DNA of 64,000 nt. It comes from Oliverunavirus OLIVR1 (lineage: Duplodnaviria; Heunggongvirae; Uroviricota; Caudoviricetes; Schitoviridae). Below are positions 1-64,000 of the stretch, piece by piece. How positions within the stretch are numbered: the stretch's first letter is position 1; each line of letters begins with the position of its first letter. Below the pieces are notes generated by a model. The model was not told where the DNA came from. It was given only the letters and a program-made list of their open reading frames with translations, and ran no database searches. A program made the position numbers and the translations under genes. The stretch lies in IMG/VR virus record IMGVR_UViG_2974724996_000001, positions 1-64,000 of that record. One strand, written 5' to 3'.

Positions 1-59
1 ATCAAACTCATTAATATTCTTATTATATAGATAGGGATAAATGGGGGAGGTGTGTCTAT

Positions 60-134
60 TGGAATGTAGCTCAATGGTAGAGCACCTGACTGTTAATCAG
101 GTGGTTCCCGGTTCGAGTCCGGGCTTTCCAGCCA
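60..134 (+). tRNA. tRNA-Asn (anticodon GTT)
   Basis: Cloverleaf read by eye: D-arm gctcaatggtagagc, anticodon stem cctga/tcagg with loop cTGTTaa, T-arm cccgg-ttcgagt-ccggg, 3' CCA encoded; one acceptor mismatch. Confidence 0.75.
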
Positions 135-135
135 A

Positions 136-210
136 TGGCTCTTAGTTCAGTGGTAGAGCGTCAGATTTTGGATCTGGATGTCCTTGGTTCGAGTCCAAGA
201 GAGCCAGCCA
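136..210 (+). tRNA. tRNA-Gln (anticodon TTG)
   Basis: Acceptor tggctct/agagcca perfectly paired, T-arm cttgg-ttcgagt-ccaag, anticodon stem tcaga/tctgg (one G-U) with loop tTTTGga, CCA encoded; lies 1 nt after the previous tRNA. Confidence 0.7.
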
Positions 211-427
211 GTTTAGGAATGATGAAGCGTAAAAGGTAGCGTATGTAGCGAGGGGGAAGGATGATGTCTGGAATTAACCAGTGAACACCTCCGTGAGATT
301 ACCATCATCAGCGTTCATCAGTCCTTGGGAACCAAGAAGCTAAATCCTTTCGTGGATGATAAAGGGCTTGGTTCCCTAAATTTTTCAGAGACCTACAGGG
401 GTTTCGTCACAGTTACCCTGTAGAAGG

Positions 428-470
428 GGGAGCCAAGGAAGTGATTCCGCCTTGGCTCCCTTTTCATTTT
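428..470 (+). terminator. rho-independent terminator (11-bp stem gggagccaagg/ccttggctccc, then T-run)
   Basis: Perfect 11-bp inverted repeat followed by ttttcatttt; downstream of the tRNA pair and upstream of the first CDS. Confidence 0.7.
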
Positions 471-483
471 TAGGAGAACCTCC

Positions 484-915
484 ATGAAACTATTTGATCC
501 TTACGGTTCTCTATCGGCAGCAATGACTGGGATAGAAGTCCATGAAAAACTTTCCCGTGGATCGGGAAGGACACAGACTATGCTGGCAGCAGCAGAAGAC
601 ACAGGCGGCGTAATCATATGTACGCAACAAGCGTATGATGGCATTGTACGTAGGATCAATAGCGTCAATAGACGCAATGATCGTGTTAGAGTTCTAGTTG
701 TGGATCCAACAAAACCCGAGGATATTTATCGAAAGGTAAGACACGGTCCTATCTACTTTGATCATCAATGGATGCTGGAAGTCCATGAGTACCTTATTGT
801 TAGAACAAGTGATTTGTTTTTTCAAATGGTACAAATGATGCCTTCTCCAGATTATAAACATCGCTTCGATGGACCCACTTTCAGTAGTGCGTTCTTGAAT
901 AATCTCACTCCTTAA
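484..915 (+). CDS. hypothetical early protein
   Basis: 143-aa ORF, RBS aggag 6 nt upstream of ATG; no recognisable motif. Confidence 0.55.
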   Translation: MKLFDPYGSLSAAMTGIEVHEKLSRGSGRTQTMLAAAEDTGGVIICTQQAYDGIVRRINSVNRRNDRVRVLVVDPTKPEDIYRKVRHGPIYFDHQWMLEVHEYLIVRTSDLFFQMVQMMPSPDYKHRFDGPTFSSAFLNNLTP

Positions 916-926
916 AGGATACCGCC

Positions 927-1115
927 ATGCTTATGTACTTGGTTCAAGAAGCTTGGCTCCGTGCTAAAGAAAACGGCTACGAGGAAGAACTTCGTATGCT
1001 ACCCGCATTTCAACTAGCAATCGCTCTCCGTGATAAAGATTCTGATATCGGACAATACAGTCTGGAAAAGGTTCTACCTACGGTAATTGATTTCATTAAT
1101 AATGGATACAAGTAA
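927..1115 (+). CDS. hypothetical protein
   Basis: 62-aa ORF tightly packed between neighbouring plus-strand genes. Confidence 0.4.
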   Translation: MLMYLVQEAWLRAKENGYEEELRMLPAFQLAIALRDKDSDIGQYSLEKVLPTVIDFINNGYK

Positions 1116-1522
1116 TGTCTGAAGTAATCATGAAGGGTAATCTTCGGTATACCATCACCTTCAACATCGATCCTAATACAGAACGTAAACATCCTGTCTG
1201 TACCTTTGTAGACGGTCAGCCTTTGGGTCTGCATCGCAATCGTGGCGAGGCTGAACAAGCAATCAACAAAGATTTCTTTTCTCGATCACTTACAGAAGGT
1301 GCACGTTATAGGCATGTAAAGCGTGGTGGCGTTTACACCGTTATTGCAACAGCAAAGCTTCAGGCCGATAATTGGATAACCAATACACTTGAACCCGCCA
1401 CAGTTGATATGACAGAGATGGTTGTTTATCGATCCGAAGATGATCAATCTGTCTGGGTTCACTCAAAAAGTGAATTCATAGACGGTCGTTTTGAAATCAT
1501 TGACGATACACCTGTGCAATAG
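1115..1522 (+). CDS. hypothetical protein
   Basis: 135-aa ORF, start overlaps previous stop (ATGA-type coupling). Confidence 0.5.
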   Translation: MSEVIMKGNLRYTITFNIDPNTERKHPVCTFVDGQPLGLHRNRGEAEQAINKDFFSRSLTEGARYRHVKRGGVYTVIATAKLQADNWITNTLEPATVDMTEMVVYRSEDDQSVWVHSKSEFIDGRFEIIDDTPVQ

Positions 1523-1533
1523 CCATTCTAAAG

Positions 1534-1555
1534 ATTATCCGAATAATCGGATAAT
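1534..1555. promoter_or_regulatory. perfect palindrome attatccga-ataa-tcggataat (9-bp arms, 4-bp spacer); candidate operator
   Basis: Exact inverted repeat seen directly in sequence about 25 nt upstream of the HU gene RBS. Confidence 0.3.
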
Positions 1556-1580
1556 AACCCAGCAATAAGGAAACATTATA

Positions 1581-1853
1581 ATGACAACCCTCGCAAACGT
1601 TGTGTCCACCGTCTCGGAACATTTCGGTATCAGCAAGTCTGAAGTTGAAAAGGTTCTGAAGCAGGGCTTCGAAACCATCAAGTCCGAAGTGGCTGTTGGT
1701 AACGAAGTCAGCATCCCGGGCTTTGGTAAGTTCAGCACGTCTGAACGTGCAGCCCGTGTAGGTCGTAATCCGGCCACCGGTGAGGAAATCCAGATTGCTG
1801 CATCAACGAGCGTGAAGTTCAAGGCTGCAAGCTTGTTCAAGAACGCTCTGTAA
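1581..1853 (+). CDS. hup: HU/IHF-family DNA-binding protein
   Basis: 90 aa; contains the GFGKF...R.GRNP.TGE.I.I signature of bacterial histone-like HU proteins; RBS aggaa. Confidence 0.9.
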   Translation: MTTLANVVSTVSEHFGISKSEVEKVLKQGFETIKSEVAVGNEVSIPGFGKFSTSERAARVGRNPATGEEIQIAASTSVKFKAASLFKNAL

Positions 1854-1884
1854 TACATCCAGTCGTCCCCGCCTCTGGATGTCT

Positions 1885-1929
1885 GGGGAAGAAGGTTCCT
1901 GCCATTTCCTTCTTCCCCTTTCTTTTTTG
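1885..1929 (+). terminator. rho-independent terminator after HU gene
   Basis: 11-bp stem ggggaagaagg/ccttcttcccc followed by tttctttttt. Confidence 0.75.
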
Positions 1930-2460
1930 AATACCCAGTAGAGCGACCTGCTGGGGGTAGACGATCTTCCTCTCTGCTGCCGTGGGGGAATGATCTCGGC
2001 AGGTGGGTGTCTGTTGGTTGACGCTTGGGTTCATACCCCTTGCTACGTTGGTTCAATTCCAACCCCACCTGTTTATAATTTAATTAGATGAGTAAGGCTC
2101 GTGTGGACAAGCGCGCTTTAACAACGTCCTAACCTTGTTCCCTTATAGGAGCGTGCGTCTTGCAAGCCAGTACGTTATGCGGGGGATAGTAAACCTTACT
2201 CTTCTAATTAAATTGGGTTACCCGAGTAATGACGGGTATACCCCTTGGCCTTGGTTCTGGGCCTTATACTCAACCTCGTTCTCGTAGTCTGACGGTGATC
2301 AGAATACTCCGATCCCCTGCTTAGGACATAATGGCAGGTAACCCTGAACCGGGGTCATTTGTATAGTCCAGTACATTGCTGGAAGGTCAAGGGTGGGTCT
2401 TAGCTGGCCAGCATACATGTTATGAAGTGGCTACCTCGTTCAATTCGAGGCATTTCATGT
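1930..2460 (+). other. ORF-free structured region with tRNA-like hairpins
   Basis: No credible ORF; T-arm-like hairpins ttggg-ttcatac-ccc, gttgg-ttcaatt-ccaac (+ acceptor-like caggtgg/ccacctg), cctcg-ttcaatt-cgagg; long-range inverted repeat aatttaattagatgagtaagg (2073-2095) / ccttactcttctaattaaatt (2194-2216). Confidence 0.35.
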
Positions 2461-2491
2461 GACCTGCCTATTTAATTTCTGGAGAAAGATT

Positions 2492-2737
2492 ATGATAGTA
2501 ATCAGGATTGAGCTTCACTCAGCCGTAACCCAAAAGGTTACAGAGCTAGGGCGTATGCACATAGCAAACGATGGTAGCTCTCTTGATCCTACTATCGGCC
2601 ATTATGATGGTAAGGTTCTTCGTAAGCCTGACTTCGTTCGTGAAACACGAACTGCCCATGTCCACGGACACAAGAGGCAGGCACTTACAATATGGCATCT
2701 CCTAGGTAAGATGCTCAAGGAGATGGGTTATGTTTGA
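2492..2737 (+). CDS. hypothetical protein
   Basis: ORF with RBS ggagaaag upstream of ATG 2492 (track start 2459 has no RBS). Confidence 0.4.
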   Translation: MIVIRIELHSAVTQKVTELGRMHIANDGSSLDPTIGHYDGKVLRKPDFVRETRTAHVHGHKRQALTIWHLLGKMLKEMGYV

Positions 2738-3023
2738 TAACATATACAAAGCTTGTTTCGCCATAACGTTAGACTACGGCGGACTTAACCGAGATCGCGG
2801 CGAAGACCAGATCAAGGAAGAGTATGCAGACTTCACGGCAACCTATGAGGCTCGCTATCCCGGTGTAGATCTACCGGCTATTGATGCTTGGTTTGGTTCT
2901 CTGGATGATGAGGCCATGGAGGTCGCCACTGCTGGTGAAGAGTCTGAGATGCAGGCTCTCTTTGAAGACGCCCCCGAAGGAGCGTACACTCTGCTCGAAC
3001 ATTGGTTCGAAGAACATTGCTAA
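2730..3023 (+). CDS. hypothetical acidic protein
   Basis: 97-aa ORF, overlaps previous stop; acidic C-terminus. Confidence 0.45.
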   Translation: MFDNIYKACFAITLDYGGLNRDRGEDQIKEEYADFTATYEARYPGVDLPAIDAWFGSLDDEAMEVATAGEESEMQALFEDAPEGAYTLLEHWFEEHC

Positions 3024-3070
3024 TCACGGTAGGCCACCGTGTAGGGTGTTAAGACAATACCCGGAACGAC

Positions 3071-3137
3071 ATCGCTGTAGCTCAGCCCGGTAGAGCATGT
3101 GCGCACAAGGTCGCTGGTTCAAATCCAGTCAGTGATG
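3071..3137 (+). tRNA. tRNA-like element, degenerate (no canonical anticodon arm)
   Basis: Acceptor atcgctg/cagtgat (one G-U), perfect D-arm gctc-agcccggta-gagc and T-arm gctgg-ttcaaat-ccagt, but only 15 nt (palindrome tgtgcgcaca) where the 17-nt anticodon arm should be; total 67 nt. Confidence 0.35.
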
Positions 3138-3236
3138 TCAATCTATTTCAAATCCATCCTGTGGATGGTAGAGGCCAGCATGTCTGATGCAGGGTTCCCT
3201 AGCGGTGCTGGCCTCGTTCTATTAAGGAAACCCTCC

Positions 3237-3524
3237 ATGATCAGAAAGCTTCTTGATTACTTTCGTAATCGTACTCACAAATATAAAGTCGGTGATCGAG
3301 TAATATTTGTCAACGACTTCGGTGTCGTCTATCTATGGACCATTAGCGAGTTGACCACTTGGGAAACCGCCTCGGGGAAGGTCCTCCCAGCCTATCATCC
3401 CATGGGTACCCAGACACCTTGGTTCCCCTATGAGGAGTCTCGTCTCCATAAAGCCACTGATCTTGATAAGATGAGCACCCCTACCGAGCTTCAAAAGAAG
3501 TATGGCTTCACCCCAACTGAATAG
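3237..3524 (+). CDS. hypothetical protein
   Basis: ORF track 3099-3524; start reset to ATG 3237 (RBS aaggaaa) because upstream part overlaps the tRNA-like element. Confidence 0.4.
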   Translation: MIRKLLDYFRNRTHKYKVGDRVIFVNDFGVVYLWTISELTTWETASGKVLPAYHPMGTQTPWFPYEESRLHKATDLDKMSTPTELQKKYGFTPTE

Positions 3525-3959
3525 TATGGTTGTAAATGAAACCTCCTCATCATGTTCAAAACAAAGCAGTTCGTCCTTCATGGAAACAACTTTTCCGTGA
3601 ACTTAAATGCTCCATCTCTGGACATGTTTTCTATGTGGCATGGGGGAATGGCTACCGTGGTTTACCTCAGTCTCATTGTTTTTGTTGTGGTGTCAAAGGT
3701 CCTTCTGCCATTCCTTCTTGCGAAGAGTGGATAGAACCTATCGGTTGAACCAAAGAAATAAACTACTCCCCGAACGAAGTGAGGGGAAAATTACTTCCAC
3801 TAATATTAATTCGTCCATGAATAATGGATGATAGCCGGGGTAGCCCAAGCACAAGGCAAGAGGTTCTGTGAACAACGGAGATAGTGTGAGTAGGGTGGCT
3901 GATCTTCCTTTCAAGGATGCTCATTCACGAGTCTCACCCCCGGCACCAATTTAATCAAA

Positions 3960-4009
3960 GTGTATCTGATGAGTCCTTATTGGACGAAACGCATTAGGGC
4001 GTCATACAC
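3960..4009 (+). ncRNA. hammerhead ribozyme, type I (stem I open), minimal
   Basis: Stem I gtgtat(3960-3965)/atacac(4004-4009); core CTGATGA 3966-3972; stem II gtcc-ttatt-ggac 3973-3985 (G10.1-C11.1 present); GAAA 3986-3989; stem III cgc-attagg-gcg 3990-4001 closed by A15.1-U16.1; cleavage triplet GUC with C17 at 4003. Confidence 0.7.
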
Positions 4010-4284
4010 ACCTAGTAGAGAGCCACTCTGTGCTGCACGCAGATGAACTATGGGCATGTGGGATTGTTACCGGTAGCAGTCCAAGGGGTATAAGCAGAAT
4101 ACTCAAAGCTCTCACTATTAACTTCAAGGAATGATAGACATGGAATATGATTATTCTGAATATGGTTTTTGTTATGTGTTTCATAAACATAAAGTAGTCT
4201 TCATTTGTAGTCGTATAATTACAGAAGGATATCTATCCGCAGGTAGTATTCAATATGAGCAAGACACATTAGGAGAATAATATT

Positions 4285-4518
4285 ATGTCTAATGAACTTA
4301 CGTTAACTGAGCACCGTCAAGAATACATACATGCTAAACGTTTTTACGAAGAGGCAAACGTAAATAAACTAACGCCTCACGTAGCAAAGCATGAAGCACG
4401 GCTTATGGAGTATCATGCACTTTCCATTGTACATTGGGAATGGCGTAATACACCTCTTCCTATCTCGAAAGCAGACTTCCTTTCGCTTAAATCTTTGCAA
4501 GATAAAGCAGGTTTGTAA
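4285..4518 (+). CDS. hypothetical protein
   Basis: 77-aa ORF, RBS taggag upstream. Confidence 0.5.
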   Translation: MSNELTLTEHRQEYIHAKRFYEEANVNKLTPHVAKHEARLMEYHALSIVHWEWRNTPLPISKADFLSLKSLQDKAGL

Positions 4519-4583
4519 GGAATAACATTACTTAAGTAATCCTTATATAGATTATTGTGCATATATTTTTTGGAGACAAATAA

Positions 4584-4662
4584 CCAAGGGTAGTTCAACT
4601 GGTAGAACCCCGGGTAGGTAGCTCCTATCTGGTATATGGAAGTTCAAATCTTCCCCCTTGGG
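4584..4662 (+). tRNA. tRNA-like element, anticodon unassigned
   Basis: Perfect acceptor ccaaggg/cccttgg, D-arm gttc-aactggta-gaac, T-arm ggaag-ttcaaat-cttcc; 29-nt middle lacks a canonical 5-bp/7-nt anticodon arm (best: ggtag-gTAGCtc-ctatc). Confidence 0.4.
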
Positions 4663-4754
4663 CCTCACTAATATTATATTAGTAATCCAGTAGATGATAG
4701 TCTTACAGATGTCAGAGGGTAGGGTACACTGGGGCGCAAGCCCCATAAACTTAA

Positions 4755-4769
4755 GTACCCCCCGGGTAC
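4755..4769 (+). promoter_or_regulatory. hairpin gtaccc-ccc-gggtac (6-bp stem, 3-nt loop); candidate N4-type vRNAP early-promoter hairpin
   Basis: Seen in sequence 80 nt upstream of gene 4848; N4 virion RNAP promoters are 5-7 bp stems with 3-nt loops carrying a central G on the template strand (here the template loop would be GGG). Confidence 0.25.
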
Positions 4770-4847
4770 ACCCCCTATACACTGACCATGGGTACCCCCA
4801 TTCAGTCGCTCCGCTCCTTCTAGTCGCAGCTTAAGGAGCACATCATC

Positions 4848-5189
4848 ATGGCATCATCCATCACTCAGACCTTCGGTAAGGTCCTCAACACCATCGGTAC
4901 AGTAGCTGATGCAGCTACCAAAACCGTAGACAACGTAGCAGCAGGACTGGACATGCTCGACATGTTCGTCATGACTGCAAAGCAGAAGCAGGAAGCGCGT
5001 ACCGCAGCTGACATGCATACGTTCTATGACGATCTTCAGAACGAAGTAGCTCTTGAGAATGCACTCAAGGCTGAACAACTGGAAATCGCATTGAACAATA
5101 ATGCACAGTTGAAGAAACACTTCACCAACCAGCATGAAAAACTTAACTCTGTCATCAACAAGGTTCGTACCAAGTATAACCCTGAATAA
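4848..5189 (+). CDS. hypothetical protein
   Basis: 113-aa ORF with strong RBS aaggagcac; alanine/coiled-coil-rich. Confidence 0.6.
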   Translation: MASSITQTFGKVLNTIGTVADAATKTVDNVAAGLDMLDMFVMTAKQKQEARTAADMHTFYDDLQNEVALENALKAEQLEIALNNNAQLKKHFTNQHEKLNSVINKVRTKYNPE

Positions 5190-5295
5190 CAAATTGGTCT
5201 CTGAGAAATCGGAGACCGAAATCCTTAATTAGATAGTTCTAGTTAATAATCTACTAAGATTATTAGATAGCATTATCTTAAAATGGAGAAATAAA

Positions 5296-5511
5296 ATGGC
5301 AAATGAAATCCATCCAGAAAAAATCAATGAAAACTCTAAACTTGGAGAAAAACTCCGAAAATTCAGAGATTATCTGAAAGCAGTGAGACCACATTCACAT
5401 AAAGAAATTCTCTGGGATTTCCTCGCTGCAATCGTCATCAATATCGCTGAAGGAGTATCCTTCGAAGATATGCTCAAGGAGATTGAATTCTTCTCCGAAC
5501 ACAAGGATTGA
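5296..5511 (+). CDS. hypothetical protein
   Basis: 71-aa ORF, RBS ggag. Confidence 0.45.
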   Translation: MANEIHPEKINENSKLGEKLRKFRDYLKAVRPHSHKEILWDFLAAIVINIAEGVSFEDMLKEIEFFSEHKD

Positions 5512-5517
5512 TCCAAA

Positions 5518-5706
5518 ATGATCCCTCAGAAGCCTGTGCCTTGTGCACATATCGCAGACTATTATGAATGGAAAATCTATCACCTTGGTGAGAGAAATCT
5601 CGGTAATACCTTGTTGTACAAGGGATACCTTCATTGGGCTGCTGGCTTCATTGAGGGTTATTGGAATAACCTCTATCGTGCAGTCATTACCATTAGGAGA
5701 GTATAA
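5518..5706 (+). CDS. hypothetical protein
   Basis: 62-aa ORF. Confidence 0.4.
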   Translation: MIPQKPVPCAHIADYYEWKIYHLGERNLGNTLLYKGYLHWAAGFIEGYWNNLYRAVITIRRV

Positions 5707-5900
5707 TGGGCTTTAAAAGAATAGCGGGAATGTATCCGCATAAACACACCAAACGTAGATTTTATCGTTGGGCGGGAAAAAATCTTGGTGCGATTGTTGT
5801 AAAACACGAACGTATTATTCGAGATTATAAAGGTAATCTCTGGACTATTCGTACCTTCGTAGATGGTAAAATACTAATGATATCACGAGTATGGACATAA
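5706..5900 (+). CDS. hypothetical protein
   Basis: 64-aa ORF overlapping previous stop. Confidence 0.4.
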   Translation: MGFKRIAGMYPHKHTKRRFYRWAGKNLGAIVVKHERIIRDYKGNLWTIRTFVDGKILMISRVWT

Positions 5901-5997
5901 CCATCAATCTCACCACTACAGCAGCAGGCTGTATCAGCACTTCCGTTGTAATTATTGCACTAATTATTGGTGTAATATCTGCCTTTAAGGGATAAAC

Positions 5998-6177
5998 ATG
6001 AGACTCCTCAAACATCAATATGACTACAAGTTCGATGATCCCATTGAGGATCAAGAAGAACTTCCGGAAGAACTTGATGAAATCCTGAACCAAAGGAAAA
6101 GAAATGCTCAAGGCAAACTTCGCGGTATGGACCGCAGGAATGACCCTTCTCGTCGTAATAGCTCTAACCGTAAGTAA
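5998..6177 (+). CDS. hypothetical small acidic/basic protein (59 aa)
   Basis: ORF below track cutoff; RBS aaggga before ATG 5998; fills gap between plus-strand genes. Confidence 0.3.
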   Translation: MRLLKHQYDYKFDDPIEDQEELPEELDEILNQRKRNAQGKLRGMDRRNDPSRRNSSNRK

Positions 6178-6245
6178 TAACGGAATGAGCAATTGCTTGA
6201 ACAATCACAGCAGGGATACCTGCGTTAACCTCTTGAGGTAAGGTA

Positions 6246-6440
6246 ATGGAATTCTGGCAACTTGTTGCAACTGGTATCCTTCTGCATCTAGCAACTGCTT
6301 ACTACCTAATACAGTTGATGGGTGCTCTTGATAGGATGAGGGTATTTGGTGGAACCATAACTATTGGTCTCTTCCCTCTCATCATCGTAGCAACCACTAT
6401 TGTATGGTGGTGCTACTTGTTGTTCGGATATAAAGCATGA
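6246..6440 (+). CDS. small membrane protein (two predicted TM helices)
   Basis: 64-aa hydrophobic ORF, RBS gaggtaagg. Confidence 0.45.
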   Translation: MEFWQLVATGILLHLATAYYLIQLMGALDRMRVFGGTITIGLFPLIIVATTIVWWCYLLFGYKA

Positions 6441-6778
6441 GAAGTCTCAGCGCTAACAGCTATGACATAGCTATCTTGAACCAACTGAAAATGCTCAAGC
6501 TTAGGCTTGAACTCAAAGAACCACCAGCAACAGGCATATGTGATTTTGTTAAATCACCCTTCACAGAACTTCAGTGGTCTGAGGTACGTGATAGGTTGGA
6601 AAAGGCAATGGCTACATGGCCTAATCATTCTGGCGATATGGTGTTCCCTGTTGAGGGAACATCCTACAATTACTGGCGTAATGAGCAGTTTCGGTGGGAT
6701 CCAAAAAATGAATACGGGGCAAAACGTATTGCCCTTCTTGATTACCTCTATAATTACTTCAAAAATGCAGTGAGCTAA
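6437..6778 (+). CDS. hypothetical protein
   Basis: 113-aa ORF, overlapping start/stop with previous gene. Confidence 0.5.
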   Translation: MRSLSANSYDIAILNQLKMLKLRLELKEPPATGICDFVKSPFTELQWSEVRDRLEKAMATWPNHSGDMVFPVEGTSYNYWRNEQFRWDPKNEYGAKRIALLDYLYNYFKNAVS

Positions 6779-6830
6779 TAACCATTGCGTTTTTGTGGTT
6801 TAGACATCCTGACGTGAAAGGTAAACATCA

Positions 6831-6977
6831 ATGAAATTCCGTGTTCACTACGTCCTCGAAGGCGAAAAATACACCAAGGACGTTGAAGCTGATCGTCCTG
6901 AAGACGCAGCAAAACATGTTCGGAAAACGGTGCAAGGTGCCATCGTTTCCAAAACCAAGGTAGTGCGCGAAGCATAG
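6831..6977 (+). CDS. hypothetical small protein (48 aa)
   Basis: ATG 6831 preceded by aaaggtaaaca; short, low support. Confidence 0.25.
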   Translation: MKFRVHYVLEGEKYTKDVEADRPEDAAKHVRKTVQGAIVSKTKVVREA

Positions 6978-7039
6978 TCGCTCCGCTCCTATTAGAGGAA
7001 TAATCCTCGACCTAACCATGAAATATTAAGGAGATTATC

Positions 7040-7438
7040 ATGGGCATTCTCGACACACTCAACGCACGCAACAACTCTTCTGCTGGTCGTTCGGCAGCTA
7101 ACGGCTCTCAGCAGGATCGTCCTGTTGCACAGACGTGGATGAACATCGGTTATGAAGCGAACGGTCAGTTCGTCAATCTGCCGCTGGGCCTCGCCATCGA
7201 CACCATGGAACCCATCAACATCCGTGGCCAGAACGAAGAGTTCGTTGCTCTTCAGACGGCACGTAATGAACTCCTGAAGGAAATTCAGGAACTGGGTGAC
7301 AAACTGGAACCCGGTGCGGTTCTCACACTGCCGCTGACCATCCAGATTCGTCGTGTCAATGACAAGGTGGTCGTTGACAGCGAAAGCAACCCGTTCAGCA
7401 TGGCAAATGCTGGTCTCAAGCTCGTCGCTGCTGAATAA
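7040..7438 (+). CDS. hypothetical protein
   Basis: 132-aa ORF with RBS taaggag; followed by terminator. Confidence 0.6.
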   Translation: MGILDTLNARNNSSAGRSAANGSQQDRPVAQTWMNIGYEANGQFVNLPLGLAIDTMEPINIRGQNEEFVALQTARNELLKEIQELGDKLEPGAVLTLPLTIQIRRVNDKVVVDSESNPFSMANAGLKLVAAE

Positions 7439-7445
7439 TATCTTG

Positions 7446-7481
7446 GGCATCATCTCTTCGGAGATGATGCCTTTAAATTTT
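7446..7481 (+). terminator. rho-independent terminator
   Basis: ggcatcatctc-ttcg-gagatgatgcc then tttaaatttt. Confidence 0.75.
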
Positions 7482-7601
7482 ACAATCCGATAGTATTTAT
7501 AGGAATAATGAGTCCAATAAGTAGAAGTCAGTTTCAACTCGACTATAATCTATTTCTACTTTTTTGACTCATTTTGACTAAGGGAACCAATGGAGTAACC
7601 C

Positions 7602-7919
7602 ATGATAAGGTATGCTGTTAAACACCTACCAACAGGTCATTACATACCTCAACCAGAGGGTAGAAATGGACGTGGTGGTAGCCATGTCAAACCTGATCCA
7701 GACAGTAACAAAGCTAGGTTGTTCATGACTGAGCGCTCTGCGAAGATTTACATCACTACTTACTGCATGGGTAAGTTTGTAGCCAGCAGAGGTGTGGACC
7801 CGGGACATCCCGGTAATGATTGGGAGGCTGATTACTACGAAGATATCTCAATTATCCCTCAAGCAGATCGTAACAAGGATGACTTCGAAGTCATCCCACT
7901 CAAGGTGGATATGCCATGA
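7602..7919 (+). CDS. hypothetical protein
   Basis: 105-aa ORF, RBS ggag. Confidence 0.5.
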   Translation: MIRYAVKHLPTGHYIPQPEGRNGRGGSHVKPDPDSNKARLFMTERSAKIYITTYCMGKFVASRGVDPGHPGNDWEADYYEDISIIPQADRNKDDFEVIPLKVDMP

Positions 7920-8101
7920 CAGGATTAGAATTAGCCATTGTCGAAGCTGCCATAGCTTTGATGAACGTCACGAACCAAGAGAATTGGGAACGTGTTCTCA
8001 ATATAGCTTATGCAGAAGGTCAACTCGAATTCAATGAGATGACTGAAATGTCTGCAAAGCTTATCGATCTCGCTCAAGCTGTATCGGAATATAAGCCATG
8101 A
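7916..8101 (+). CDS. hypothetical protein
   Basis: 61-aa ORF, translationally coupled. Confidence 0.4.
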   Translation: MTGLELAIVEAAIALMNVTNQENWERVLNIAYAEGQLEFNEMTEMSAKLIDLAQAVSEYKP

Positions 8102-8424
8102 ACCAGCAAGAAAAAGCTGTGATTGATGCAGCAGTAGAATTTGTTCGCAAGGATGGTCGTGGTGATACGATCAATAAATTGAATGAAGCTGTGGCGAAAT
8201 ATATTCACCTACAGCCTCAGAATAATCGGCATAGATATTATGCTGAAACCTTTCCAAATTGGTGGGTTCTCGACCGTGTCACTCTTCAACAGATGGTGAC
8301 AGATAAACAAATGAGAGCAAGTAAAATCAGTATTGAACATCCAGAATGGAAAGACCTAATCCGTGACTCCCTCACTCTTGAGCAAATTATTATTTGCAAA
8401 AAGGAAATTGAGAATGAAAATTAA
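8098..8424 (+). CDS. hypothetical protein
   Basis: 108-aa ORF. Confidence 0.45.
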   Translation: MNQQEKAVIDAAVEFVRKDGRGDTINKLNEAVAKYIHLQPQNNRHRYYAETFPNWWVLDRVTLQQMVTDKQMRASKISIEHPEWKDLIRDSLTLEQIIICKKEIENEN

Positions 8425-8605
8425 TCACATAACCCGAGTACAAGACAATGGTTTGGTTATTCCGGTAACCATTGTGAGTCATCGTGATCTTCTTGGTAGG
8501 CCGATGGCCTCATCCTTCCATGGATGGATGTCCGAAGAAGATGTCAAATTCACTCTTAAACGACTGCGTGAAATCGACAGTCAACAGGAGAAATTCAATG
8601 GCTGA
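8414..8605 (+). CDS. hypothetical protein
   Basis: Start set to ATG 8414 (RBS aaggaaattgag) within track ORF 8363-8605. Confidence 0.4.
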   Translation: MKINHITRVQDNGLVIPVTIVSHRDLLGRPMASSFHGWMSEEDVKFTLKRLREIDSQQEKFNG

Positions 8606-8822
8606 AAAAACCATGAAAGAAATTCTCACTGATAAACAATTCCAAATATTCAGTGATGTATATCGTCGTGACTATAGACGTGCACAAGATGCATTGAGAA
8701 TTGCTCACAACCGTGAGCAAGAAGCTCGTAACCATGCAGAGAGTTGGTTAAAGGAAATCAATGGACTCAAAGCCATTGCTCTTAAGCATGGCTTCGATAT
8801 CACCAAGGAACCATCATCATGA
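8598..8822 (+). CDS. hypothetical protein
   Basis: Start set to ATG 8598 (RBS caggag) within track ORF 8484-8822. Confidence 0.45.
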   Translation: MAEKTMKEILTDKQFQIFSDVYRRDYRRAQDALRIAHNREQEARNHAESWLKEINGLKAIALKHGFDITKEPSS

Positions 8823-9412
8823 AAACCAAAGATGAATTGCTCACAAGCATATCATCTTTATCGGTTGGGGAATTAAGAACCCTCAACCGATACTATCTCC
8901 ATCCAAATAATCAACGAGCATGTAATACTTGTCATCAAGTCTTTGATGGCATACGTGAGCATTTCCCGATTAAAAAATACCAAGATAATGGTAACATTTC
9001 TTGGAATGTGAAATGCAAGACATGCTTCAACGCAATCAATCGAGAACGAAGAATTGAATATCGTAAGTATGCTGAGACATTCATTCGCAGTAAACTTGCT
9101 TCATATCGAAATAGAGCCAAACAGGAAAATATACCATTTAATCTCACCGCAGATTATCTGATTGATTTATGGAATAATCAAAAAGGTCTCTGCCATTATA
9201 TAGGCGAACCGATTGATTTCACTCTTACTGTTCCTGCTGGCACTCATCCACACCTCGCAACACCATCTTTGGATAAGCTAACTCCATCCAAGGGTTATGT
9301 TATCGGAAATGTGGTGTGGTGCTCTTATGGCATCAACCGGATGAAAAACGATCTCGATTACGACATGTTCATAAAAGCTTGTGAGCTTATTTTGAAAAAC
9401 AGGAATATATAA
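8819..9412 (+). CDS. Cys-rich protein with degenerate HNH/His-Me-finger-like C-terminal motif
   Basis: 197 aa; CNTCH...CKTC zinc-finger-like pairs; C-terminal SLDKLTPSKGYVIGNVVWCSYGINRMKND resembles the HNH core pattern with His replaced. Confidence 0.3.
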   Translation: MKTKDELLTSISSLSVGELRTLNRYYLHPNNQRACNTCHQVFDGIREHFPIKKYQDNGNISWNVKCKTCFNAINRERRIEYRKYAETFIRSKLASYRNRAKQENIPFNLTADYLIDLWNNQKGLCHYIGEPIDFTLTVPAGTHPHLATPSLDKLTPSKGYVIGNVVWCSYGINRMKNDLDYDMFIKACELILKNRNI

Positions 9413-9946
9413 ATGCAATCAAAATCAAAGAGTTACTGTGGAATAGGAAGCCGTGAAACTCCAAATGATATCTGTGATTTGATGACAGGCTTTGCATCTC
9501 TGGCTGAGGAACTCGGCTGGAAATTGCGATCTGGTGGCGCTGAAGGTGCTGATCTCGCCTTTGAAAAAGGTGTGATTAAGGGAACCAATAAAGAGATTTA
9601 TCTCCCTTGGGGATCCTTCAATGGAAGCAAATCCATGCTATTTCCTCCTTCTGCTGAAGCCATGAAAATGGCTGAACAATTCCATCCAAACTGGGCTGCT
9701 TGCAGTCCCGGAGCCAGAAAGCTTCATGCACGTAATGCTCATCAGGTCATGGGACAACATCTCACTAATCCTGTTCAGTTTATCCTTTGCTGGACTAAGG
9801 ACGGCAAAGACATTGGCGGCACTGCCTTGGCTATTCGTATAGCCAAAGCCCATGGCATCTCTGTGTTCAACATGGGAGGCGAAATCGATGAAGATCAATT
9901 GGAGTATATCCTGCGAGATAAGGCTCCCTCATTCCTCAAGAAATAG
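9413..9946 (+). CDS. DprA/Smf-like (SLOG-type) Rossmann-fold nucleotide-binding protein
   Basis: 177 aa; GIGSR...SGGAEGADLAFEKG resembles the DprA/Smf Rossmann-domain signature. Confidence 0.35.
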   Translation: MQSKSKSYCGIGSRETPNDICDLMTGFASLAEELGWKLRSGGAEGADLAFEKGVIKGTNKEIYLPWGSFNGSKSMLFPPSAEAMKMAEQFHPNWAACSPGARKLHARNAHQVMGQHLTNPVQFILCWTKDGKDIGGTALAIRIAKAHGISVFNMGGEIDEDQLEYILRDKAPSFLKK

Positions 9947-9955
9947 GAGACAGAA

Positions 9956-10390
9956 ATGAAGTTCATTATAGCACTAATTATTGGTGTACTCTATGCTGGT
10001 AATGTTACCGCACAAAATCAGTATGTGTCCACCGATAACTATGGTGGACTTGTTCATCAATACATTGAGGCAGCAGAGATATTGGAGGAATTCCAGACTC
10101 TAGTTGTCTTTGACAAAGCATGTGTCTCTGCATGCACGATTTATCTTAGCACCGAATATACATTCCCTAAATGTATGAAAAAGGGGACAATCTTCGGCTT
10201 CCACAAACCACGTTTCACTAAGGACACAAAGGTCAAAGACCAAAACTATCTGGATCTTATGATCCGAGCTATGTGGAATAGTTATCCTCAACCTATCAAG
10301 GATTATCTAACTATTCATGGATGGCCTGAAGGAAATAAATATACAATCATGCTTGACAAAGATATGGAAGGGGTCTTGCCTTATTGCTAA
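9956..10390 (+). CDS. secreted hypothetical protein (signal peptide)
   Basis: N-terminal MKFIIALIIGVLYAGNVTA is a Sec-type signal peptide. Confidence 0.5.
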   Translation: MKFIIALIIGVLYAGNVTAQNQYVSTDNYGGLVHQYIEAAEILEEFQTLVVFDKACVSACTIYLSTEYTFPKCMKKGTIFGFHKPRFTKDTKVKDQNYLDLMIRAMWNSYPQPIKDYLTIHGWPEGNKYTIMLDKDMEGVLPYC

Positions 10391-10426
10391 GATGCAATAG
10401 TTCATGAACCAAGGAAGGAACATCCT

Positions 10427-10960
10427 TTGCCTACTTATCGCGTCCACGTTAATCGTCCTCAAAAGAAAATCTATGTACTTCCTCTGGCAGATGCTGCTCC
10501 TGCAAATACAGTAGTAGCTGGCCAATTCGCACATGATGCTGATATTGAGGCAGCGGATCCACTGGAAAGCTCCATCAACCATGTGGTTTTCCATCACGTT
10601 CAGGAAATTCTTGGTAAGGCAAAGGACTCTGCTCCTAACACCTTCTCGACATTCCCTGATAATATTACTGATCTGGGTAATTACCAGATTTTCACCACTC
10701 CACCTCCTATCCCGGTAGACAGTGTTGAACTTGGTGCTGATTTCAGTATTGCTGTTGCTGCAACACATCAGCTTGTACCTGTGTTCACTCCAACTGATGC
10801 CACCAATAAGGCTGTGACTTATAGTTCTGCGACTCCCGCAGTTGCTACCGTCAATAGTTCCGGTCTTGTTACCGGCGTATCTGCCGGTACCTCTGTCATC
10901 ACCGTTACTACGGCTGATGGTGCAAAAACCGATACGGTTACTGCAACCATTACTGCTTAA
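10427..10960 (+). CDS. bacterial Ig-like (Big_2) domain protein
   Basis: TTG start with RBS aaggaagg; C-terminal ATVNSSGLVTGVSAGTSVITVTTADGAKTDTVTATI matches the Big_2 fold pattern. Confidence 0.5.
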   Translation: MPTYRVHVNRPQKKIYVLPLADAAPANTVVAGQFAHDADIEAADPLESSINHVVFHHVQEILGKAKDSAPNTFSTFPDNITDLGNYQIFTTPPPIPVDSVELGADFSIAVAATHQLVPVFTPTDATNKAVTYSSATPAVATVNSSGLVTGVSAGTSVITVTTADGAKTDTVTATITA

Positions 10961-10983
10961 TAATAATCAAATAATGAACTTAG

Positions 10984-11012
10984 AAAGCCCTGCCATGTGC
11001 AGGGCTTTTTTC
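10984..11012 (+). terminator. rho-independent terminator
   Basis: aaagccctgc-catgt-gcagggcttt then ttttc. Confidence 0.75.
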
Positions 11013-11129
11013 ATTTAAGGACATTGTCATGAGATATGTGATCACCGCAGCCGCAGTGCTGATGATTATCTACATAATACTGCAATAGTTTTTTGTGCTC
11101 AGACAGAACAATTGGAAAGGTAAACTGCA

Positions 11130-11486
11130 ATGTGTGATCGTTGTGTTGAAAATTTGAAAGTGCTTCCTCCGGAATTGCTTCCTCTTCTTGAGAAGCACAG
11201 AGCAAAAATCACCAAGCTGATTGAAGAAATGGATACTGATTTGGCTGAAATAATCGCCGAAGCGAAGATCAGTGATGATGCTTCTCCTGAAGAACTGGTA
11301 TTTGCTCAACAGCAAATCCTCAATACGAATAAGGCACTGTCCTTGATTGGCGTAGTCGCTTACGCGATTGCTGCCAATAATCACGATCCATACATCGTAG
11401 AGGACCTGATCCATGCCACCGGTCAGATGGCAATGGTCGGTCATTACAAATTCGGAGAAGAAGCATTCCTCCGAAAACTCAATTGA
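11130..11486 (+). CDS. hypothetical protein
   Basis: 118-aa ORF, RBS ggaaagg. Confidence 0.5.
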   Translation: MCDRCVENLKVLPPELLPLLEKHRAKITKLIEEMDTDLAEIIAEAKISDDASPEELVFAQQQILNTNKALSLIGVVAYAIAANNHDPYIVEDLIHATGQMAMVGHYKFGEEAFLRKLN

Positions 11487-11493
11487 GGACATC

Positions 11494-11844
11494 ATGTTTA
11501 AAAAACTGAAAGCATGGAGACGTAAGCATTGGCCGACCCAGATTGAACAGTTTCAGGACGGTGATGCCTTTGCTGCTGAAGAAATCAGCAAATACGGTAT
11601 TCACGATGGCGTCAATGTCATCATGAGTTTGCCTTCCAATAAAAGAAATGCCTTCGATAGAGGCATGATCAATCACGCAGAAAGAGCCATGGCTCAATAC
11701 CATGCTGGCTGGAAATGCGCCGATCAAATCATCGAAAAAGCATCTTATCATGTCGCTGTGGAGGTGATTACTCGTAAAAATCCCGCCAATAATCCTGCCT
11801 ATCAAAAAGGCATGGAAGACAGATTGCTGAAAGAACAGCCATGA
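11494..11844 (+). CDS. hypothetical protein
   Basis: Start set to ATG 11494 (RBS gagga) within track ORF 11413-11844. Confidence 0.45.
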   Translation: MFKKLKAWRRKHWPTQIEQFQDGDAFAAEEISKYGIHDGVNVIMSLPSNKRNAFDRGMINHAERAMAQYHAGWKCADQIIEKASYHVAVEVITRKNPANNPAYQKGMEDRLLKEQP

Positions 11845-12026
11845 TTAAGAGAACTCAAATCATTCTTGAACACGGCGATCTATTCAAAGCAATCAAAGAC
11901 CACATTGGCCGACAAGATGGCATGAGTGCCGGTGATGTCTGTAATTTTCACATCTCTTTTGAGAACGACAAACCTGTCGTAACAGTCAATCTCTCTGACA
12001 AGAAGGTAGAAAACAGTGGACTATAG
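11841..12026 (+). CDS. hypothetical protein
   Basis: 61-aa ORF, coupled. Confidence 0.4.
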   Translation: MIKRTQIILEHGDLFKAIKDHIGRQDGMSAGDVCNFHISFENDKPVVTVNLSDKKVENSGL

Positions 12027-12408
12027 TAAAGCAATATTCGTCTTTGGCTCTAATGAAGGCGGTTTCCATGGTGCTGGTGCAGCCAAGTTTGCGCTGGATC
12101 ATAAGGGTGCCATCCTACGTGTCCCTGAAGGCCCACAAGGCCAATCCTACGCAATTCCTACCAAAGATACATCCATTCGCAATACCTTATCTCTTGAAGA
12201 GATACAGCGATACGTAGTTCGCTTCATTGCTTATGCAATGGTTCATCCTGAATTGAAATTCCAAGTCACTCGCATCGGCTGTGGCCTCGCTGGTCTCAAG
12301 GATGAGGAAGTTGCCCCGATGTTCATTGGAGCACCTGACAACTGCTGGTTTGATACCGCATGGGAACCATGGGTAGGTGAGGACCGAAATTACTGGGGCC
12401 ATAAGTAA
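12016..12408 (+). CDS. conserved phage protein, possible Rossmann-like fold
   Basis: 130 aa; N-terminal IFVFGSNEGGFHGAGAAKFA glycine-rich motif. Confidence 0.4.
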   Translation: MDYSKAIFVFGSNEGGFHGAGAAKFALDHKGAILRVPEGPQGQSYAIPTKDTSIRNTLSLEEIQRYVVRFIAYAMVHPELKFQVTRIGCGLAGLKDEEVAPMFIGAPDNCWFDTAWEPWVGEDRNYWGHK

Positions 12409-12629
12409 TGGACAGCGTTAGCGACTGGCCATTCAACCCCGCAGGAGGCATCTTTGTTACTGTGGCTGGAAACAATAGCTTTGGGATTAGTAAGGATAAT
12501 CGGCTTATCCATTTTCCTACTAATGGAACAAACTCAGAAGAGGTTAAAGACCTCGGGCCTGCTACGGCCAGAAACATCGAGTCGCTTAAATACGCTCTTG
12601 AGCGACTTGCTATCCACTCAACAGACTAA
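12408..12629 (+). CDS. hypothetical protein
   Basis: 73-aa ORF; protein-like composition, preferred over the overlapping 5' extension of the next ORF. Confidence 0.4.
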   Translation: MDSVSDWPFNPAGGIFVTVAGNNSFGISKDNRLIHFPTNGTNSEEVKDLGPATARNIESLKYALERLAIHSTD

Positions 12630-12648
12630 TGATCCAAAGGAGAAAGCC

Positions 12649-13464
12649 GTGGACTTGCAGACTGCACAAATCGATATGGAGAAAATGTTCCATAAAAACC
12701 AGCTTCATAGCCGGATTAAAAAGGAATTCGTAAACTCAGATATCGACTTCCGGACCGCTTTTACTGAGATCGGTATTGATCATAAATTCGGGTTCGACCT
12801 ACTTGTGCAAATGGTTCTGTATAAGCGTGTCAACCTCCCAACGCTTGTTGGTATCCTGCGTCGTCATTATCAGGGCGATTGCCAAAAGACCGCTGACGCT
12901 CTCTTGACGGCAGCAAAGCACAATCTAGTTGATTGGGCTGCAAACATCGAAGTCTTCATCATTCGCTTTGATATTGATGCTGAAGTGATGAATGAAATTG
13001 AAGTCTATCAATACCCACTTCCCATGATTGTGGAACCAAAGGAACTGAGGAACAACCGTGACACAGGTTACTTCACTAAAAAGGACTCTGTGATCCTCAA
13101 GAGCAACAACCATCATGATGACGATGTGTGTTTGGATTTCTTGAATAAGATTAATAAAGTAAAGCTCAAGGTCAATTCTGACACTGTAGCTTTCCTCAAA
13201 AATAACTGGAAGAACCTCGACCGTCCAAAGCCCGGTGAAGAACGTTCAGAATATCAGAAGCGTGTCAAGGCTTTCAACAAATATGACCGGACTTCCAAAG
13301 ATGTCCTGACTCATTTGGAAACCATGGGTGGAGAGTTCTATCTTACCCACAAATATGACAAGCGTGGCCGTGTTTATTGTCAAGGTTACCATGTAACTTA
13401 TCAAGGTAATGACTGGAACAAAAGTTGTATAGAATTTGCGCATGGAGAGTTAGTTGAAGACTAA
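12649..13464 (+). CDS. T7-like single-subunit RNA polymerase, small subunit (N4 RNAP II p4A-like, N-terminal half)
   Basis: GTG 12649 with RBS aaggag; 271 aa ending ...YDKRGRVYCQGYHVTYQGNDW..., matching the T7 RNAP DWRGRVYAV...NPQGND region; stops where 17656-18867 resumes the alignment. Confidence 0.7.
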   Translation: MDLQTAQIDMEKMFHKNQLHSRIKKEFVNSDIDFRTAFTEIGIDHKFGFDLLVQMVLYKRVNLPTLVGILRRHYQGDCQKTADALLTAAKHNLVDWAANIEVFIIRFDIDAEVMNEIEVYQYPLPMIVEPKELRNNRDTGYFTKKDSVILKSNNHHDDDVCLDFLNKINKVKLKVNSDTVAFLKNNWKNLDRPKPGEERSEYQKRVKAFNKYDRTSKDVLTHLETMGGEFYLTHKYDKRGRVYCQGYHVTYQGNDWNKSCIEFAHGELVED

Positions 13465-13978
13465 GAAATTACCGCCACAAGATTACCTTATCGAACGGCT
13501 CTATTATGATCCGGTATCAGGTTGCCTCTGGTGGCGGGAGCATCCTGCCATGCACAAGAGGTGGAACAATAGGTACGCTAATCAGCGTGCCTTTACTGCT
13601 CAAGATAAGAAAGGTTACCATGTAGGTGCAATAAACGATGTGCAGTATCGAGCTAATCGTATCATCTTCAAAATGCTCTACGGTTACGACCCTATTCAAG
13701 TAGATCACGATAATGGGGTCACTAATGATGATCGTGTAGTAAATCTTATCGAAGTAACCCACACAGGTAATCAACGAAACATGAAACTATCCAAGGCCAA
13801 TAAGTCAGGGGTAGTTGGTGTTTCGTGGAATACTGAAAAAGATATGTGGGAAGCCACCATCGGCATTAAAGGTAAACGTGTCGTGATTGTCCGTTCGCCC
13901 AATAAACAAGTTTGTATTGACGCTCGTCGTCAAGCCGAAATTGATGAGGGATATCATCCCAGTCATGGAAAACGATAG
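13454..13978 (+). CDS. HNH homing endonuclease with AP2 DNA-binding domain
   Basis: TTG start overlapping the upstream stop; VDHDNGVTNDDRVVNLIEVTHTGNQRN is the HNH_3 motif; GVVGVSWNTEKDMWEATIGIKGKRV is AP2-like. Confidence 0.8.
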   Translation: MKTKKLPPQDYLIERLYYDPVSGCLWWREHPAMHKRWNNRYANQRAFTAQDKKGYHVGAINDVQYRANRIIFKMLYGYDPIQVDHDNGVTNDDRVVNLIEVTHTGNQRNMKLSKANKSGVVGVSWNTEKDMWEATIGIKGKRVVIVRSPNKQVCIDARRQAEIDEGYHPSHGKR

Positions 13979-14333
13979 TGGAGTTCGCTCATGGGGAACT
14001 CTTGGAGGATTAATGCCTAATCCTGGTAACCATCCCAAATGCCCTCGTTGTAAAGGCGAGGGCTTCTACCTTGCCTATGAGGGCAAGGGATACATGTATG
14101 ACGGTTCCTTCTCCCACAATCGGTGGGAGGACTGCCGCTGTTACCCTGAGATAAAGGAGAGCGAATTGCCTCGCTCCCTCGATCCGCCGCCAATTTATAC
14201 CATTGTGCATCATCCGAAGAACCCGAAGCAATGGTACTGGCTCATCATTCACCGTGATCGGAGAGGCTCCTTTAGGCGTCCTCAACGTATCCACACATTG
14301 GGATTGGATGGAATAAGTGGAGAGTGTTTCTAA
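13965..14333 (+). CDS. zinc-ribbon protein (CPRC...CRC)
   Basis: Start set to ATG 13965 in track ORF 13887-14333; two Cys pairs. Confidence 0.35.
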   Translation: MENDSGVRSWGTLGGLMPNPGNHPKCPRCKGEGFYLAYEGKGYMYDGSFSHNRWEDCRCYPEIKESELPRSLDPPPIYTIVHHPKNPKQWYWLIIHRDRRGSFRRPQRIHTLGLDGISGECF

Positions 14334-14622
14334 AGCCAGACATCGTAAACAAGCTGCCCTCATTAGGAAACTGAAGAGAGAGCTTCGGGATGCCCAATAC
14401 AAACGGTACGTCATTCGAATGCAATGGCGTTCCGGCAAGTGCAACGGTGATCCAAGAAATTGGAGATCGTGGCGTACCTTCGCATCCGTACCTATCCTCT
14501 TCTATTCTGAGGAGGAAGCATGGGGCTATTTCTATGAGCACGATGTACTGAAGAATGCTGGCCGTAAGGCATCAGCATCTGTGGAAGTCGTCTGGCTACC
14601 GGAGAAAATCAATGAAAGCTGA
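14317..14622 (+). CDS. hypothetical basic protein
   Basis: 101-aa ORF. Confidence 0.4.
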   Translation: MESVSKARHRKQAALIRKLKRELRDAQYKRYVIRMQWRSGKCNGDPRNWRSWRTFASVPILFYSEEEAWGYFYEHDVLKNAGRKASASVEVVWLPEKINES

Positions 14623-14959
14623 TCTAATCTTACCCGATGGCAGCGTACTTGAATACAAAAGTGTGAATGACTCATTAGCTGATGATCGTTATCGGCTTTT
14701 GGTTATTGATGACATGTGTGCTGTTAATCGCTTCATGAACGGTCACGATGTAGCTCTGACTGAAAGCGAACAGACCATCCTTTATCGATTTGTCGCTGAC
14801 GAATTTGATAGGCAGATGGAAAACATGTTGTTCCGTGCTCCCATCCGTAAACCTTACCAGCCTGTGGATTACCACAGCACCAAAATTGGTAAGACCCGAG
14901 CTAAGCTTCTCAAGAAACGAGCCAAGGACAAAGCCAACCGCAAGAGGCCAAGGAAGTGA
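14612..14959 (+). CDS. hypothetical protein
   Basis: Start set to ATG 14612 (RBS ggagaaaa). Confidence 0.4.
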   Translation: MKADLILPDGSVLEYKSVNDSLADDRYRLLVIDDMCAVNRFMNGHDVALTESEQTILYRFVADEFDRQMENMLFRAPIRKPYQPVDYHSTKIGKTRAKLLKKRAKDKANRKRPRK

Positions 14960-15423
14960 GCAGATACAAGGAAGACATCAAAGCAGGCGACAAGGTTATA
15001 TGCCTTGTCGGCTACTATAAATCATATGGGATCGGGGACATAGCAACAGTTGTACGTCTCGACATCAGCGGTGCAGGTAACCCTGTTCTCATCCTCAAAA
15101 ACCCCCTCAGTGACTGCGGCACATCGATGTATTCCGTCGATAACTGGAAGTTCCACAGCAGACCCAAGGAGATTAAACACATGGGCTACGCTCGTACCCT
15201 CTATTTCGCTGGCAAGCTCGCCAACTTTGTTGAAGAGCAGGGCCAAATCCCACGCATCTCTGATCGTACCATCGGACGGCACAGCAAGTCCGAGGTGATC
15301 AAGGACGTTCGTGCCGTCATTCAAGACGGTGAACAGTGGGTTGTCCTTCAGACTGTTGGCTTCATCAAGACCAAAGAACCGGTACCGGAACTGGCACAGG
15401 TCGAATTTACCGAGTGCCGCTAA
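14956..15423 (+). CDS. hypothetical protein
   Basis: 155-aa ORF, GTG start overlapping previous stop. Confidence 0.45.
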   Translation: MSRYKEDIKAGDKVICLVGYYKSYGIGDIATVVRLDISGAGNPVLILKNPLSDCGTSMYSVDNWKFHSRPKEIKHMGYARTLYFAGKLANFVEEQGQIPRISDRTIGRHSKSEVIKDVRAVIQDGEQWVVLQTVGFIKTKEPVPELAQVEFTECR

Positions 15424-15469
15424 TTTCTTTTCCTCGGCTCGGTTAACCGAGTAATCAGGAGAATAATCA

Positions 15470-15586
15470 ATGTTCTTCAAACTCATCGGGGTCATTGTGA
15501 TCCTCGTCACCTTGGTAGTAGGGGCTTACTGGTTAGCCACTAATATCGGTTTCAACAAGAACCAGAAAACAAAGAAGAGGAAGTGA
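15470..15586 (+). CDS. tiny single-pass membrane peptide (38 aa)
   Basis: ATG 15470 with RBS aggagaa; MFFKLIGVIVILVTLVVGAYWLATNIGF then a lysine-rich tail; immediately precedes the SPFH gene. Confidence 0.4.
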   Translation: MFFKLIGVIVILVTLVVGAYWLATNIGFNKNQKTKKRK

Positions 15587-15591
15587 CTCAA

Positions 15592-16440
15592 ATGAGTCTG
15601 CGTTCAATCATCGGCCTGCTGTTTGCAGGTATTATCGGAGTAATCACCCTTGGCGTCATCGGCGGATCGTTCTATACGGTCGATGAAGGTGAAAAGGCAG
15701 TCATCCTCCGTAACGGTGCCGTCACCGGCATTGCTACTCCCGGGTTTCACTGGAAAGCTCCTTTCCTCGACTCAGCCGTGGACATCTCCCTGCGTGACGA
15801 GACGATCACCTTCGATGAAGTCAAGGCTTACACCAAGGACAGCCAGACAGCGACCGTGCATCGTATTTCCATCACCTACCGTGCGAAGCCCGGTAATGAT
15901 GACGTGCTTGCCATATATAGCCGTTATGGCTCGGTTAAGAATGCTGTCAGCCAGATGGTCACACGTCGCGTCAGCGAGTCCCTCGAAACTGTATTCGGCC
16001 AGTTCACTGCCGACACAGCAATCAAGGAGCGTGAAAAGCTTGGTCAGGAATTCTCCAAGCGTATCCGCAACATTGATGGTCCCGTTGAAATCCTCTCTGC
16101 TCAGATCGAGAACTTCTCTCTGCCTGACAGCTATGAGCGGAACATCGACGCCAAGATGAAGGCTGAAGTTGCTGAAAAGCAGGCGGAAATCGATAACCGT
16201 ACAGCGGTTGCCAATGCCAACGCTGCTGCCACTGTCAAGAGGACAGAGGCTGATGCCTCTGCCCATGCTGTTCGGGTGCAGGGCGAAGCTGAAGCTGCTG
16301 CTCTCCGTGCCAAGAACGATGCCATCAAGGAGTCTCCGAACCTGATTGAGCTTACAAAAGCTCAGCAGTGGGATGGAAAACTCCCAACTACATTCGTTCC
16401 CGGATCGGCTGTTCCATTTCTGAACCTGCCATCTAACTAA
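15592..16440 (+). CDS. SPFH/band-7 (stomatin/prohibitin/HflKC-like) membrane protein
   Basis: N-terminal TM helix followed by ...YTVDEGEKAVILRNGAVTGIATPGFHWKAPFLDSAVDISLRD... typical of SPFH domains; alanine-rich coiled-coil C-terminus. Confidence 0.7.
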   Translation: MSLRSIIGLLFAGIIGVITLGVIGGSFYTVDEGEKAVILRNGAVTGIATPGFHWKAPFLDSAVDISLRDETITFDEVKAYTKDSQTATVHRISITYRAKPGNDDVLAIYSRYGSVKNAVSQMVTRRVSESLETVFGQFTADTAIKEREKLGQEFSKRIRNIDGPVEILSAQIENFSLPDSYERNIDAKMKAEVAEKQAEIDNRTAVANANAAATVKRTEADASAHAVRVQGEAEAAALRAKNDAIKESPNLIELTKAQQWDGKLPTTFVPGSAVPFLNLPSN

Positions 16441-16509
16441 ATAACCTTTTTGGTTTCCTGATCTACGGATCAGGTTTCCCAACAAGTTACTCAAATAAGG
16501 AGACAAGTA

Positions 16510-16701
16510 ATGGCTGAACCAAAGGAAATACCCACATATACAGCGATGTATTATATAGAAGCTGGTTATCTCCACAAAAAATCCTTCATCGGTAACGACC
16601 ATGAGGACGTGCTGAAACAGATCAAGGCCGACGAAGGCGACAAAGTCGAGATCGTTGCCATCTGGATCGGGGACATTCCTGATCCCATTTGGATTGGTTA
16701 A
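16510..16701 (+). CDS. hypothetical protein
   Basis: 63-aa ORF, RBS taaggag. Confidence 0.45.
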   Translation: MAEPKEIPTYTAMYYIEAGYLHKKSFIGNDHEDVLKQIKADEGDKVEIVAIWIGDIPDPIWIG

Positions 16702-16704
16702 GCT

Positions 16705-16983
16705 ATGGATCCTCAGCATTACCCTACACTGTCTACATATCGCCGTAGGAAGCTCAGGGAAGCGTATGTCGAGGAACAAGAGGGCAAGTGCCACCACTGC
16801 CATCAACCCCTCTCAGGGGAGCCAAATCAAAAGGTGAGACGTGCTTCTATTAATGAGAGCCGTTTTCCTGTTGGCTTCTTCAAACATCCTGTCCATCTTC
16901 ATCATAATCACAATACTGGTATGACCATCGGTGCGGTCCATGCCAAATGCAACGCAGTCTTATGGCAGTATCATGGTGAGTAA
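16705..16983 (+). CDS. endonuclease VII-like HNH nuclease
   Basis: CHHCH ... HLHHNHNTGMTIGAVHAKCNAVL matches the endonuclease VII family pattern (CxxC ... DHDH.TG..RG.LC..CN). Confidence 0.6.
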   Translation: MDPQHYPTLSTYRRRKLREAYVEEQEGKCHHCHQPLSGEPNQKVRRASINESRFPVGFFKHPVHLHHNHNTGMTIGAVHAKCNAVLWQYHGE

Positions 16984-17655
16984 ATGGTCAACTGAGACTG
17001 CCTTAAAAGCATCCGGAATACGGGTTCCTCTGAACCCGTTCAAGAGGAAACGGAAACGCAATCAGCAGGACCGGTTCCTCAACAAGAGGGAAGCATCTGA
17101 GCATCCTTCTCATCACGCGAAAAGGTGAAAAATGTTCGAACTGACGGCGATCCGTCTAAGTAGTGATCGATGGTGAAGCAGGAGAGGCACGCAGTCTTTG
17201 CGCAATAACCTAAACTGGTCATGAATGACAGTTACTGGTCTTTGAAAAGAAAGTAAGAACTCATAAAGAAACGATTAGCTCTTGATCGATGTCAAGGCCA
17301 CGAAAGGGTGGTTACCTTAAATTCCAAAAGAGTTGTCATCCAAGGATGGAGACGATTTCCGGTCTCTGCAAAACCGGTACATATAGCCAAAACCACATAT
17401 GACGCTAGGTCGTGGTAGGCATTTGTCGCTCAGCCCATTTGGGTATTCGGAGTGAGAACTACTCTAGGCCCGCTAACTGCCCTCATCAGTAAAGCCCGCC
17501 AATCATCATCAGGTGACTCTACGATCCAGCAACACTGCATGTATGAAATACGTGTAATGCTATGACGATAGCAACGGGAGCACGTCCCACGATACAGTCA
17601 CTGCTGCGATCAATAGCGCCATCGCTATTACTGAACCTATTAGTCTAATAAGGAG
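16984..17655 (+). other. 672-bp ORF-free region immediately upstream of the RNAP large-subunit gene
   Basis: No ORF over 30 codons with an RBS on either strand; many local inverted repeats; ends at RBS taaggag. Confidence 0.4.
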
Positions 17656-18867
17656 ATGACTATGTTTGAAACCTTCACTGCCAAGCAGTACCTGAAGATC
17701 GATATCGCCAACAACTTCGGTGATAACCTTGATAAGGCCCTGTGGCAGGATCGTATCAAGTGGTTTGATGACAATGAACATCAGCTTGAAGCAATTGCCA
17801 AGAATGCTGATGAGCCTGCTCTTTATTGTGCAGGTGTACGAGCATGGCGTAATGCCCAAAAAGGCAACGTCAACCATTACCCAATCTCTCTGGATGCAAC
17901 ATCATCCGGAATTCAAATTCTGTCTGCACTCACCGGTGACCGCAAGGGAGCCGAAGTATGCAACGTAGTGGATGTTGGCGAGCGACGTGATGCCTACAAA
18001 TTTCTCTATGAAATCATCGTCAAGAAGATCAACGGCACTGCCAAGATCGACCGCAAGGATACTAAGCGGGCTATCATGACGGCTTTCTATAATTCTGAAG
18101 CTGTTCCGAAGGAGGTCTTTGGAGAAGGTCAATTGCTCACCACCTTCTACGAAACCATGGGTGAAGAGGCTCCCGGTGCGTGGGAACTTAACGAAACCAT
18201 GAAGGACCTCTGGAACCCAAAAGCTCTTAGCAATGACTGGGTTATGCCTGACAACTTCCATGTTCACGTAAAAATCATGGGCCAACAAACTGATTATGTT
18301 CAGTTTTTAGATAAACCCTATGAAGTAACCTATGCAATCAATACCTGCATCGAAAAGGGTCGTTCATTAGGCGCTAACATGACGCACTCTATTGACGGCA
18401 TGATCGTTCGTGAAATGGTTCTGCGTTGCAACTACGACCAGAAGAGCATTGTATGGCTTCTTGGTCTGTTGGAAGGCAAAGCCTCTATCGAAGCGAACCC
18501 AGAAAACAGTAAAATGATGCAGACACTCTGGGGTCATTATACTGACTGTGGTTTTCTCTCCGCACGTATCCTTGACTATCTCGATGATGAGTCCATCAAG
18601 TTGGTCGATAAAGTCGTAATCTTCGATCTTATTGCAAGTCTTCCGAAACATCCTTTCGAAGTTATTGCAGTACATGATTGCTTCCGTTGCTTGCCAAACT
18701 ACGGCAATGATCTTCGTCGTCAATATAACCAGCTTCTTTCCAATATTGCCAAATCTGATTTGCTTAGCTTCTTGCTTTCGCAAATTATAGGTAAACTGGT
18801 AAAGGTTGGTAAGCATGATCCAGAACTCTGGAAAGACATCCTCGAAAGTAACTACGCACTTTCTTAA
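17656..18867 (+). CDS. T7-like single-subunit RNA polymerase, large subunit (N4 RNAP II p4B-like, C-terminal half)
   Basis: 403 aa; ISLDATSSGIQILSAL (T7 LAFDGSCSGIQHFSAML), KRAIMTAFYNS (motif B KRSVMTLAYGS), NMTHSIDGMIV (NFVHSQDGSHL), IAVHDCFRCLPNY (motif C HDSF). Confidence 0.85.
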   Translation: MTMFETFTAKQYLKIDIANNFGDNLDKALWQDRIKWFDDNEHQLEAIAKNADEPALYCAGVRAWRNAQKGNVNHYPISLDATSSGIQILSALTGDRKGAEVCNVVDVGERRDAYKFLYEIIVKKINGTAKIDRKDTKRAIMTAFYNSEAVPKEVFGEGQLLTTFYETMGEEAPGAWELNETMKDLWNPKALSNDWVMPDNFHVHVKIMGQQTDYVQFLDKPYEVTYAINTCIEKGRSLGANMTHSIDGMIVREMVLRCNYDQKSIVWLLGLLEGKASIEANPENSKMMQTLWGHYTDCGFLSARILDYLDDESIKLVDKVVIFDLIASLPKHPFEVIAVHDCFRCLPNYGNDLRRQYNQLLSNIAKSDLLSFLLSQIIGKLVKVGKHDPELWKDILESNYALS

Positions 18868-18875
18868 TACCTTGG

Positions 18876-18905
18876 CCTCACACTTCGGTGTGGGGTCTTT
18901 TTAAT
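18876..18905 (+). terminator. rho-independent terminator
   Basis: cctcacac-ttcg-gtgtgggg then tctttttaattt. Confidence 0.7.
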
Positions 18906-18933
18906 TTATCTACGATAGTCTTGGAGATATATA

Positions 18934-19290
18934 ATGTTAATGGAAAATCGAGAGGCAATTCTTGCTCGTATTACTGACCGTATATTAATCCAAGATTTAG
19001 GCTTTCTCCTGAATGGAGTTCCTAGCCCTTGTCATATTTGGCAAGGTGGGACTTCAGGAAACGGCAGAGGCGGTGGCTACGGACGGATGTCCCTGTACGG
19101 ATGTACTACAGCGGTTCACATCGTCATGTGGCGACTTCACAATGGTCCTATCCTGCCTAAAAGGCAAATTGACCATATGTGTAATAACCGCCTCTGCTGT
19201 AATATTCTTCACCTTCAAATGGTGACCAATCTCAAAAACCAAAGGCTTAGAGCCAAGAGAGCTAAGGAGGCTCTATACTACCATGTCTGA
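18934..19290 (+). CDS. HNH homing endonuclease (HNH_3 type)
   Basis: 118 aa; G..GYGR...G...AHIVMWRLHNGPI...IDHMCNNRLCCNILHLQMVTNLKN. Confidence 0.75.
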   Translation: MLMENREAILARITDRILIQDLGFLLNGVPSPCHIWQGGTSGNGRGGGYGRMSLYGCTTAVHIVMWRLHNGPILPKRQIDHMCNNRLCCNILHLQMVTNLKNQRLRAKRAKEALYYHV

Positions 19291-19356
19291 CAATGTTCTC
19301 GCATACGGCCTGCTGTTGAGCAGGTACAGGCAATTCAAAAACATCTGTACTAAGTG

Positions 19357-19390
19357 AAGCCCTCCTAGAAATAGGGGGGCTTTTTTATAT
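19357..19390 (+). terminator. rho-independent terminator
   Basis: agccctcc-tagaaata-ggggggct then tttttat. Confidence 0.7.
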
Positions 19391-19407
19391 CAATAAGGAG
19401 TCAAGTA

Positions 19408-19911
19408 ATGCGAAGACTATTTGTCGATCTTGATGGGGTCATGGCAGATTTTGATACTCATTTCCGTAATCTTTTCAATTGCGATCCCCCCAGTAAAATA
19501 GGGGGCGTAAACGATGATGAAATGTGGAAGCTTATTCATGATAAGGGGGATTTCTTTGAAACCATACCTGTCTTCGAAGGGACATTGAGTTTCTGGAAAA
19601 AGATCACAGATTATGCGGATTTTGACCCCATCATCCTCACTGCTGCTTCTAAAAAGCATTACCATGCAATGGCGATCCAAAAGAGAAAATGGGTTCGTCA
19701 GACGTTGTCAACAGAGCATTTGATCCTTCCTGTATGGGGATCTTCCTCCAAGACACTTTTCATGCACGCCCCCGGCGATGTTCTAATCGATGATTACAAG
19801 AAAAATTGTGATCGTTGGAATGCTGCTGGTGGTTACGCTATCCACCACACCGACTTTGATAAGTCCTTCAAGGAACTTATTGAAATAATGGAAACCCCTT
19901 TCTTTGGATAA
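19408..19911 (+). CDS. HAD-superfamily phosphatase, 5'(3')-deoxyribonucleotidase-like
   Basis: N-terminal FVDLDGVMADF is HAD motif I (DxDG[TV]); 167 aa, the usual size of phage dNMP nucleotidases. Confidence 0.55.
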   Translation: MRRLFVDLDGVMADFDTHFRNLFNCDPPSKIGGVNDDEMWKLIHDKGDFFETIPVFEGTLSFWKKITDYADFDPIILTAASKKHYHAMAIQKRKWVRQTLSTEHLILPVWGSSSKTLFMHAPGDVLIDDYKKNCDRWNAAGGYAIHHTDFDKSFKELIEIMETPFFG

Positions 19912-19947
19912 TTTATCCAAATAACCCACAAAAAGGATACCCATATA

Positions 19948-21027
19948 ATGGATGCCTCTGAAATTAATCTCTATCGCGGTTCTATGCGTCAGGTCCGTTA
20001 CTGGATCGGACGTGCTCTGAAAGTAGGGCTTATCCCTATGGTTCAGGGTTCCCCAGGCATTGGTAAGTCTGCCATGATCCGTGCAACCGCCAAGGACTTG
20101 AACCTCAAGGTTCTTGATGACCGTGTGGCCACTAACGGTCCAGAGCATTATTCCGGTTTGCCGGATGTCTCTGGTAATAAGGCTGTCTACAAACCATTCG
20201 ATGTGTTCCCGTTGGAAGGTGATCCACTGCCCAAAGACGAGAATGGCAACGAAATGGCAGGTTGGCTTCTCTACTTGTCTGAGTTTAACTCTGGTCTGCC
20301 TACCACCCTCGTAGGCGTCTACAAGCTCCTTCAAGAACGTGAAGTGGGTCAACGTCCGCTGCACAGCAAGGTATACATCGTTGCTGACGGTAATCGTGAT
20401 GAAGACCGTGCAATTACTCAGGCACTTGGTTCAGCGCTTCAGCGTCGTCTTCTGTGGCTTGAGGCATTTGTTGACGGAACCCAGCCGACTCACTTCGATG
20501 ACTTCATGCAGGATGTTGCCATCCCGCAGAAGTGGAATACCAAGACTGTTGCCTTCCTGAACTGGAAGCGGGCATATTTGAACAACTTTGATCCTGAACA
20601 TAAGGATAAGACGTTCGCTTGCCCGGGTACGTGGGAATGGGTCTCTAAGCTCTCTGATGACGAAGAACCCATTGCAGCCGATGCACCTCTTTATTGCGGT
20701 GCCGTTGGTCCTGTTGGCGTTGAGTACGTCAATTTCTGCGAAGAGTTCGGCAATCTGCCTGATCTTGCCAGCATTCTTGCTGACCCCCGCACTGCACCTA
20801 TCCCGGATGCCACAGAGAGCCAACGTCAGTGGGCTATTATCGGTATGCTTATCGATGAAACCACTGACAAAAACTTGTCTGATCTCGGTGACTATGTAGA
20901 TCGCTTCTCTCTCGAATTCCGTATCCTGTACTGGCGTTCGGTTCAGATCAAGCATCCGCATTTGCGCCGTGATCCGGCATTCATTCGTGCACAGACTGCA
21001 CTGGCACGCTACCTGTTCGGAGAGTGA
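19948..21027 (+). CDS. MoxR/CbbQ-like AAA+ ATPase
   Basis: Walker A VQGSPGIGKS, Walker B-like KVYIVAD; paired with a downstream VWA protein as in MoxR-VWA modules. Confidence 0.65.
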   Translation: MDASEINLYRGSMRQVRYWIGRALKVGLIPMVQGSPGIGKSAMIRATAKDLNLKVLDDRVATNGPEHYSGLPDVSGNKAVYKPFDVFPLEGDPLPKDENGNEMAGWLLYLSEFNSGLPTTLVGVYKLLQEREVGQRPLHSKVYIVADGNRDEDRAITQALGSALQRRLLWLEAFVDGTQPTHFDDFMQDVAIPQKWNTKTVAFLNWKRAYLNNFDPEHKDKTFACPGTWEWVSKLSDDEEPIAADAPLYCGAVGPVGVEYVNFCEEFGNLPDLASILADPRTAPIPDATESQRQWAIIGMLIDETTDKNLSDLGDYVDRFSLEFRILYWRSVQIKHPHLRRDPAFIRAQTALARYLFGE

Positions 21028-21028
21028 T

Positions 21029-22234
21029 ATGACCCATTCGATGCAGACACTTCAGAGAGAGCTTGACCGATGCAAATCGGTCATCCTGCTGCATCGCGGT
21101 GAGGCTCATCTCGCACACTTGCTCTTCTCCACCAGTATCATCTGGGCAGAAGATGCGGTTACTGCATATATTAATGGTTTCATTATTGCAGTAAATCCGA
21201 ACTACTTCATGAAACTGCCTACGTCTTCAAGAGAAACGTTGATTGCCAGCCTTCTCTGGAAACTTGCTATGCTTCATCTCGTCCGTGGACAAGGTAAAGA
21301 TGCTTGGCTCTGGCAGATGGCTTCAAGCTATTGGGTCAATAATGAACTCCATAGTCGAGGTTACTCGTTCGATGGAATGACCCCTTGGCTTGATCATCGT
21401 TACGATGGGCAGGCTGTTGAGGAAATCTACGATGACCTCGTTCTTCGTGAAGAGCAGGGAACTTTGGATGATCCACAAGCATTGTGGGGAGCCTACGACG
21501 ATGACGGTAATTATGACGTTACCGATCTAAGGCACCCTACTGAAGGTAAAATGATGGCGGGTTCTCCAGTCCCCCCTGTTGATCCTTCACTTGCTCAAAA
21601 GATGACTACCGCTGTAGTGAAAGCAGTTCAGTACGCTGCTCAAGCAGGCGGTGGTTACAGTGGATCAACTCCTGTAGCAGACATGGTAAAGCAATTCCTC
21701 AATCCCAAAGTTAATTGGGAAAGAGAAGTTCTGCCTTTCATGACTGCACAGGAAGGATGGGACTATAACTGGCAGATACCCAGCAGACGCATCAGACATA
21801 CCTACCTACCTTCGCTTGCAAAGAGTAGTCAAGGTGGTCTGGATCACATTGCGTTCATGGGTGACAGTTCTGGTTCTATTACCAAAGCCCAACTTGTCCG
21901 TATCAATTCAGAAGCTCACTTCATCAAGAAGCGTTTCAATCCCGAGCTATTCACCATGTTGAATTTCGATGACGAAATTCAGATGGAAAAACGAATGACT
22001 CGTTATGACCGTTTCGATGAAATGGAAGTAATCGGAAGAGGTGGTACAGACCTCTGGTGCGTCCGTAATTGGATTATCAAGAACAAACCCAAGGCTGTAG
22101 TAGTCTTTTCGGATTTGGTCTGTGATCCGATGGTTGCACTGGAACCAAAGGATATGGTCCCGATATTGTGGATCGTCTTTAATAACCCCGGTGCCGTGGT
22201 TCCCCATGGTCGGGCAATCCACATCAACGAGTAA
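21029..22234 (+). CDS. VWA (von Willebrand factor A) domain protein
   Basis: Start set to ATG 21029 overlapping the upstream TGA; MIDAS motif HIAFMGDSSGSIT (DxSxS). Confidence 0.6.
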   Translation: MTHSMQTLQRELDRCKSVILLHRGEAHLAHLLFSTSIIWAEDAVTAYINGFIIAVNPNYFMKLPTSSRETLIASLLWKLAMLHLVRGQGKDAWLWQMASSYWVNNELHSRGYSFDGMTPWLDHRYDGQAVEEIYDDLVLREEQGTLDDPQALWGAYDDDGNYDVTDLRHPTEGKMMAGSPVPPVDPSLAQKMTTAVVKAVQYAAQAGGGYSGSTPVADMVKQFLNPKVNWEREVLPFMTAQEGWDYNWQIPSRRIRHTYLPSLAKSSQGGLDHIAFMGDSSGSITKAQLVRINSEAHFIKKRFNPELFTMLNFDDEIQMEKRMTRYDRFDEMEVIGRGGTDLWCVRNWIIKNKPKAVVVFSDLVCDPMVALEPKDMVPILWIVFNNPGAVVPHGRAIHINE

Positions 22235-22240
22235 CCATTG

Positions 22241-22270
22241 GGGGAGCAATAGCTCCCCCTCCTTTTATTA
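22241..22270 (+). terminator. rho-independent terminator
   Basis: gggggagc-aata-gctccccc then tccttttatta. Confidence 0.7.
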
Positions 22271-22280
22271 GAGGTGTAAT

Positions 22281-22865
22281 ATGATCTGTAATGGTCAGGC
22301 GCTTTATCTGGCTAAGCCAGTAGTTAACATGACAGACCGTAAACACCGTCAGCATGGTGTATCTTGGGGTCTTTCCGAAGTTGGTTATGATCTCAGAACC
22401 AAACAGAAAATAGAATTTGTGCCACCTGATCCTTACGGATTTTACTCAACAATCAACAATGAGTATTTATTATCCAAAGGGTATTTTGATGATGTTCTTA
22501 AAGAACATTTCTTTGGATATACCAAAGTTTTCAAAGAAGACGGTACATTTGAAAAAACATTAGGACGAACTGCTTTGGCTTCGTCTGTAGAAGAATTTGA
22601 TATCCCGCTTAATCTGTGGGGTGAGCTTCGTAACAAGAGTACCTTAGCTCGTCAATTTATTGACGCAACCATTGGTACCGATATCGAACCGGGTTGGAAA
22701 GGCTTTTTGACTATTGAAGTAATATTTCATGGTAATAAACCTATTACCATTCCTGCCGGTTCCGGAATAGCAAAGGCTGTATTCCATGAGCTTCGCCACA
22801 TGGCTGAGTACAAAGGCAAATACCAATATCAGCCTGATGAACCCGTTCTCTCCAAATTTGAATAA
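22281..22865 (+). CDS. dcd: dCTP deaminase / dUTPase-superfamily protein
   Basis: SEVGYDLR and IDATIGTDIEPGWKGFLTIEV...G..IAKAVF match dCTP deaminase family patterns. Confidence 0.75.
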   Translation: MICNGQALYLAKPVVNMTDRKHRQHGVSWGLSEVGYDLRTKQKIEFVPPDPYGFYSTINNEYLLSKGYFDDVLKEHFFGYTKVFKEDGTFEKTLGRTALASSVEEFDIPLNLWGELRNKSTLARQFIDATIGTDIEPGWKGFLTIEVIFHGNKPITIPAGSGIAKAVFHELRHMAEYKGKYQYQPDEPVLSKFE

Positions 22866-22876
22866 GGATCAAGACC

Positions 22877-25399
22877 TTGGAAGTTACTCACCACTCCGAT
22901 TATGATACCCATGCCATCATGGGTGTCAGTGCTGCCAAAGCATTTGGCATCATTAACTCAGCAGAGTTCATTACAGTTCTGTCGAGCACACTCTATTCAG
23001 ATGCCTTTTTGGCTGTCATTCGCGAAGTGGTGTGTAACGCATGGGACGCCCACAAAATTACCAATCAAACCCACATCCCCGTTCAAATCAAAATCGATGA
23101 AACCTCTTTGATTATCAAAGATTTTGGTCCCGGTATCGATCCGGCTAAAATGACGGAAATTTATTGCACCTACGGGGGTTCGACCAAAAAAGCTCAGGAA
23201 AACCAAACAGGTGGTTTTGGTCTTGGTTCCAAATCTCCCTTTGCTTACACAACGCACTTCACTGTTACTGTAAGCTGGGGTGGTAAAAAGACCATCTGGG
23301 CAATCTCTCGCGGTTCCGCTGATACCAAAGGTATGCCTGATGCTCGCATCATCGTATCTGTACCAACCACGGAAACAGGGGTTGAGGTAGAAATCCCGAT
23401 CAACGATCCTGCTGATGTTACGAAATTCAAAAAAGTTATCAGTCAGGTCGTAGGCTTTGGTGAAATCAATGCCACTCTGAACGGGATGCCTATCCCGACT
23501 GTTCCTATCAGCAAAGGGGAAGAAGGTTTCCTTGTTACCAATAGAATTCCTCCATCCCAAAACGGTCTGCTCTATGTTCGCTATGGTAATGTGGTTTATC
23601 CAATTCCATCCCATCGTGAATATGAAGAACTCTACGAGGGAGCCAAGGAAATTCTTGAACGGTCTCGTAATGAATATGAAAGAGGCTACGCATACAGTAT
23701 ACGGCCCTCTTTGAATGTCATTTTTGAGGCTGCTGCAAATAGCATTTCCGTCACGCCTTCTCGTGAAAGTATTCATGCCTCAGATCGAACCATTGCTACC
23801 ATAACCATCTTGTTGAAGAAATTCATTGATGCCTTCAGCAAAGTAGGAAGTGATGGGCATCTCGCCAGAGAGGAACAACTGATTATTGATCAAATGATCA
23901 GAAATAAACAAGATCTTCGTGATATGCTATTTGATGATAATATTATCAAAACATATTACCAAAATAAGGAAAACAAATACCGTACATTGCAGGGAGACTT
24001 CTTTTCCGCAAAGGAGGTAATCCTTGGTTTTGCTGTTCAAGGCTATATGTTCAATAATGATAATTTCCTCGCCAAACTAAAAATGGCACGTCTCAATCGT
24101 GCCATCAAAGAGGAATCTGCTGATAAGGATTTGTTAATCCAATTCAGAAAAATCATGAAAGAGCATCCGTATATGTGGGATAGAGGCAAAAGTCATCGCC
24201 CACATCATATTCGGTACACGGGTATTCTAACCAAAGCTGTCAAAGCTAATCTCAACCCTAAGAACCTTATCATCTGGGATAGAGAAGGTTACATGGGCCG
24301 TAGGGCATTTGCAGGTCAAGAGTTGTACCTATCACAAGATAGCCTCAAAAACTTGTTAATCATGTCCAAGCGTGTGGTGATGATTGTTGGTTCAAAAAGC
24401 CAGATCAGAGACACTCCGTGGGGACGTACCAAGCCTGATGGATGGGATTATATCCCAGAACGAGGTTGCCTCGTTTATTTGATGGGTGCTCGTAAATATG
24501 CCAATAAAAATGAGACCATTCGGTTCTTTAAGAAGCAGGGTTTCATCGTTATCGATATAATCGCTGAAGAGGAGAAATATGCTCCAAAGCCTCTACTTGC
24601 TCCTACCATCACAAAGACTGATAAGCCCGTGTTCAAGAAACCCAAAGATCACTTCGTGGGTCTTAAAACCTTGATTTACACATCCGGGGATCAACAATTT
24701 TTTGGAAGACGACAACATCTCGATAAAAGTGATGAAGAGAAAATCTGGATCAAAAATCCTGAATTTGTTTTCACGGCTTACTGCACACGAGATGACTCCT
24801 ATCGAGCCAGATTCTTTGAATTTGGCGATCAGAAGGCTTTGGAAATTGTCCAACGCTTTGGTGATAAGGGCGCAATTGCACTCAATAAGAACCAAAGAGA
24901 AAAGATGATTGCTGCCGGGGCTATCGACGGAGAAACGTATGTCATGGATAGAATTATTGAAGGGGTGATTAATAATCCCTCTTTCAAGGATTACTATCAA
25001 AATATGAATTGGTTCAGTGGCTACAAGCAATTGAACGGATTACTATATAATGACATTCTCCTGTATACCAAACTTGGTAAACAGCTTCCGAAAGTACCGA
25101 CTCTCAATGAAGATGAACTTGAGCTTCTGGAATTATTCACTCATTTTCGTCAGAAATTCAAATATCAATATTCATCAATTGCTTCTTCAAAGAAATTTGC
25201 AAAAGCCGGTGAAGTTATTGATGAATGGAAAAGCAAAGCCAATAAGAACCCTCTCAAGGGCATCATTGCTGATGATGTGGATAAACGTCTCAGTTTCATT
25301 GATCTGTCAGATATTCTCGAAAATCTCGCAGATGATAATACGTCTCCACGTAATCGTGCATATCTTGAAACCCTTCTTCTCACAACCTTTCTTGGTTAG
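22877..25399 (+). CDS. rIIA: GHKL-ATPase domain protein, rIIA-like
   Basis: 840 aa; N-box REVVCNAWDAH (ExxxNAxDA), G1 box IKDFGPGI, G2 box GGFGLGSKS; T4 rIIA has the same N-terminal histidine-kinase-like ATPase. Confidence 0.55.
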   Translation: MEVTHHSDYDTHAIMGVSAAKAFGIINSAEFITVLSSTLYSDAFLAVIREVVCNAWDAHKITNQTHIPVQIKIDETSLIIKDFGPGIDPAKMTEIYCTYGGSTKKAQENQTGGFGLGSKSPFAYTTHFTVTVSWGGKKTIWAISRGSADTKGMPDARIIVSVPTTETGVEVEIPINDPADVTKFKKVISQVVGFGEINATLNGMPIPTVPISKGEEGFLVTNRIPPSQNGLLYVRYGNVVYPIPSHREYEELYEGAKEILERSRNEYERGYAYSIRPSLNVIFEAAANSISVTPSRESIHASDRTIATITILLKKFIDAFSKVGSDGHLAREEQLIIDQMIRNKQDLRDMLFDDNIIKTYYQNKENKYRTLQGDFFSAKEVILGFAVQGYMFNNDNFLAKLKMARLNRAIKEESADKDLLIQFRKIMKEHPYMWDRGKSHRPHHIRYTGILTKAVKANLNPKNLIIWDREGYMGRRAFAGQELYLSQDSLKNLLIMSKRVVMIVGSKSQIRDTPWGRTKPDGWDYIPERGCLVYLMGARKYANKNETIRFFKKQGFIVIDIIAEEEKYAPKPLLAPTITKTDKPVFKKPKDHFVGLKTLIYTSGDQQFFGRRQHLDKSDEEKIWIKNPEFVFTAYCTRDDSYRARFFEFGDQKALEIVQRFGDKGAIALNKNQREKMIAAGAIDGETYVMDRIIEGVINNPSFKDYYQNMNWFSGYKQLNGLLYNDILLYTKLGKQLPKVPTLNEDELELLELFTHFRQKFKYQYSSIASSKKFAKAGEVIDEWKSKANKNPLKGIIADDVDKRLSFIDLSDILENLADDNTSPRNRAYLETLLLTTFLG

Positions 25400-25419
25400 T
25401 GATATAATGAAAGGATAAT

Positions 25420-27222
25420 GTGATGTCTAATAAAGATATCATTACTGTAGTAGGCGCCGTGGCCGATAAGGATAAGGTAGTCTTCTACACAGACACAGGT
25501 GATAAACGAATTGTTCCTCAATCCGATCCTCGCCTTGCTGTTCTGCTTCAAAAGGTCATCCCGGAAATCCAGCGTGGCCGCAGTGTCACTGTATCCCTTG
25601 AGGATTACAGCCTCTATGAGGAGTTCGAAAAGAAAACGAACAGTCTTGTTCGTTTCTTCCGTGCTGCCAAAGAGAAAGTCAAAACCATCGTGGAAGCCTT
25701 CATTCCTGCTGCTCCTGAAAAGGACGACAGTGATGTAGAAGAGGATACCAAGGCGTATCATGCCAAGGTCACTGCTGAAGCTGAAATAGCTGTGGATGCT
25801 GTAGCAACTGAGACTCTTCTTGAAGAGGCTGAAAAGGTGGCTCCTGTAGTTCCCCAAAAGCCTCGCTATGAGGATCTCAAGCAAGATCTCAAGCCAATCA
25901 AAAATGATGAGCCAATCGCAGACGATGAGACCCTTGTGGCTGTCATCAATGGCGTTGCCATCCCCGGTGTTGAGAACCTGAAAAGCTATATTCAGCACGC
26001 TCTGAAACATAACTCTCCCAAGGCTGTCACTGCGTTCTTGGAACGTATCGCCCGAGTAATTGACCAACGTGGTCACTCTATTCCGGACCTGATGCGTTTC
26101 CTTGAACGCGGTGATCTGCCTCTGGCAGAAGACGGCTCGATCATTGCCTATAAAATCCTGCGAAAGACTGATCGTCATCCAGGATTTACCTATGTGGATT
26201 GTCATTCCGGCAAAGTCCATCAGAGAGTAGGTACCTATGTTCGAGTTGACGAAAGTCTGGTTGATAAGAACCGCCGTAACGAATGCAGCAATGGTCTCCA
26301 TGTTGCTCGTCGTGGCTATATCGGCCACTTCAGTGGGGATGTTTGCACCATCATCAAGATGGCTCCTGAAGACGTGATTGCTGTTCCTCACAACGATCCC
26401 AATAAGGTTCGTGTGTGCGGTTATCACATCATCTTCGAACTCCCCAATCACGTTTATAACGTGCTTCGTTCCAATCGCCCCATGACCTCTGATACCGAAG
26501 CAGCAGCAATGCTGGCCAAGGCCATCAGTGGTGACCATGTGGGTGTACTGGAAGAGGTCTGGATTGGTGGTTCCTATGGAAGCAACCTTTCCATTAAGAA
26601 CCGTGTGGACGGATATAAAGCAACTTCTGAAATTCAGAAGACCAAAGTGGACAAGACCGAGAAGGTCTCGAAGAAAGCTGCTGCTTTTGACGATGCTACC
26701 AAAAATGGCATCGATCCCCGTCAACTCAACCAGAAGATCAAGGAAGAAAATTCCAAGATCGCTGAAGAGAAGAAGGCTACCGGTTCTCTTTCGATCTCTG
26801 ATCGCGCTCGGGAAATGTTCAACAGACAGCTTTACGCTGATGTGAAGGCACTTTCAAAGACCAAGAAGAAGAGCCTTCGTGCACTCGGTTTCAATGAGAA
26901 CGAAATCGACACCATCAATGTTGGTCATGCCACAGAGACTCTTGTTGTAAAACAGGAAACTCCCAAAGCGGAACCAAAGAAGAAGGTTGAAAAACCTGCT
27001 TCGTCTAAGGCTACCAAGCCGGTGAATGTCAAAAACGATCCTCCGGCTGAACCTGCAAAGCCGGGTCTTCTGGACGGAAAGGATCTGACTGAGCAAGAAG
27101 TCCTCTACTTGAAAAACAAGTGGGAGGAGCTTTATGCACTCAAGAAGAAAAAGAAAAAGTCTTGGGTAGCACTTGGTTTTTCGACCAAGGAAATCGAAGA
27201 TATCGAAAAGAACAAACCGTAA
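25420..27222 (+). CDS. rIIB: rIIB-like protein (by position), Lys/Glu-rich C-terminus
   Basis: 600-aa ORF immediately after the rIIA-like gene; no motif recognised, call is positional. Confidence 0.35.
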   Translation: MMSNKDIITVVGAVADKDKVVFYTDTGDKRIVPQSDPRLAVLLQKVIPEIQRGRSVTVSLEDYSLYEEFEKKTNSLVRFFRAAKEKVKTIVEAFIPAAPEKDDSDVEEDTKAYHAKVTAEAEIAVDAVATETLLEEAEKVAPVVPQKPRYEDLKQDLKPIKNDEPIADDETLVAVINGVAIPGVENLKSYIQHALKHNSPKAVTAFLERIARVIDQRGHSIPDLMRFLERGDLPLAEDGSIIAYKILRKTDRHPGFTYVDCHSGKVHQRVGTYVRVDESLVDKNRRNECSNGLHVARRGYIGHFSGDVCTIIKMAPEDVIAVPHNDPNKVRVCGYHIIFELPNHVYNVLRSNRPMTSDTEAAAMLAKAISGDHVGVLEEVWIGGSYGSNLSIKNRVDGYKATSEIQKTKVDKTEKVSKKAAAFDDATKNGIDPRQLNQKIKEENSKIAEEKKATGSLSISDRAREMFNRQLYADVKALSKTKKKSLRALGFNENEIDTINVGHATETLVVKQETPKAEPKKKVEKPASSKATKPVNVKNDPPAEPAKPGLLDGKDLTEQEVLYLKNKWEELYALKKKKKKSWVALGFSTKEIEDIEKNKP

Positions 27223-27240
27223 GGTTTGTATCTTCATCAG

Positions 27241-27272
27241 AAGCCCTCAGAGAAATCTGGGGGCTTTTTTAT
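27241..27272 (+). terminator. rho-independent terminator
   Basis: aagccctcag-agaaat-ctgggggctt then tttttat. Confidence 0.65.
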
Positions 27273-27292
27273 GTTAGTAAGGAATACCAGTA

Positions 27293-27460
27293 ATGAACGC
27301 GGATAAACTCAAAGCCGCCCTCGCTGGACATGTAGTTCAGAAAGAGACTTTCACTGTTCTTGACAGCGAAGGTAATACAATCCATGTCGAACGAGATGTG
27401 GTTATTAAATGGTCCACTATTGAGGAAATCCTTGAAATGGCCAAACAGTTTCAGAAATAA
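27293..27460 (+). CDS. hypothetical small protein (55 aa)
   Basis: ATG 27293 with RBS aagga; below track cutoff. Confidence 0.3.
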   Translation: MNADKLKAALAGHVVQKETFTVLDSEGNTIHVERDVVIKWSTIEEILEMAKQFQK

Positions 27461-27469
27461 AGGTGACTT

Positions 27470-27769
27470 ATGGCTGGCGTTGGTTGTCGTGTCGAAGACA
27501 GTGTTCTGATCAAACTCAATGATCTAGGGCTTTCCCTCAAGCGAATTGGCGAACTTACTGGCTACCACCATAGCACCGTCAAGCTGAGACTGTCCGAACT
27601 GGGTGTCGAACCCACAGACACCCGCAGAGCTTTCATGGATAATGTCTATGAAAAACTTACTCCCGCTCAACGTAACTGGTTGGCCGATGAATTAAATTTA
27701 GGTCAACCGATTAGTGCATTCATTAGAATGCTAATCGTTGAGAAATTCAATAACAGGAAGAAGCCATGA
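27470..27769 (+). CDS. helix-turn-helix DNA-binding protein
   Basis: LGLSLKRIGELTGYHHSTVKLRL is an HTH-like segment; RBS aaggtg. Confidence 0.45.
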   Translation: MAGVGCRVEDSVLIKLNDLGLSLKRIGELTGYHHSTVKLRLSELGVEPTDTRRAFMDNVYEKLTPAQRNWLADELNLGQPISAFIRMLIVEKFNNRKKP

Positions 27770-27948
27770 CTCAGTTACACAGGCTCGGTGCTTATCGTAA
27801 AAAGATGGTACGACACCTCAATCATGCAGAAATGGCCTATAAAAAGGCTACGACTGATGCAGAGAAGGTGCAAATCCTTGATGAACTGATGAGGCTGAAA
27901 GCCAATGCAGACAAGGAGCAAACCGATGCTACCCCACCGAGGAATTGA
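27766..27948 (+). CDS. hypothetical protein
   Basis: 60-aa coupled ORF. Confidence 0.35.
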   Translation: MTQLHRLGAYRKKMVRHLNHAEMAYKKATTDAEKVQILDELMRLKANADKEQTDATPPRN

Positions 27949-28378
27949 AGATACTGCCCTCTGGTTCCATAGAGCAAAGCCTGAACCAATCTCAAAAGAC
28001 CTGTCCACTCAGATAGGCGTCCATCTCGAAGAAGTAGCCGAGATGCTTGAGACCTTCACGTCTGCTGATGGACGAGTTGGTTATCTGCTAACGAAGAGCC
28101 AAAGCTATCTGGAAGAACTTTCCAAAGCCCTCAAAGAGACGGATCAAGACGTCATTATCAAAGACCGTATCGAGTTTCTGGATAGCATCGCTGACCAGAT
28201 CGTGACTGCCGTTGGTGCAGGTCAAATTGCTGGCATGGATGTAGTAGGTGCACTTAACGAAGTGAACCGCTCTAACTTCAGTAAATTTGACAGTAATGGT
28301 AATCCCATACTTGACAATAATCGAAAGATAATCAAAAGTAAGGATTATTCAAAACCTGATCTCACACCTTTTGTGTGA
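27905..28378 (+). CDS. MazG-like all-alpha NTP pyrophosphohydrolase
   Basis: HLEEVAEMLE ... EFLDSIADQIV ... EVNRSNFSKF resembles the MazG/NTP-PPase EExxE...D motif layout; exact start uncertain. Confidence 0.45.
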   Translation: MQTRSKPMLPHRGIEDTALWFHRAKPEPISKDLSTQIGVHLEEVAEMLETFTSADGRVGYLLTKSQSYLEELSKALKETDQDVIIKDRIEFLDSIADQIVTAVGAGQIAGMDVVGALNEVNRSNFSKFDSNGNPILDNNRKIIKSKDYSKPDLTPFV

Positions 28379-28403
28379 GAGAAGCCCATCTACGGAGATA
28401 ATA

Positions 28404-28955
28404 ATGACCTCGGAAAATGAACATGATGAAGCTGCTGCCTTGGCTCCTACCCAGTCTTTGTTTGCTGGCAATGCTGCTGTGGCTCCGGTTTCTGAACCAA
28501 AGGAAGAAGAAGCAGTCGAAACTGTTCAAGCGGTTGAAGAAGTCGTTACAGAAGCACCCGAACCCACGGACGCTGGCGACTCTGAGCAAACCATGGAAGC
28601 AGTGCAGACTGAACATGCAGCCGAAGACCTTACAGTTGCCGAAGCAACTGTCGCTGCAACGGAACAGCCGAAGACGCTGAAAGAGCTTCAAGCTGAAAAG
28701 GCTGCTCTTGATGCCAAGATCGCTGCTCAACAGAAGGCCGAACGTAAGGCCGTAGTCGATCAGATTGCTATAGTAGTTAAAAACTACAACATTCCGGTTG
28801 CCGAACTCGTGGAAGCCCTTGGTGGCTTGCCCAACCCTCGTAAGGGTACAAAAGCACCTGTCCTCTTTACGGACGGAAAGAACAATTGGACTGGTCGGGG
28901 CAAAATCCCGAACTGGCTCAAGGATAAAAATATCGAGGATTACCGCATTAAGTAA
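28404..28955 (+). CDS. H-NS/MvaT-like nucleoid-associated DNA-binding protein
   Basis: Start set to ATG 28404 (RBS ggaga); acidic/coiled-coil N-half; C-terminal KAPVLFTDGKNNWTGRGKIPNWL matches the H-NS core motif TWTGQGRTP. Confidence 0.6.
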   Translation: MTSENEHDEAAALAPTQSLFAGNAAVAPVSEPKEEEAVETVQAVEEVVTEAPEPTDAGDSEQTMEAVQTEHAAEDLTVAEATVAATEQPKTLKELQAEKAALDAKIAAQQKAERKAVVDQIAIVVKNYNIPVAELVEALGGLPNPRKGTKAPVLFTDGKNNWTGRGKIPNWLKDKNIEDYRIK

Positions 28956-28967
28956 TGCAGTAATTAT

Positions 28968-29000
28968 CTCAGTAATCAAGCCCCGTTCGAAAGAATGGGG
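28968..29000 (+). terminator. rho-independent terminator
   Basis: aagcccc-gttcgaaagaat-ggggctt then ttctttat. Confidence 0.65.
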
Positions 29001-29023
29001 CTTTTCTTTATGCAGGAAAGCAC

Positions 29024-30328
29024 ATGACCCCCCAACTTATCCTTAATCCGAATGCTGGGCAGGAAAATGCTGCCAAAGCCTTCTTTGAATTTCTGCTGAC
29101 ATCCGGCAAGGAATTCATCATTGCTGGTGCCGCAGGTGTAGGCAAGACATTCCTTATGTCTTACATCATCGATAAAATCATGGTGCAGTACCAGAAAACC
29201 TGTGAGCTACTCGGTATCGAACCTGAGTACACAGAAGTCGTCATGACTGCCACGACTAACAAGGCAGCAGAAGTTCTAGGCAATGCCACAGGACGCCCTA
29301 CGAGCACCATACACTCGTATTTGAACATTCGGGTATCTGAGGACTATCAGACCGGTAAAACCGTCCTGACGCGCACCAGAGACTGGCATGTGAAGCGAAA
29401 CAAGATCATCTTCATTGATGAGTGTTCCATGATCGATAGTGATCTTTATCACATCCTTCATGAAGGCACAGAAAACTGCAAAATCGTCTATGTCGGTGAC
29501 CATAATCAGTTGGCTCCGGTATTCGAAAAAATCTCCCCCATTTATCTTCAGGGAAGTCCGTTCTATGAACTGACTGAACCAATGAGAAATAATGGACAGC
29601 CGGCTCTTATGGCCATTTGTCAACAGCTTCGTGAGACCGTCGAGTCCGGTGAATTCAAACCTATTCAGGTGGTTCCCGGTGTCATTGACTGGCTATCTGA
29701 TGGCGAAATGCTTCAGGGAATACAGGATACTTTCATCCCGGGTCCTAATCTGAACAGCCGAATTCTGGCATATACCAATAAAATGGTGATCCAATACAAT
29801 CAGTATATCCGTGAACTCCGTCAGCTTCCTGCACTCTATACAGCAGGTGAAGTACTGGTAAGCAATGGTTCTACCAAGGTGGGTTCTACCCAGCTTTCGG
29901 TGGAGCAGGAAATCACCATCAAGGAAGTTCAGAATACTCGTATCATCGAAATCACGAAAGACTCTGAACTCGAAGTCCAGCAAGTTACGCTGGAAACTTC
30001 TTTCGGTGAAGTAGTCTATAATGCACTACTCCCAGTGGATCGTGATCATTATGATAAGCTCATCAAATGGTTTGCCAAAACCAAAAATTGGGAACGGATG
30101 TACTTCCTTAAGAATAACTTCCCGGATTTGCGTCCCCGAGATGCTGCAACTGTCCACAAATCCCAAGGCTCCACCTATCAGAGTGTCTTCATCGATCTCG
30201 ACAACATCTCTAAGGTGACTAATCCGGATATGGCTGCACGTATGCTTTATGTGGCTTTCAGCCGAGCCAAGGAAAGAGTGTTCCTCTATGGAAATCTCAC
30301 CGAACGTTTCGGTGGTATTATCGAATAA
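29024..30328 (+). CDS. SF1B DNA helicase, Dda/RecD-like
   Basis: Walker A GAAGVGKT, Walker B IIFIDECSM, VGDHNQLAPV, ATVHKSQGSTYQSV, VAFSRAKERV. Confidence 0.85.
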   Translation: MTPQLILNPNAGQENAAKAFFEFLLTSGKEFIIAGAAGVGKTFLMSYIIDKIMVQYQKTCELLGIEPEYTEVVMTATTNKAAEVLGNATGRPTSTIHSYLNIRVSEDYQTGKTVLTRTRDWHVKRNKIIFIDECSMIDSDLYHILHEGTENCKIVYVGDHNQLAPVFEKISPIYLQGSPFYELTEPMRNNGQPALMAICQQLRETVESGEFKPIQVVPGVIDWLSDGEMLQGIQDTFIPGPNLNSRILAYTNKMVIQYNQYIRELRQLPALYTAGEVLVSNGSTKVGSTQLSVEQEITIKEVQNTRIIEITKDSELEVQQVTLETSFGEVVYNALLPVDRDHYDKLIKWFAKTKNWERMYFLKNNFPDLRPRDAATVHKSQGSTYQSVFIDLDNISKVTNPDMAARMLYVAFSRAKERVFLYGNLTERFGGIIE

Positions 30329-30340
30329 TGGAGTACAGTA

Positions 30341-30886
30341 ATGGCTGTCACGACAAAAGCGGAGTACCTACATCGTAAAGCGATAGACGAAAACAGGGTC
30401 AATTTTGTTAATGGTATAATTAAAGAACTAATGTCTTCTGACAAAGCTCGATTGGATACCATGATTAAAGAAATAATCGAAGAACATGAGAAGCTGACCC
30501 AAACGGATGGCTTCTTCTTTGATGGCCGAGTCTACACCAACAAAGTGGGTATTCCATTCAAATCCTTACAAAAGGTAGGAGTGCATCCTAGCCTGAAGGC
30601 TAGGGTTCTTGAATACAAAAAGCAATGCCGGGATATTGAAAATGATGAAGCCCGGATAGGACAGGGACTTGCGGTCCTTGTACGAAATGCTACATCCCCT
30701 CAGCATTTTCGTGATGCCGTTCCTGATATCCTTCTGCCTTTGGTTCCCTCTAGCTTCATTTCCACAAAGAACTTGAAGCGAACCATAGAAGAAGGAGCAC
30801 TTCTTACTACCAAATTGCACAGAGATCAGTTCCAGAAAACCATGGATAGGATTTATTTCTATCTTGGTTCCAGATTATTGGGGTAA
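30341..30886 (+). CDS. hypothetical protein
   Basis: 181-aa ORF. Confidence 0.5.
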   Translation: MAVTTKAEYLHRKAIDENRVNFVNGIIKELMSSDKARLDTMIKEIIEEHEKLTQTDGFFFDGRVYTNKVGIPFKSLQKVGVHPSLKARVLEYKKQCRDIENDEARIGQGLAVLVRNATSPQHFRDAVPDILLPLVPSSFISTKNLKRTIEEGALLTTKLHRDQFQKTMDRIYFYLGSRLLG

Positions 30887-30889
30887 TTA

Positions 30890-33499
30890 ATGAAGTATTA
30901 CACATACGATCCCAATCAATCAGAGTACCCTGTTTGTATATTGGTCAATAAAATCAAGAAAGATGACATTAAAAGGATCTATCTAGATCCGTATGGTCTC
31001 GATGCCAATGATGTCATCATCATTGATCTTCATCAAATTCCCGGCAAGAAAAAAACTCCTGCCAAGGACATGAAGGATTATATCACAAATGAGCTTCTTC
31101 CAGTCTTTGAAGACTTGAAGGTCCAGTATCTCATCGTCGGAGACGCCGAGTATTATAAGGTACTAACCAAATCTGCTAAAGCGGACCTTATGGTTGGCTA
31201 TGTGGTAGACTGTGCATACGGTCCGTACCACACGGTCTATGTACCTAACTACCAAGCCATGTTCCATGACCCTGATAAGGTCAAGGCTAAGGTAACAAAC
31301 AGCATTACTGCTCTAATGAATCACGCTAAAGGTTCTTATGAGGAACCCGGCTCAGACATTATCAAATATGCTGCATATCCAGAAACCATAGGTGAAATCC
31401 AAGAGTGGCTGGAAAAGCTCCTTGCCATGAAGTGCCCGCTTACAGTGGACATTGAAGGCTGGAGCCTAAAACCGTATCATTCTGGGATTGCCACGATCAC
31501 ATTCTGTTGGAACCAACATGAAGGGATAGCTTTCCCTGTTGATCTTTCAGATGATCCGGCTCTCGTTAGGCGTATGCTCCGTGATTTCTTTGAACGCATG
31601 GAATATGCGACTATTTATCATAATATCGCTTTTGACGTTATGGTACTAATCTACCAGTTATATATGAAACACATTACTGATACTAAAGGCTTGCTCCGTG
31701 GTCTCAGAGTGATGTTGAAAAACTGGCATGATACGAAGCTGATTACCTATTTGGTTACTAATTCCTGTGCAGGGAATAAGCTTGGTCTCAAAGACCAAGC
31801 ACAGGAGTTTGCAGGAAATTATGCGGTGGAGTCTATCAATGACATCACTAAAATCCCTCTCCCACAACTCCTGCAATACAACCTAGTGGATGGTCTCTCC
31901 ACTTGGTTCGTCTACAATAAACACTGGGATACCCTCGTGGCAGACCAACAGTTGAAGATTTATAATGAGATCTTCAAACCTGCTATTGTAGATATTATTC
32001 AAATGCAATTGACGGGCTTGCCCATCGATATGAAACGAGTCAAAGAAGTCAAAGCAATCCTCCAAAAGGATAATGATGACGCTCTTGATGAGATGAATAA
32101 AACTGCACTAATCCAGGAGTTCAATTATTTACGTGTTGAAGAGTACGTAAATAAAATGAATAATAAATGGGTTAAAAAGAGAACCACAGTCGATACAGTT
32201 CTTCAGACTATCGACACCAATACGAAACTAAAGGATGAGATTTATTTCAATCCTAATAGTGCACCTCAGCTACAAGCTTTGTTGTTTGAGGAATTGGCTC
32301 TACCGGTCCTTAATAAGACCAAAAGCGATCTTCCTGCCACTGATGCTAAAACGCTGAAAGCTCTGAAGAACCATACCAAAGACCCCAAGGTATTGGAGTT
32401 TCTGGATGCTCTTCTGAAGTACAAAGGCGTAGCAATTCTATTGACGACCTTCATTCCTGCGTTCGAGGCTGCTCGACAAGGCCCCGATGGTTGGCACTAC
32501 CTAATAGGTAACTTCAATTTAGGTGGCACTGTTTCAGGTCGCTTATCCTCATCTGATCCAAATATGCAAAATCTTCCTGCAACTGGATCGAAATATGCCA
32601 AGGTAATGAAGTCGTGCTTTGCCGCTCCCCCCGGGTGGCTATTCTGCGGTATTGACTTCAATTCTCTTGAAGATCGTATTAGTGCACTAACCACCAGAGA
32701 CCCTAATAAATTAAAGGTCTATACCGATGGGTATGATGGGCATTGTCTCAGGGCATATGCGTATTTTGGTGATCAAATGCCTGACATCGATCCTACAAGC
32801 GTTGAGTCAATTAATTCTATCGCTGATAAATACAAGGGACTTCGCCAAGATGGTAAAGTTCCTACGTTCTCGCTTACCTATGCTGGAACGTATATCACGA
32901 TTATGAAAAGCCAAGGCTGGTCTGAGGAGAAATCCAAAAAGATTGAAGCCAGTTATCACAACCTTTATCAGGTCAGTGATGAGTACGTTGCTAAAAAGCT
33001 GGACCAAGCTTGCAACGATGGCTATATTACCGCCGCATTCGGTCTCAGAGTTCGTACCCCATTGCTCAAGCAAGTTATACGGGGAACGAGCAGAACCCCT
33101 CACGAAGCTGAGGCCGAAGGCAGAACAGCAGGTAATGCATTGGGCCAATCATGGTGCCTTCTCAATTCAAGAGCAGGTTCCGAGTTCATGGGCAAAGTTC
33201 GAAAAAGCAGATACTGCTTGTCGATCCGCCCATGTGCACAAATCCACGACGCCCAGTACTTCTTGGTTCGGGACGATATCAAAGCAATCAAATATGCTAA
33301 TGACAATGTAGTCTTGGCATGTGAGTGGCAAGATGATCCTGAAATCTATCACCCAGATGTAAAATTAGGTGGTGAATTCGGTATCTTCTATCCTGATTGG
33401 AGCCAAGAATGCGGATTACCAAACAAAGCAACTCATGACCAAATAAGGGAGCAGGTCATGAAGCACTGGAACAAGCTCCACGAAAAGAAAGCTGCATAA
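30890..33499 (+). CDS. family A DNA polymerase (Pol I-like) with 3'-5' exonuclease domain
   Basis: Exo motif LTVDIEGWSL; motif A CGIDFNSLEDRI; motif B RQDGKVPTFSLTYAG; motif C AQIHDAQYF. Confidence 0.9.
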   Translation: MKYYTYDPNQSEYPVCILVNKIKKDDIKRIYLDPYGLDANDVIIIDLHQIPGKKKTPAKDMKDYITNELLPVFEDLKVQYLIVGDAEYYKVLTKSAKADLMVGYVVDCAYGPYHTVYVPNYQAMFHDPDKVKAKVTNSITALMNHAKGSYEEPGSDIIKYAAYPETIGEIQEWLEKLLAMKCPLTVDIEGWSLKPYHSGIATITFCWNQHEGIAFPVDLSDDPALVRRMLRDFFERMEYATIYHNIAFDVMVLIYQLYMKHITDTKGLLRGLRVMLKNWHDTKLITYLVTNSCAGNKLGLKDQAQEFAGNYAVESINDITKIPLPQLLQYNLVDGLSTWFVYNKHWDTLVADQQLKIYNEIFKPAIVDIIQMQLTGLPIDMKRVKEVKAILQKDNDDALDEMNKTALIQEFNYLRVEEYVNKMNNKWVKKRTTVDTVLQTIDTNTKLKDEIYFNPNSAPQLQALLFEELALPVLNKTKSDLPATDAKTLKALKNHTKDPKVLEFLDALLKYKGVAILLTTFIPAFEAARQGPDGWHYLIGNFNLGGTVSGRLSSSDPNMQNLPATGSKYAKVMKSCFAAPPGWLFCGIDFNSLEDRISALTTRDPNKLKVYTDGYDGHCLRAYAYFGDQMPDIDPTSVESINSIADKYKGLRQDGKVPTFSLTYAGTYITIMKSQGWSEEKSKKIEASYHNLYQVSDEYVAKKLDQACNDGYITAAFGLRVRTPLLKQVIRGTSRTPHEAEAEGRTAGNALGQSWCLLNSRAGSEFMGKVRKSRYCLSIRPCAQIHDAQYFLVRDDIKAIKYANDNVVLACEWQDDPEIYHPDVKLGGEFGIFYPDWSQECGLPNKATHDQIREQVMKHWNKLHEKKAA

Positions 33500-33835
33500 A
33501 TGGAAGACCCCATCAAGCCTGAACAGACCCCAGAACCAGCAGAAAAACTGATCTGGCTGTTTACCGTCAACATCGTTTACAACGTTGAAAATGGTCTTGA
33601 ACGTCATCGCCCCGTGAACGTGATTGTGAAAACATTCAATCCGTACATCAGCGAAACCGTGCTGGGCAATGTTCAGCAATCTGCTCAAATTCAAGCAATG
33701 GAATATAAGAAAATTCCCCGTAAGGCGAAGATTCTTGATGCCATTATTACCTCCTTCAATCTGCTTGGTCAGATGACCGATGAGCAGTTTCACAAGAAGG
33801 TTACCCCCGAGGCTGCACCAAGTGAGCAGGGATAA
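33500..33835 (+). CDS. hypothetical protein
   Basis: 111-aa ORF directly after the polymerase stop. Confidence 0.45.
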   Translation: MEDPIKPEQTPEPAEKLIWLFTVNIVYNVENGLERHRPVNVIVKTFNPYISETVLGNVQQSAQIQAMEYKKIPRKAKILDAIITSFNLLGQMTDEQFHKKVTPEAAPSEQG

Positions 33836-34148
33836 AGAGCATTCCGGTGGTCGAGTAAATTATTACTTGGCAAAGGTGGAGCATCCTCGTCGTGAGGATC
33901 AACCCCCATATCAGGCAGAATGTGAAGATATCATTTCTGCTCTTGGCATGACCTTTGATGAAGGTTGTGCCTTCAAAGCCATATGGCGATCTGCTTCTGC
34001 ACGAACCTTTGGTGGTGGAAAGGCTGGGCATGATCCAGTTTATGATGCCCAGAAGGTCCAACATTACGGTCGCCAAATGGAACATGTAGCCAGACACAAG
34101 GTACTCAGTCCCTTGGAAAAGGCTTGCACGTTAGGAACAGGGGAGTAA
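33822..34148 (+). CDS. hypothetical protein
   Basis: Track ORF 33780-34148; likely GTG 33822 start after weak gagg RBS; followed by hairpin gggga-gtaa-tcccc. Confidence 0.3.
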   Translation: MSRDKEHSGGRVNYYLAKVEHPRREDQPPYQAECEDIISALGMTFDEGCAFKAIWRSASARTFGGGKAGHDPVYDAQKVQHYGRQMEHVARHKVLSPLEKACTLGTGE

Positions 34149-34162
34149 TCCCCTGTTTCATA

Positions 34163-34263
34163 ATTGAGTGGCAGAGTGGCTTAATGCTGACGCGAAGGAA
34201 GACTGGATGGGTGAGCTACGCCTCTATACTCGCCAGCCGTGGGTTCAAATCCCATCTCAATTT
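34163..34263 (+). other. tRNA-like element (acceptor aattgag/ctcaatt plus T-arm gtggg-ttcaaat-cccat), 101 nt, too long for a canonical tRNA
   Basis: Seen in sequence; the 70-nt region between acceptor and T-arm has no canonical D or anticodon arms. Confidence 0.3.
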
Positions 34264-34294
34264 ATTACCATACTAATCACAAGGACATTATGTC

Positions 34295-35284
34295 ATGCAA
34301 TATACGAATAATCACGGGATCAGTCTTCCGATAGCTGTCTGGCTTCTGCATGACGAGTATGATCACATCAAAACCCCCAATTATATCTCAGCCACTACAC
34401 TATTGAAGCCCACCAAGCAGTTGATCCTCAGCCGCCGTGTGGCATTGGAAAACCGCGTTTATGACGTGTCTGACTTCCTTGCTTCCAGTCTCGGCACAGC
34501 TATCCATGATAGTGTTGAAAAAGCATGGACCAAAGCAGGTCCCCAGATGATGAAACTGTTAGGGTACCCTGACTCCATCTGTGACAAGATTGTAGTCAAT
34601 CCTGATCCGGAATGGCTCAAACTTAATGCCAATCTAGGTTACCATCCTGTATACCTTGAGCAAAGAAATACTCGTGAAATCGAGGGTTATATCGTAGGTG
34701 GCAAGTTCGATATGATTATCGACGGTCGTCTCTTCGATATTAAATCTACTTCAGTCTGGGCTTATCTCTTTGGTTCCAAAGATGAAGATTATGCCCTGCA
34801 AGGTTCAATCTACAAATGGCTCAATCCGGACAAGGTTCGAGATGACCATATTTACATCCAGTTCATTTTTACGGATTGGAAGAAAGCAGAAGCCAAGCAG
34901 AGAACTGATTATCCTCAAACCCGTGCTCAAGAGCATACTGTAAAGCTCTTAGATACTCCCGAAATTGAACGATATATGCGTTCTAAAATTCGAGAAATCG
35001 AACGCTATAAGGATTCTCCTGAAGAGGATATCCCTGAGTGTACTGACGAAGAACTGTGGCGTTCTGCTCCCCAGTATCGTTATTTCTCTGATCCAGAGAA
35101 AGCAAAAGACCTTAATGCTCGGTCAACTAAAAACTTCGATGATATGGCATCTGCCAAACAGTTCATGTCAGAGAAGGGCGGTAAAGGTGCTATTGTCACC
35201 AAGCCCGGCGAAGTAAAACGTTGCGCATATTGTCCAGCATTTCCCATCTGCAAGCAGAAAGACAGGTATAATATCGATGTTTGA
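34295..35284 (+). CDS. PD-(D/E)xK nuclease, Cas4/RecB-like exonuclease
   Basis: GGKFDMIIDGRLFDIKST (D...D/E.K core), QGSIYKWL, C-terminal Cys cluster CAYCPAFPIC as in Cas4/AddB Fe-S nucleases. Confidence 0.6.
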   Translation: MQYTNNHGISLPIAVWLLHDEYDHIKTPNYISATTLLKPTKQLILSRRVALENRVYDVSDFLASSLGTAIHDSVEKAWTKAGPQMMKLLGYPDSICDKIVVNPDPEWLKLNANLGYHPVYLEQRNTREIEGYIVGGKFDMIIDGRLFDIKSTSVWAYLFGSKDEDYALQGSIYKWLNPDKVRDDHIYIQFIFTDWKKAEAKQRTDYPQTRAQEHTVKLLDTPEIERYMRSKIREIERYKDSPEEDIPECTDEELWRSAPQYRYFSDPEKAKDLNARSTKNFDDMASAKQFMSEKGGKGAIVTKPGEVKRCAYCPAFPICKQKDRYNIDV

Positions 35285-46900: not shown

Positions 46901-49900
46901 GTAGCAATAATACGATCAGCCAGATCAGAAGGGAGATCACCTCGTCCATTATCGAGCCACTCTATGATATCTGTAATAATATCAGAGTAATCATTATTGA
47001 TCTTATCCTTCGCCTGTTGAACAGCGACATCCCTGTAAACCTTCTCTGTCTTGATGCCAAGACCTTGAGCAACGGTCATCCAAAATGCCTGCTCATCAGC
47101 AGGATTAGTCATATCCAAAATGGTACGAGTAGGCATGATAATCTCACGCCACAGCTTATCAGACTGGGGAGTGTTACCACCCTGCATCTGCATACGACCT
47201 ACCTTGGACATATTGAAATCGAAGAACGTAGGTACTTCATTTAGAACCGTACCTGACTTGGCAGCATAAGCAGCCAACTCCTTCATATGCGCCATGATGC
47301 TATCATAGGAGTATTTCAGTGTTCGATTTTTACCTTCCACAGACTTCTCATGAACAGGGTGCAAAGTACCCGGCTCATAGGTCATACCTCCCATGAACTT
47401 CTGAAAATTCTCATAACCAAACTTCTCCATGAAATTAAACATGGTCAAGTTTGGCAGATAAGGAATGCTTGCAGCAGCCGCCAGTGCCTCACGCTGTTGA
47501 GGGGCATTCTCAACCATCGAACGAAGCTGAGTACGTGGTATCTCACCGGACGGCTGACCAATGTGCACACCAAGAGCCTTTGACCCGCCAGTCAAAACAA
47601 TATCATCCAACAGCTTGGCACCTACGCCGAGATCAGCAAAGACTGCCTGAAGCGTTTCAGAACGATTATCAAAGTGGATACGGCTCTGGCTGAAGAACTG
47701 AGGATTACCCTGTGCATCCGAATAGTTCAGCATAATAGGAGAACCAACAGGAACAACACGACCTTTCTCGGTAGTGGTGTAACCTACTTGGATTAACCCA
47801 GCGGCATCCAAACCATGAATGACTTCAGCAGCCACGCCCTGAGCAATACCGATGACCTGAGTATCATCCGCATTAGGGTTCTTATCCACGCCCCAGTAAT
47901 CAATAATTTTATCCGCAAGAGCGGACTTAAATTCATCGAGAGACTGTCCTTGGTTGAATTGATCAACCATTTCCGGAGTCACTTGATCCATAGGAATACC
48001 AACGATATCGGCAATATCCGAACCGTCAAGTTTTGCCTTCTGCTTCTCGCCGTTAATGGCTTGGTTAATACCAGCCAAAACAGCATTCTGGACAAGCTGC
48101 TTATTATATCGAACACCACTTTCAGTACGATCCATGATGTTCAAATTACGACCTTCACGCCAGCGGTTAGCAGGCTTACCTGCCTGAATAGCGGCAAGCA
48201 GCTTCTTACCTTCCTTGGTATTGAAACGTGCATTCATGGCACGGATTATATCAGTACCTTTGGACAGTAATTTATCCAGAGCATCTATATTAGAGCCATC
48301 CGGGGTATAGGGGACATCTTTACCCATGAACTCCACCAAAAGACGCGGAGTAGCCAGCAAATCACGCAACTCATTAATAGGATTAATTAGTCGAGTAAGC
48401 CGAGACTTCTCCGTCTTAGGAACACGGTATGCTTTATGGAATTGGTTCTGACCTTCGCCATCTCCAATATTCAAGAGACGAGGGTATCGAGTTTCCGTGT
48501 CGTCACGGACCTCAGTGTCAACCTCTTCAACTGCTTCCACACTTCTTGCTGCTTCCGCTGCTCTGCGAGCTTTCTTGCCTTCCTGCTCGATTTTTTCATC
48601 TGCAATGACCTGTTCCATATCTACTTCAGGAGTCAATTGCTCGACCTGTTCAGTAGCAGTTTCGACCACAGGAGCCTCTACAGGGGCTTCCTGCACCGGA
48701 GTAGGTGTTTCTGCCTTTGGTTCCTGCGAAGCTTCCTGACGGCTCTCCTGCTCAACAGGAGGGGCCTTTTGATCTAGAACCAAAGAAGGAACCTCAATAC
48801 GGGGCATCTGAAGATCTGGGTAGATCTCAGACATATTATTAGCCAGCATAGCCAATGCCGTTGCTTCTGCATGAACTTGCTTAGCAAATTCAACAGAGCG
48901 TTCATTGTTAAGATGAACAGCGGCAGTGTACTGCTTATCAACAGGGAGCCACTGGTTATTAGGACCAGCAGAGACGTACTTGATTTTCTCACCCTTGCCA
49001 CCAGCAGCAGATTGAGCCAAGGCAGCAACCTTATTTGCCATGGACTGGGCAAACATATTCAAGGCCATCGAACGATTAGCCAACAAAGCTTGATTACCGA
49101 TGGATGCAGCTTCACCAATACCGCGGACATGCTGTTCCATGGAACGTTGCCACGGCTGATTACCGCCAGCAACCTCAATCTGACGAGTTACAATTTCAGA
49201 AGGACGAGGAGCCAGAGTATTACCGGTCTTGGTATCCTCACGTTCCAGAACTTCACCAACCTCTTTGGCATAAGCCTGACCCACACGTTGCATTGCAACA
49301 GCAGCTTTAATCTTGGCTTTTTCCAATTCCGTCAGAACAACATTACCCTTGTCTGACTGAAGCAAAACCTTTTCAGCCATATCAGGATTGACATTCTGAG
49401 GATGATGATCGGCTTGCCCAGCAATATTGCGGGCAGCTTGCTGCACTTCCGGATTACTGATGTTATTATCCGAGATATCAATATCTGGGATTATATCAGT
49501 ATTCGCGGCAAAGTTCAGGGCTTCTACTACCTGCGGGATTTGCGTGATTTTATTCAGAGTCGTAGCGTAGTTATCGAACGCAGCAAAACGCTCATCAGAC
49601 TGAGCTTCATCCAAAAATTCCGGACGTTCTTCAAATAGGTTCTGAGTATCACGAACCTGATCCGCAATGAACAGAGCAGCGGCTGCACGTTCCTCTTGAG
49701 ACTGGTTCACATCGCTAGCGATACGAGCCATAGAAACAACAGCCATTAAACGATCAGGAGCCTGACCATTATAGTCAGTGTTCATTTGTTGAAGCTGTGC
49801 CGGAGACAGACGCTTCAGTTCATCACGGGAGATCGTGGTAGCATCCTGCACACGCTGGATATATGCGTTGGCAGTTGCCTGCTGATCCATAGGAGCAGAA

Positions 49901-51297
49901 GCAGCAATCTCACGGAGACCTTCAGCAACGACCGGAGCTTCAGCCCGAGCAGTCTCGACTTCAGCCGTGACGTTCTCAAGGGACACCGGAGACTTAGCGG
50001 CTTCAGCAGCAGCAATACGTTCACCACGTCGAGCAACGGCACCGATTACTGAATTAACACCTGACATAATACCCTTGGCCGCAGAGCGAGGAACCGCTCC
50101 ACTTGCCTGCAATGCACCGGCAGCACCAAGACCAAGGATTGCACCTTCGGCTGTTGCGGCACCAAGGTTCTCACCGATACGACGAGTTTCATCGGCATTC
50201 TGTTGAATACCAACGTTCTGTGCCGCTTCACCGGTGAGGGACTGAATACCTTCCTCAAGACCTTCACGACCCATATTAGAAAGGGCATGACGAATGCCTT
50301 GTGAAGCCAACGGAGAACCTTCAAAGCGTGCTACCAGATTACCTGTAGCAGCAGCCAAAGGACCTTGGATTGATGCAGACTTAAGACCTGCATTATCAGC
50401 CACCATGGAACGGGCTTCATCAGGAGAGAGGCCAGCATTCACCAAACCACGATATGAAGAGGAATTCTTCATCAGATCTTCGTGGCTCATATCCAAAACT
50501 TCATTAACCACCTGAGAATATGAAGCACCACCTTCCATGACACCAATTGCCAACGGAATAGAGGATGAAGCTTTAAGAGCAGTTTCTCTGGCCCCAACGG
50601 ATGCGATATTCTTGCCAACCTTCGCAAACGTGTTGAGCATTCCACCAGTAGGGGCAGATGCCAGAATGGAACCAACACCTTCGGAGAGACCTGCTTCAAG
50701 CATGGTCGGGTTCTCATAGAGCCTGTATGCAGCATCAGACGCACCACGTCCAAAGGAACGAAGTTCAGCTACAAAGGAACCGTCCTTATCAGCATCCTTT
50801 TCATACTGAGCATCATTATCAGATTTATCCAATTCAGAAGCCATACCGGCCAGCTTACGCTGTGTACGCATAGCCTCAGTTTGCTGAGACTGTAGATACT
50901 TGGCATCTGCATCAACTGTCTGAGCAACAGCCTGTGCAGCTTGAGGACCAAGCAAACGAGCACCCAGAGTGACAGCACCACCAGCAGAATTCAGTAGACC
51001 AATGCCGATATTGGAACCAATATCACTTGCTTGCTCACCATCAGTACGGGCAGTACTCATCAAGGAACGGAGGCTTGCAGCAGATACATCGAGACGATCT
51101 ACAGCTTGTGTAGTAGGCAAGCCATATTTATTCTGGAAATCCAAAGGAGAAAGAGCAGCACGATCTTGAAGGATCGTGTTCTGTGTTGCCACATCATTCC
51201 CACGCATACGCGCCAAGTTCATCGAGGCAGCAGCATCCGGGGAAGTTACCGATTTGGTAATAGACGTGAGGTCATTGAGAAACTGATTATCAGCCAT
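40966..51297 (-). CDS. virion-encapsidated RNA polymerase-like giant protein (N4 gp50 vRNAP-like), 3443 aa
   Basis: Single 10.3-kb ORF; central region has RGVTKNPLTISIYGSGIDGI (T7-RNAP motif-B-like R..K.....YGS); size and position match the 3500-aa N4 vRNAP. Confidence 0.75.
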   Translation of the reverse strand: MADNQFLNDLTSITKSVTSPDAAASMNLARMRGNDVATQNTILQDRAALSPLDFQNKYGLPTTQAVDRLDVSAASLRSLMSTARTDGEQASDIGSNIGIGLLNSAGGAVTLGARLLGPQAAQAVAQTVDADAKYLQSQQTEAMRTQRKLAGMASELDKSDNDAQYEKDADKDGSFVAELRSFGRGASDAAYRLYENPTMLEAGLSEGVGSILASAPTGGMLNTFAKVGKNIASVGARETALKASSSIPLAIGVMEGGASYSQVVNEVLDMSHEDLMKNSSSYRGLVNAGLSPDEARSMVADNAGLKSASIQGPLAAATGNLVARFEGSPLASQGIRHALSNMGREGLEEGIQSLTGEAAQNVGIQQNADETRRIGENLGAATAEGAILGLGAAGALQASGAVPRSAAKGIMSGVNSVIGAVARRGERIAAAEAAKSPVSLENVTAEVETARAEAPVVAEGLREIAASAPMDQQATANAYIQRVQDATTISRDELKRLSPAQLQQMNTDYNGQAPDRLMAVVSMARIASDVNQSQEERAAAALFIADQVRDTQNLFEERPEFLDEAQSDERFAAFDNYATTLNKITQIPQVVEALNFAANTDIIPDIDISDNNISNPEVQQAARNIAGQADHHPQNVNPDMAEKVLLQSDKGNVVLTELEKAKIKAAVAMQRVGQAYAKEVGEVLEREDTKTGNTLAPRPSEIVTRQIEVAGGNQPWQRSMEQHVRGIGEAASIGNQALLANRSMALNMFAQSMANKVAALAQSAAGGKGEKIKYVSAGPNNQWLPVDKQYTAAVHLNNERSVEFAKQVHAEATALAMLANNMSEIYPDLQMPRIEVPSLVLDQKAPPVEQESRQEASQEPKAETPTPVQEAPVEAPVVETATEQVEQLTPEVDMEQVIADEKIEQEGKKARRAAEAARSVEAVEEVDTEVRDDTETRYPRLLNIGDGEGQNQFHKAYRVPKTEKSRLTRLINPINELRDLLATPRLLVEFMGKDVPYTPDGSNIDALDKLLSKGTDIIRAMNARFNTKEGKKLLAAIQAGKPANRWREGRNLNIMDRTESGVRYNKQLVQNAVLAGINQAINGEKQKAKLDGSDIADIVGIPMDQVTPEMVDQFNQGQSLDEFKSALADKIIDYWGVDKNPNADDTQVIGIAQGVAAEVIHGLDAAGLIQVGYTTTEKGRVVPVGSPIMLNYSDAQGNPQFFSQSRIHFDNRSETLQAVFADLGVGAKLLDDIVLTGGSKALGVHIGQPSGEIPRTQLRSMVENAPQQREALAAAASIPYLPNLTMFNFMEKFGYENFQKFMGGMTYEPGTLHPVHEKSVEGKNRTLKYSYDSIMAHMKELAAYAAKSGTVLNEVPTFFDFNMSKVGRMQMQGGNTPQSDKLWREIIMPTRTILDMTNPADEQAFWMTVAQGLGIKTEKVYRDVAVQQAKDKINNDYSDIITDIIEWLDNGRGDLPSDLADRIIATMGSDASMHGLHGLVSVANLFKARTDGSDVTQFEHFNYLEADGKTNGPIMTVALFASRMSGDVIRILRKGGIFLGEQDRSLNDHISSGRDTADLYESTTVSTGGFMDAFRETHSGNPKVIDRLNTLQRVMSALDANITLENDKDGNPTLKLKRGVTKNPLTISIYGSGIDGIAGKVATALLDTIYEKMSEGLVSGANLNDLTYNGFNNDLGQLLGETLNVNPKGEIEFHAAKGNDKSPAGVMSPKQYNALKSHVRVLFVDQMHKGIEDQILRHVNPSTQALQKATQLQSIFLTAAYQEAVYSTMLEKRNDPEFRQGDWLSQNDQKAIFKNISKLAAIIKTGTQNFFISGSEKSNIVPSVKFTGQDGKEFTVRAPETFGEAMDGTLGSPAYMFGPSPAGVKGVPSMVIGTGDGMIMQHMFAKGKPFNSLPVFDGINFSGKDMDAGSRKANEGVYEAMLANPMRAIADAFNTFLANDPVSMLLEGDNIDEVRQFIVDEVSKTVAGKRTLKGEDILTAEQIRNELISIADTLNELAMETDARNIVLREMSLSVDQMASAESPFSTEGTLATSLDADEMADIFNSRFEQVLADLKAGKDTAPAIEESSNAVLESLMDTTTPSESGTRIATIPSLMIWLDNAAKDLSTDQKTMMSSALQSLKNTGYRIVFGTRDQLNQYEATNYPEQYVSSDYLGKIVPETRHIYVTNITGETLLHELIHAATLDKVIGYYDNAVGLDGSDRDAVRRIEGLMGEWVVQSTEADSENLNTARASATNQVAGYIQQGNTALAVNEFMAWTLSNQELIKGAKKVSVKNPLFRIVGDALNALKTLIFGQRGPAVSDDIYSNLRFNTRILMKTPTPTELLRKDVRKAALFQSVSFGSNQRLTDLRNRFVAKVSEYLVDPTDPVGYRGRELDVAAAEVNAADVLASRVAGAFNMDAQAVSTFETIHTAMALETSLNPNALSRVQSIYKKVIDVLKVEDLMSDPLSTHPAVRASAQNKFDVITGAYLAKTDKLGRSDRLSTFLSLAMVDEGFRKFLATVDLPKNEQDMAGTTDAYLDNMGNNVLDNLTQRFAGDAGSKNVQEALDKLSIKMSEVAAADNLFFEQYTSGGMDKLDNFLKDNINKLSDKVIDVTNDVIKGSANKLVQNSARVVRFAATLANETTATEAVKGITSALNQTENLTVLREFVNEIVGRTKENASVFDMISEVRSAVQQTRQQFREKLPQQLASKFKRPLTAQTKTELFHGLAKTDAAALFERFGVQGTLDLISDDARLKAQISTLEGSISSLAPTRVKHLLAKSRQLATYMNTGNYGNNLLRNATAIAHLFGEIGQARKVDAELVKQIDALVSMYAIEQLDPHMRTNLSELVRNESEGMNYLLSYLVGTRSDEMSNVNTGNARINNYKGYVPSLAQQGVSLIVANDRRMGELAQRGYRPVGPYLGSTADNSRVSRSYYYAPVSGRATYNQGVLQTVHQTANGVQPGTGYSLENVSGRITDPTKIAQITRLIKNQKPTSEPLLPVYNEDGQIIAYERAMDPAMNAYLNKSTDLLDMAGVWRGRQVEEKLAQVYNDKLISNLSDIWNAAKKEKRTGEFVDLGTSTDPIHVDTWKLIPDSVRAEIKNKFGKDGFMVRRDMINDAVGFRSASVGDLWTGDTRISDATAKRVSDIAMGIFGKDAYQKLVGFERSLQNIVTELKVLIVVKSVVVPVSNALSNVYQLMHRGVPLRAIYNGMTQKTTETNDYVKRRVQEVQLDADLKAAQGRNDSVAIRKISNKIEAIRDSYKRMSIWPLIEAGEFSAITEGGVSNDDLKLSSIIDRATKYIPDGLRTPYRYGVLTKDTALYKGMAKAVQYSDFLAKAVLYDDLTKRQKMSKEEALGRINEEFVNYNRYAGRVRNYTESIGLIWFWAFKIRSLKIAVSMIRENPARSLLMGFMPPSLPLVGNVGDPISDNILTVALEGRLDNSIGPSTGLRAPTLNPWYALFK

Positions 51298-51365
51298 AGT
51301 ATCCTCAGTAATGTAATCATTCTTGATGGGTACATCACGTATAGATCGTAGCTGCTAAAATGGAA

Positions 51366-51386
51366 AGAGGGGGATCGTCCCCCCTC
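51366..51386. terminator. GC-rich hairpin agaggggga-tcg-tccccctct between gp51-like and vRNAP genes
   Basis: 9-bp stem, 3-nt loop, U-rich on both sides of the minus transcript; near-identical hairpin at 58599-58617. Confidence 0.45.
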
Positions 51387-51391
51387 TCATT

Positions 51392-53860
51392 TTATCGATT
51401 AATATTTGTACCTGTATACGGTGCCAATTGGCCGGAACCAGAAACAGAATTAAGCCTTGTATTAACCATTTCCAATTGGGCCTGTGCTTGCTGAAGCATA
51501 GCACGAAGTTCTCCATTAGAAGGATCAGCCTGTAGGGCAGCACTTGCACGTAGGATACGTTCTTGCAATGCAGCAGCCTGAGAAGCCAGAAGCTGCACTT
51601 GTGCCTGTGCCTGAGCTTGGTTCTGTACCGTATTTAAGCGACCAACACCCGGACTTACATTACCTGCCTGATTACTGCCCGCATTACGGAAGTTATCCGC
51701 CAGTTGAATAGCCCTCTCAACATTGATACGGCTACCGGATCGGCCTTCAGTTGGTCCACCAAAACGGTCACCTGACATAAACGAGGTACCAAACCAGCCA
51801 CCAAGATCACGGCCTTCTACAGAGTTTTGGGCAAGTACTGCCGCCACATCAGCAGGCATACCAGTACGCCGCATTATCTGATTAATGGCTTCAGTAATTG
51901 CAGTTTCCGGAACAGAAGACATGACACCCGGTGCATCCTTCGTACCTTTCAAGGTACGAACAATAGCAGCGGTATCTTGCCCAGTATACGGACGCTGTGC
52001 CAATTGCTGTTCTACCGGAGCCAAAGAATTAGACAGAGTATCGATGATACCTGTATTTGCAGCCGTCTGAGCATTCTGTAACAATTGAGAAGGTGTCAAC
52101 GGAGCAGGTGCCTGTGAAGAACGTGGAGCAGAGGCGGTAACTTCATTCTGAGCAGGCGTTGCGCCAGAGGTAACCGGGATATCATTCCCAATTGGAACCC
52201 CACGATCATCCGTCCGGAAATCAGTAACGTTATTTGAAGACGGAGCAACAGTATCTGAAGTGCTTTCCTGACGGTTAGCAACTTGTTCGGATACAGGTGT
52301 AGCTTCAAGATTATCAACAGCAGTTGGTGCTACTTGGATCGGAGCATTCGGATTACTGCGAGTACTTTCCTGAATAATAGTAGTAGCAGGATTACCCGTA
52401 TTACCAACCGGAGGCACGGAAGAAGCAGAGGCAGTGGTACCTGTACGCGCACCACCCCCTTGAACTACTGCATCACGTACCATTTCTGATGGCGTAGTAC
52501 CCTGAGAAGCGCTGTTAAATGCATCACGCAACCAAGGAGCAGCATTTGCTCCTTTGCCACCAGCACCCCAGACACCGGGATTACCGAAGCCAATGTGCAT
52601 AGTACCCTTGCGCATATAACCATCACCGGCACCAAAGCCAGTCAGACCACGCTCCTTACCCCGACGAACAATTTCTTGAAAGATTGGAACGTCAGCAGGA
52701 TTGGACCAATCTAGACGCTTACCATTGCGGTAAAATTCCACATCAGCAGCATCTCCGTCATTGTGACGAACAGAACCGGTACCAGAGGCTTGGTCCTTTT
52801 GGCCCCCAGAGAAGACACGCATTTCAATGCCCAACTCCGGCAGGAAGCTCATGGCATCAACCATACGATTAGATACCGGAAGATTACGACGAGCATTTTG
52901 GTTGTCATAACCAATGTAAGGAACGCCAGATTGCTCTGTATTCTTAGCAGCCCGGGGGGTAACCTGAGCGTATTCTTGAAGGATCACTGAAGGTGCACGG
53001 CTATTAGGAGCAGCGGGAGAAATCGAACTCAGAACATCTGGTTTGGGGAAATAAATCTCACCTTTCTCGGTGATATCCTTGGTCAGATTTTCTAGCGTCT
53101 TCGCATCCATGCCTTGAACACTACGGAGTTTCTGAAGAGCATCAGGAACATCCACAGCATTCTTGACGATGGAGTCAAGCAGACCCTTCTGTCCTTGGTT
53201 CCGGTAACGCTCATTGAAGTAGTCAGTGTTTTCTGCAACACTACGATTGAACTGCATACCGGTAGAAGCTGCATTGGTATTACCGCCCATGAAGTTAGCA
53301 ACCTCATCAGCGGTCATACCAGCGGCAGTAAACAACCGACTGTTCTCAGTCATCATCTGACGACCGCGAGCAATTTGAGCAGGATCACCACTCTCCATAA
53401 GAGCACGAGCCTGAGTCATTACCTCATTGGCTTGCGGGAAATTTTTACGTTGCTCATCTGCCCGAGCAGCAGCAGATATCCCCTGATCCAGATTAAACTG
53501 AGAGGTCTGGTTCTGGATACCACGGCCATCATTTTGAAGACGGTAGCCCTGATTATTAATCAAATCCCTCTCACGGTTCTGAAGGAACTGTCGGGCTTCT
53601 GGATTAAGGTCACGACCGCGCACACCAGCACCCACCGTACCAGAACGGAGAGCGTTAGCATATGCATCGGGATCGGTATAGCGGAGGGCGTCCATTATCA
53701 GAGAACCAGAGACATCAGCCCTACGGTTCTTATTGAAACGATCCAATCCCTCATTAAGGCCAGATGTAGCATTGCTCAGCAATGATGAAGCAAGCTGCAA
53801 GCTCTGAGCTGTACCGGAGAAATTAGGCGCATCAACATTACGCCATGTAAGCGGGGCCAT
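51392..53860 (-). CDS. virion protein with LAS/M15-type zinc peptidase (peptidoglycan hydrolase) motif, N4 gp51-like
   Basis: 822 aa; SGGQKDQASGTGSVRHNDGDAADVEF ... GTMHIGFG fits the SxHxxGxAxD ... H metallopeptidase pattern; Gly/Ser/Thr-rich C-terminus. Confidence 0.5.
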   Translation of the reverse strand: MAPLTWRNVDAPNFSGTAQSLQLASSLLSNATSGLNEGLDRFNKNRRADVSGSLIMDALRYTDPDAYANALRSGTVGAGVRGRDLNPEARQFLQNRERDLINNQGYRLQNDGRGIQNQTSQFNLDQGISAAARADEQRKNFPQANEVMTQARALMESGDPAQIARGRQMMTENSRLFTAAGMTADEVANFMGGNTNAASTGMQFNRSVAENTDYFNERYRNQGQKGLLDSIVKNAVDVPDALQKLRSVQGMDAKTLENLTKDITEKGEIYFPKPDVLSSISPAAPNSRAPSVILQEYAQVTPRAAKNTEQSGVPYIGYDNQNARRNLPVSNRMVDAMSFLPELGIEMRVFSGGQKDQASGTGSVRHNDGDAADVEFYRNGKRLDWSNPADVPIFQEIVRRGKERGLTGFGAGDGYMRKGTMHIGFGNPGVWGAGGKGANAAPWLRDAFNSASQGTTPSEMVRDAVVQGGGARTGTTASASSVPPVGNTGNPATTIIQESTRSNPNAPIQVAPTAVDNLEATPVSEQVANRQESTSDTVAPSSNNVTDFRTDDRGVPIGNDIPVTSGATPAQNEVTASAPRSSQAPAPLTPSQLLQNAQTAANTGIIDTLSNSLAPVEQQLAQRPYTGQDTAAIVRTLKGTKDAPGVMSSVPETAITEAINQIMRRTGMPADVAAVLAQNSVEGRDLGGWFGTSFMSGDRFGGPTEGRSGSRINVERAIQLADNFRNAGSNQAGNVSPGVGRLNTVQNQAQAQAQVQLLASQAAALQERILRASAALQADPSNGELRAMLQQAQAQLEMVNTRLNSVSGSGQLAPYTGTNINR

Positions 53861-53869
53861 GGTATCTCC

Positions 53870-54244
53870 TTAACGGGAAAGCGAATTATCACGAATATAC
53901 TGATCAACCGAGTCCTGCGACTGGCCTTCAACCACACCACGAGAACGTGCACGGTCAGAGAGGGTTGTGTTATAGGACTTTATCTGGTTTGCCAGATTGG
54001 CATTTGTGATATCCTTGGTAAATGCGAACTGCTGCTTAGCAAGCTTTTGGGCTTGAAAAGCATTCCAAAGATTACCAACAGTTGAGAGACCACTTAGACC
54101 CAACTGAAGAGTATCCATATTAAAACCCAGACCAGAATTACCAAACATACTGGAACCGGGAGCACGAGGTGCGGGAGGATAGTAATTCGGATTATTCTGG
54201 TAAGTAGACAAGGTGGAGTAATCACCAAACATTTTCTGCTCCAT
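53870..54244 (-). CDS. small virion protein (N4 gp52-like by position)
   Basis: 124-aa ORF between two large structural genes. Confidence 0.45.
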   Translation of the reverse strand: MEQKMFGDYSTLSTYQNNPNYYPPAPRAPGSSMFGNSGLGFNMDTLQLGLSGLSTVGNLWNAFQAQKLAKQQFAFTKDITNANLANQIKSYNTTLSDRARSRGVVEGQSQDSVDQYIRDNSLSR

Positions 54245-56925
54245 TACCCATAGACAGTGGGAAGCATCAAATTAAGCTTCGTATAGTCTGTTATCATGTC
54301 ATAGGACATTTGTGCAATATCCGTACCAGTCATCAAGGTGCGCGATAGGAACGTGGAGCTACCTTCATAAGAGTACGATACATTGCTTTTTGTAATCCAA
54401 GAAGAATTAAATACAACATCTGTGTAACCAATATTCTGGCCCCACATTTGCTGAATATTTTGAGACTGCTGTGCATAACTCGTTTGTAGATTTTGAGTAT
54501 CACCAATAATATTACCAGTAACGTTATTCATATAAGATGCATAGCCTTGAGATAGTGCATCAGTTAGTTGAAGAAGGTTATCAACACGCATCATAGCTCC
54601 CCAGTTAAGGGTAGCAAAATTGGCTCCCTGCTGGAATGCAGATGCGACATTAAATACTACGAATGAGATTATTGCACCAATTAGTGCACCAAATTGGTCT
54701 CCAAATAGAGTTGTTGTTGCATAAGAAATAATCTGAGAAAGAACAACAGCAGCAAGAGCATTCGCTACTGAACCAGCAATAGCAGCAGTAATACCCGTGA
54801 AACCCATAGCTGCGCCTACAGATAGATTAGCCCCAAGAAGACCAAAACCTGCACCGCCAGTAAATACCGCCGCTACAATAGCAAATACAACTACCAGAAG
54901 GATTTTAAATATTCCTCGCTGATACCATTTTTGCTTTACAATTTCATAGCAATTAAAAACAATGAAGATACACGCAGTAGACATCTGTGTACTGTCTACA
55001 AGAGACACTTCTTTCATTGTCGCATAGTGCAATGGTACAATGAAGCCAGACTCTTCCGGATCATTCAATGCTTCGTTTGCAGTAATCTCCACATATTTAC
55101 CATTGTAAACATAGTTAATATGTTTCAGGCCGTAGATATCAATGTACCGATATGAGTCCGTTTTATCTTGCCAATAGATACGAAGATGCTCCATCTCAGT
55201 ATGATCACCGTATTCGATGGCAAGTCCGCCGGGACTGTTAGGACCATCCCCAGCAAAGTAAGCACGCTCCCAGACTCTATTAGGCAGTTGCTGGAACCAA
55301 ACCTCCCCATTTACAGCATCAGGCTTTCCTCGACCTGCTACTACATACTCTTCCATACTGACCCAAGAGATACGAATATCATATGGGATGTTTGAGGTAC
55401 CTGTAGTTTTGATCTGTACTTCATTGGTTAGTAGATTAATCATGGACTCAAAGCCCGGATACTCAGGGATCACCCCTGCGTAATACATCGCAAGGTCTTC
55501 CATCCATTGATTATAATCAGCCATCTGTTGAATGTATTGTTCCATTCTGGTAGGACCATATTGCTGAGTATTCATGAGCTTCTTGAAGAACCTATATAAA
55601 TATTTTTTACAAGCGTTCTCTTTGACATTCAGCGATACGCCAAATACCAGAAAAGCAAAGTCAATATCCCCAAGATTAGGGTTATCGGCAACCTTAGCGA
55701 TAAGATCATCAAAGCTTTGTTTCAAAAGCTTTTTATAACCCTTCCCAGTCTGCTGATACACATCTGTATAATAGTCATTTGCAATGAACCTATTCTCTAT
55801 ACGAATAGGCATAGGGGCATAGAATTCCCCTTCAATTCGAACAGGGTTCGCAATCATATTTTCCAGAGCCGAATTGTACCCTGAACCAATTCGATAAAGC
55901 CAGATATGCTGACCGGACCACTCAGATACAATAGTATCTGTCGTATCTGTTCTATGGGATCGAATAGCTGTAAGTACATCTGTTACTACAGTAATCTTTG
56001 TAGTAATCGTTACCCCTTCATTCTCTTCAGAAGTCTCAGTGACTTCAGTCGTCTGAGTAACTTGTGGAGTGGTCATAAAGTAAAGATCATAGCGACGATT
56101 AATCAATCGTGCATTTGAACTTTCTGGATCCTGTCCAATGTACTCTGTGCGAGTAAAATGAGAGGACCTATGAGCATAGGTCTCAGTGTGTTCAACATCT
56201 TCTGTAGTCTCCTCTGTCGGAGAACCATCGGAATAAGATACCTCTGTCGTTGTAACTGTATGCAGGGTTACAGACGGAACTGTATTATTGTCATAATCAA
56301 CCGTCCATCCAGAAGTGGATGGGTAAGGCTGTCCAGAAGACAGGACAACAACTGGACCTGTTACAGTTGGTTCAGTAATATTTTCTTTAATATAACTATA
56401 TAATATATATAAGTAAGTAGCGTCCTTGAAAAATTCAGAAGGTGTAAAGAGTGCTGTAGCACCATCAGAATATTCAATATAAATCTGGCCGCTATCAAGC
56501 ATGAAAGCTTTCCATGCTTTTGTAAATTCTTCCGGCCTATTTGTCATAATATACTGCTCTGCCCATGCAGTATAATCTGCTCCAATTGGTTCAGCCAATT
56601 GAAGATAAGGAACCCATCCGGGTACAGCAGGTAACTGAGACGTTACAACTGCATTATTGATATTCTCAAAACCATTGATCTCAGCAGACGGCAAACCAAC
56701 TGATGGGTAGTTGTCACGGGTCCATCTGTAAAAGGAGCGGAAATCCATTTGAGGACCGCCCAAATAGCCATAACGCAGGGTAGTAGCCAAACTATCCTGC
56801 GTGTCAGATGTGATATTCTTTAGTACCAGCGATTTAATATAGCTGGGGCGTTCTTCCTCTGCCCCAGCCATATTGTACGCCACAGAAGATACATAAGTAA
56901 GCTTCTTGGACGAAAACAGTCCCAT
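54244..56925 (-). CDS. large virion/ejection protein with C-terminal transmembrane segments (N4 gp53-like by position)
   Basis: 893 aa; several hydrophobic Ala/Gly-rich helices near the C-terminus. Confidence 0.5.
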   Translation of the reverse strand: MGLFSSKKLTYVSSVAYNMAGAEEERPSYIKSLVLKNITSDTQDSLATTLRYGYLGGPQMDFRSFYRWTRDNYPSVGLPSAEINGFENINNAVVTSQLPAVPGWVPYLQLAEPIGADYTAWAEQYIMTNRPEEFTKAWKAFMLDSGQIYIEYSDGATALFTPSEFFKDATYLYILYSYIKENITEPTVTGPVVVLSSGQPYPSTSGWTVDYDNNTVPSVTLHTVTTTEVSYSDGSPTEETTEDVEHTETYAHRSSHFTRTEYIGQDPESSNARLINRRYDLYFMTTPQVTQTTEVTETSEENEGVTITTKITVVTDVLTAIRSHRTDTTDTIVSEWSGQHIWLYRIGSGYNSALENMIANPVRIEGEFYAPMPIRIENRFIANDYYTDVYQQTGKGYKKLLKQSFDDLIAKVADNPNLGDIDFAFLVFGVSLNVKENACKKYLYRFFKKLMNTQQYGPTRMEQYIQQMADYNQWMEDLAMYYAGVIPEYPGFESMINLLTNEVQIKTTGTSNIPYDIRISWVSMEEYVVAGRGKPDAVNGEVWFQQLPNRVWERAYFAGDGPNSPGGLAIEYGDHTEMEHLRIYWQDKTDSYRYIDIYGLKHINYVYNGKYVEITANEALNDPEESGFIVPLHYATMKEVSLVDSTQMSTACIFIVFNCYEIVKQKWYQRGIFKILLVVVFAIVAAVFTGGAGFGLLGANLSVGAAMGFTGITAAIAGSVANALAAVVLSQIISYATTTLFGDQFGALIGAIISFVVFNVASAFQQGANFATLNWGAMMRVDNLLQLTDALSQGYASYMNNVTGNIIGDTQNLQTSYAQQSQNIQQMWGQNIGYTDVVFNSSWITKSNVSYSYEGSSTFLSRTLMTGTDIAQMSYDMITDYTKLNLMLPTVYG

Positions 56926-57812
56926 TACACCAATCCATTATTTGCCTGAATATGGTTCATTACCTGATCAATTTTAACGTTCGTAAACGCATTAGGCGGA
57001 GACAAGCCTTCATCAATCGTCTTCATGGTAATCCAGGCATCTGTATAAAGCTTTGCAGCCTTCATTTCACTGTCACGCTTATAGCTAACGATCTGCTGCT
57101 CATACAGGTCTTTCTGTTTACCTACAGAGCCTTCTACCTCGGAACCATCAGTACGCTGGTTAGCAGTCTGTGCTCTTGCAGCTTCCATCTGCTCGGTAAC
57201 CATCAGTTTCTGAACAGGCAGAAGTTCATCTGTTTGGTACTTGGTCTGCTCCGTCTGAGCCAGCACATTAGCGTAGGTAGCGTCTTCAGTTGAAAGCTTA
57301 ATCTTGGTCAAAGCATATTCAACTTCGGCTGTCATTGCCTGTGTACGAGCCAAAGCAAGCTGAGCTTTAGCAGTCTGTAGCTGGACACGCGCAATGACCG
57401 TCTCGATCATTGCCCTCTGTGCCTGCTGTTGGATCATGATGGCCTGCCAAAATGCCTGATCCTTCTGTAGAAGGAACTGAGTAGCATTAGCCATAGTCGA
57501 AGCAGTTAATTCAATATATGCTTTGACATAATCATTACCAGTAATACGACCGGCAGAGTATTCATCTTTCAGGTGCCTCTTTACAGAGGTCATCAGGACA
57601 TCGAATGTACCGTCACCATCAACAGTTCTCGTTGTGAGATCGTCATTGGAGAGACTAGTGACATCTTTCCAGATTGGATCATTTGGATCCTTTTCCGGTA
57701 TGTTAAATGACGGATCATTTAAATTAATATCCGGAAATGAAAAATCCTTGCCAGAGATCAACTCTGGCAAGAGTTCATTAGCGAGTTCCCCCGCACCGCT
57801 TGAAGTTGCCAT
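56925..57812 (-). CDS. virion protein (N4 gp54-like by position and size)
   Basis: 295 aa, Gln/Ala-rich coiled-coil centre. Confidence 0.45.
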   Translation of the reverse strand: MATSSGAGELANELLPELISGKDFSFPDINLNDPSFNIPEKDPNDPIWKDVTSLSNDDLTTRTVDGDGTFDVLMTSVKRHLKDEYSAGRITGNDYVKAYIELTASTMANATQFLLQKDQAFWQAIMIQQQAQRAMIETVIARVQLQTAKAQLALARTQAMTAEVEYALTKIKLSTEDATYANVLAQTEQTKYQTDELLPVQKLMVTEQMEAARAQTANQRTDGSEVEGSVGKQKDLYEQQIVSYKRDSEMKAAKLYTDAWITMKTIDEGLSPPNAFTNVKIDQVMNHIQANNGLV

Positions 57813-57826
57813 AAGGCATTACTCCC

Positions 57827-58564
57827 TTAATCGTTAGTTGCCCCAGAGGCCAACTGAGAAGCTTGCAGAGTTGCAAGTTCTTTATCCGTCAACGGAGGAA
57901 GCATTTCAATAGCAAACTTTCGGACCCACTGGGTCTGAATGTCTTCCTTACCGTTCTTCTTGGTCACACGGATTTGGAGGAACTTCTGGGAACGAAGGAA
58001 TTTGTAGATGCAATAGGGAACGTGGTAACCGTTCTCTGTTGCTTCGCCAAACGGTACATACTTCGACACAGTGCCAAGGAATTCATTAGCAACAGTGAAA
58101 ATGCCACCGGGAAGATTTGCATCTTTCGGATCCATATTCGTGATACGAATACGAACCAGACGCATGTTCTCTTCATAGAGAACCTTGCGAAGGGAAGCAG
58201 GCTTCTTAGCAGGAGTAGCAGACTTCACAATCTCCTTGGCTTCCGGCTGCATTTCTTCTTTTTCCTCATCTTGCTTATCAGCAAGTTTATCAGCAATCCT
58301 CGCTTTCAAAGCATCAATACCGATATTATTGGAAAAAGAAATACCCATAAGCTTTGCTCGCTGCTTGAGCATATCAAGCTCAGAGGGCATCTCAAGGTCA
58401 TCTTCGCCTTCATCGGAACCAAGGGAATTACTTTCCTCAGTGACATCCTCAGCAGACGGTGTAACTTCATCGGGCTGGGCAGCAATCTGCTTTTCAAGAT
58501 CTTCCTCGGAAGGCTCGGTCTTGGCAGGGCCGGTCAGATTACCGAATAGATTATTAGTAGACAT
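57827..58564 (-). CDS. hypothetical structural-module protein
   Basis: 245 aa, acidic N-terminus. Confidence 0.45.
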   Translation of the reverse strand: MSTNNLFGNLTGPAKTEPSEEDLEKQIAAQPDEVTPSAEDVTEESNSLGSDEGEDDLEMPSELDMLKQRAKLMGISFSNNIGIDALKARIADKLADKQDEEKEEMQPEAKEIVKSATPAKKPASLRKVLYEENMRLVRIRITNMDPKDANLPGGIFTVANEFLGTVSKYVPFGEATENGYHVPYCIYKFLRSQKFLQIRVTKKNGKEDIQTQWVRKFAIEMLPPLTDKELATLQASQLASGATND

Positions 58565-58598
58565 TATTCAAGTCCTTACTGGGTTAATCAGGTGAAGA

Positions 58599-58617
58599 AG
58601 GAGGGGGATACCCCCTC
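58599..58617. terminator. GC-rich hairpin ggaggggg-ata-ccccctcc directly downstream of the major capsid gene
   Basis: 8-bp stem, 3-nt loop, then ctcatttt; same consensus as the 51366 hairpin. Confidence 0.5.
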
Positions 58618-58632
58618 CCTCATTTTGACCGA

Positions 58633-59856
58633 TTAGATCGGAGCAACAGTCTTGATGATTGCCAGACGCTCAGGACGCTTGATCAGAATACCGTAGTACC
58701 ACTTGATCGAGGAGAACCCGGTCTCGCCATACGGATCATTACGATCCGCAGTTTCACGACCGGGCATCTTGGTCATGACAGTAAACTTGAGGGTCTTGCC
58801 ATCGGTCTGGAAACCAATGGTAGAGAATGCCTCAGAGCCGACTACGAAAATCGGGAACACGTCATAGCGTTCCACACCACCAACAACCGTAGACTGGTAG
58901 CCCGGGTTATCATCGACCTCTGCACCAGCACCAGCCCAATGAAGCATTTCCGGAACTTCGATGAAGCGGAATGCACCAACCGAGCCAATTTCACCGTTCA
59001 GAAGCGTACCAGCGTCAGCATAGTGCTGAACTGGGATGAAGGCCGGATTACCAAACAGATCGGTCATGCCACGCAGAACGATGGACAGGTCCGAACTATG
59101 GTAAGCCACACGACCACCAGCGATGGTTTTCGTATCAATCAGACGAGAACCAGAAATGATCTTCGTCTGCTTCGGAGTACGATTGTCGTTGAGGATCTTA
59201 TCCAGACGCATGAGGTTCTTATAAGAAACCACAGAGGCCGGGACAGTAGCACCACCAACAACTTCTTCCTCACCGGTGATCTCGTCATCAGACGTAGCAG
59301 CACCAGAGTAAAGGATCGTACCAGCACCGGCCAGTAGGTCCTTCTGAAGAACAGCTTCAGTAAGCTGAACAGCACCGTTCATCAGTTCACGGGACAGATG
59401 CTTCATCAGTTCATCGTCCGAGTCGAAGTCCAGACTTTCCTGAGTGAATTCAGTGAAGAAACCGAACTTGTGGATCGAGCCTTCACGCATCAGACGAGTG
59501 AAACCTACACGGTTCACACGACCACCATTTTCAGTGAGAGTAGGCAGCTTACCAACAATCGTACCGATATCACGGCTGGAACCATAGAGATTACCATTCG
59601 CAATGGTAACACCGTTGGCATCAATACCTTGGTCATTGATGTTACGGTCATCCAGAAGGGGAACGTATTCATAGACCTTGACGGTCTTACCGTAGTTCTT
59701 CGGCATGTTAATAGCCGAAGCAAGAGGCATGAAATACTGATCCTTCCGGGCCTCAATGATAGCGCCCTTTAGATAAAGGAACGTATTCATCTGGTCGGAG
59801 CCATCTCCGTCGATGGTGGATTTTACACCGTCAATAGGTGCGTTGTAGTTCAACAT
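58633..59856 (-). CDS. major capsid protein (N4 gp56-like)
   Basis: 407 aa (N4 MCP is about 400 aa); located between putative scaffold and terminator hairpin; expected position in N4 gene order. Confidence 0.7.
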
Positions 59857-59890
59857 GGTATTACCCTTTTAATACCCTGAGTAATATTAC

Positions 59891-61057
59891 TCAGAAGCGA
59901 TTGCCGTACTGCTTCGTAAACTCCTCATCCGACATAGCCAACGGATTGATAATAGGAGCTGTTTTACGAGGCGTGGTTTTTGGTGCTGCGGCAGCTTTCG
60001 CTTTGTCGTTGTTTGTAACGGATGACTTAGGAGCAGCGACTCGGGTCTCAATAAGCTGTGGCTGTGTTGCAGGAGCTACCTGTTTCTCAGCTTGACGCTC
60101 TGGTACCTTTACCAAATCTGCAAAGCCATTGTTGTCACGGAGGTGATCACCGACTTGCTTATATGCCTCAATAAAAGGTGTTGTATGTGGAATTTTCCCA
60201 AGAGCTTTTTGACGGTCCATTTCACTAACAATCCGGTCATAAATACCGAGTTGTCGTTGTTCATGGATGACCTCAAGAAGCGAGGGATTGTTCATCAACA
60301 CCTCATGACTTTTTGCATCCCAAGTTGTGTTCATTACAGTAAGACTATCCAAGCCACCTTCCTGAGATTTCAGGTTATCAAGGGCTTCACGGAAGACTAC
60401 TTGTTGATCAGTAACTTCTGGAATACTTGTCCGGTAGTTTACTTCCTCTTCATTATTAAAATCAAGAGGGTCAATACCGGCTTCTTTAACAAGCTTCTTG
60501 ATAGCATCCGGATTTTTATTACGGAGGTCCACAAGGAAAGCCAAATCAGCCTGATCTACATTCAGGAGATTATTCTGTTCAAGGAAACGAAGGGTCTTCA
60601 GATGTGGCTGAATATCCTGCATCTTACGACCAAATCCAGCACCCATCTGCATGAGGCGGATTGCATCATCAGCATCCTTGATTTCAATTGTTTTACCATT
60701 GGCCTTGATAGGAGCAATGATACGTTCATAGAAAGCCTGAAGATCAGGTCCTTTATTCTCTGGTTCAGCCGGAGGCACAATAGGCTTGCCATCAGCATCT
60801 AGTTCTGGTTCAGTGACAGGAGGAACAACATCTTCCGGCTTAGTAACCTCGGGAACATCAGGCTGTTTCTCAACCTGTTCTTCAACAGGCGGTTCAACAA
60901 CAGCAGGAGTTTCCTCAATAACCGGTACGGGAGTATCTTCTTGTGTTTCTACTGAAGGAACGTCAGATGGGGCAACTTCTTCAGCCACCCCGTTGTTACG
61001 TTCTGGTAGAGCCAAGAATTCCTCGTCGGACATCTCAAGGTAGTTCTTACCAGTCAT
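59891..61057 (-). CDS. putative scaffolding/structural protein, acidic Pro/Glu/Val-rich N-terminus
   Basis: 388 aa immediately upstream of the MCP gene. Confidence 0.4.
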   Translation of the reverse strand: MTGKNYLEMSDEEFLALPERNNGVAEEVAPSDVPSVETQEDTPVPVIEETPAVVEPPVEEQVEKQPDVPEVTKPEDVVPPVTEPELDADGKPIVPPAEPENKGPDLQAFYERIIAPIKANGKTIEIKDADDAIRLMQMGAGFGRKMQDIQPHLKTLRFLEQNNLLNVDQADLAFLVDLRNKNPDAIKKLVKEAGIDPLDFNNEEEVNYRTSIPEVTDQQVVFREALDNLKSQEGGLDSLTVMNTTWDAKSHEVLMNNPSLLEVIHEQRQLGIYDRIVSEMDRQKALGKIPHTTPFIEAYKQVGDHLRDNNGFADLVKVPERQAEKQVAPATQPQLIETRVAAPKSSVTNNDKAKAAAAPKTTPRKTAPIINPLAMSDEEFTKQYGNRF

Positions 61058-61064
61058 GGTTCAA

Positions 61065-61415
61065 TTACTCTCCGTCTTCTTCTGTTTCAGCACGGAGATG
61101 TTCGATTTCTTCATCAATCTCCGGGAGACGATCACGAAGGTTATCAGCCTTCGTCTGGGTAATCTGAAGCCAACGTTTCAGATGACCGGGAGCCTGAGCC
61201 ATAGCGAGAGCATCTTCTCGCTGTTCCTTGGTCAACAGAGGATCACCAGATGAAGCAACAAAGTTGGCAGCAGCATCAATGATGTATTCCTGCATGATGA
61301 TTTTCTGGAAATCAGGGTTACGAAGCAGAACAGCTACTCGCTCCGAGAAAGCAATTTCTTCAAGAGCTTTCTTCTTCTGATATTCGAGACCTTCGATCTC
61401 AAGTGCTTTTGACAT
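61065..61415 (-). CDS. hypothetical acidic coiled-coil protein
   Basis: 116-aa ORF between portal and scaffold-like gene. Confidence 0.45.
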   Translation of the reverse strand: MSKALEIEGLEYQKKKALEEIAFSERVAVLLRNPDFQKIIMQEYIIDAAANFVASSGDPLLTKEQREDALAMAQAPGHLKRWLQITQTKADNLRDRLPEIDEEIEHLRAETEEDGE

Positions 61416-61440
61416 TATTGATATTCCTCTATGGGTTAAT

Positions 61441-63771
61441 TTAGCCAGTAATGTTTATCGCAGGATTACTTGCTGGGTCAAGTGATGGATCGTAAAATTG
61501 TGAACCAAGGGAGTAAGACGGATCCCGAGCAGCCAAAGCATCTCTAGCCAATGTGGTATCAGCAGGACGATTATTGTTACTATTACTGTTCTTACTTAGT
61601 TCATTAAACCCTACGGCAGCTTCAATATCAGGCTTGGTCTCTTGACCATTTGCCTGTTTACGAGGCTTCAGCAAAGATTTGGTAACTTCCAGAGCTTGGT
61701 TACCACGAGCCTGCCCAGCTTGTTTCTCAAGCTCACGCTCATGCTTTGTACCAGTTTCTTGCTCAACCGTATCAAGGTCTTGCTGATTTGCCTTGGCACG
61801 TTCTGTTTCAGCCTTAGCAACATTAAGGGCAATCTCACTATCCAGTAATTCGATTTCTTTCTGAGCTTTCATAACAGCAAGCTGTTTCAATTGCTGTTCA
61901 ATTGGGTCAGGCTGAGGTTCGAACTTTTCAAGCATCTTGGCAAGATCAGGCATACGCTGGAGCTTAGCAATCTCAACTAGAATGATTTTGACCATACCAA
62001 AGTCCACGGTGTTACCCATGGTCTGAAGCATGAATGCAAGGTCCTGAGCCTTTTTGTTATCAACCTCAGCAGTCGAAATATCGACAATAAGATCGAAATT
62101 ACCAATGAGGTCTTCGCGTTTGACAGTAACAAACTCATCATTGGTTACACGAACAACTTCTTCCTCAGAAAGGAAGACAGCATTCATAGCAATGATTTTA
62201 TCACCAATACGCTTAATACCATTTGCGAGACGACGAAGAATACCCATTTCACGCTTGGATGATGCATCCAAGACACCACGAATACCAGCAGCCACATCGC
62301 CAAATGCTTCACCCGACATACCCCCTGCAAAAGCCTTCACACCCGAGAGGCTCTCTGCTTCTTGGTTCTGCATAGTGACCATCAGCATAGCTGACTGCGG
62401 TATCTCGGGGTACTTATGTTCAACGTGACCAAGGTTCGGATTAGTGGTCGGATTAAACTCATAATCAAGACCAGCATCAAACTTTCGACGGTTCAGGGAG
62501 TCAAGCATGCCCTTGGCAAAACCCTGCTGGCTGTTAGCAGATCGACCCATAAGGTCAATCATGCCACGCATTACAGCACCCAGAACTGCCTGATTATCAC
62601 CAAGGATTTCAGCATCCGGTTCGCCCATAAGCTCACGCTTAACAGGCATATAAGTCTCAATCACAAACGGCAGCTTCTTATCCGGAAAAGGATTTTCCTC
62701 CATGCGGACAATAGCGCCACCAACCCAAGTGGCAACAATAGGAACAAGTTCCCCTGTTCCATGAATGTCATAAAATCCCCAATACTCAAATGCCACCACA
62801 CGTTTACGCAAACGGTCTTGGAAGTTTGAGTCTTGTGGAGTCTGGCTTTCGTGGTCAGGATTGACCAACGGTGTTGCCATTTCCCAGTTTACATACTGAA
62901 GGTTCTTGTACCGATCAGGCTCCTTAAGCATATCTGCCTGAGAAGTCTCAAAGGATACGATGGCAAAATTTGCTTTATCAATGTCACCTTCACAGGAAGG
63001 ATCTACATAGAAATTATGAGGGTTAACAATAGAGACGTTCGGACGATTTTCAACGACCTTCTCTACATCAACTTCTTGCTGGCCTACCTGAATAGCAATA
63101 ACAACAGTACCGGTCTCTTCGAAATATCGAATAGCTTCCTTTACATCGTCAGAGACAGACTCATCATACTCACGGGGATTTTCATCCCTGAGAGTCATTG
63201 CTTGCTGGATCATCTCAACTTGCTGGTCTTCCTGTGGCTCCATATAGCCCCATACAGGAACAACCTCTTTCACCATTTTGGTAATACGAGTCCAACCGGT
63301 ACGAACAATAACCGAGCCTTCATCGACAGCAGTACGGACGTACTCATCAATGAATTTCACTCGGGAAATTTTAGTACGCCATTGCCAATTCAGAACAATA
63401 TCATTCTGATTGGCTCCCTTGCGATCTTCGAAGGTAGCAGGCTTAACTTGATACAACTTGTCTGAACCAAGGAAAGGCTCTGACAAAGCAGCATAACGCC
63501 ATTCAGCTTGACGACGAATAAGCTTTGGCTGGATCGAAGATCGTCCTTTCATGGACTTAGGCTTGGCTTTGCCACGAACCTTCATCAAATCATTCCAACC
63601 AGACACCTTGGTGGAATGTGTATCATGGGCAGACTTCGACATATCGAGGTCACCCTGAAGCTTCATGATATTAGGTTCATTGGCCCAATCGGTCAGCTTA
63701 GGTGCCTCAACCGGATTAAGTTCTGCACTCTCAGGACCAAGAGCTTTTTCGGTAACCACTACCTTCGCCAT
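61441..63771 (-). CDS. portal protein (N4 gp59-like)
   Basis: 776 aa (N4 portal 763 aa); RBS aaggtgag; position two genes upstream of the MCP gene. Confidence 0.65.
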   Translation of the reverse strand: MAKVVVTEKALGPESAELNPVEAPKLTDWANEPNIMKLQGDLDMSKSAHDTHSTKVSGWNDLMKVRGKAKPKSMKGRSSIQPKLIRRQAEWRYAALSEPFLGSDKLYQVKPATFEDRKGANQNDIVLNWQWRTKISRVKFIDEYVRTAVDEGSVIVRTGWTRITKMVKEVVPVWGYMEPQEDQQVEMIQQAMTLRDENPREYDESVSDDVKEAIRYFEETGTVVIAIQVGQQEVDVEKVVENRPNVSIVNPHNFYVDPSCEGDIDKANFAIVSFETSQADMLKEPDRYKNLQYVNWEMATPLVNPDHESQTPQDSNFQDRLRKRVVAFEYWGFYDIHGTGELVPIVATWVGGAIVRMEENPFPDKKLPFVIETYMPVKRELMGEPDAEILGDNQAVLGAVMRGMIDLMGRSANSQQGFAKGMLDSLNRRKFDAGLDYEFNPTTNPNLGHVEHKYPEIPQSAMLMVTMQNQEAESLSGVKAFAGGMSGEAFGDVAAGIRGVLDASSKREMGILRRLANGIKRIGDKIIAMNAVFLSEEEVVRVTNDEFVTVKREDLIGNFDLIVDISTAEVDNKKAQDLAFMLQTMGNTVDFGMVKIILVEIAKLQRMPDLAKMLEKFEPQPDPIEQQLKQLAVMKAQKEIELLDSEIALNVAKAETERAKANQQDLDTVEQETGTKHERELEKQAGQARGNQALEVTKSLLKPRKQANGQETKPDIEAAVGFNELSKNSNSNNNRPADTTLARDALAARDPSYSLGSQFYDPSLDPASNPAINITG

Positions 63772-63803
63772 GTCTCACCTTATTACTTTAGTAATATACT
63801 GGG

Positions 63804-64000
63804 TTATTTAGTTTTTTCACGTCCTTGAAGGATTACCTTAATTTCCCTCAAATCGCCAGACTGCTGAGCCAGCAGGTTCTGGATTTCTTTGATAGCATTA
63901 CTAAGACCATCGAGATTGTTTTCTGCGGTGGTTACTCGATAAGTCAAATTTTCAGTAACAGAGTTGATCCTACGTAGATCATTTTCTACGTTCTTAAAAC
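63804..64000 (-). CDS. C-terminal end of an upstream late protein (partial, continues beyond window)
   Basis: Open frame from the window edge to TAA at 63804-63806 (...KEIQNLLAQQSGDLREIKVILQGREKTK*). Confidence 0.4.
   Translation of the reverse strand, partial: FKNVENDLRRINSVTENLTYRVTTAENNLDGLSNAIKEIQNLLAQQSGDLREIKVILQGREKTK

What the first reader, a model, noticed from the sequence alone, without database searches (positions are those of the whole stretch)
1856..2491. 635-bp ORF-free region downstream of the HU gene, full of tRNA-like hairpins and a long-range 21-bp inverted repeat
There is no plausible ORF. After the HU terminator come two consecutive T-arm-like hairpins, each stem-closed around a ttca[at]ac/ttcaatt loop. 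Acceptor-like pairing caggtgg/ccacctg follows. A third T-arm-like hairpin lies at 2436. A 21/22-nt inverted repeat (2073-2095 versus 2194-2216) encloses about 100 nt. This looks like one or more structured ncRNAs or decayed tRNA genes rather than spacer.
Basis: seen in the sequence. Interest (0 to 1): 0.55.

Follow-up and report, generated by a model that had tools for sequence, protein, structure and literature searches.

The report
Unannotated odd tRNA-like gene plus leader
The gap after the HU gene of Agrobacterium phage OLIVR1 is non-coding: it holds a conserved but malformed methionine-type tRNA-like gene that GenBank annotates as a tiny protein, followed by a fast-evolving patchwork of RNA hairpins upstream of the next gene. 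This is a useful annotation fix, not a new kind of element.

Summary
The window is Agrobacterium phage OLIVR1 (N4-like, Schitoviridae).

**Conserved part (1885-2072).** It contains the terminator, two leader hairpins with compensatory changes, and a non-canonical tRNA(CAU)-like element at 2000-2072.
- The element scores 29.4 bits on Rfam tRNA (threshold 29).
- It has a canonical T arm, anticodon loop and acceptor stem, but an aberrant D arm and U·U mismatches in the anticodon stem.
- It has an extra -1:73 pair and no encoded CCA.
- It is 94% identical in the only distant syntenic relative, where the flanking genes are about 71% identical. GenBank's "gp06" ORF over it is spurious.

**Variable part (2073-2491).** It is absent from that relative and partly swapped in a near-identical phage. 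It looks like a modular leader: the long hairpin, probable decayed copies of the tRNA module, and a portable three-hairpin module.

**Most likely mechanism (inferred, not shown).** A tRNA-shaped RNA is cut out of early transcripts by host tRNA-processing enzymes, ahead of a structured gp08 leader that can mask or expose the ribosome-binding site. A real decoding tRNA-Met remains a serious rival.

Novelty and interest are modest.

The parts
1856..1881 (+). Small hairpin just after the HU stop codon (catccag...ctggatg)
   Evidence: Present in the minimum-free-energy fold. Only partly kept in L004.
1885..1928 (+). Intrinsic terminator of the HU gene: 11-bp perfect stem, 12-nt loop, T-run
   Evidence: Inverted repeat I5. 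The stem is 100% identical in L004 and L028 while the loop varies.
1934..1955 (+). Leader hairpin 1
   Evidence: Seen in the folds. By manual reading, an A-T pair becomes T-A in L004 (CCCAG/CTGGG against CCCTG/CAGGG).
1960..1997 (+). Leader hairpin 2 (13 pairs with one bulge), abutting the tRNA-like element
   Evidence: RNAalifold: two pairs are kept through changes on both sides and two through a change on one side, between OLIVR1 and L004.
2000..2072 (+). Non-canonical tRNA(CAU)-like element. The cloverleaf is 2001-2071, with an extra pair 2000:2071 (position -1 with the discriminator, position 73). Anticodon CAT is at 2032-2034 and no CCA is encoded. GenBank annotates the stretch as ORF gp06.
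   Evidence: - Rfam tRNA scores 29.4 bits against a threshold of 29.
- ARAGORN finds it only at a relaxed threshold in OLIVR1, but at default in L004.
- It is 94% identical to L004, where the flanking genes are 70-72% identical.
- The gp06 reading frame hits a stop in L004 (sequence).
2076..2215 (+). Long hairpin: arm A (2077-2097) pairs with arm B (2194-2214) around a 96-nt branched interior
   Evidence: (z = -3.5), but z = -3.7 on the minus strand too. Present in L028 and L044 and absent from L004.
2229..2280 (+). Probable decayed copy of the tRNA module (GGGT--ATACCCCTTG..TTGGTTC)
   Evidence: Local alignment to 2018-2073 scores 32. Only 0.7% of random genomic segments score as high. Suggestive only.
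2275..2397 (+). Portable three-hairpin module ('module X'): hairpin i 2284-2307, hairpin ii 2341-2355 (ACCCUG-AAC-CGGGGU), hairpin iii 2367-2383
   Evidence: It recurs at a different intergenic site in the related phage L044 (1383-1505), with compensatory changes in hairpins ii and iii. L044's own cassette upstream of gp08 keeps GCUUG-AAC-CGAGC. It is single-copy in the window.
2391..2457 (+). Decayed tRNA-like copy: 5' GGTGGGT, then CTAC, then a T arm (2434-2450). It can refold as an acceptor/T-arm minihelix (2423-2457).
   Evidence: Direct repeats D2 and D4 and the collinear repeat D1, all at about 390-nt spacing. The full-length collinear alignment gives p about 0.055. The minihelix appears in the folds.
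2467..2494 (+). gp08 translation start region ('arm C'): GGAG at 2481-2484 and ATG at 2492. It resembles arm A and is complementary to arm B.
   Evidence: Repeats I2 and D1. The B:C duplex is -15.5 kcal/mol, p about 0.001-0.005. The probability that the Shine-Dalgarno is unpaired is 0.66 with arm A present and 0.25-0.29 without it.

Best explanation
The HU-gp08 gap is a non-coding, modular stretch of the rightward early transcription unit of an N4-like phage.

**Conserved core (1885-2072).**
- It consists of the HU terminator, two leader hairpins and a tRNA-shaped RNA with an intact CAU anticodon loop.
- The tRNA-shaped RNA has an aberrant D arm, an extended acceptor helix and no encoded CCA.
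- The most likely reading is that read-through early transcripts are cut at this cloverleaf by the host tRNA-processing enzymes: RNase P at the 5' side and RNase Z or RNase E at the 3' side.
- That cut would release a small, stable tRNA-like RNA and separate the HU message from the gp08 message, acting as tRNA-type punctuation.
- Whether the released RNA is also charged with methionine is open.

**Variable leader (2073-2491).**
- This is the lineage-specific 5' leader of gp08, assembled from local duplications of the tRNA module and from a portable three-hairpin module.
- Its 21-bp A:B hairpin holds arm B away from the gp08 ribosome-binding site. Arm B could otherwise pair with that site.
- In the relative L004, a single long hairpin at the same position buries the site directly.

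**Shown:** the sequence anatomy, the conservation pattern, the compensatory changes, the lack of coding signal, and the alternative pairing energies.

**Inferred:** transcription through the terminator, cleavage by RNase P/Z, and any control of translation.
For: **Identity and coding status.**
- The window is OLIVR1, with all early genes on the + strand.
- There is no coding signal in the gap.
- The gp06 frame is broken in L004.

**The tRNA-like element.**
- The tRNA model matches at 29.4 bits with a canonical T loop, G18-G19, U33-CAU-A37 and a 7-bp acceptor stem.
- It is 94% identical between OLIVR1 and L004, against 71.5% (HU) and 70.2% (gp08) for the flanking genes and 77% for the terminator-to-tRNA stretch.
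- Compensatory changes occur in leader hairpin 2 and at the -1:73 pair.
- The canonical tRNAs of both phages (Asn, Gln/Trp, and the tRNA at 40274) are followed by CCA. The CAU element and the 3071 element are not.

**Precedent in the same lineage.** These phages keep a second tRNA-shaped RNA that cannot decode: no anticodon loop, 52 bits, six compensated pairs across three phages. This shows that non-decoding tRNA mimics are maintained here.

**Other processing-type elements nearby.** Several lie in other early intergenic gaps, including a complete hammerhead core at 3960-4009.

**Leader.**
- L004 has a z = -6.3 hairpin running from the tRNA 3' end to the Shine-Dalgarno.
- In OLIVR1, B:C pairing is significant and removing arm A lowers Shine-Dalgarno accessibility.
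- The G·U wobbles in hairpin ii would be A·C mismatches on the other strand, which points to + sense RNA.

**Published analogue.** Plant mitochondrial t-elements show that tRNA-like structures can define mRNA ends (PMC1920247, found; abstract only).
Against: - There are no transcript data at all.
- A strong, conserved terminator sits only 70 nt upstream, and no promoter was identified for the tRNA-like element.
- Only one informative distant relative exists, so the covariation rests on single events. The -1:73 change alone has roughly a 0.1 chance expectation.
- The near-identity in L028 and L044 reflects a recombination block, not selection.
- The perfectly canonical and invariant anticodon loop is not needed for a mere processing signal. 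It fits a decoding tRNA or an anticodon-binding partner better.
- B:C complementarity follows automatically if arm A is a duplicate of arm C, so it need not be functional.
- Module X has no unusual folding energy (z = -0.2 to -0.8).
Confidence: 0.45

Rival explanations
1. The element at 2000-2072 is a working, decoding tRNA-Met (initiator-derived) that receives CCA from the host enzyme. Its odd D arm and acceptor end may make it insensitive to a host tRNA-cleaving defence. The rest of the gap is simply its 3' flank and the gp08 leader.
For: - The anticodon loop UUCAUAC, the three G-C pairs above it, the T loop and G18-G19 are all canonical and invariant.
- The unusual UUGGG/CCCUU anticodon stem is shared with bona fide phage tRNA-Met genes that carry CCA and a 1:72 mismatch (L037, L041, L043).
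- ARAGORN calls it tRNA-Met in L004 at the default threshold.
- L004 has the expected A73 discriminator.
- From my own recollection, not tested here: a single nucleotide between the acceptor and D stems combined with a lengthened anticodon stem is a known compensated architecture in mitochondrial tRNA-Ser(UCN).
Against: - No CCA is encoded, unlike every canonical tRNA of both phages.
- The D loop has no A14 or A21, and the D stem has only 3 pairs.
- The score sits at the Rfam threshold, and ARAGORN misses it at default in OLIVR1.
- The discriminator differs between the two phages and co-varies with position -1. That suggests selection on a helix rather than on aminoacylation identity.
- The bacterial initiator hallmark, a 1:72 mismatch, is absent.
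Confidence: 0.3
2. The gap is evolutionary debris: a decaying tRNA gene cluster and duplicated spacer with no function beyond the HU terminator and the gp08 ribosome-binding site.
For: - 2073-2491 is absent from L004, and its central 116 nt is swapped in L044.
- Decayed tRNA-like copies are present.
- No Rfam family matches.
- Folding z-scores are weak for 2215-2491 and for module X.
Against: - The cloverleaf is 94% identical where protein-coding flanks are about 71% identical. Under flank-like divergence about 20 differences are expected in 71 nt and 4 are seen.
- Compensatory changes occur in leader hairpin 2 and in hairpins ii and iii of module X.
- Module X is retained at a second locus in another phage.
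Confidence: 0.12
3. The hairpins act at the DNA level. The 5-6-bp stem with a 3-nt loop (2341-2355) would be an N4-type hairpin promoter for the virion RNA polymerase that restarts transcription after the HU terminator. The 21-bp inverted repeat would be a cruciform or a protein-binding site.
For: - N4-like phages use hairpin promoters with short stems and 3-nt loops (PMC4496689, PMC9163698).
- Hairpin ii keeps its loop and closing pairs while its stem co-varies in three copies.
- A G lies 13 nt downstream of the loop centre in two of the three copies, as reported for LUZ7.
- A promoter is needed somewhere after the terminator.
- The inverted repeat is purely Watson-Crick and equally stable on both strands.
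Against: - For rightward transcription the template-strand loop would be GTT, with a central pyrimidine. N4 needs a central purine and a C-GRA-G context.
- The conserved T·G wobble becomes an A·C mismatch on the template strand.
- No further copies occur near other early genes in OLIVR1 or L004.
- No repeated motif was found in the conserved 1929-1999 stretch.
Confidence: 0.08
4. The annotated mini-ORFs gp06 (33 aa) and gp07 (31 aa) encode real small proteins.
For: - They are annotated in GenBank.
- An ORF from the same ATG (2229) stays open for 43 codons (counted from the translation) in L044, despite a different downstream sequence.
Against: - Codon-usage scores are negative.
- gp06 coincides with the cloverleaf and is truncated by a stop in L004.
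- gp07 has no Shine-Dalgarno at a usable distance, and its C-terminal two-thirds is non-homologous between near-identical phages.
- No family matches.
Confidence: 0.05

Closest known systems
Phage-encoded tRNA-Met / initiator-type tRNA(CAU) genes
   Same: - CAU anticodon in a UUCAUAC loop.
- Three G-C pairs closing the anticodon stem.
- The same UUGGG/CCCUU anticodon stem as in IMG/VR phage tRNA-Met genes.
- Canonical T arm and 7-bp acceptor stem.
   Different: - No encoded CCA.
- A1-U72 is paired, with an additional -1:73 pair, instead of the 1:72 mismatch.
- The D stem has 3 pairs, one connector nucleotide and no A14 or A21.
- The score is only at the Rfam threshold.
tRNA-like processing signals inside longer transcripts (plant mitochondrial t-elements, PMC1920247; mascRNA-type tRNA mimics, from my own knowledge)
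   Same: - A tRNA-shaped fold without CCA lies between coding regions of one transcription unit.
- A sibling element in the same phage lacks the anticodon loop altogether.
   Different: - Cleavage has not been shown here.
- This element keeps a perfect anticodon loop, which such signals do not need.
T4 tRNA-cluster-associated stable RNAs (species 1 and 2), from my own knowledge
   Same: Structured non-coding RNA lies next to phage tRNA-type genes and is co-transcribed with them.
   Different: There is no sequence or structural similarity, and the OLIVR1 leader is not conserved even within its genus-level relatives.
Shine-Dalgarno-sequestering leader hairpins and three-segment translational switches
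   Same: - The L004 hairpin buries the gp08 Shine-Dalgarno.
- OLIVR1 has segments A, B and C with alternative A:B and B:C pairing.
   Different: No trigger is known, and the complementarity may be a by-product of duplication.

Membership tests
tRNA (Rfam RF00005) | Covariance-model score at or above the curated gathering score (29 bits) | tested here: inconclusive
   It scores 29.4 bits in the 6-kb and 651-nt searches and 29.8 bits in L004. It is not listed in the whole-window gathering run with default filters.
tRNA (Rfam RF00005) | 7-bp acceptor stem, and a 5-bp T stem with a TTCRANY loop | tested here: met
   AGGTGGG/CCCACCT and GTTGG-TTCAATT-CCAAC.
tRNA (Rfam RF00005) | 7-nt anticodon loop with U33 and a purine at position 37, on a 5-bp stem | tested here: inconclusive
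   The loop UUCAUAC is canonical. The stem has three G-C pairs plus two U·U mismatches, and an extra C-G pair. The same U·U stem occurs in accepted phage tRNA-Met genes.
tRNA (Rfam RF00005) | Canonical D arm (two connector nucleotides 8-9, 3-4-bp stem, A14/A21, G18-G19) | tested here: not met
   There is one connector nucleotide, a 3-bp stem, and the loop UGUUGGUU, which has G18-G19 but no A.
tRNA (Rfam RF00005) | 3' CCA encoded, as in the canonical tRNAs of the same genome | tested here: not met
   The element is followed by TTT (also TTT in L004). The Asn, Gln, Trp and 40274 tRNAs are all followed by CCA.
tRNA (Rfam RF00005) | Aminoacylation and decoding | not testable with these tools
   This needs tRNA-seq or charging assays.
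Bacterial initiator tRNA-fMet | CAU anticodon and three consecutive G-C pairs at the loop end of the anticodon stem | tested here: met
   GGG/CCC flank UUCAUAC. That these features define the family is from my own knowledge.
Bacterial initiator tRNA-fMet | Unpaired 1:72 position | tested here: not met
   A1-U72 is paired, and C-1:G73 (U-1:A73 in L004) extends the helix. The comparator phage genes do show a 1:72 mismatch.
tRNA-like processing element (t-element / mascRNA type) | tRNA-shaped fold lacking full tRNA features, embedded between genes of one transcription unit | tested here: met
   It lies between HU and gp08 on the + strand and has the non-canonical features listed above. A second, anticodon-less mimic is conserved in the same phages.
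tRNA-like processing element (t-element / mascRNA type) | Endonucleolytic cleavage by RNase P and/or RNase Z at its ends | not testable with these tools
   No transcript-end data exist for OLIVR1. The OLIVR1 paper reports none.
N4-type virion-RNA-polymerase hairpin promoter (for 2341-2355) | 5-7-bp stem with a 3-nt loop | tested here: met
   ACCCTG-AAC-CGGGGT.
N4-type virion-RNA-polymerase hairpin promoter (for 2341-2355) | Hairpin formed in the template strand, with a central loop purine and the C-GRA-G context | tested here: not met
   The template-strand loop would be GTT, and the T·G wobble becomes an A·C mismatch (against PMC4496689). Other genera may differ.
Miniature inverted-repeat transposable element (for 2077-2214) | Terminal inverted repeats with a target-site duplication and further copies elsewhere | tested here: not met
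   The inverted repeat is present. There is no flanking duplication (sequence). No other copy exists in the window, in plasmids or in phages.
Any curated Rfam family (for 2073-2491) | Match to a covariance model | tested here: not met
   In 2073-2491 there are only chance-level hits (E of 4.4 or higher). The below-threshold sbrA-like match (30.8 against 45 bits) lies outside, on the HU terminator hairpins at 1853-1924.

The most novel reading that the evidence does not exclude
OLIVR1-like schitoviruses maintain a set of CCA-less tRNA mimics in their early transcripts. One has an intact initiator-type CAU anticodon arm (2000-2072), one has no anticodon loop (3071-3137), and a hammerhead ribozyme lies at 3960-4009. 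Together these would form an RNA-level punctuation system. The CAU mimic could in addition act as a decoy, or as a cleavage-resistant substitute, for a host nuclease that targets initiator tRNA, such as the VapC-type toxins common in Rhizobiales.
Probability: 0.15. Interest if true: 0.65.

Novelty: new member of a known kind. Interest (0 to 1): 0.35.

Why it matters
**Practical.** It corrects the OLIVR1-3 annotation. gp06 is a tRNA-like gene, gp07 is very unlikely to be a gene, and at least three further tRNA-like or ribozyme elements in the early region are unannotated.

**Biological.**
- It shows that an N4-like phage lineage conserves tRNA-shaped RNAs that standard tRNA finders miss.
- One of them keeps a perfect CAU anticodon loop despite a malformed body.
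- If these are processing signals or decoys, they would add an RNA-processing layer to the early transcription programme of schitoviruses. That programme has been studied mainly at the promoter level.
- The near-identical mosaic relatives also show that small non-coding modules are exchanged between early intergenic gaps.

Tried and rejected
- **Known RNA families.** Three Rfam scans of the window (gathering, and E up to 10 on 6 kb and on 651 nt) found nothing in 2073-2491. tmRNA or a permuted tmRNA was considered because the host is an alphaproteobacterium, but ARAGORN found none. There was no group I intron hit.
- **Homologues of 2060-2495.** None in phages or plasmids, and no second copy in the window.
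- **gp08-anchored synteny.** In Rhizobium phages RHph_Y1_11 and TM16, and in three metagenomic contigs, the context is different and no tRNA-like element is present. IMG/VR holds no OLIVR-like phage.
- **The anticodon-arm + T-arm pattern scans** of the viral, metagenome and genome collections. They returned only ordinary phage tRNA-Met genes.
- **A 30-nt match in Pseudomonas N4-like phages.** It lies inside a coding sequence on the other strand, so it is chance.
- **High identity of L028 to OLIVR1 in the gap.** I first read this as selection. The identity profile shows a recombination boundary near 1740, so it carries no weight.
- **Promoters.** No sigma-70-type promoter lies in the gap. The TATAAT at 2074-2079 has no -35 partner and is not conserved. 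No repeated motif occurs in the conserved leader. The N4-type hairpin promoter reading of 2341-2355 is disfavoured.
- **MITE reading of the inverted repeat.** Rejected.
- **A link to the annotated polynucleotide kinase (gp74).** The protein has only 122 aa and no RNA ligase is annotated, so it is not used as evidence.

Full report
**Identity and context.** The window is the left 64 kb of Agrobacterium phage OLIVR1 (MT234338; Schitoviridae, N4-like), and window coordinates equal genome coordinates. The finding covers the gap between the HU-like gene gp05 (1581-1853) and gp08 (2492-2737), both on the + strand in the early region. GenBank places two tiny ORFs in the gap, gp06 (1990-2091, 33 aa) and gp07 (2229-2324, 31 aa). 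The OLIVR1 paper reports four tRNAs and no analysis of this region (PMC10132094).

**Checking the observation.**
- A codon-usage log-likelihood trained on 23 long ORFs of the window is positive for HU, gp08 and gp09 and negative in all six frames across 1860-2490. gp06 and gp07 score negative and match no Pfam or PHROG family.
- The HU terminator is an 11-bp perfect stem followed by a T-run.
- The inverted repeat is 2077-2097 against 2194-2214, 20 of 21 complementary. The longest repeat in dinucleotide shuffles averages 11.7 nt, with a maximum of 17.
- Two perfect 5-bp hairpins with the loop TTCAATT lie at 2047-2063 and 2434-2450, against 0.14 expected.

**The tRNA-like element.**
- The Rfam tRNA model matches 2001-2071 at 29.4 bits, against a gathering score of 29.
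- ARAGORN misses it at default settings. At a relaxed threshold it draws a 73-nt tRNA-Met(CAT) spanning 2000-2072.
- That drawing has an 8-bp acceptor helix, one connector nucleotide and a 3-bp D stem with loop UGUUGGUU. The anticodon stem reads C-G, U·U, U·U, G-C, G-C, G-C, with loop UUCAUAC, variable region CUAC and a perfect T arm.
- It is not followed by CCA. The canonical tRNAs of this phage (Asn, Gln, and the one at 40274) and of its relative (Asn, Trp) all are.
- Phage tRNA-Met genes from IMG/VR carry the same UUGGG/CCCUU anticodon stem, together with a 1:72 mismatch and CCA. The element therefore probably descends from an initiator-type phage tRNA.
- It lacks the bacterial initiator hallmark, because 1:72 is paired.

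**Comparative evidence.** Protein searches with gp08 and HU, followed by contig look-ups, gave three kinds of relative.

1. **L004**, a 75-kb Logan contig. HU is 71.5% and gp08 70.2% identical at the nucleotide level, and synteny is kept. Here the gap is only 324 nt.
   - The terminator stem is identical.
   - Leader hairpin 2 (1960-1997) is kept through two double and two single compensatory changes.
   - The cloverleaf is 94% identical.
   - The pair between position -1 and the discriminator changes from C-G to U-A.
   - The gp06 frame meets a stop.
   - From 2073 onward there is no detectable similarity except the ribosome-binding site.
   - L004 instead has about 100 nt that fold into one long hairpin (z = -6.3). 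Its base pairs the sequence directly after the tRNA with the gp08 Shine-Dalgarno.
2. **L027-L029**, short contigs of an OLIVR1-like phage. They are 80-83% identical in gp04 but 98.5% identical from about 1740 to 2194. This is a recombination block, so it says nothing about selection. It does show that the long hairpin exists in another phage.
3. **L044**, from the same study. It is about 99% identical to OLIVR1 at 1936-2250 and 2367-2500, but 2251-2366 is replaced by an unalignable 110-nt cassette.
   - Part of the OLIVR1 cassette (2276-2306) reappears in L044 about 600 nt downstream of its gp08, between the anticodon-less tRNA mimic and the gp10 homologue.
   - Aligning the two copies defines a module of about 120 nt with three hairpins. 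Hairpins ii and iii are kept by compensatory substitutions.
   - L044's replacement cassette still contains GCUUG-AAC-CGAGC, a third version of hairpin ii with a different stem.
   - The conserved U·G wobble next to the loop would be an A·C mismatch on the other strand, so the hairpin belongs to the + strand, most simply to + sense RNA.
   - The module's overall folding energy is unremarkable (z = -0.2 to -0.8).

**Internal repeats.** Three collinear direct repeats at about 390-nt spacing link 2002-2017, 2047-2063 and 2078-2096 to 2392-2407, 2434-2450 and 2470-2488.
- A full-length alignment of 2000-2100 to 2383-2488 gives p about 0.055.
- 2018-2073 aligns to 2229-2280 with p about 0.007 against random genomic segments.
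- I read these as decayed duplicates of the tRNA module.
- The copy at 2391-2457 can refold into an acceptor/T-arm minihelix.

**The long hairpin and the gp08 start.**
- Arm A (2077-2097) resembles the gp08 translation start region, arm C (2470-2488). Arm B (2194-2214) is complementary to both.
- The A:B duplex is -25.4 kcal/mol. The B:C duplex is -15.5 kcal/mol, better than 99.5-99.9% of controls.
- In partition-function folds the Shine-Dalgarno is unpaired with probability 0.66 when arm A is present and 0.25-0.29 when the RNA starts after arm A.
- Together with the L004 hairpin that buries the Shine-Dalgarno, this suggests that the leader modulates gp08 translation.
- The complementarity would also arise automatically from a duplication.
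- The A:B stem is all Watson-Crick and equally stable on both strands, so a DNA-level role cannot be excluded.

**Mechanism.** My best reading is that the cloverleaf is a tRNA-shaped RNA excised from early transcripts by host tRNA-processing enzymes. It would punctuate the HU and gp08 messages, and a modular structured leader follows it (confidence 0.45).
- Supporting context comes from a second tRNA mimic at 3071-3137. It has no anticodon loop, scores 52 bits, lacks CCA, and is kept by six compensated pairs across OLIVR1, L004 and L044. It cannot decode.
- A complete hammerhead core lies at 3960-4009.
- tRNA-type elements occupy five of the early intergenic gaps.
- Plant mitochondrial t-elements are the closest published analogue (PMC1920247, found; abstract only).
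- The main rival (0.30) is that the element is a working tRNA-Met. The invariant canonical anticodon loop argues for it. The missing CCA, the malformed D arm and the co-varying discriminator argue against it.
- Lesser rivals are neutral debris (0.12), DNA-level hairpin promoters or a cruciform (0.08; the N4 rules in PMC4496689 are not met) and small proteins (0.05).

**Limits.**
- There are no transcript data.
- Only one informative distant relative exists.
- No promoter was found downstream of a strong, conserved terminator.

**Verdict.** This is a real, conserved, unannotated non-canonical tRNA-like gene plus a fast-evolving modular leader. It is a new member of a known kind, of modest interest (0.35). 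It is worth an annotation correction and a simple Northern blot or end-mapping experiment.

Noticed in passing
window 3071-3137: A tRNA-like element lacks an anticodon loop: the anticodon arm is reduced to the 10-nt palindrome TGTGCGCACA. It scores 52 bits on Rfam tRNA, has no CCA, and overlaps the annotated start of gp10. It is conserved in L004 (4255-4321) and L044 (1142-1208) with six compensated base pairs.
   Followed up: partly
window 3960-4009: A complete type I hammerhead ribozyme core (CUGAUGAG...CGAAAC...GUC) lies on the + strand in the gap between gp12 and gp13. It scores 31.4 bits against a gathering score of 34, with E = 7e-5 in a 6-kb search, and is unannotated. None was found in L004.
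   Followed up: no
window 4584-4662: A tRNA carries a 15-nt insertion in the anticodon arm. GenBank calls it tRNA-Thr, while ARAGORN calls it an 81-nt Ala(agc). It is followed by CCT rather than CCA.
   Followed up: no
window 34162-34263: A 102-nt tRNA-model hit (34.5 bits) without CCA is annotated as a 30-aa CDS (gp75). It lies directly after a 122-aa protein annotated '3'-phosphatase 5'-polynucleotide kinase'.
   Followed up: no
window 40274-40347: A tRNA annotated tRNA-Val has the anticodon loop CCCUAAC. ARAGORN reports a 4-nt anticodon (ccta). It could also be read as CUA (amber). CCA is encoded.
   Followed up: no
L004 3397-3491: In the relative, the whole spacer between the tRNA-like element and gp08 is one long hairpin (z = -6.3). 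Its base pairs with the gp08 Shine-Dalgarno.
   Followed up: partly
L044 (SRR23593227) and L027-L029 (SRR2359322x): These are mosaic OLIVR1-like phages in metagenomes. Recombination boundaries lie near OLIVR1 1740 and at 2251 and 2366. L044's spacer after the anticodon-less tRNA mimic is L004-like.
   Followed up: partly
L032 (OLIVR3) 3798-3951: OLIVR3 differs from OLIVR1 by a 77-nt tandem duplication of 3798-3874 in the early region.
   Followed up: no
L030 926-4273 (SRR17543907 contig): An HU homologue lies next to a 965-aa protein with a PF05183 RdRP domain on a 34.8-kb contig.
   Followed up: no

Follow-up and report, generated by a model that had tools for sequence, protein, structure and literature searches.

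Agrobacterium phage OLIVR1 carries tRNA-shaped genes with a deleted or replaced anticodon arm, two of which are kept by selection in related phages

The usual explanation for tRNA genes in phages is codon supply or, lately, the replacement of tRNAs that host defence systems have destroyed. The tRNA body is a handle for processing and stability in the tRNA-miRNA transcripts of MHV68 and in engineered tRNA scaffolds, which carry a foreign hairpin at or near the anticodon arm. The 3' elements of MALAT1 (mascRNA) and MEN-beta fold, within a longer transcript, into a cloverleaf with a shrunken anticodon arm; excised by RNase P and RNase Z, it becomes a small tRNA-like RNA that escapes aminoacylation. 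RNase P requires just the acceptor/T-arm half of a tRNA, and an encoded CCA blocks RNase Z. In plant mitochondria, degenerate tRNAs at the ends of mRNAs, the t-elements, serve as cleavage signals for these two enzymes; they retain acceptor/T-arm mimics, and some lack the anticodon arm (PMC5499578, citing Forner et al. 2007). Among phage regulatory RNAs, the C4 RNA of P1 and P7, the CI RNA of P4 and the M3 RNA of phi80 are matured by host RNase P (PMC5499578). Defence systems often target tRNAs and are countered by tRNAs of T5 and other phages, which are encoded in early or accessory regions and have an altered anticodon stem or loop (PMC10264068, PMC11464382, PMC11555353, PMC12445682).

The window, that is, the whole stretch of 64,000 nucleotides analysed here, belongs to Agrobacterium phage OLIVR1, an N4-like phage. 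It harbors tRNA-shaped genes whose anticodon arm has been deleted or replaced, located at 3071–3137, 4584–4662 and 34162–34263 (hereafter 3071, 4584 and 34162), and two of the three, 3071 and 4584, have been kept by selection in related phages. All three share with RF00005 an acceptor stem of 7 bp, a D arm and a T arm whose loop has 7 nt, exceed the gathering score of that Rfam model (52.3, 43.8 and 34.5 bits, respectively, against 29), and lack a standard anticodon arm, in which a stem of 5 bp closes a 7-nt loop and holds a 3-nt anticodon at the usual distance from the elbow; judging from the Rfam E-values, their resemblance to tRNAs is far beyond chance. An earlier note on this DNA, made from the letters alone, had folded the elements by hand, and its fold was correct, as normal cloverleaves with 7-nt anticodon loops were not obtained and no tool gave 3071 or 34162 an anticodon. 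The T loop TTCAAAT that it reported as shared was found in all three elements and also in a tRNA at 40274, and both canonical tRNAs of the window, tRNA-Asn(GUU) and tRNA-Gln(UUG) at 60–210 (+ strand), which provided an internal standard of what a normal tRNA looks like in this phage, carry TTCGAGT. The CCA end is encoded in these two canonical tRNAs and at 40274 and in none of 3071, 34162 and a further element at 2001; the discriminator is followed by TCA in 3071, CCT in 4584 and ATT in 34162, where post-transcriptional CCA addition is possible. The grouping of the three elements into a single class did not hold, since they comprise three separate families with differing histories.

The elements are all intergenic, on the + strand and co-oriented with the neighboring genes, beginning 47 nt (3071), 65 nt (4584) and 13 nt (34162) after the upstream stop codon and ending 99 nt (3071, with a better ATG at 3237), 31 nt (4584) and 31 nt (34162) before the next start codon. 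Their sequences are the same in OLIVR1, OLIVR2 and OLIVR3, which rules out a sequencing slip. Annotation pipelines miss them, assign arbitrary isotypes (Thr, Ala, Val) or overlay short spurious protein genes. As in t-elements, the acceptor/T-arm module of a tRNA is present, a functional anticodon arm is not, and the whole lies between genes of a co-oriented transcription unit, a placement read from the gene coordinates; unlike t-elements, which are organellar, usually more degenerate, often devoid of a proper D arm and without a conserved self-complementary segment replacing the anticodon arm, those of OLIVR1, that arm aside, are near-perfect tRNAs. The mascRNA and MEN-beta elements differ in being vertebrate nuclear RNAs with no sequence relationship to ours, and the Rfam search returned no match to mascRNA-menRNA. 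The C4, CI and M3 RNAs are hairpin-like and have no T loop, whereas the OLIVR1 elements are full tRNA bodies, and the defence-escaping phage tRNAs still decode and replace a cleaved host tRNA, whereas the OLIVR1 elements have no usable anticodon. The tRNA-scaffold RNAs resemble 4584 and its 120-nt relatives, but they are eukaryotic viral or synthetic molecules with a known payload, unlike the putative payload of the UAGCU arm described below.

The element at 3071–3137 (+ strand) scored E = 2e-8 against the Rfam tRNA model, and in the alignment the acceptor stem has 7 bp, the D stem 4, the T stem 5 and the anticodon stem, UGUGC/GCACA, also 5, with no nucleotide left for a loop, in agreement with the earlier description of a tRNA complete except for an anticodon arm replaced by a 10-bp palindrome. 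The discriminator is G and no CCA is encoded. When aligned with ordinary phage tRNAs, the sole gap corresponds to exactly the 7 anticodon-loop bases, and the stem halves TGTGC and GCACA therefore abut, forming the perfect 10-nt palindrome TGTGCGCACA at 3098–3107. ARAGORN made no tRNA call on 3071.

Six to seven orthologs of 3071 were found in metagenomic relatives, N4-like phages in which the early regions are syntenic, and their orthology is independently backed by shared flanks and synteny. All of them are loop-less, a derived state, with compensatory changes in every stem, and the position of the palindrome is occupied by GCGTGCACGC in contig L140, CGTTGCAACG in L141 and a 12-nt mini-hairpin in L146, giving three different perfect 10-nt palindromes and one mini-hairpin across the family (MAFFT displaced the L140 palindrome by one column, and palindrome pairs were counted on the ungapped alignment). 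Through five distinct acceptor stems and six distinct T stems, pairing was conserved in all but one cell. Overall, 98.8% of the stem cells are paired, compared with 32–58% when the partners are slid, a value that is partly a matter of ascertainment, as a tRNA covariance model was used to retrieve the orthologs and a full-pairing scan to retrieve L141, and that spans about four independent lineages, all of them metagenome assemblies. Seven pairs are altered on both sides, none of 500 shuffles reached a level as high, and paired positions account for 26 of the 29 variable columns (Fisher p = 9e-5). An independent RNAalifold consensus recovered the same fold, a cloverleaf with a 3-bp stub. Since the G-U pairs of the family are valid on the + strand only, the constraint on 3071 acts at the RNA. 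The folds of both 3071 and 4584 are under selection as RNA.

These same observations bear on whether the palindrome acts as DNA, that is, as a protein-binding, cleavage or recombination site inside a tRNA-like gene, which we regard as very improbable. Perfect dyad symmetry is retained in three sequence versions, including central bases that cannot pair in an RNA hairpin, and would suit such a site, but the G-U pairs of the surrounding stems have meaning only in + strand RNA, a DNA-binding protein would not be expected to tolerate three unrelated sequences, and the mini-hairpin that stands in the same place in L146 is not palindromic. Perfect 10-nt palindromes are not enriched in OLIVR1 (53 in the window, with about 62 expected), and such a palindrome is unremarkable alone; that of 3071 is unusual in its position and in its persistence across orthologs. 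Two other candidates were rejected. An integrase attachment site is at odds with the presence of both tRNA halves, with the lytic nature of the phage and with a constraint that acts on RNA. A small tRNA intron is at odds with 3071 being too short rather than too long (to our knowledge, the introns of bacterial tRNAs belong to group I and measure hundreds of nucleotides).

The element at 4584–4662 (+ strand) sits about 190 nt upstream of gp092, the N4 gp1 homolog. Its acceptor, D and T arms are normal, and its 3' trailer, CCT, differs from CCA by one base. Its minimum-energy fold is a cloverleaf (z = -3.7) in which the third arm consists of an 8–9 bp stem closed by a 5-nt UAGCU loop, and the extended arm CCGGGUAGG-UAGCU-CCUAUCUGG at 4610–4632 comprises 9 bp; the absence of a canonical anticodon stem-loop, as first noted by hand, was thereby borne out. 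The arm and its loop recur adjoining the T arm in two relatives (L092 and L140), where 6 of the 6 inner pairs are kept, one of them as a U-A/U-G/C-G series, and every change preserves pairing. These orthologs are about 120 nt long with the same arm. A viral-contig scan with the arm motif RTAGGTAGCTCCTRTC gave 44 matches, approximately the chance number, none in a tRNA-like context.

That the elements are working tRNAs with unusual anticodon arms (4584 being a tRNA-Ala(AGC) or tRNA-Thr), or variants evading nucleases that attack this arm, is hardly probable. Both ARAGORN and tRNAscan-SE give 4584 an anticodon, and phage tRNAs are known in which changes to the stem and loop of the anticodon arm allow escape from nucleases (PMC10264068, PMC12445682). 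However, the two programs disagree, tRNAscan-SE (in the GenBank record) calling tRNA-Thr and ARAGORN tRNA-Ala(AGC), and both calls require non-standard geometry resting on the over-long stem, which exceeds ribosomal geometry by 3–4 bp. In a bacterial tRNA, A34 and U37 would be atypical. The orthologs keep the same arm at about 120 nt, 3071 is entirely without a loop, and 34162 contains no anticodon hairpin; the earlier suggestion of non-canonical decoding tRNAs is unsupported. It could apply to two other elements of the window that retain 6–7 nt loops. One of these, at 40274–40350 (+ strand), is a tRNA with encoded CCA whose anticodon region is 3 nt too long (6-nt loop CCCUAA, 6–7 bp stem); L150 carries a canonical ortholog that has the anticodon UCA. 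The other, at 2001–2071 (+ strand), is a tRNA-like element with a CAU anticodon (Rfam, 29.4 bits), whose extended anticodon stem contains two U-U mismatches; L140 has an almost identical ortholog, and L139 and L142 have related ones.

The third element, which the earlier note placed within one base and described as 101 nt long, occupies 34162–34263 (102 nt, + strand), between the stop codon of Pnk and the start codon of an exonuclease. Its acceptor stem is a perfect 7 bp, its D arm is of class II type and a T arm is present, with no anticodon arm; 45 nt without a stable hairpin stand where a 17-nt anticodon arm belongs, and the remnant of the anticodon stem no longer pairs. In a close relative (L149), the Pnk/exonuclease junction contains canonical tRNA-Ser(GCU) and tRNA-Arg(UCU), and in ZX86 and L150 nothing was found at the corresponding junction. 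No ortholog of 34162 was found, the BLAST matches among GenBank phages being OLIVR1, OLIVR2 and OLIVR3 only. It is probably a younger derivative of the tRNA-Ser/tRNA-Arg pair in which the tRNA shape alone has been retained, and may be a rearranged remnant. A 7-nt complementarity between the 4584 loop and 34162 was seen post hoc and may be due to chance.

It is here that the possibility of decaying, functionless tRNA pseudogenes, visible because search models tolerate indels in the anticodon region, has most to recommend it, given that 34162 has no ortholog, lies at the site of two real tRNAs in a relative and retains an unpaired remnant of the anticodon stem. Search tools are biased towards such defects, and Ochrobactrum phage ZX86 is without any of the elements. 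Even so, the acceptor stem of 34162, which joins apparent parts of two different tRNAs, has kept 7 of 7 Watson-Crick pairs. For 3071 and 4584 the covariation refutes decay, the former sharing its loop-less state with orthologs that carry compensatory changes in every stem and the latter conserving the aberrant arm itself. The pseudogene reading proposed earlier may hold for 34162 and is rejected for 3071 and 4584; for the elements as a whole we consider it quite unlikely. The elements 3071 and 4584 are probably working RNAs that cannot read codons, and are not dead tRNA genes.

Searches for relatives delimited these comparisons. By BLAST against GenBank phages, the three elements matched only OLIVR1, OLIVR2 and OLIVR3, which are near-identical and therefore offer no comparative power; a +77 bp offset in OLIVR3 was rejected as a tRNA, being a tandem duplication of non-coding sequence. 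No orthologs were found at the syntenic sites of ZX86, the closest named relative, or of Rhizobium phage RHph_I1_6, and the absence of all elements from the same positions in ZX86 indicates that they are dispensable for this type of phage. No match to the loop-less pattern was obtained in a scan of genome contigs, nor any relative of gp099 in a scan of viral contigs.

Among the three readings of the earlier note, a processing signal for RNase P and RNase Z appears to be the best-fitting mechanism, and we give about an even chance to the view that the elements are non-decoding tRNA-derived RNAs in early and middle operons, excised by the host enzymes in the manner of t-elements. They would have lost codon reading and been retained for their tRNA shape. 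The elements 3071 and 4584 would be transcribed within early operons and 34162 within a middle operon, sharing the strand of their flanking genes, each folding into the acceptor/T-arm/D-arm portion of a tRNA. As this portion is recognised by host tRNA-processing enzymes, RNase P should cut the 5' end, and, with no CCA encoded, RNase Z should cut directly after the discriminator base. Cutting would split a long phage transcript at fixed points, much as t-elements do on mitochondrial mRNAs, and would also free a small, stable tRNA-shaped RNA barred from translation. In the relatives of 4584, CCA is encoded, as would be expected of a mature stable RNA more than of an RNase Z site.

The early region contains other RNA elements. 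A tRNA-shaped RNA at 3834–3948 (+ strand; fold z = -2.1) has a 7-bp acceptor stem (GCCGGGG/CCCCGGC), an encoded ACCA and an expanded arm that replaces the T arm. Next to it, at 3960–4009 (+ strand), lies a putative type I hammerhead ribozyme (RF00163, E = 7e-5) with the core CUGAUGA...GAAA, a GUC triplet and stems of 6, 4 and 3 bp, stem I being open. Its 31.4 bits are below the Rfam gathering score of 34; in two relatives (L143 and L144) the core is invariant, stem II covaries and stem III is variable yet paired, and on this comparison of sequences we judge that the evidence outweighs the small shortfall in score. A conserved hammerhead between 3071 and 4584 would thus speak for an early region built for RNA cutting.

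The invariant D arm and the perfect self-complementary 10-nt segment in three versions exceed what a pure cut site needs and hence point to a function of the released RNA, the conserved palindrome suggesting a role that may go beyond marking the cut. Such an RNA might act in trans as a decoy or sponge for host tRNA-binding factors, such as a defence toxin that cleaves or modifies tRNAs or a processing enzyme, with the palindrome possibly pairing two molecules, a rather unlikely reading. Having no anticodon, it would be both barred from translation and uncleavable by an anticodon nuclease. In its favor, not only the D arm and the palindrome but also the T loop is conserved, and the acceptor stem and palindrome turn over fast between phages that share 92% identity in gp1, the pattern that an arms race should give. 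The elements lie in the early region, the usual home of anti-defence genes, and many defence systems target tRNAs, with phage tRNAs as known counter-measures (PMC10264068, PMC11464382, PMC11555353, PMC12445682). The palindrome stub is predicted to add just -0.2 kcal/mol to the monomer and would not be stable, whereas a 10-bp intermolecular duplex through the palindrome is predicted at a ddG of -16 to -18 kcal/mol. The same calculation on a canonical tRNA as control gave -10, a difference of no more than about 7 kcal/mol. Moreover, the known anticodon nucleases recognise the anticodon loop, a part that is absent from this RNA; the neighboring proteins give no clue, as Pfam detected no domain in eight small neighbors and Pnk; and the literature searched on phage tRNA-like decoys, anticodon-less tRNA-likes and tRNA-like elements of N4-like phages describes neither these elements nor any such RNA decoy.

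A bolder extension, unlikely as a whole, would make the loop-less family a new kind of phage RNA, with the 10-mer joining two molecules stem-to-stem into a symmetric double tRNA, invisible to the ribosome, such that this particle or the monomer neutralises early in infection a tRNA-recognising host factor, for example a tRNA-targeting immune nuclease. The UAGCU-arm family would then be a second tRNA-scaffolded effector, and both, along with short-arm tRNA-likes of unrelated viral contigs, might belong to a widespread class of non-decoding mimics. Whether as processing handle, trans-acting mimic or both, selected non-decoding tRNA-shaped phage genes would represent a third use of the tRNA fold, and the question is directly testable, as the elements are short, conserved and readily deleted or mutated in a cultivable phage-host pair.

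Candidates of the tmRNA and YrlA type were rejected, yielding weak matches only, on the canonical tRNAs. Regarding generality, short-arm tRNA-likes were detected in unrelated viral contigs with a simple spacing-constrained search, 56 of the 81 retaining no fewer than 6 of the 7 acceptor pairs and 4 of the 5 T-stem pairs, and dozens of similar elements in such contigs make it probable that the phenomenon is general. Some families of these short-arm tRNA-likes are nearly invariant while their flanks have been swapped, and one member lies between a terminator and the ribosome-binding site of a terminase small subunit gene.

At 100% identity, the window matched the first 64 kb of NC_055840, the genome of the N4-like Agrobacterium phage OLIVR1 (Schitoviridae), and the Rfam tRNA model placed seven tRNA-like elements in it, all on the + strand, intergenic, and in the same orientation as the neighboring genes. 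The canonical tRNA-Asn (60–131, 72.6 bits) and tRNA-Gln (136–207, 63.6 bits) were followed by elements at 3071–3137 (52.3 bits), 40274–40347 (47.2 bits; a tRNA with an odd anticodon loop), 4584–4662 (43.8 bits), 34162–34263 (34.5 bits) and, weakly, 2001–2071 (29.4 bits; a CAU loop), named here by their start positions. CCA is encoded after the discriminator base in tRNA-Asn, tRNA-Gln, and 40274; it is not encoded in 2001 (TTT), 3071 (TCA), or 34162 (ATT), and 4584 has CCT. GenBank annotates tRNA-Asn and tRNA-Gln, labels 4584 "tRNA-Thr" and 40274 "tRNA-Val", has no RNA gene at 3071 or 34162, and places short hypothetical protein genes over 2001–2071 and 34162–34263; the paper describing OLIVR1 counts four tRNAs and leaves the aberrant ones unmentioned (PMC10132094). 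The earlier note had described 3071, 4584, and 34162 as tRNA bodies with missing or aberrant anticodon arms and a common TTCAAAT T loop; Rfam alignments and folds confirmed the former, and the T loop is present in all three.

In the Rfam alignment of 3071, the two halves of a 5-bp anticodon stem (UGUGC/GCACA) abut without a single loop nucleotide, which upholds the initial reading of a 10-bp palindrome replacing the anticodon arm. Relative to ordinary phage tRNAs, the sole alignment gap comprises exactly the seven loop bases, and a tRNA of Aeromonas phage phiAS5 has the same anticodon stem enclosing a CTTCTAA loop. Perfect 10-nt palindromes are not in themselves rare in OLIVR1 (53 observed, ~62 expected). 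Within GenBank, only three near-identical OLIVR phages carry the elements; among named phages, the nearest relative is Ochrobactrum phage ZX86, and it lacks them at the same positions. Among metagenome contigs, a spacing-constrained pattern scan found an ortholog of 3071 in L092. A protein search with gp099, the gene downstream of 3071, gave 17 relatives, and the ten contigs retrieved were N4-like early regions in which homologs of gp1 and gp2 lie close by. Contigs L139, L142, L140, and L146 gave Rfam matches of 67–69 nt that ARAGORN did not call, and a custom scan added L141. The annotated gp099 (3135–3524) starts within the end of the 3071 element, probably an annotation error; translation more likely begins at 3237, where an in-frame ATG is served by an AAGGA ribosome-binding site.

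The seven loop-less sequences exhibit five versions of the acceptor stem, six of the T stem, and one compensated D-stem change, with pairing complete in every stem except for one cell, in a sample that represents only about four independent lineages, all metagenome assemblies, and was gathered by search tools biased toward paired stems. Across the five 67-nt sequences, 98.8% of the cells were paired, versus 32–58% when partners were slid by 1–3 columns. Both-sided changes occurred at seven pairs, none of 500 shuffles matched any measure, and 26 of the 29 variable columns lay at paired positions (Fisher p = 9e-5). The G-U pairs occur on the + strand only, which argues that the constraint acts on RNA. 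Independently, RNAalifold produced a cloverleaf with a mere 3-bp stub at the anticodon position. The corresponding segment reads TGTGCGCACA in four phages, GCGTGCACGC in L140, and CGTTGCAACG in L141, that is, three distinct perfect palindromes with zero loop in each, and forms a 12-nt mini-hairpin in L146. Orthology does not depend on the fold alone, since flanks are shared among subsets: one upstream flank by OLIVR1 and L142, a second, different one by L140, L141, and L146, and a downstream flank by L092, L139, and L142. Conservation relative to neighboring genes is mosaic, with the element at 90% DNA identity versus 51% protein identity for the HU-like gene in L092, and at 63% versus 92% for gp1 in L140.

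Adjoining the loop-less element in six relatives, we also observed a tRNA-shaped RNA of ~203 nt that encodes ACCA, has a canonical T arm, and covaries in its acceptor stems (L092 932–1133, reverse strand; L139 1431–1635; L141 8791–8993; L142 3208–3413; L143 723–925; L146 11072–11273), which matched no Rfam family and was not seen in OLIVR1.

The 4584 element shortly precedes the N4 gp1 homolog, in a slot that relatives fill with other tRNA or tRNA-like genes. Its fold is very stable (z = -3.7), a cloverleaf with a third arm of 9 bp and a 5-nt loop; the claim that it has no canonical anticodon stem-loop stands, and the tools that assign it an identity disagree (Ala(AGC) by ARAGORN, Thr by tRNAscan-SE). 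The arm, GGUAGG-UAGCU-CCUAUC in OLIVR1, recurs as GAUAGG-UAGCU-CCUGUC in L092 and GACAGG-UAGCU-CCUGUC in L140, where it adjoins the T arm within a tRNA-shaped RNA of ~120 nt that cannot be a decoder. All six inner pairs are kept, one of them running U-A/U-G/C-G, and the loop is invariant; the 3' end is G-CCA in these relatives versus G-CCT in OLIVR1. Judged by sequence comparison, 3071 and 4584 belong to conserved families of putatively non-decoding tRNA-derived RNAs, of which we found no description in the literature searched.

The status of 34162 as a tRNA-shaped remnant is uncertain. The earlier note had it as a third aberrant element of 101 nt at 34163–34263; its aberrance was corroborated, with the span shifted to 34162–34263 by Rfam, and 45 nt without a stable hairpin stand in place of 17. 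The search found no orthologs. At the same Pnk-exonuclease junction, L149 (Pnk 91% identical) has two canonical tRNAs with CCA, tRNA-Ser(GCU) and tRNA-Arg(UCU), and the junction is only 49–60 nt in ZX86 and L150. The class II D arm of 34162 is common to the tRNA-Ser of L149, and the remainder aligns loosely to an apparent discriminator, CCA, a spacer, and an Arg-like tRNA with an unpaired anticodon stem. Derivation from such a tRNA-Ser/tRNA-Arg stretch is plausible, given this modest similarity, and the acceptor stem, Watson-Crick at 7/7 pairs, argues that the tRNA shape is maintained. An annotated 30-aa hypothetical gene (34184–34276), wholly within the element, is probably an annotation error. 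The GAGCUAC of 34162 (34213–34219) is exactly complementary to GUAGCUC in the tip of the third arm of 4584 (4618–4624), a match seen post hoc that may be chance.

The class of anticodon-arm-deficient tRNA-likes extends beyond the OLIVR1 phage clade. Scanning viral contigs for a common D-arm and T-arm motif spaced too closely to admit a full anticodon arm yielded 82 loci (L004–L085), 81 of them scorable: 59 have at least 6/7 acceptor pairs, 71 have all five T-stem pairs, and only three encode CCA. In the middle they have loop-less palindromes (CACATGTG, GCGATCGC), 3–4 bp hairpins with 3–5 nt loops, or short stubs, and a further contig, L094, has CCG-GAUA-CGG there. Three multi-contig families are near-invariant though one or both flanks are replaced, their divergent members show compensated acceptor changes, and one family is flanked by a terminator on one side and the ribosome-binding site of a terminase small subunit gene on the other. 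Unrelated viral contigs (e.g., L033, L017, L004), many apparently from gut metagenomes, contain dozens of these otherwise intact elements.

Bacterial RNase P and RNase Z recognize the acceptor/T-arm half and elbow of tRNAs, and RNase Z is blocked by an encoded CCA. Since the OLIVR1 elements keep exactly the recognized parts, encode no CCA, and are situated between co-oriented genes, the most parsimonious mechanism would be their excision from the transcript by the host enzymes, which would punctuate the transcripts of the early and middle regions and set free small tRNA-shaped RNAs incapable of decoding. They resemble plant mitochondrial t-elements, some without an anticodon arm, which mark mRNA ends for cleavage by RNase P/Z (PMC5499578). 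The main rival, which may coexist with processing, is that the released RNA acts in trans, as a decoy or dimer, because in the loop-less family an invariant D arm and the perfect self-complementarity of the 10-mer speak against a pure cut-site role: the 10-mer is predicted to form only a stub in the monomer (-0.2 kcal/mol) and a 10-bp duplex between two molecules (ddG -16 to -18 kcal/mol, versus -10 for a canonical tRNA control). Such a role would differ from known phage counter-measures to tRNA nucleases, which still decode (PMC10264068, PMC12445682). We infer RNase P/Z punctuation as the function with moderate confidence.

A type I hammerhead ribozyme is predicted in the early region at 3960–4009 (+ strand; Rfam 31.4 bits against a gathering score of 34). 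It is kept in L143 (1287–1337) and L144 (1736–1793): the core is invariant, stem II covaries, and stem III varies in length (3, 5, or 8 bp across OLIVR1 and relatives) yet stays paired. With this conserved hammerhead, the early region would use several RNA-cutting devices. About 10 nt upstream lies a tRNA-shaped RNA (3834–3948, + strand; z = -2.1) with a 7-bp acceptor stem (GCCGGGG/CCCCGGC), encoded ACCA, and an expanded arm replacing the normal T arm; directly before it, OLIVR3 (L003) carries a 77-bp tandem duplication of non-coding sequence (3798–3874, repeated at L003 3875–3951).

Among the remaining elements, 2001–2071 (+ strand) has a CAU anticodon, no CCA, and an extended anticodon stem containing two U-U mismatches; it has a nearly identical ortholog in L140 (3326–3396) and is overlain by a GenBank gene for a 34-aa protein (1990–2091). 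ZX86, in which no tRNAs are annotated, has one weak aberrant tRNA-like in its early region (369–439, 30 bits) with a shortened acceptor stem and an oversized anticodon loop. The CCA-encoding 40274–40350 element (+ strand) exceeds the normal anticodon region by 3 nt and has a 6-nt loop, CCCUAA, containing CUA; ARAGORN assigned it a 4-nt anticodon, and GenBank lists it as tRNA-Val. L150 has a clear ortholog (10810–10883), which is canonical with the opal-suppressor-type anticodon UCA, and the two may represent a suppressor tRNA lineage located just before the virion gene block.

Follow-up and report, generated by a model that had tools for sequence, protein, structure and literature searches.

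Hammerhead ribozymes of all three types are common in bacteria, especially in prophages, and often flank genes; the set described in 2011 includes an Agrobacterium tumefaciens cluster that cleaves in vitro, and processing of long phage transcripts was proposed as a role (Perreault et al., 2011, PMC3088659). Hammerhead cleavage leaves an upstream product that ends in a 2',3'-cyclic phosphate and a downstream product that starts with a 5'-OH, and a 2019 review regards the function of these ribozymes in bacteria and phages as not yet defined (PMC6765202). In a 2026 preprint, type I hammerheads were characterized as motifs usually encoded in the DNA of bacteria, bacteriophages or metazoans, and phage matches were set aside as already described (10.1101/2024.05.16.594327). 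Theta ribozymes, which are minimal HDV-like motifs, are small self-cleaving RNAs found a few nucleotides from phage tRNA genes; their cleavage site lies at the 5' edge of the motif, and they were proposed to trim the 3' trailers of tRNAs (PMC10879173). Type I hammerheads are also present in RNA genomes, where they lie just before ORFs and yield subgenomic RNAs with a 5'-OH. In the tRNA cluster of phage T4, the stable RNAs C and D (~120-140 nt) are co-transcribed with the tRNAs and released by processing.

Most bacterial and phage hammerheads adjoin genes, a context in which a cut is open to many readings. The hammerhead analyzed here, from Agrobacterium phage OLIVR1, instead leads a conserved structured RNA that we designated X. 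Like the hammerheads of 2011, it is DNA-encoded and intergenic in a phage transcription unit, and Agrobacterium is a host genus in both cases. However, those examples, compared here by their description, flank protein genes, often with several copies per operon, whereas the OLIVR1 hammerhead is a single copy in 64 kb, belongs to a lytic N4-like phage and leads a non-coding RNA (PMC3088659). We consider it likely that the ribozyme is functional in the rightward early unit of OLIVR1, where it would make the 5' end of X, and that ribozyme and X form one cassette.

The window, a stretch of 64,000 nucleotides, corresponds to OLIVR1 (MT234338.1; Schitoviridae, Oliverunavirus), with 100% identity over positions 3000-5000, and window coordinates are equal to genome coordinates. 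In the paper on the OLIVR phages, which makes no mention of a ribozyme, an N4-like architecture with four tRNAs was reported (PMC10132094). The hammerhead is unannotated in the GenBank record of OLIVR1, in which all genes annotated between 1 and 8000 are on the + strand. A homologue of OLIVR1 gp26 (7040-7438) is annotated as gp2 (754-1038) in the record of phage N4. Since N4 gp2 is an early protein, the hammerhead site, which is located in the expanded left-end region, is presumably early. No terminator-like and no sigma-70-like promoter sequence adjoins the hammerhead on the + strand. In both OLIVR1 (window 1-7040) and Rhizobium phage RHph_Y38 (hereafter Y38), the N4 gp2 homologue is preceded by ~7 kb that hold small ORFs, tRNAs and non-coding RNA; in N4 itself, the gp2 gene is found already at 754-1038. 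The initial annotation of this DNA had placed the hammerhead in a 760-bp ORF-free spacer. This was overstated: the small ORFs gp11-gp14 are annotated in GenBank at 3552-4280, ORFs of 60-74 aa are present at 3536-3831, and the stretch that lacks credible coding is confined to ~3832-4130.

The type I hammerhead extends over 3960..4009 on the + strand and reads GUGUAU-CUGAUGA-GUCC-UUAUU-GGAC-GAA-A-CGC-AUUAGG-GCG-U-C/AUACAC, with the slash marking the predicted cut. Stem I is formed by 6 bp (GUGUAU/AUACAC, 3960-3965 with 4004-4009) and is followed by the core CUGAUGA (C3-A9, 3966-3972), which aligns to the RF00163 consensus. The 4-bp stem II (GUCC/GGAC) with its loop UUAUU covers 3973-3985, G10.1-C11.1 being G3973-C3985, and G12, A13 and A14 follow at 3986-3988. 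The stem III hairpin (3989-4002) consists of A15.1-U16.1 (A3989-U4002), CGC/GCG and the loop AUUAGG. Position 17 is C4003, hence not a G, as expected of a hammerhead, and the geometry of the motif predicts self-cleavage between C17 and A1.1 (4003..4004). Stem I is open, stems II and III are closed by loops and the cut lies near the 3' end of the motif, which is the topology of type I. On either side of the 6-bp stem I there is an A residue (3959 and 4010) that proved invariant in the phage class described below. The minimum-free-energy fold calculated with RNAfold reproduces all three helices. The energy of this fold is ordinary (z = -1.2 against shuffles), and none of the folding energies calculated here is better than those of shuffles (z -0.4 to -1.2). 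Support for the structure is therefore comparative only.

The best Rfam match is RF00163 (hammerhead type I, clan CL00010), with which the OLIVR1 motif shares the catalytic core, the three-helix junction, the open stem I and the cut after C17. The match is end-to-end and reaches 31.4 bits (E=2.2e-5 on 1.8 kb, 3.9e-6 on 311 nt, about 8e-4 when scaled to the whole window). It differs from the family in the peripheral signature of the phage class and in its score, since 34 bits would be needed to reach the gathering threshold. With default (gathering) thresholds, Rfam reported only tRNAs and no hammerhead in the window; the match appears only with E-value reporting. Type I hammerheads of eukaryotic satellites and retroelements lack the longer, stable stem III present in OLIVR1. 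A loose descriptor, which required CUGANGA and minimum lengths of 3 bp for stems II and III and of 5 bp for stem I, matched the real window solely at 3960-4009, and matched 1 of 1000 dinucleotide-shuffled windows. With a purpose-built covariance model, no second hammerhead was found in the 64-kb window and none in six related Rhizobiales Schitoviridae. The hammerhead at 3960-4009 is thus confirmed as genuine, beyond chance, and the predicted ribozyme is probably active. The initial annotation had described the invariant positions and the three helices, had called a chance match very unlikely and had proposed that a type I hammerhead in the + strand transcript of an N4-like early region is cut after C4003. 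These points agree with the sequence and the minimum-free-energy fold and are supported by the shuffle test and the RF00163 E-value. The covariance-model match that it expected was also obtained, but under the gathering score.

Relatives of the locus were sought by blastn with 2 kb around the hammerhead against 50,697 phage records. Besides OLIVR1-3, only the Rhizobium phages RHph_Y38, RHEph22 and RHEph24 were matched, and these at window 3958-4021 only. The three belong to a subfamily of the Schitoviridae other than that of OLIVR1, and two of them, RHph_Y38 and RHEph22, are placed in Demetervirinae, Acanvirus. The ribozyme of the three Rhizobium phages reads GUGUAU-CUGAUGA-GAUC-UUAUU-GAUC-GAAA-CGC-UUAA-GCG-UC-AUACAC. 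It differs from the OLIVR1 hammerhead only in two compensated stem II pairs (U-A to A-U and C-G to U-A) and in the stem III loop, and the core is unchanged. The compensatory stem changes in related phages that the initial annotation had proposed to look for are thereby found in stem II. Ribozyme and X are the sole nucleotide similarity between the early regions of OLIVR1 and Y38 (word-7 blast). Such a combination of compensated stem II and diverged flanks is what selection on a working hammerhead would be expected to leave.

The OLIVR1 and Rhizobium phage ribozymes carry the signature of a larger phage class, consisting of an A, a 6-bp stem I, a 4-bp stem II, a 5-nt UNNNU loop and a further A. 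Scanning IMG/VR with the pattern CTGATGAGNNNTTATTNNNCGAAA yielded 73 loci. Perfect type I hammerheads made up 50 of the 52 distinct sequences. At least five of the six stem I pairs are formed in each of these 50, and all six in 49; stem II has 4 bp, stem III varies, and the triplet is mostly GUC. An A was present on both sides of stem I in 52 of 52, and the pattern did not demand these bases. In an alignment of 22 class sequences, 99.4% of the cells are paired and double-sided changes occur in 12 of 14 pairs. The covariation score of this alignment is 0.81, compared to 0.16 in shuffles (0 of 500 shuffles were as high), and the covariation is lost when partners are shifted by 1-3 columns; A15.1-U16.1, position 17 and G10.1-C11.1 are invariant. 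A second scan of IMG/VR, in which the loop was left free, often revealed two or three hammerheads per contig among the matches listed. Among these matches the loops conform to UNNNU, with UUAUU, UUAAU and UCAAU as the commonest, the count of UUAUU being inflated by pooling with the loci of the first scan, whose pattern fixed that loop. In the same wider pooled set, the base after stem I is an A in 172 of 181 among the matches listed.

With its 6-bp stem I between A3959 and A4010, its 4-bp stem II and its UUAUU loop, the OLIVR1 hammerhead has all features of the class. Class members score 25-36 bits on RF00163. The value for OLIVR1, although under the threshold, is therefore typical and reflects a property of the model rather than counter-evidence; the RF00163 threshold excludes most of the class, yet this is no argument against hammerhead identity. 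Together, the invariant A residues beside stem I, the stems of fixed length and the constraint on loop II suggest a conserved peripheral contact, and the OLIVR1 motif would accordingly be a natural hammerhead stabilized by tertiary contacts. The designation as minimal in the initial annotation is for that reason not supported, given that stem I has exactly 6 bp and lies between two A residues and that a UNNNU loop caps a 4-bp stem II. Its claim of novelty also went too far, because type I hammerheads of phages and prophages, including an Agrobacterium prophage, have been on record since 2011 (PMC3088659). Thus, the OLIVR1 ribozyme is an ordinary member of an abundant, under-annotated phage class that is already known. 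What is unusual is its context, in that the hammerhead is followed not by a gene but by a conserved, structured RNA that is non-coding.

Additional arrangements were observed within the class. Many phage contigs in IMG/VR carry two or three class hammerheads within 1-2 kb among the matches listed, and most of these multi-copy hammerheads score below the RF00163 gathering threshold, so that default Rfam annotation misses them. In the marine phage IMG/VR UViG_3300034375_003182 (587-966), two class hammerheads are located 325 nt apart, with ~290 ORF-free nt between them, and about eight near-identical contigs carry the same arrangement. From its sequence, the marine pair looks like a ribozyme-flanked non-coding RNA, which would mean that the class can delimit non-coding RNA. 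A large class of phage hammerheads with strong covariation, whose scores fall slightly short of the Rfam threshold, stays unannotated, as it did in the OLIVR1 GenBank record.

A chance match, a decayed and inactive motif, or a signal at the DNA level such as a promoter hairpin or an origin might also be considered. N4-like phages do use DNA hairpin promoters, the RF00163 score lies under the gathering cut-off and the thermodynamic z-scores are unremarkable. However, the descriptor found a match in just one of 1000 shuffled windows, and across subfamilies whose flanks have otherwise fully diverged the core remains perfect and stem II shows compensated changes. Moreover, the motif matches a strongly covarying class whose other members have equally modest scores on RF00163 (25-36 bits), and G-U pairs exist in the + strand RNA only. 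Taken together, we regard chance, decay or a DNA signal as extremely improbable.

The predicted downstream product of cleavage begins with X, a conserved structured non-coding RNA of ~115 nt (4004..4117, + strand) that was delimited by the Y38 alignment and a consensus fold. From 4004 on, a 5' tail of 9 nt (AUACACACC) is single-stranded in the fold. In the consensus fold, helix P1 pairs 4013-4016 with 4114-4117 and 4018-4023 with 4108-4113. The P2 hairpin (4024-4045) was obtained at the same place in separate folds of both phages and is followed by an invariant joiner, (A)CUAUGGGCAUGUG(GG), at ~4046-4062. The P3 hairpin (4061-4082), a block CCAAGGGG that lies after P3 and overlaps its 3' end, and the P4 region (4086-4104) complete the RNA. 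Counted from the cleavage site, the blocks conserved between the OLIVR1 and Y38 groups are AUACACACCUAGUAGAGA, CUAUGGGCAUGUGGG, CCAAGGGG, UAAG..GAAUA..CAAAG and UCUCACUAUU. The joining regions are 100% identical between OLIVR1 and Y38, and the hairpins between the blocks differ in sequence with their pairing kept. As calculated with RNAalifold, P1 is a 10-bp closing helix with one compensated and one half-compensated pair, and P3 has 7 bp with four compensated pairs (5 compensated pairs in the X consensus overall). The same architecture recurs when the OLIVR1 and Y38 sequences are folded separately. Owing to G-U pairs in P2 and P3, the structure of X is specific to the + strand RNA. X is represented by only two distinct sequences, on which its proposed structure rests, and both this structure and any function of X are thinly supported.

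Folding of 3826-4130 revealed three independent domains, namely a cloverleaf-like element, the hammerhead and X. The ribozyme and the closing helix of X are 3 nt (ACC) apart in both phages and form separate, adjacent domains. An alternative pairing of X with stem I as a regulator of the ribozyme was considered and rejected; only 4 bp were found by eye, and the minimum-free-energy folds keep the domains apart.

X was also considered as a protein-coding sequence. The frame shared by OLIVR1 and Y38 comprises only LWACG and PRG and is then broken by a 20-nt indel, and this reading was rejected. A 34-aa ORF with a GTG start, annotated as gp13 (4030-4134, + strand), lies inside X and is not conserved as a protein in Y38. 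Because of the broken frame, gp13 is probably an annotation artefact and no gene. Against Rfam 15, X gave no match at E up to 10 in OLIVR1 and only a spurious mir-10 match in Y38. The 15-mer CTATGGGCATGTGGG had 34 matches in IMG/VR, all of them chance. A first two-block pattern had 0 matches in metagenome and genome collections, and a second had 30 and 41 matches, which lie in coding regions or in GC-rich repeats like actinobacterial DnaA boxes and bear no resemblance to X. An nhmmer search over all collected loci found nothing, and blastn against phages and plasmids found nothing new. Consequently, no homologue of X was found across IMG/VR, JGI metagenomes, GTDB genomes, INPHARED phages and PLSDB plasmids, and X appears to be new as far as the searched databases and Rfam 15 show.

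Ribozyme and X are both absent from six other Rhizobiales Schitoviridae (RHEph16, Y2_6, I1_6, N38, ort11 and X2_28B). Among these, RHEph16 and Y2_6 are close relatives of Y38. Between tRNA-Pro and tRNA-Gln, the phages that lack the two elements have other sequence. Since both elements are missing together in these relatives, they were gained or lost together as a cassette. Conservation of ribozyme and X could stem partly from horizontal transfer rather than from long-term selection. The only protein common to the OLIVR1 and Y38 early regions is the homologue of the N4 protein annotated gp2, and X therefore has no conserved protein neighbour. When relatives were collected by way of the neighbouring gp49-like protein, 80 unrelated phage loci were obtained, none of them with a hammerhead. 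In RHEph16, Y2_6, I1_6 and N38, a different conserved stretch with compensated hairpin changes (…UCCAAWGGUGGUAGGGAU…CUAUCCACCAGAG…) lies upstream of tRNA-Gln, at ~1760-1830 in the RHEph16 locus and at ~2000-2080 in the I1_6 locus examined. Different small structured RNAs seem to occupy the spacer between tRNA-Pro and tRNA-Gln, which would make it a variable site.

Upstream of the ribozyme, a cloverleaf-like element of 115 nt (3834..3948, + strand) was recognized by its sequence, its four-way junction fold and the Y38 alignment. A 7-bp helix (GCCGGGG/CCCCGGC) closes it, with A and CCA coming next, and U8-A9-like bases are also present. The element occupies the place of the Y38 tRNA-Pro and aligns to the 3' end of that tRNA (...ACCAAUU). 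As a tRNA it was rejected, as ARAGORN made no call even with introns allowed and thresholds lowered. Nor did it match any Rfam family, the tRNA model searched at E up to 10 included. Its tRNA likeness is limited to the acceptor-like helix, the ACCA and U8-A9, and the element is only tentatively termed tRNA-like. In OLIVR3 (MT234340.1), a 77-bp tandem duplication of window 3798-3874 covers the 5' part of this element, and ribozyme and X are unchanged despite the duplication.

The Y38 ribozyme starts 6 nt downstream of the tRNA-Pro(UGG) CCA, and the OLIVR1 ribozyme 11 nt past the ...A-CCA end of 3834-3948. Such spacing would fit a ribozyme that matures the upstream tRNA or tRNA-like element, by analogy to theta ribozymes next to phage tRNAs, which were proposed as processors of 3' trailers (PMC10879173). 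The geometry is the opposite of that of theta, which has another fold: the OLIVR1 hammerhead cuts at its 3' edge, so that a structured trailer of ~55-60 nt with a cyclic phosphate would remain on the upstream RNA, and it is the 5' end of the downstream RNA that is defined. In addition, no tRNA was found within 1.5 kb of ~50 other class members, and the upstream element of OLIVR1 is not recognized as a tRNA. Maturation of the upstream RNA is therefore very unlikely to be the role of the ribozyme. What the placements of theta and of the OLIVR1 hammerhead may have in common, as the analogy suggests, is the formation of RNA ends independently of host RNases.

A further possibility is that the hammerhead is real and that X is only the structured 5' leader of a gp14-gp15 mRNA, which would be a message with a 5'-OH protected by a hairpin. 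In the IMG/VR class, the next ORF starts at a median of 25 nt from the cleavage site (mostly 17-41 nt), and processing of polycistronic phage transcripts has been proposed in the literature (PMC3088659, PMC6765202). This usual context is paralleled by the type I hammerheads of RNA genomes, which share the longer helix III. However, those genomes depend on eukaryotic translation, and conserved loop-loop contacts are reported to be lacking in their hammerheads; nor is the OLIVR1 copy adjacent to an ORF. By ORF analysis, the earliest plausible downstream ORF is gp14 (49 aa, 4131..4280, + strand), with AAGGA just upstream of its start, and gp15 (4285-4518, + strand) is the next. The start of gp14 lies right after X and 127 nt past the cut, a distance that departs from the class as a whole. 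In Y38, RHEph22 and RHEph24, no ORF of at least 40 aa starts within 400 nt of the cut; X is followed there by more non-coding sequence and tRNA-Gln. Neither gp14 nor gp15 has a homologue in the Y38 early region. Given the absence of both genes and of any nearby ORF in Y38, what is conserved is X and not a downstream gene, and we judge a mere leader role to be unlikely. The initial annotation had the ribozyme cut the transcript ahead of the gene at 4285. The downstream direction holds, but it was overlooked that the product starts with a conserved structured non-coding RNA.

We favour a ribozyme that defines the 5' end of X. In this model, the ribozyme would fold on its own during synthesis of a long transcript running through the site, beside the two other independently folding domains, and would cut the early transcript between C4003 and A4004. 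The upstream fragment would keep nearly the whole ribozyme together with the 3834-3948 element and would end in a 2',3'-cyclic phosphate. The downstream fragment would start with a 5'-OH 9 nt before the closing helix of X, and in OLIVR1 the gp14-gp15 message would lie behind X. After a type I cut, nearly the entire motif remains with the 5' product and only six stem I bases go with the 3' product, so that such a hammerhead is suited to defining the 5' end of a downstream RNA. In bacteria, 5'-monophosphate-dependent decay by RNase E and RNase J should act poorly on a 5'-OH end, and a cyclic phosphate should hinder 3' exonucleases on the upstream piece. Both types of end may be protective here. 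The ribozyme would then be a host-independent maker of the 5' end of X, unlike the processing of T4 RNAs C and D, which is performed by host RNases and not by a ribozyme. A cassette of ribozyme and X would have been retained in two distant groups of Rhizobiales Schitoviridae.

More tentatively, hammerhead and X could constitute a self-contained cassette open to horizontal exchange, whose non-coding RNA would receive its 5'-OH end without host RNases and act early, for example as a decoy, sponge or regulator of a host factor. In that case, X would represent a new RNA class, and phage type I hammerheads would gain a second role as makers of 5' ends for non-coding RNAs, of which the marine pair flanking ~290 ORF-free nt would be another instance. 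Because the cassette is found in cultivable lytic phages of Agrobacterium and Rhizobium, it offers a clean, testable case for RNA ends made by a ribozyme.

Several unusual tRNA genes were noted elsewhere in the window, all on the + strand. At 3071-3137, a tRNA-like gene matches the Rfam tRNA model with 52 bits and lacks an anticodon loop (UGUGC is directly followed by GCACA); it was not called by ARAGORN and overlaps the start of the gp10 ORF. The match at 4584-4664 has a 15-nt insert in the anticodon region and was called Ala or Arg with an intron by ARAGORN and Thr in GenBank. A weak tRNA match with a long insert (34.5 bits) is located at 34162-34263. In the late region, the tRNA at 40274-40350 has an enlarged anticodon loop, for which ARAGORN gave a four-base anticodon, 'ccta', with no amino-acid assignment; this tRNA could be an amber or quadruplet suppressor.

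Follow-up and report, generated by a model that had tools for sequence, protein, structure and literature searches.

An HNH endonuclease gene and a duplicated rnap1 tail in the spacer between the RNA polymerase II genes of Agrobacterium phage OLIVR1

The genes encoding the two subunits of the N4-type RNA polymerase II (RNAP II) of Agrobacterium phage OLIVR1 are separated by 4.2 kb, and the locus is likely composed of two layers: an old variable spacer and one selfish HNH insertion at the 3' end of the small-subunit gene rnap1. The evidence for the insertion is a second, untranslated copy of the rnap1 tail located directly behind the HNH gene. The window (the whole stretch of 64,000 nucleotides analyzed here) corresponds to positions 1-64000 of MT234338.1 (Agrobacterium phage OLIVR1, N4-like, Schitoviridae), with 100% identity over 12400-19300; phages OLIVR1-3 are identical in sequence at the rnap1-rnap2 locus. 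The 4.2-kb distance reported in the initial annotation was measured as 4191-4197 bp, compared with 47-50 bp in coliphage N4.

Spaced subunit genes as such are already known (PMC5418858, PMC2784036, PMC3915230). OLIVR1 resembles the "G7C-type" RNAP1/RNAP2 arrangement, with 0-8 unrelated genes between the subunits and sometimes an HNH gene directly after RNAP1 (Amgarten et al. 2017, PMC5418858; Zhao et al. 2009, PMC2784036), and insertions of ~2 kb between the subunit genes have been described in roseophages (PMC2784036). The papers cited here on spaced N4-like RNAP1/RNAP2 genes make no mention of a duplicated rnap1 tail.

The two subunit genes

The rnap1 gene (12649-13464, + strand) encodes the 271-aa small subunit from a GTG start with AAGGAG, a Shine-Dalgarno sequence, located 7 nt upstream; this start is better than the one at 12523 in GenBank. 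Residues 7-269 of the product align with residues 7-268 of N4 RNAP1 (PDB ID: 6dt7_A, 269 aa; E = 1.7e-88), and the proposed size match to N4 p4A thus extends to full-length homology. The large catalytic subunit is encoded by rnap2 (+ strand), whose open reading frame (17656-18867, 403 aa) can be aligned over its full length with the whole of N4 RNAP2 (PDB ID: 6dt7_B, 404 aa; E = 5e-145), in agreement with the size match claimed for p4B. As AAGGAG at 17650-17655 directly abuts the ATG at 17656, rnap2 likely starts at ATG 17662 (17662-18867, 401 aa). The two products are 52% and 54% identical to their N4 counterparts; together, the genes specify a heterodimeric RNAP II of the usual N4 type.

Aligned with single-chain RNA polymerases, the subunits map to contiguous parts, not to separated ones. 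In yeast mitochondrial RNAP, the small-subunit profile extends to residue 767, and that of the large subunit takes over at 772; in T7 RNAP, the large-subunit alignment begins at about residue 458. Comparison of the rnap2 product with T7 RNAP identifies DATSSGIQ as motif A, RKDTKRAIMTAFY as motif B, and VHDCF as motif C. The large subunit had been described as resuming the alignment at SGIQ, followed by motifs B and C; the contiguity and both motifs hold, whereas SGIQ lies within motif A, not after it. The idea that an insertion split the polymerase pair is not supported: all N4-like phages, N4 itself included (where motifs A, B, and C also reside in the large subunit), have the split at one common residue, and the split therefore long predates the HNH insertion.

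The HNH gene and the duplicated rnap1 tail

The free-standing HNH endonuclease gene (13454-13978, + strand, 174 aa) overlaps the rnap1 stop by 11 nt and starts at a TTG preceded by GGAGAG; full-length homologues favor this upstream start over the one at 13550 in GenBank. Its product matches Pfam HNH_3 (E = 8e-10) and PHROG 99 (E = 4e-44 over residues 1-173). The HNH assignment and the overlap with the small-subunit stop thus agree with the initial annotation, whereas the AP2 domain also named there went undetected by Pfam, though a 38%-identical homologue has PF00847. The nearest homologues (60, 51, and 50% identity) come from other N4-like contigs and all lie immediately behind rnap1.

The HNH stop codon lies at the junction with an untranslated remnant of the native rnap1 3' end (13969-14013, + strand; KTIVEFAHGELLED followed by a stop codon), recognized by its match to the real tail and by alignment of the corresponding junctions in the relatives ZX86, L140, and L010. 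Ten of 12 residues match the real tail, while chance matches across the ~128,000 six-frame positions of the window reach 5 of 12 at best. The stop codon of the remnant overlaps the start of the next gene at 14013 (TAATG), and the remnant is collinear with the junction between rnap1 and the following gene in ZX86, which lacks the HNH gene. The last ~14 codons of the functional rnap1 (about 13423-13464; KSCIEFAHGELVED followed by a stop codon) constitute the copy linked to the HNH gene. In 8 of 16 codons, the remnant and the functional tail differ by synonymous changes alone. The remnant shares more positions with the native tail of the HNH-less L010 (33 of 45 nt) than with the functional tail of OLIVR1 (27 of 45); it is short (14-15 codons), and the distinction between native and foreign copies is one of small counts (33 versus 29 of 45 nt).

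Judging by the remnant, the HNH insertion ends on its right side at ~13968; the HNH gene is the sole discrete insertion in the spacer. Of the initial proposal, the insertion of a homing-type HNH gene into the 3' end of rnap1 holds, but it accounts for only ~0.55 kb of the 4.2 kb. The same succession of gene, HNH, and tail remnant is present in four other N4-like genomes (L140, L141, L058, and roseophage EE36phi1), and the differences between the tail copies are mostly synonymous there as well (8 synonymous and 1 non-synonymous in EE36phi1, 11 and 2 in L058).

It is unlikely that the HNH gene was acquired once by an ancestor of several N4-like lineages and has since been inherited vertically as an immobile or domesticated gene, with the remnant kept for the translation signals of the next gene. 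A single old insertion of this kind is conceivable because OLIVR1 and L140 share only 60% identity in their HNH proteins; identities among same-site HNH proteins (38-60%) roughly track the divergence of their host phages, and the last 18 nt of the functional rnap1 are identical in OLIVR1 and L140, which carry the same HNH. In that case, something else would have to account for the survival of the remnant, e.g., the GGAGGA that it carries just before ATG 14013 as the ribosome-binding site of the next gene. However, the distribution of the HNH gene is patchy: it is absent from the rnap1 3' site in ZX86 and L010, the closest relatives without it, and from the majority of N4-like phages. Moreover, the remnant in each lineage is that lineage's own tail sequence and differs from the functional copy mainly synonymously, as expected if each remnant had belonged to a functional gene until not long ago; a neutral relic whose age corresponds to 30% protein divergence should have lost its frame. 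An HNH-less sibling of OLIVR1 was not found in the phage, IMG/VR, and metagenome collections searched, where the best relative shows 72% rnap1 identity.

The spacer and its variation among N4-like phages

The spacer contains nine genes and 0.5 kb of non-coding DNA, with + strand coding throughout and no internal strong terminator. Behind the HNH gene and the remnant lies a gene for a Cys-rich 106-aa protein (14013-14333; CxxC...CxC), whose start was moved by homology from 13944 in GenBank to 14013. It has a homologue in L140 and another, ZXL86_30, directly after rnap1 in ZX86 (53% identity, phmmer E = 7e-35), and is the ancestral immediate 3' neighbor of rnap1. The following 101-aa gene (14317-14622), without annotation in GenBank, is indicated by the coding score in frame +1 and by homologues in the L051 and L013 spacers. 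A 115-aa gene from ATG 14612 (14612-14959; the reading frame opens at 14555) is indicated by the coding score in frame +2 and by weak spacer homologues in L010 (E = 0.0035) and L140 (E = 2e-5). The 155-aa gene at 14956-15423 has homologues in the spacers of L010, L013, L140, and the Rhizobium phages N38, Y38, and RHEph16; the coding score favors the + strand here, where GenBank has the antisense ORF gp49c.

The next gene (15583-16440, 285 aa) encodes an SPFH/Band 7 membrane protein (Pfam Band_7, 2.9e-29; PHROG 200, 6e-52; tblastn match to N4 gp20); it lies on the + strand, whereas "band 7-like" in GenBank is on the minus strand. It is followed by a 63-aa gene (16510-16701; coding score in frame +1, homologue in the L010 spacer, E = 1e-6) and by a gene for a 92-aa Zn-binding endonuclease VII-like protein (16705-16983; PHROG 14729, 2e-33; Pfam Endonuclease_7, 5e-4, under the curated cut-off) with homologues of 55-61% identity in the spacers of N38, Y38, RHEph16, L013, and L140. 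For the last, 65-aa gene (16931-17128), L140 has a homologue immediately 5' of rnap2 (49% identity, E = 1e-12). The stretch from 17129 to 17661, directly upstream of rnap2, is free of ORFs and absent from L140; it shows a positive coding score in no frame and no Rfam match, homologue, or repeated motif, and its fold z-score does not stand out from those of coding controls. Beyond the backbone shared with relatives, OLIVR1 thus possesses the SPFH/Band 7 gene, an extra small gene, and this ~0.5 kb of ORF-free DNA.

A hairpin resembling an intrinsic terminator (18874-18897, + strand; 10-bp stem with 6 GC pairs, then TTTTT) is located directly 3' of rnap2. It is the first strong terminator-like site downstream of rnap1, and no comparable + strand site was found between 13464 and 17662. 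The spacer block appears to be co-transcribed with the polymerase genes up to this terminator.

Among 86 N4-like genomes, the rnap1-rnap2 spacer ranges from -1 to 3521 bp (median 770) and exceeds 1 kb in 34; adjacency of the subunit genes turns out to be the exception, with spacers below 150 bp in only 10 genomes. The OLIVR1 spacer is longer than all 86. Relatives carrying the same intervening genes, looked for as evidence against a single insertion, were found: six to seven of the eight non-HNH genes have homologues between the subunit genes of L140, L010, L013, L051, ZX86, and the Rhizobium phages N38, Y38, and RHEph16 (including Demetervirinae), with identities similar to those of the polymerase genes. 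The order of the 14956 gene, the 16705 gene, and rnap2 is retained in relatives. Because most spacer genes have such same-spacer homologues, it is very improbable that the whole 4.2 kb is one cassette brought between once-adjacent genes by a homing endonuclease, as initially proposed. The adjacency of the genes in N4, the position of the HNH gene at the left edge of the spacer, and the GC content of the spacer (0.47-0.53, somewhat above the flanks) would be compatible with that reading; yet the same GC content is reached elsewhere in the genome, the right edge set by the remnant is not at 17661, and nuclease-free spacers of up to 3.5 kb are common, a recognizable nuclease ORF being present in only 9 of the 86 unbiased loci.

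Related systems and a possible mechanism

N4 shares with OLIVR1 the presence of gp14-like, gp20-like, gp22-like, and gp24-like neighbor genes. Its gp20 is located downstream of rnap2, whereas the gp20-like Band 7 gene of OLIVR1 lies between the subunit genes, and the HNH gene overlapping the rnap1 stop distinguishes OLIVR1 from N4. Free-standing homing endonucleases (Seg, Mob; "intronless homing") also occur in T4-like phages, as do genes split by them (Aeh1 nrdA/mobE, T4 gene 60/39 mobA). As in OLIVR1, the Seg and Mob genes are patchily distributed between or within conserved genes, and the nucleases presumably cut the element-less allele of the neighbor; to our knowledge, no recoded duplicate of the end of a neighboring gene has been described for them.

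Endonuclease genes also invade the N4-type RNAP II genes of Achromobacter phages JWAlpha and JWDelta and Pseudomonas phage ZC08 (PMC3915230, PMC5418858). The large-subunit ORF is broken there after residue 140, whereas both subunit ORFs of OLIVR1 are intact because the element would supply a replacement tail. The OLIVR1 locus mirrors fungal mitochondrial mORFs that swap the C-terminus of atp6, atp9, cox2, and nad3 (e.g., Allomyces macrogynus atp6 and Glomus sp.; Beaudet et al. 2013, PMC3630166): an endonuclease ORF lies near the 3' end of a conserved gene, with an in-frame replacement C-terminus before it and the displaced native C-terminus after it, and the two copies are similar in protein and diverged in DNA (PMC3630166). 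The OLIVR1 element differs from mORFs in residing in a phage rather than a mitochondrion, in encoding an HNH rather than a LAGLIDADG or GIY-YIG enzyme, and in its much shorter duplication (14-22 codons); moreover, its ORF is not fused in frame, as it starts within the last codons of the host gene in another frame.

A parallel at the same site is orf8 of EE36phi1, an HNH gene whose product is 39% identical to that of OLIVR1 and which is followed by the same tail remnant. Nuclease ORFs at the rnap2 ends of L017 and L018 and at the rnap1 end of L078 have analogous duplications on their flanks. Endonuclease-flanking tail duplications number at least eight independent loci and involve three different gene ends. 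Short duplications can arise by illegitimate recombination or replication slippage without nucleases, yet such an origin of the tail has hardly any plausibility given this repeated association and given that the copies differ at most synonymous sites and are therefore not the product of a recent in situ duplication.

In the two-layer reading, the spacer would be a series of tightly packed, small, same-strand early genes that change gene by gene, as in most N4-like phages. The mobile unit would be made up of a replacement tail for rnap1 and, behind it, the HNH ORF; this tail would also house the ribosome-binding site and the TTG start of the HNH gene. The displaced native tail, no longer translated, would persist behind the HNH ORF and remain joined to the start of the former neighbor gene. 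The HNH enzyme has a putative homing activity, and the element might still be mobile. During mixed infection, the enzyme would cut the conserved WNK(A/S)xIEF-coding sequence of an element-less rnap1 allele, and repair off the HNH-carrying genome would copy the replacement tail and the HNH gene into the recipient. If the crossover is resolved within the tail homology, the recipient's own tail would stay as the remnant. Synonymous recoding of the functional tail would shield it both against re-cutting and against deletion by recombination between the repeats.

Subunit genes of the N4-type RNA polymerase II

The segment 12400-19300 is 100% identical, with equal coordinates, to the genome of Agrobacterium phage OLIVR1 (MT234338.1; Schitoviridae, Oliverunavirus), and OLIVR2 and OLIVR3 are identical to OLIVR1 across it. 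The segment encodes the small (rnap1, 12649-13464) and large (rnap2, ORF 17656-18867) subunits of an RNA polymerase II. The rnap1 gene starts with GTG, 7 nt downstream of an AAGGAG motif, and residues 7-269 of its product align with residues 7-268 of N4 RNAP1 (PDB ID: 6dt7_A, 269 aa, E-value 1.7e-88). Residues 5-403 of the rnap2 ORF align with residues 2-404 of N4 RNAP2 (PDB ID: 6dt7_B, 404 aa, E-value 5e-145); an AAGGAG motif occupies 17650-17655, flush against the first ATG, so that translation likely begins at the second ATG (17662) and yields a product of 401 aa. In yeast mitochondrial RNA polymerase, the two subunit profiles map to residues 725-767 and then 772-940, contiguously and without overlap. 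In T7 RNA polymerase, the large subunit begins around residue 458 and covers residues 458-586 (motif A), 625-642 (motif B), and 724-842 (motif C region), all three motifs being present in rnap2 (motif A as DATSSGIQ).

The initial annotation had described two genes whose products match the N4 RNAP II subunits in size and together continue one T7-like polymerase. The alignments to both chains of 6dt7 bear out the former, and the coverage of contiguous parts of the yeast mitochondrial and T7 enzymes the latter. The identities of the genes, their spacing, and the overlap of rnap1 with an HNH gene also stand, whereas the rnap2 start (17662) and the AP2 label given to the HNH gene are corrected here. 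Judged by sequence, the OLIVR1 genes encode an N4-type RNAP II with a predicted heterodimeric assembly. Adjacency of the subunit genes is true of N4 and is not a defining feature of the N4-type RNAP II family; in OLIVR1 the genes are separated by a 4.2-kb spacer. The ORF at 7040-7438 has no Pfam match to N4 gp2.

A second putative "homing endonuclease" gene just after rnap2 (18934-19290, 118 aa, HNH_3) is a homologue of N4 gp22. It is kept 3' of rnap2 in about 30 surveyed N4-like loci and so behaves like a conserved resident, unlike a mobile gene of patchy distribution.

Spacing of the subunit genes in N4-like phages

Separated subunit genes are the usual state of N4-like phages, as already documented in the literature. 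Insertions of ~2 kb were noted in two roseophages (Zhao et al. 2009, PMC2784036) and insertions of small genes by Wittmann et al. 2014 (PMC3915230). Amgarten et al. 2017 (PMC5418858) reported 0-8 spacer genes, with an HNH gene separating the subunit genes in G7C and EE36P1, and put forward a homing endonuclease as the agent that broke up an ancestral T7-like gene. The paper describing the OLIVR phages (PMC10132094) does not discuss the rnap1-rnap2 locus.

In 86 loci from isolates and IMG/VR contigs, retrieved with a large-subunit profile, spacer lengths span -1 to 3521 bp (median 770), with 10 loci below 150 bp and 34 above 1 kb. Among isolates compared by tblastn, it measures 50 bp in N4, about 340-600 bp in Klebsiella and Achromobacter N4-like phages, 0.5-2.7 kb in all rhizobial N4-like phages, and 2.5 kb in Ochrobactrum phage ZX86. 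The 4.2-kb spacer of OLIVR1 is longer than any in the 86 loci, yet it lies on a continuum. A recognisable nuclease ORF occurs in the spacer of only 9 of these 86 unbiased loci, so nucleases do not account for the spacers in general. As spaced polymerase genes are normal, the OLIVR1 locus should not be taken as a recent 4-kb insertion.

Genes of the OLIVR1 spacer

Scored by codon usage, with the long genes of OLIVR1 as the training set, coding potential is positive on the plus strand only, with frames switching exactly at the ORF boundaries of the spacer; the minus-strand coding signal is the usual antisense shadow. Most of the plus-strand genes have homologues in the same spacer of other N4-like phages. 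The closest relative found, an 8.6-kb Logan contig (L140; 72% identity in rnap1 and 69% in rnap2), has a 3.1-kb spacer with the shared genes in OLIVR1 order. Gene 14013-14333 has homologues in L140 and in ZX86, where it lies immediately 3' of rnap1; gene 14317-14622 in the surveyed loci L051 and L013; gene 14612-14959, with a weak match, in L010 and L140; and gene 14956-15423 in L010, L013, L140, and the Rhizobium phages N38, Y38, and RHEph16. Further downstream, gene 16510-16701 is shared with L010, gene 16705-16983, encoding an endonuclease VII-like zinc protein, with N38, Y38, RHEph16, L013, and L140, and gene 16931-17128, with L140, where it lies immediately 5' of rnap2. A Band 7 domain is encoded by the plus-strand ORF 15583-16440 (Pfam E-value 2.9e-29; PHROG 200), a homologue of N4 gp20; this gene is located 3' of rnap2 in N4 and between the subunit genes in OLIVR1. 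The small spacer proteins have no informative Pfam match. L140 has neither the Band 7 gene nor the 14317 gene, and the ORF-free stretch upstream of rnap2 is missing from it. The presence of the same intervening genes in relatives, an outcome that the initial annotation had itself named as refuting, contradicts the initial proposal that the whole 4.2 kb constitutes one inserted cassette.

The spacer genes are closely packed, with overlaps of 4-17 nt, and no strong terminator-like hairpin occurs on the plus strand until 18874-18897, immediately 3' of rnap2; the arrangement suggests that they are likely co-transcribed with the polymerase genes.

Directly 5' of rnap2, 0.5 kb (17129-17661) is devoid of coding signal. 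A structured RNA in 16984-17655 is not favored, as the fold z-scores (-4.1 / -3.5; reverse strand -4.3) fall within the range of eight coding controls of equal length (-0.8 to -8.8), so the segment is not distinctive as RNA; Rfam gives no match there at E-values up to 1. The most extreme of the eight controls (ten segments were folded overall) is a 672-nt segment inside an rIIB-like gene (26000-26671, z = -8.8 versus shuffles). A decayed gene or nuclease remnant in 17100-17665 is likewise rejected: tblastn with 733 spacer ORFs of relatives, as well as tblastx and blastn against all loci, returned only noise. Nor is there a shared promoter-like motif in 17129-17661, where 11 recurring 11-mers compare with ~17 expected by chance, and a sigma-70 scan finds no enrichment in the stretch. 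No remnant of an rnap2 end is detected in OLIVR1 at E < 0.05.

The deposited annotation is largely wrong in 12000-17600 (gp42-gp56 of MT234338). It labels 12523-13464 as "RNA polymerase I", 13550-13978 as an HNH endonuclease, and 17662-18867 as "RNA polymerase II", with hypothetical genes on both strands in between. The minus-strand gp49c-gp54c, including two "band 7-like" genes, are antisense shadows: both the codon-usage score and every homology point to the plus strand. In addition, the record reads gp47 in an incorrect frame, sets wrong starts for rnap1, the HNH gene, and gp46, and omits five plus-strand genes with homology support. gp42 is an overlapping out-of-frame ORF, and gp43 is the C-terminal part of an N4 gp14-like gene (12016-12408, 130 aa, 55-64% identity to relatives). 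Strands, frames, and starts of the record need correcting over ~5 kb. Elsewhere in the window, ARAGORN assigns Ala(agc) to the tRNA at 4584-4664, annotated as Thr in GenBank, and predicts, at 40274-40350, a tRNA-like gene whose anticodon has four bases (ccta).

The HNH gene and the duplicated rnap1 tail

The HNH gene (13454-13978, plus strand) starts with TTG, overlaps the rnap1 stop by 11 nt, and is preceded by GGAGAG; full-length homologues support this start. Its 174-aa product matches Pfam HNH_3 (E-value 8e-10, residues 65-108, with the DH...N...N residues present) and, over its whole length, PHROG 99 (4e-44), and Pfam detects no AP2 domain in it even at E-values up to 10. An intron- or intein-borne endonuclease is rejected: rnap1 ends with a stop codon, the HNH gene is a separate intact ORF in another frame with its own Shine-Dalgarno sequence, and Rfam finds no intron family over 12000-19600 at E-values up to 1.

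An HNH gene is located 3' of rnap1 in OLIVR1-3, L140, L141, L142-144, L015, L058, and roseophage EE36phi1, and is absent there from ZX86, L010, N4, and most of the 86 loci, which constitutes a presence/absence polymorphism at one conserved site. The three nearest homologues in a collection of 5.8 billion proteins (60, 51, and 50% identity) are all in N4-like contigs, immediately 3' of rnap1. A search for an HNH-less sibling of OLIVR1 (megablast of a phage collection, IMG/VR, and a metagenome scan) yielded nothing above 53-72% protein identity.

A clear trace of insertion is a duplicated end of rnap1. In ZX86, the homologue of gene 14013 begins at the rnap1 stop (TAATG). In OLIVR1 this junction recurs at 14011-14015, and the 45 nt ending there (13969-14013) encode a second rnap1 tail, KTIVEFAHGELLED-stop, compared with KSCIEFAHGELVED-stop in the real one. 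The order is therefore functional tail (13423-13464), HNH gene, and, just after the HNH stop, the remnant. When the last 12 residues of rnap1 are compared with all six frames of the 64-kb window, the real tail scores 12/12, the remnant 10/12, and everything else at most 5/12. Over the last 16 codons, the two copies have 3 identical codons, 8 with only synonymous differences, and 5 with residue changes. The remnant matches the native tail of the HNH-less L010 at 33/45 nt, the functional copy matches it at 29/45, and the two OLIVR1 copies match each other at 27/45. These values point in the direction expected of a native remnant, but the counts are small and a close element-less sibling was not found. 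The last 18 nt of the functional tail, which also encode the HNH start, are identical in OLIVR1 and L140.

The duplicated tail and the ZX86-like junction suggest an inserted unit of ~546 bp, comprising a replacement tail and the HNH ORF, which would have pushed the native tail downstream. The initial idea of a homing-endonuclease-driven insertion thus holds in part, for a homing-type insertion of ~0.55 kb with a clear scar that lies inside an ancestral, mosaic spacer of an already described kind; on this evidence, the homing-type element is probably the only discrete insertion at the locus.

Recurrence in other N4-like genomes

A tail-duplication footprint as in OLIVR1 occurs in at least five N4-like genomes. 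In L140 the HNH gene likewise overlaps the rnap1 stop by 11 nt, and the remnant (KACIEFAHGESIDA-stop) is fused to the homologue of gene 14013; the remnant in L141 reads KSVVEFTNKEVVKDK-stop. In the isolate EE36phi1 (L146, 1514-2093), orf8 (39% identity to the OLIVR1 HNH protein) overlaps the RNAP1 stop, and the remnant DYNKAVLELSRKEVING-stop differs from the functional EYNKAVLELSRKEVIQG-stop by 8 synonymous changes and 1 non-synonymous change. In the IMG/VR locus L058 (9264-9847), the tail copies differ by 11 synonymous and 2 non-synonymous changes. L018 carries a related HNH gene after rnap2, along with a remnant of the rnap2 tail that is 43 codons long (11219-11924). Nuclease ORFs of a different family are flanked by duplications in L078 (7859-8547), where the rnap1 tail is duplicated, and in L017 (9258-9998), where the rnap2 head is. 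In all, at least two families of nuclease ORFs are flanked by duplicated subunit-gene ends. In Pectobacterium phage Possum (L145, 1-2275), rnap2 lies between two HNH genes, the downstream one 43% identical to that of OLIVR1, and a remnant of the rnap2 tail was not detected.

In three independent genomes, rnap2 is broken at one shared point, after residue 140 in motif B: JWAlpha (L009, 2371-4387), L089 (8816-10792), and L086 (4907-6428). In L086 the insert is only ~290 bp long, and the rnap2 pieces on its two sides overlap by 8 residues.

The remnants are lineage-specific and differ mostly synonymously from the functional tails, which in this small sample favors repeated and fairly recent invasion over a single ancient event. 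As far as we know, this recurrent footprint in RNAP II genes has apparently not been described in the N4-like phage literature.

Putative mechanism and implications

Endonuclease "mobile ORFs" of fungal mitochondria (Allomyces atp6; Glomus atp6, atp9, cox2, and nad3) insert a foreign C-terminus together with an endonuclease ORF and displace the native C-terminus (PMC3630166). The OLIVR1 arrangement corresponds to the Allomyces atp6 type, with a putative in-frame replacement 3' end, then the endonuclease ORF, then the putatively displaced native 3' end. By analogy with these ORFs and with the intronless homing of the Seg and Mob enzymes of T4, the HNH enzyme would cut element-less rnap1 alleles in the conserved sequence coding for WNK(A/S)xIEF, and repair from an element-carrying genome would install the replacement tail and the HNH gene, leaving the recipient's own rnap1 tail behind as the remnant. 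Synonymous recoding of the functional tail would prevent both re-cutting and repeat-mediated loss. Cleavage by the HNH enzyme, its target, and present-day mobility are all putative; the recoded duplicated tail would represent a homing-endonuclease footprint at base-pair level in a phage transcription gene, with the WNK(A/S)xIEF-coding sequence of rnap1 as the implied target.

A far-reaching extension, which we regard as very improbable, is that the HNH lineage is a dedicated "tail-swapping" homing element at the polymerase split junction, that it or a similar ancestor broke the T7-like RNA polymerase gene, and that the spacer is later gene accretion at the wound. The origin of the split assumed in this extension was hypothesized by Amgarten et al. 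2017 (PMC5418858); if the extension is true, the OLIVR1 element would be a concrete candidate for it, with its homing site mapped.

On the more restricted reading, a homing-type insertion of ~0.55 kb, the "C-terminal swap" architecture of fungal mitochondria would also be present in phages, a cross-kingdom parallel. N4-like phages are candidates for biocontrol, and the HNH lineage may act in marker exclusion when such phages compete.
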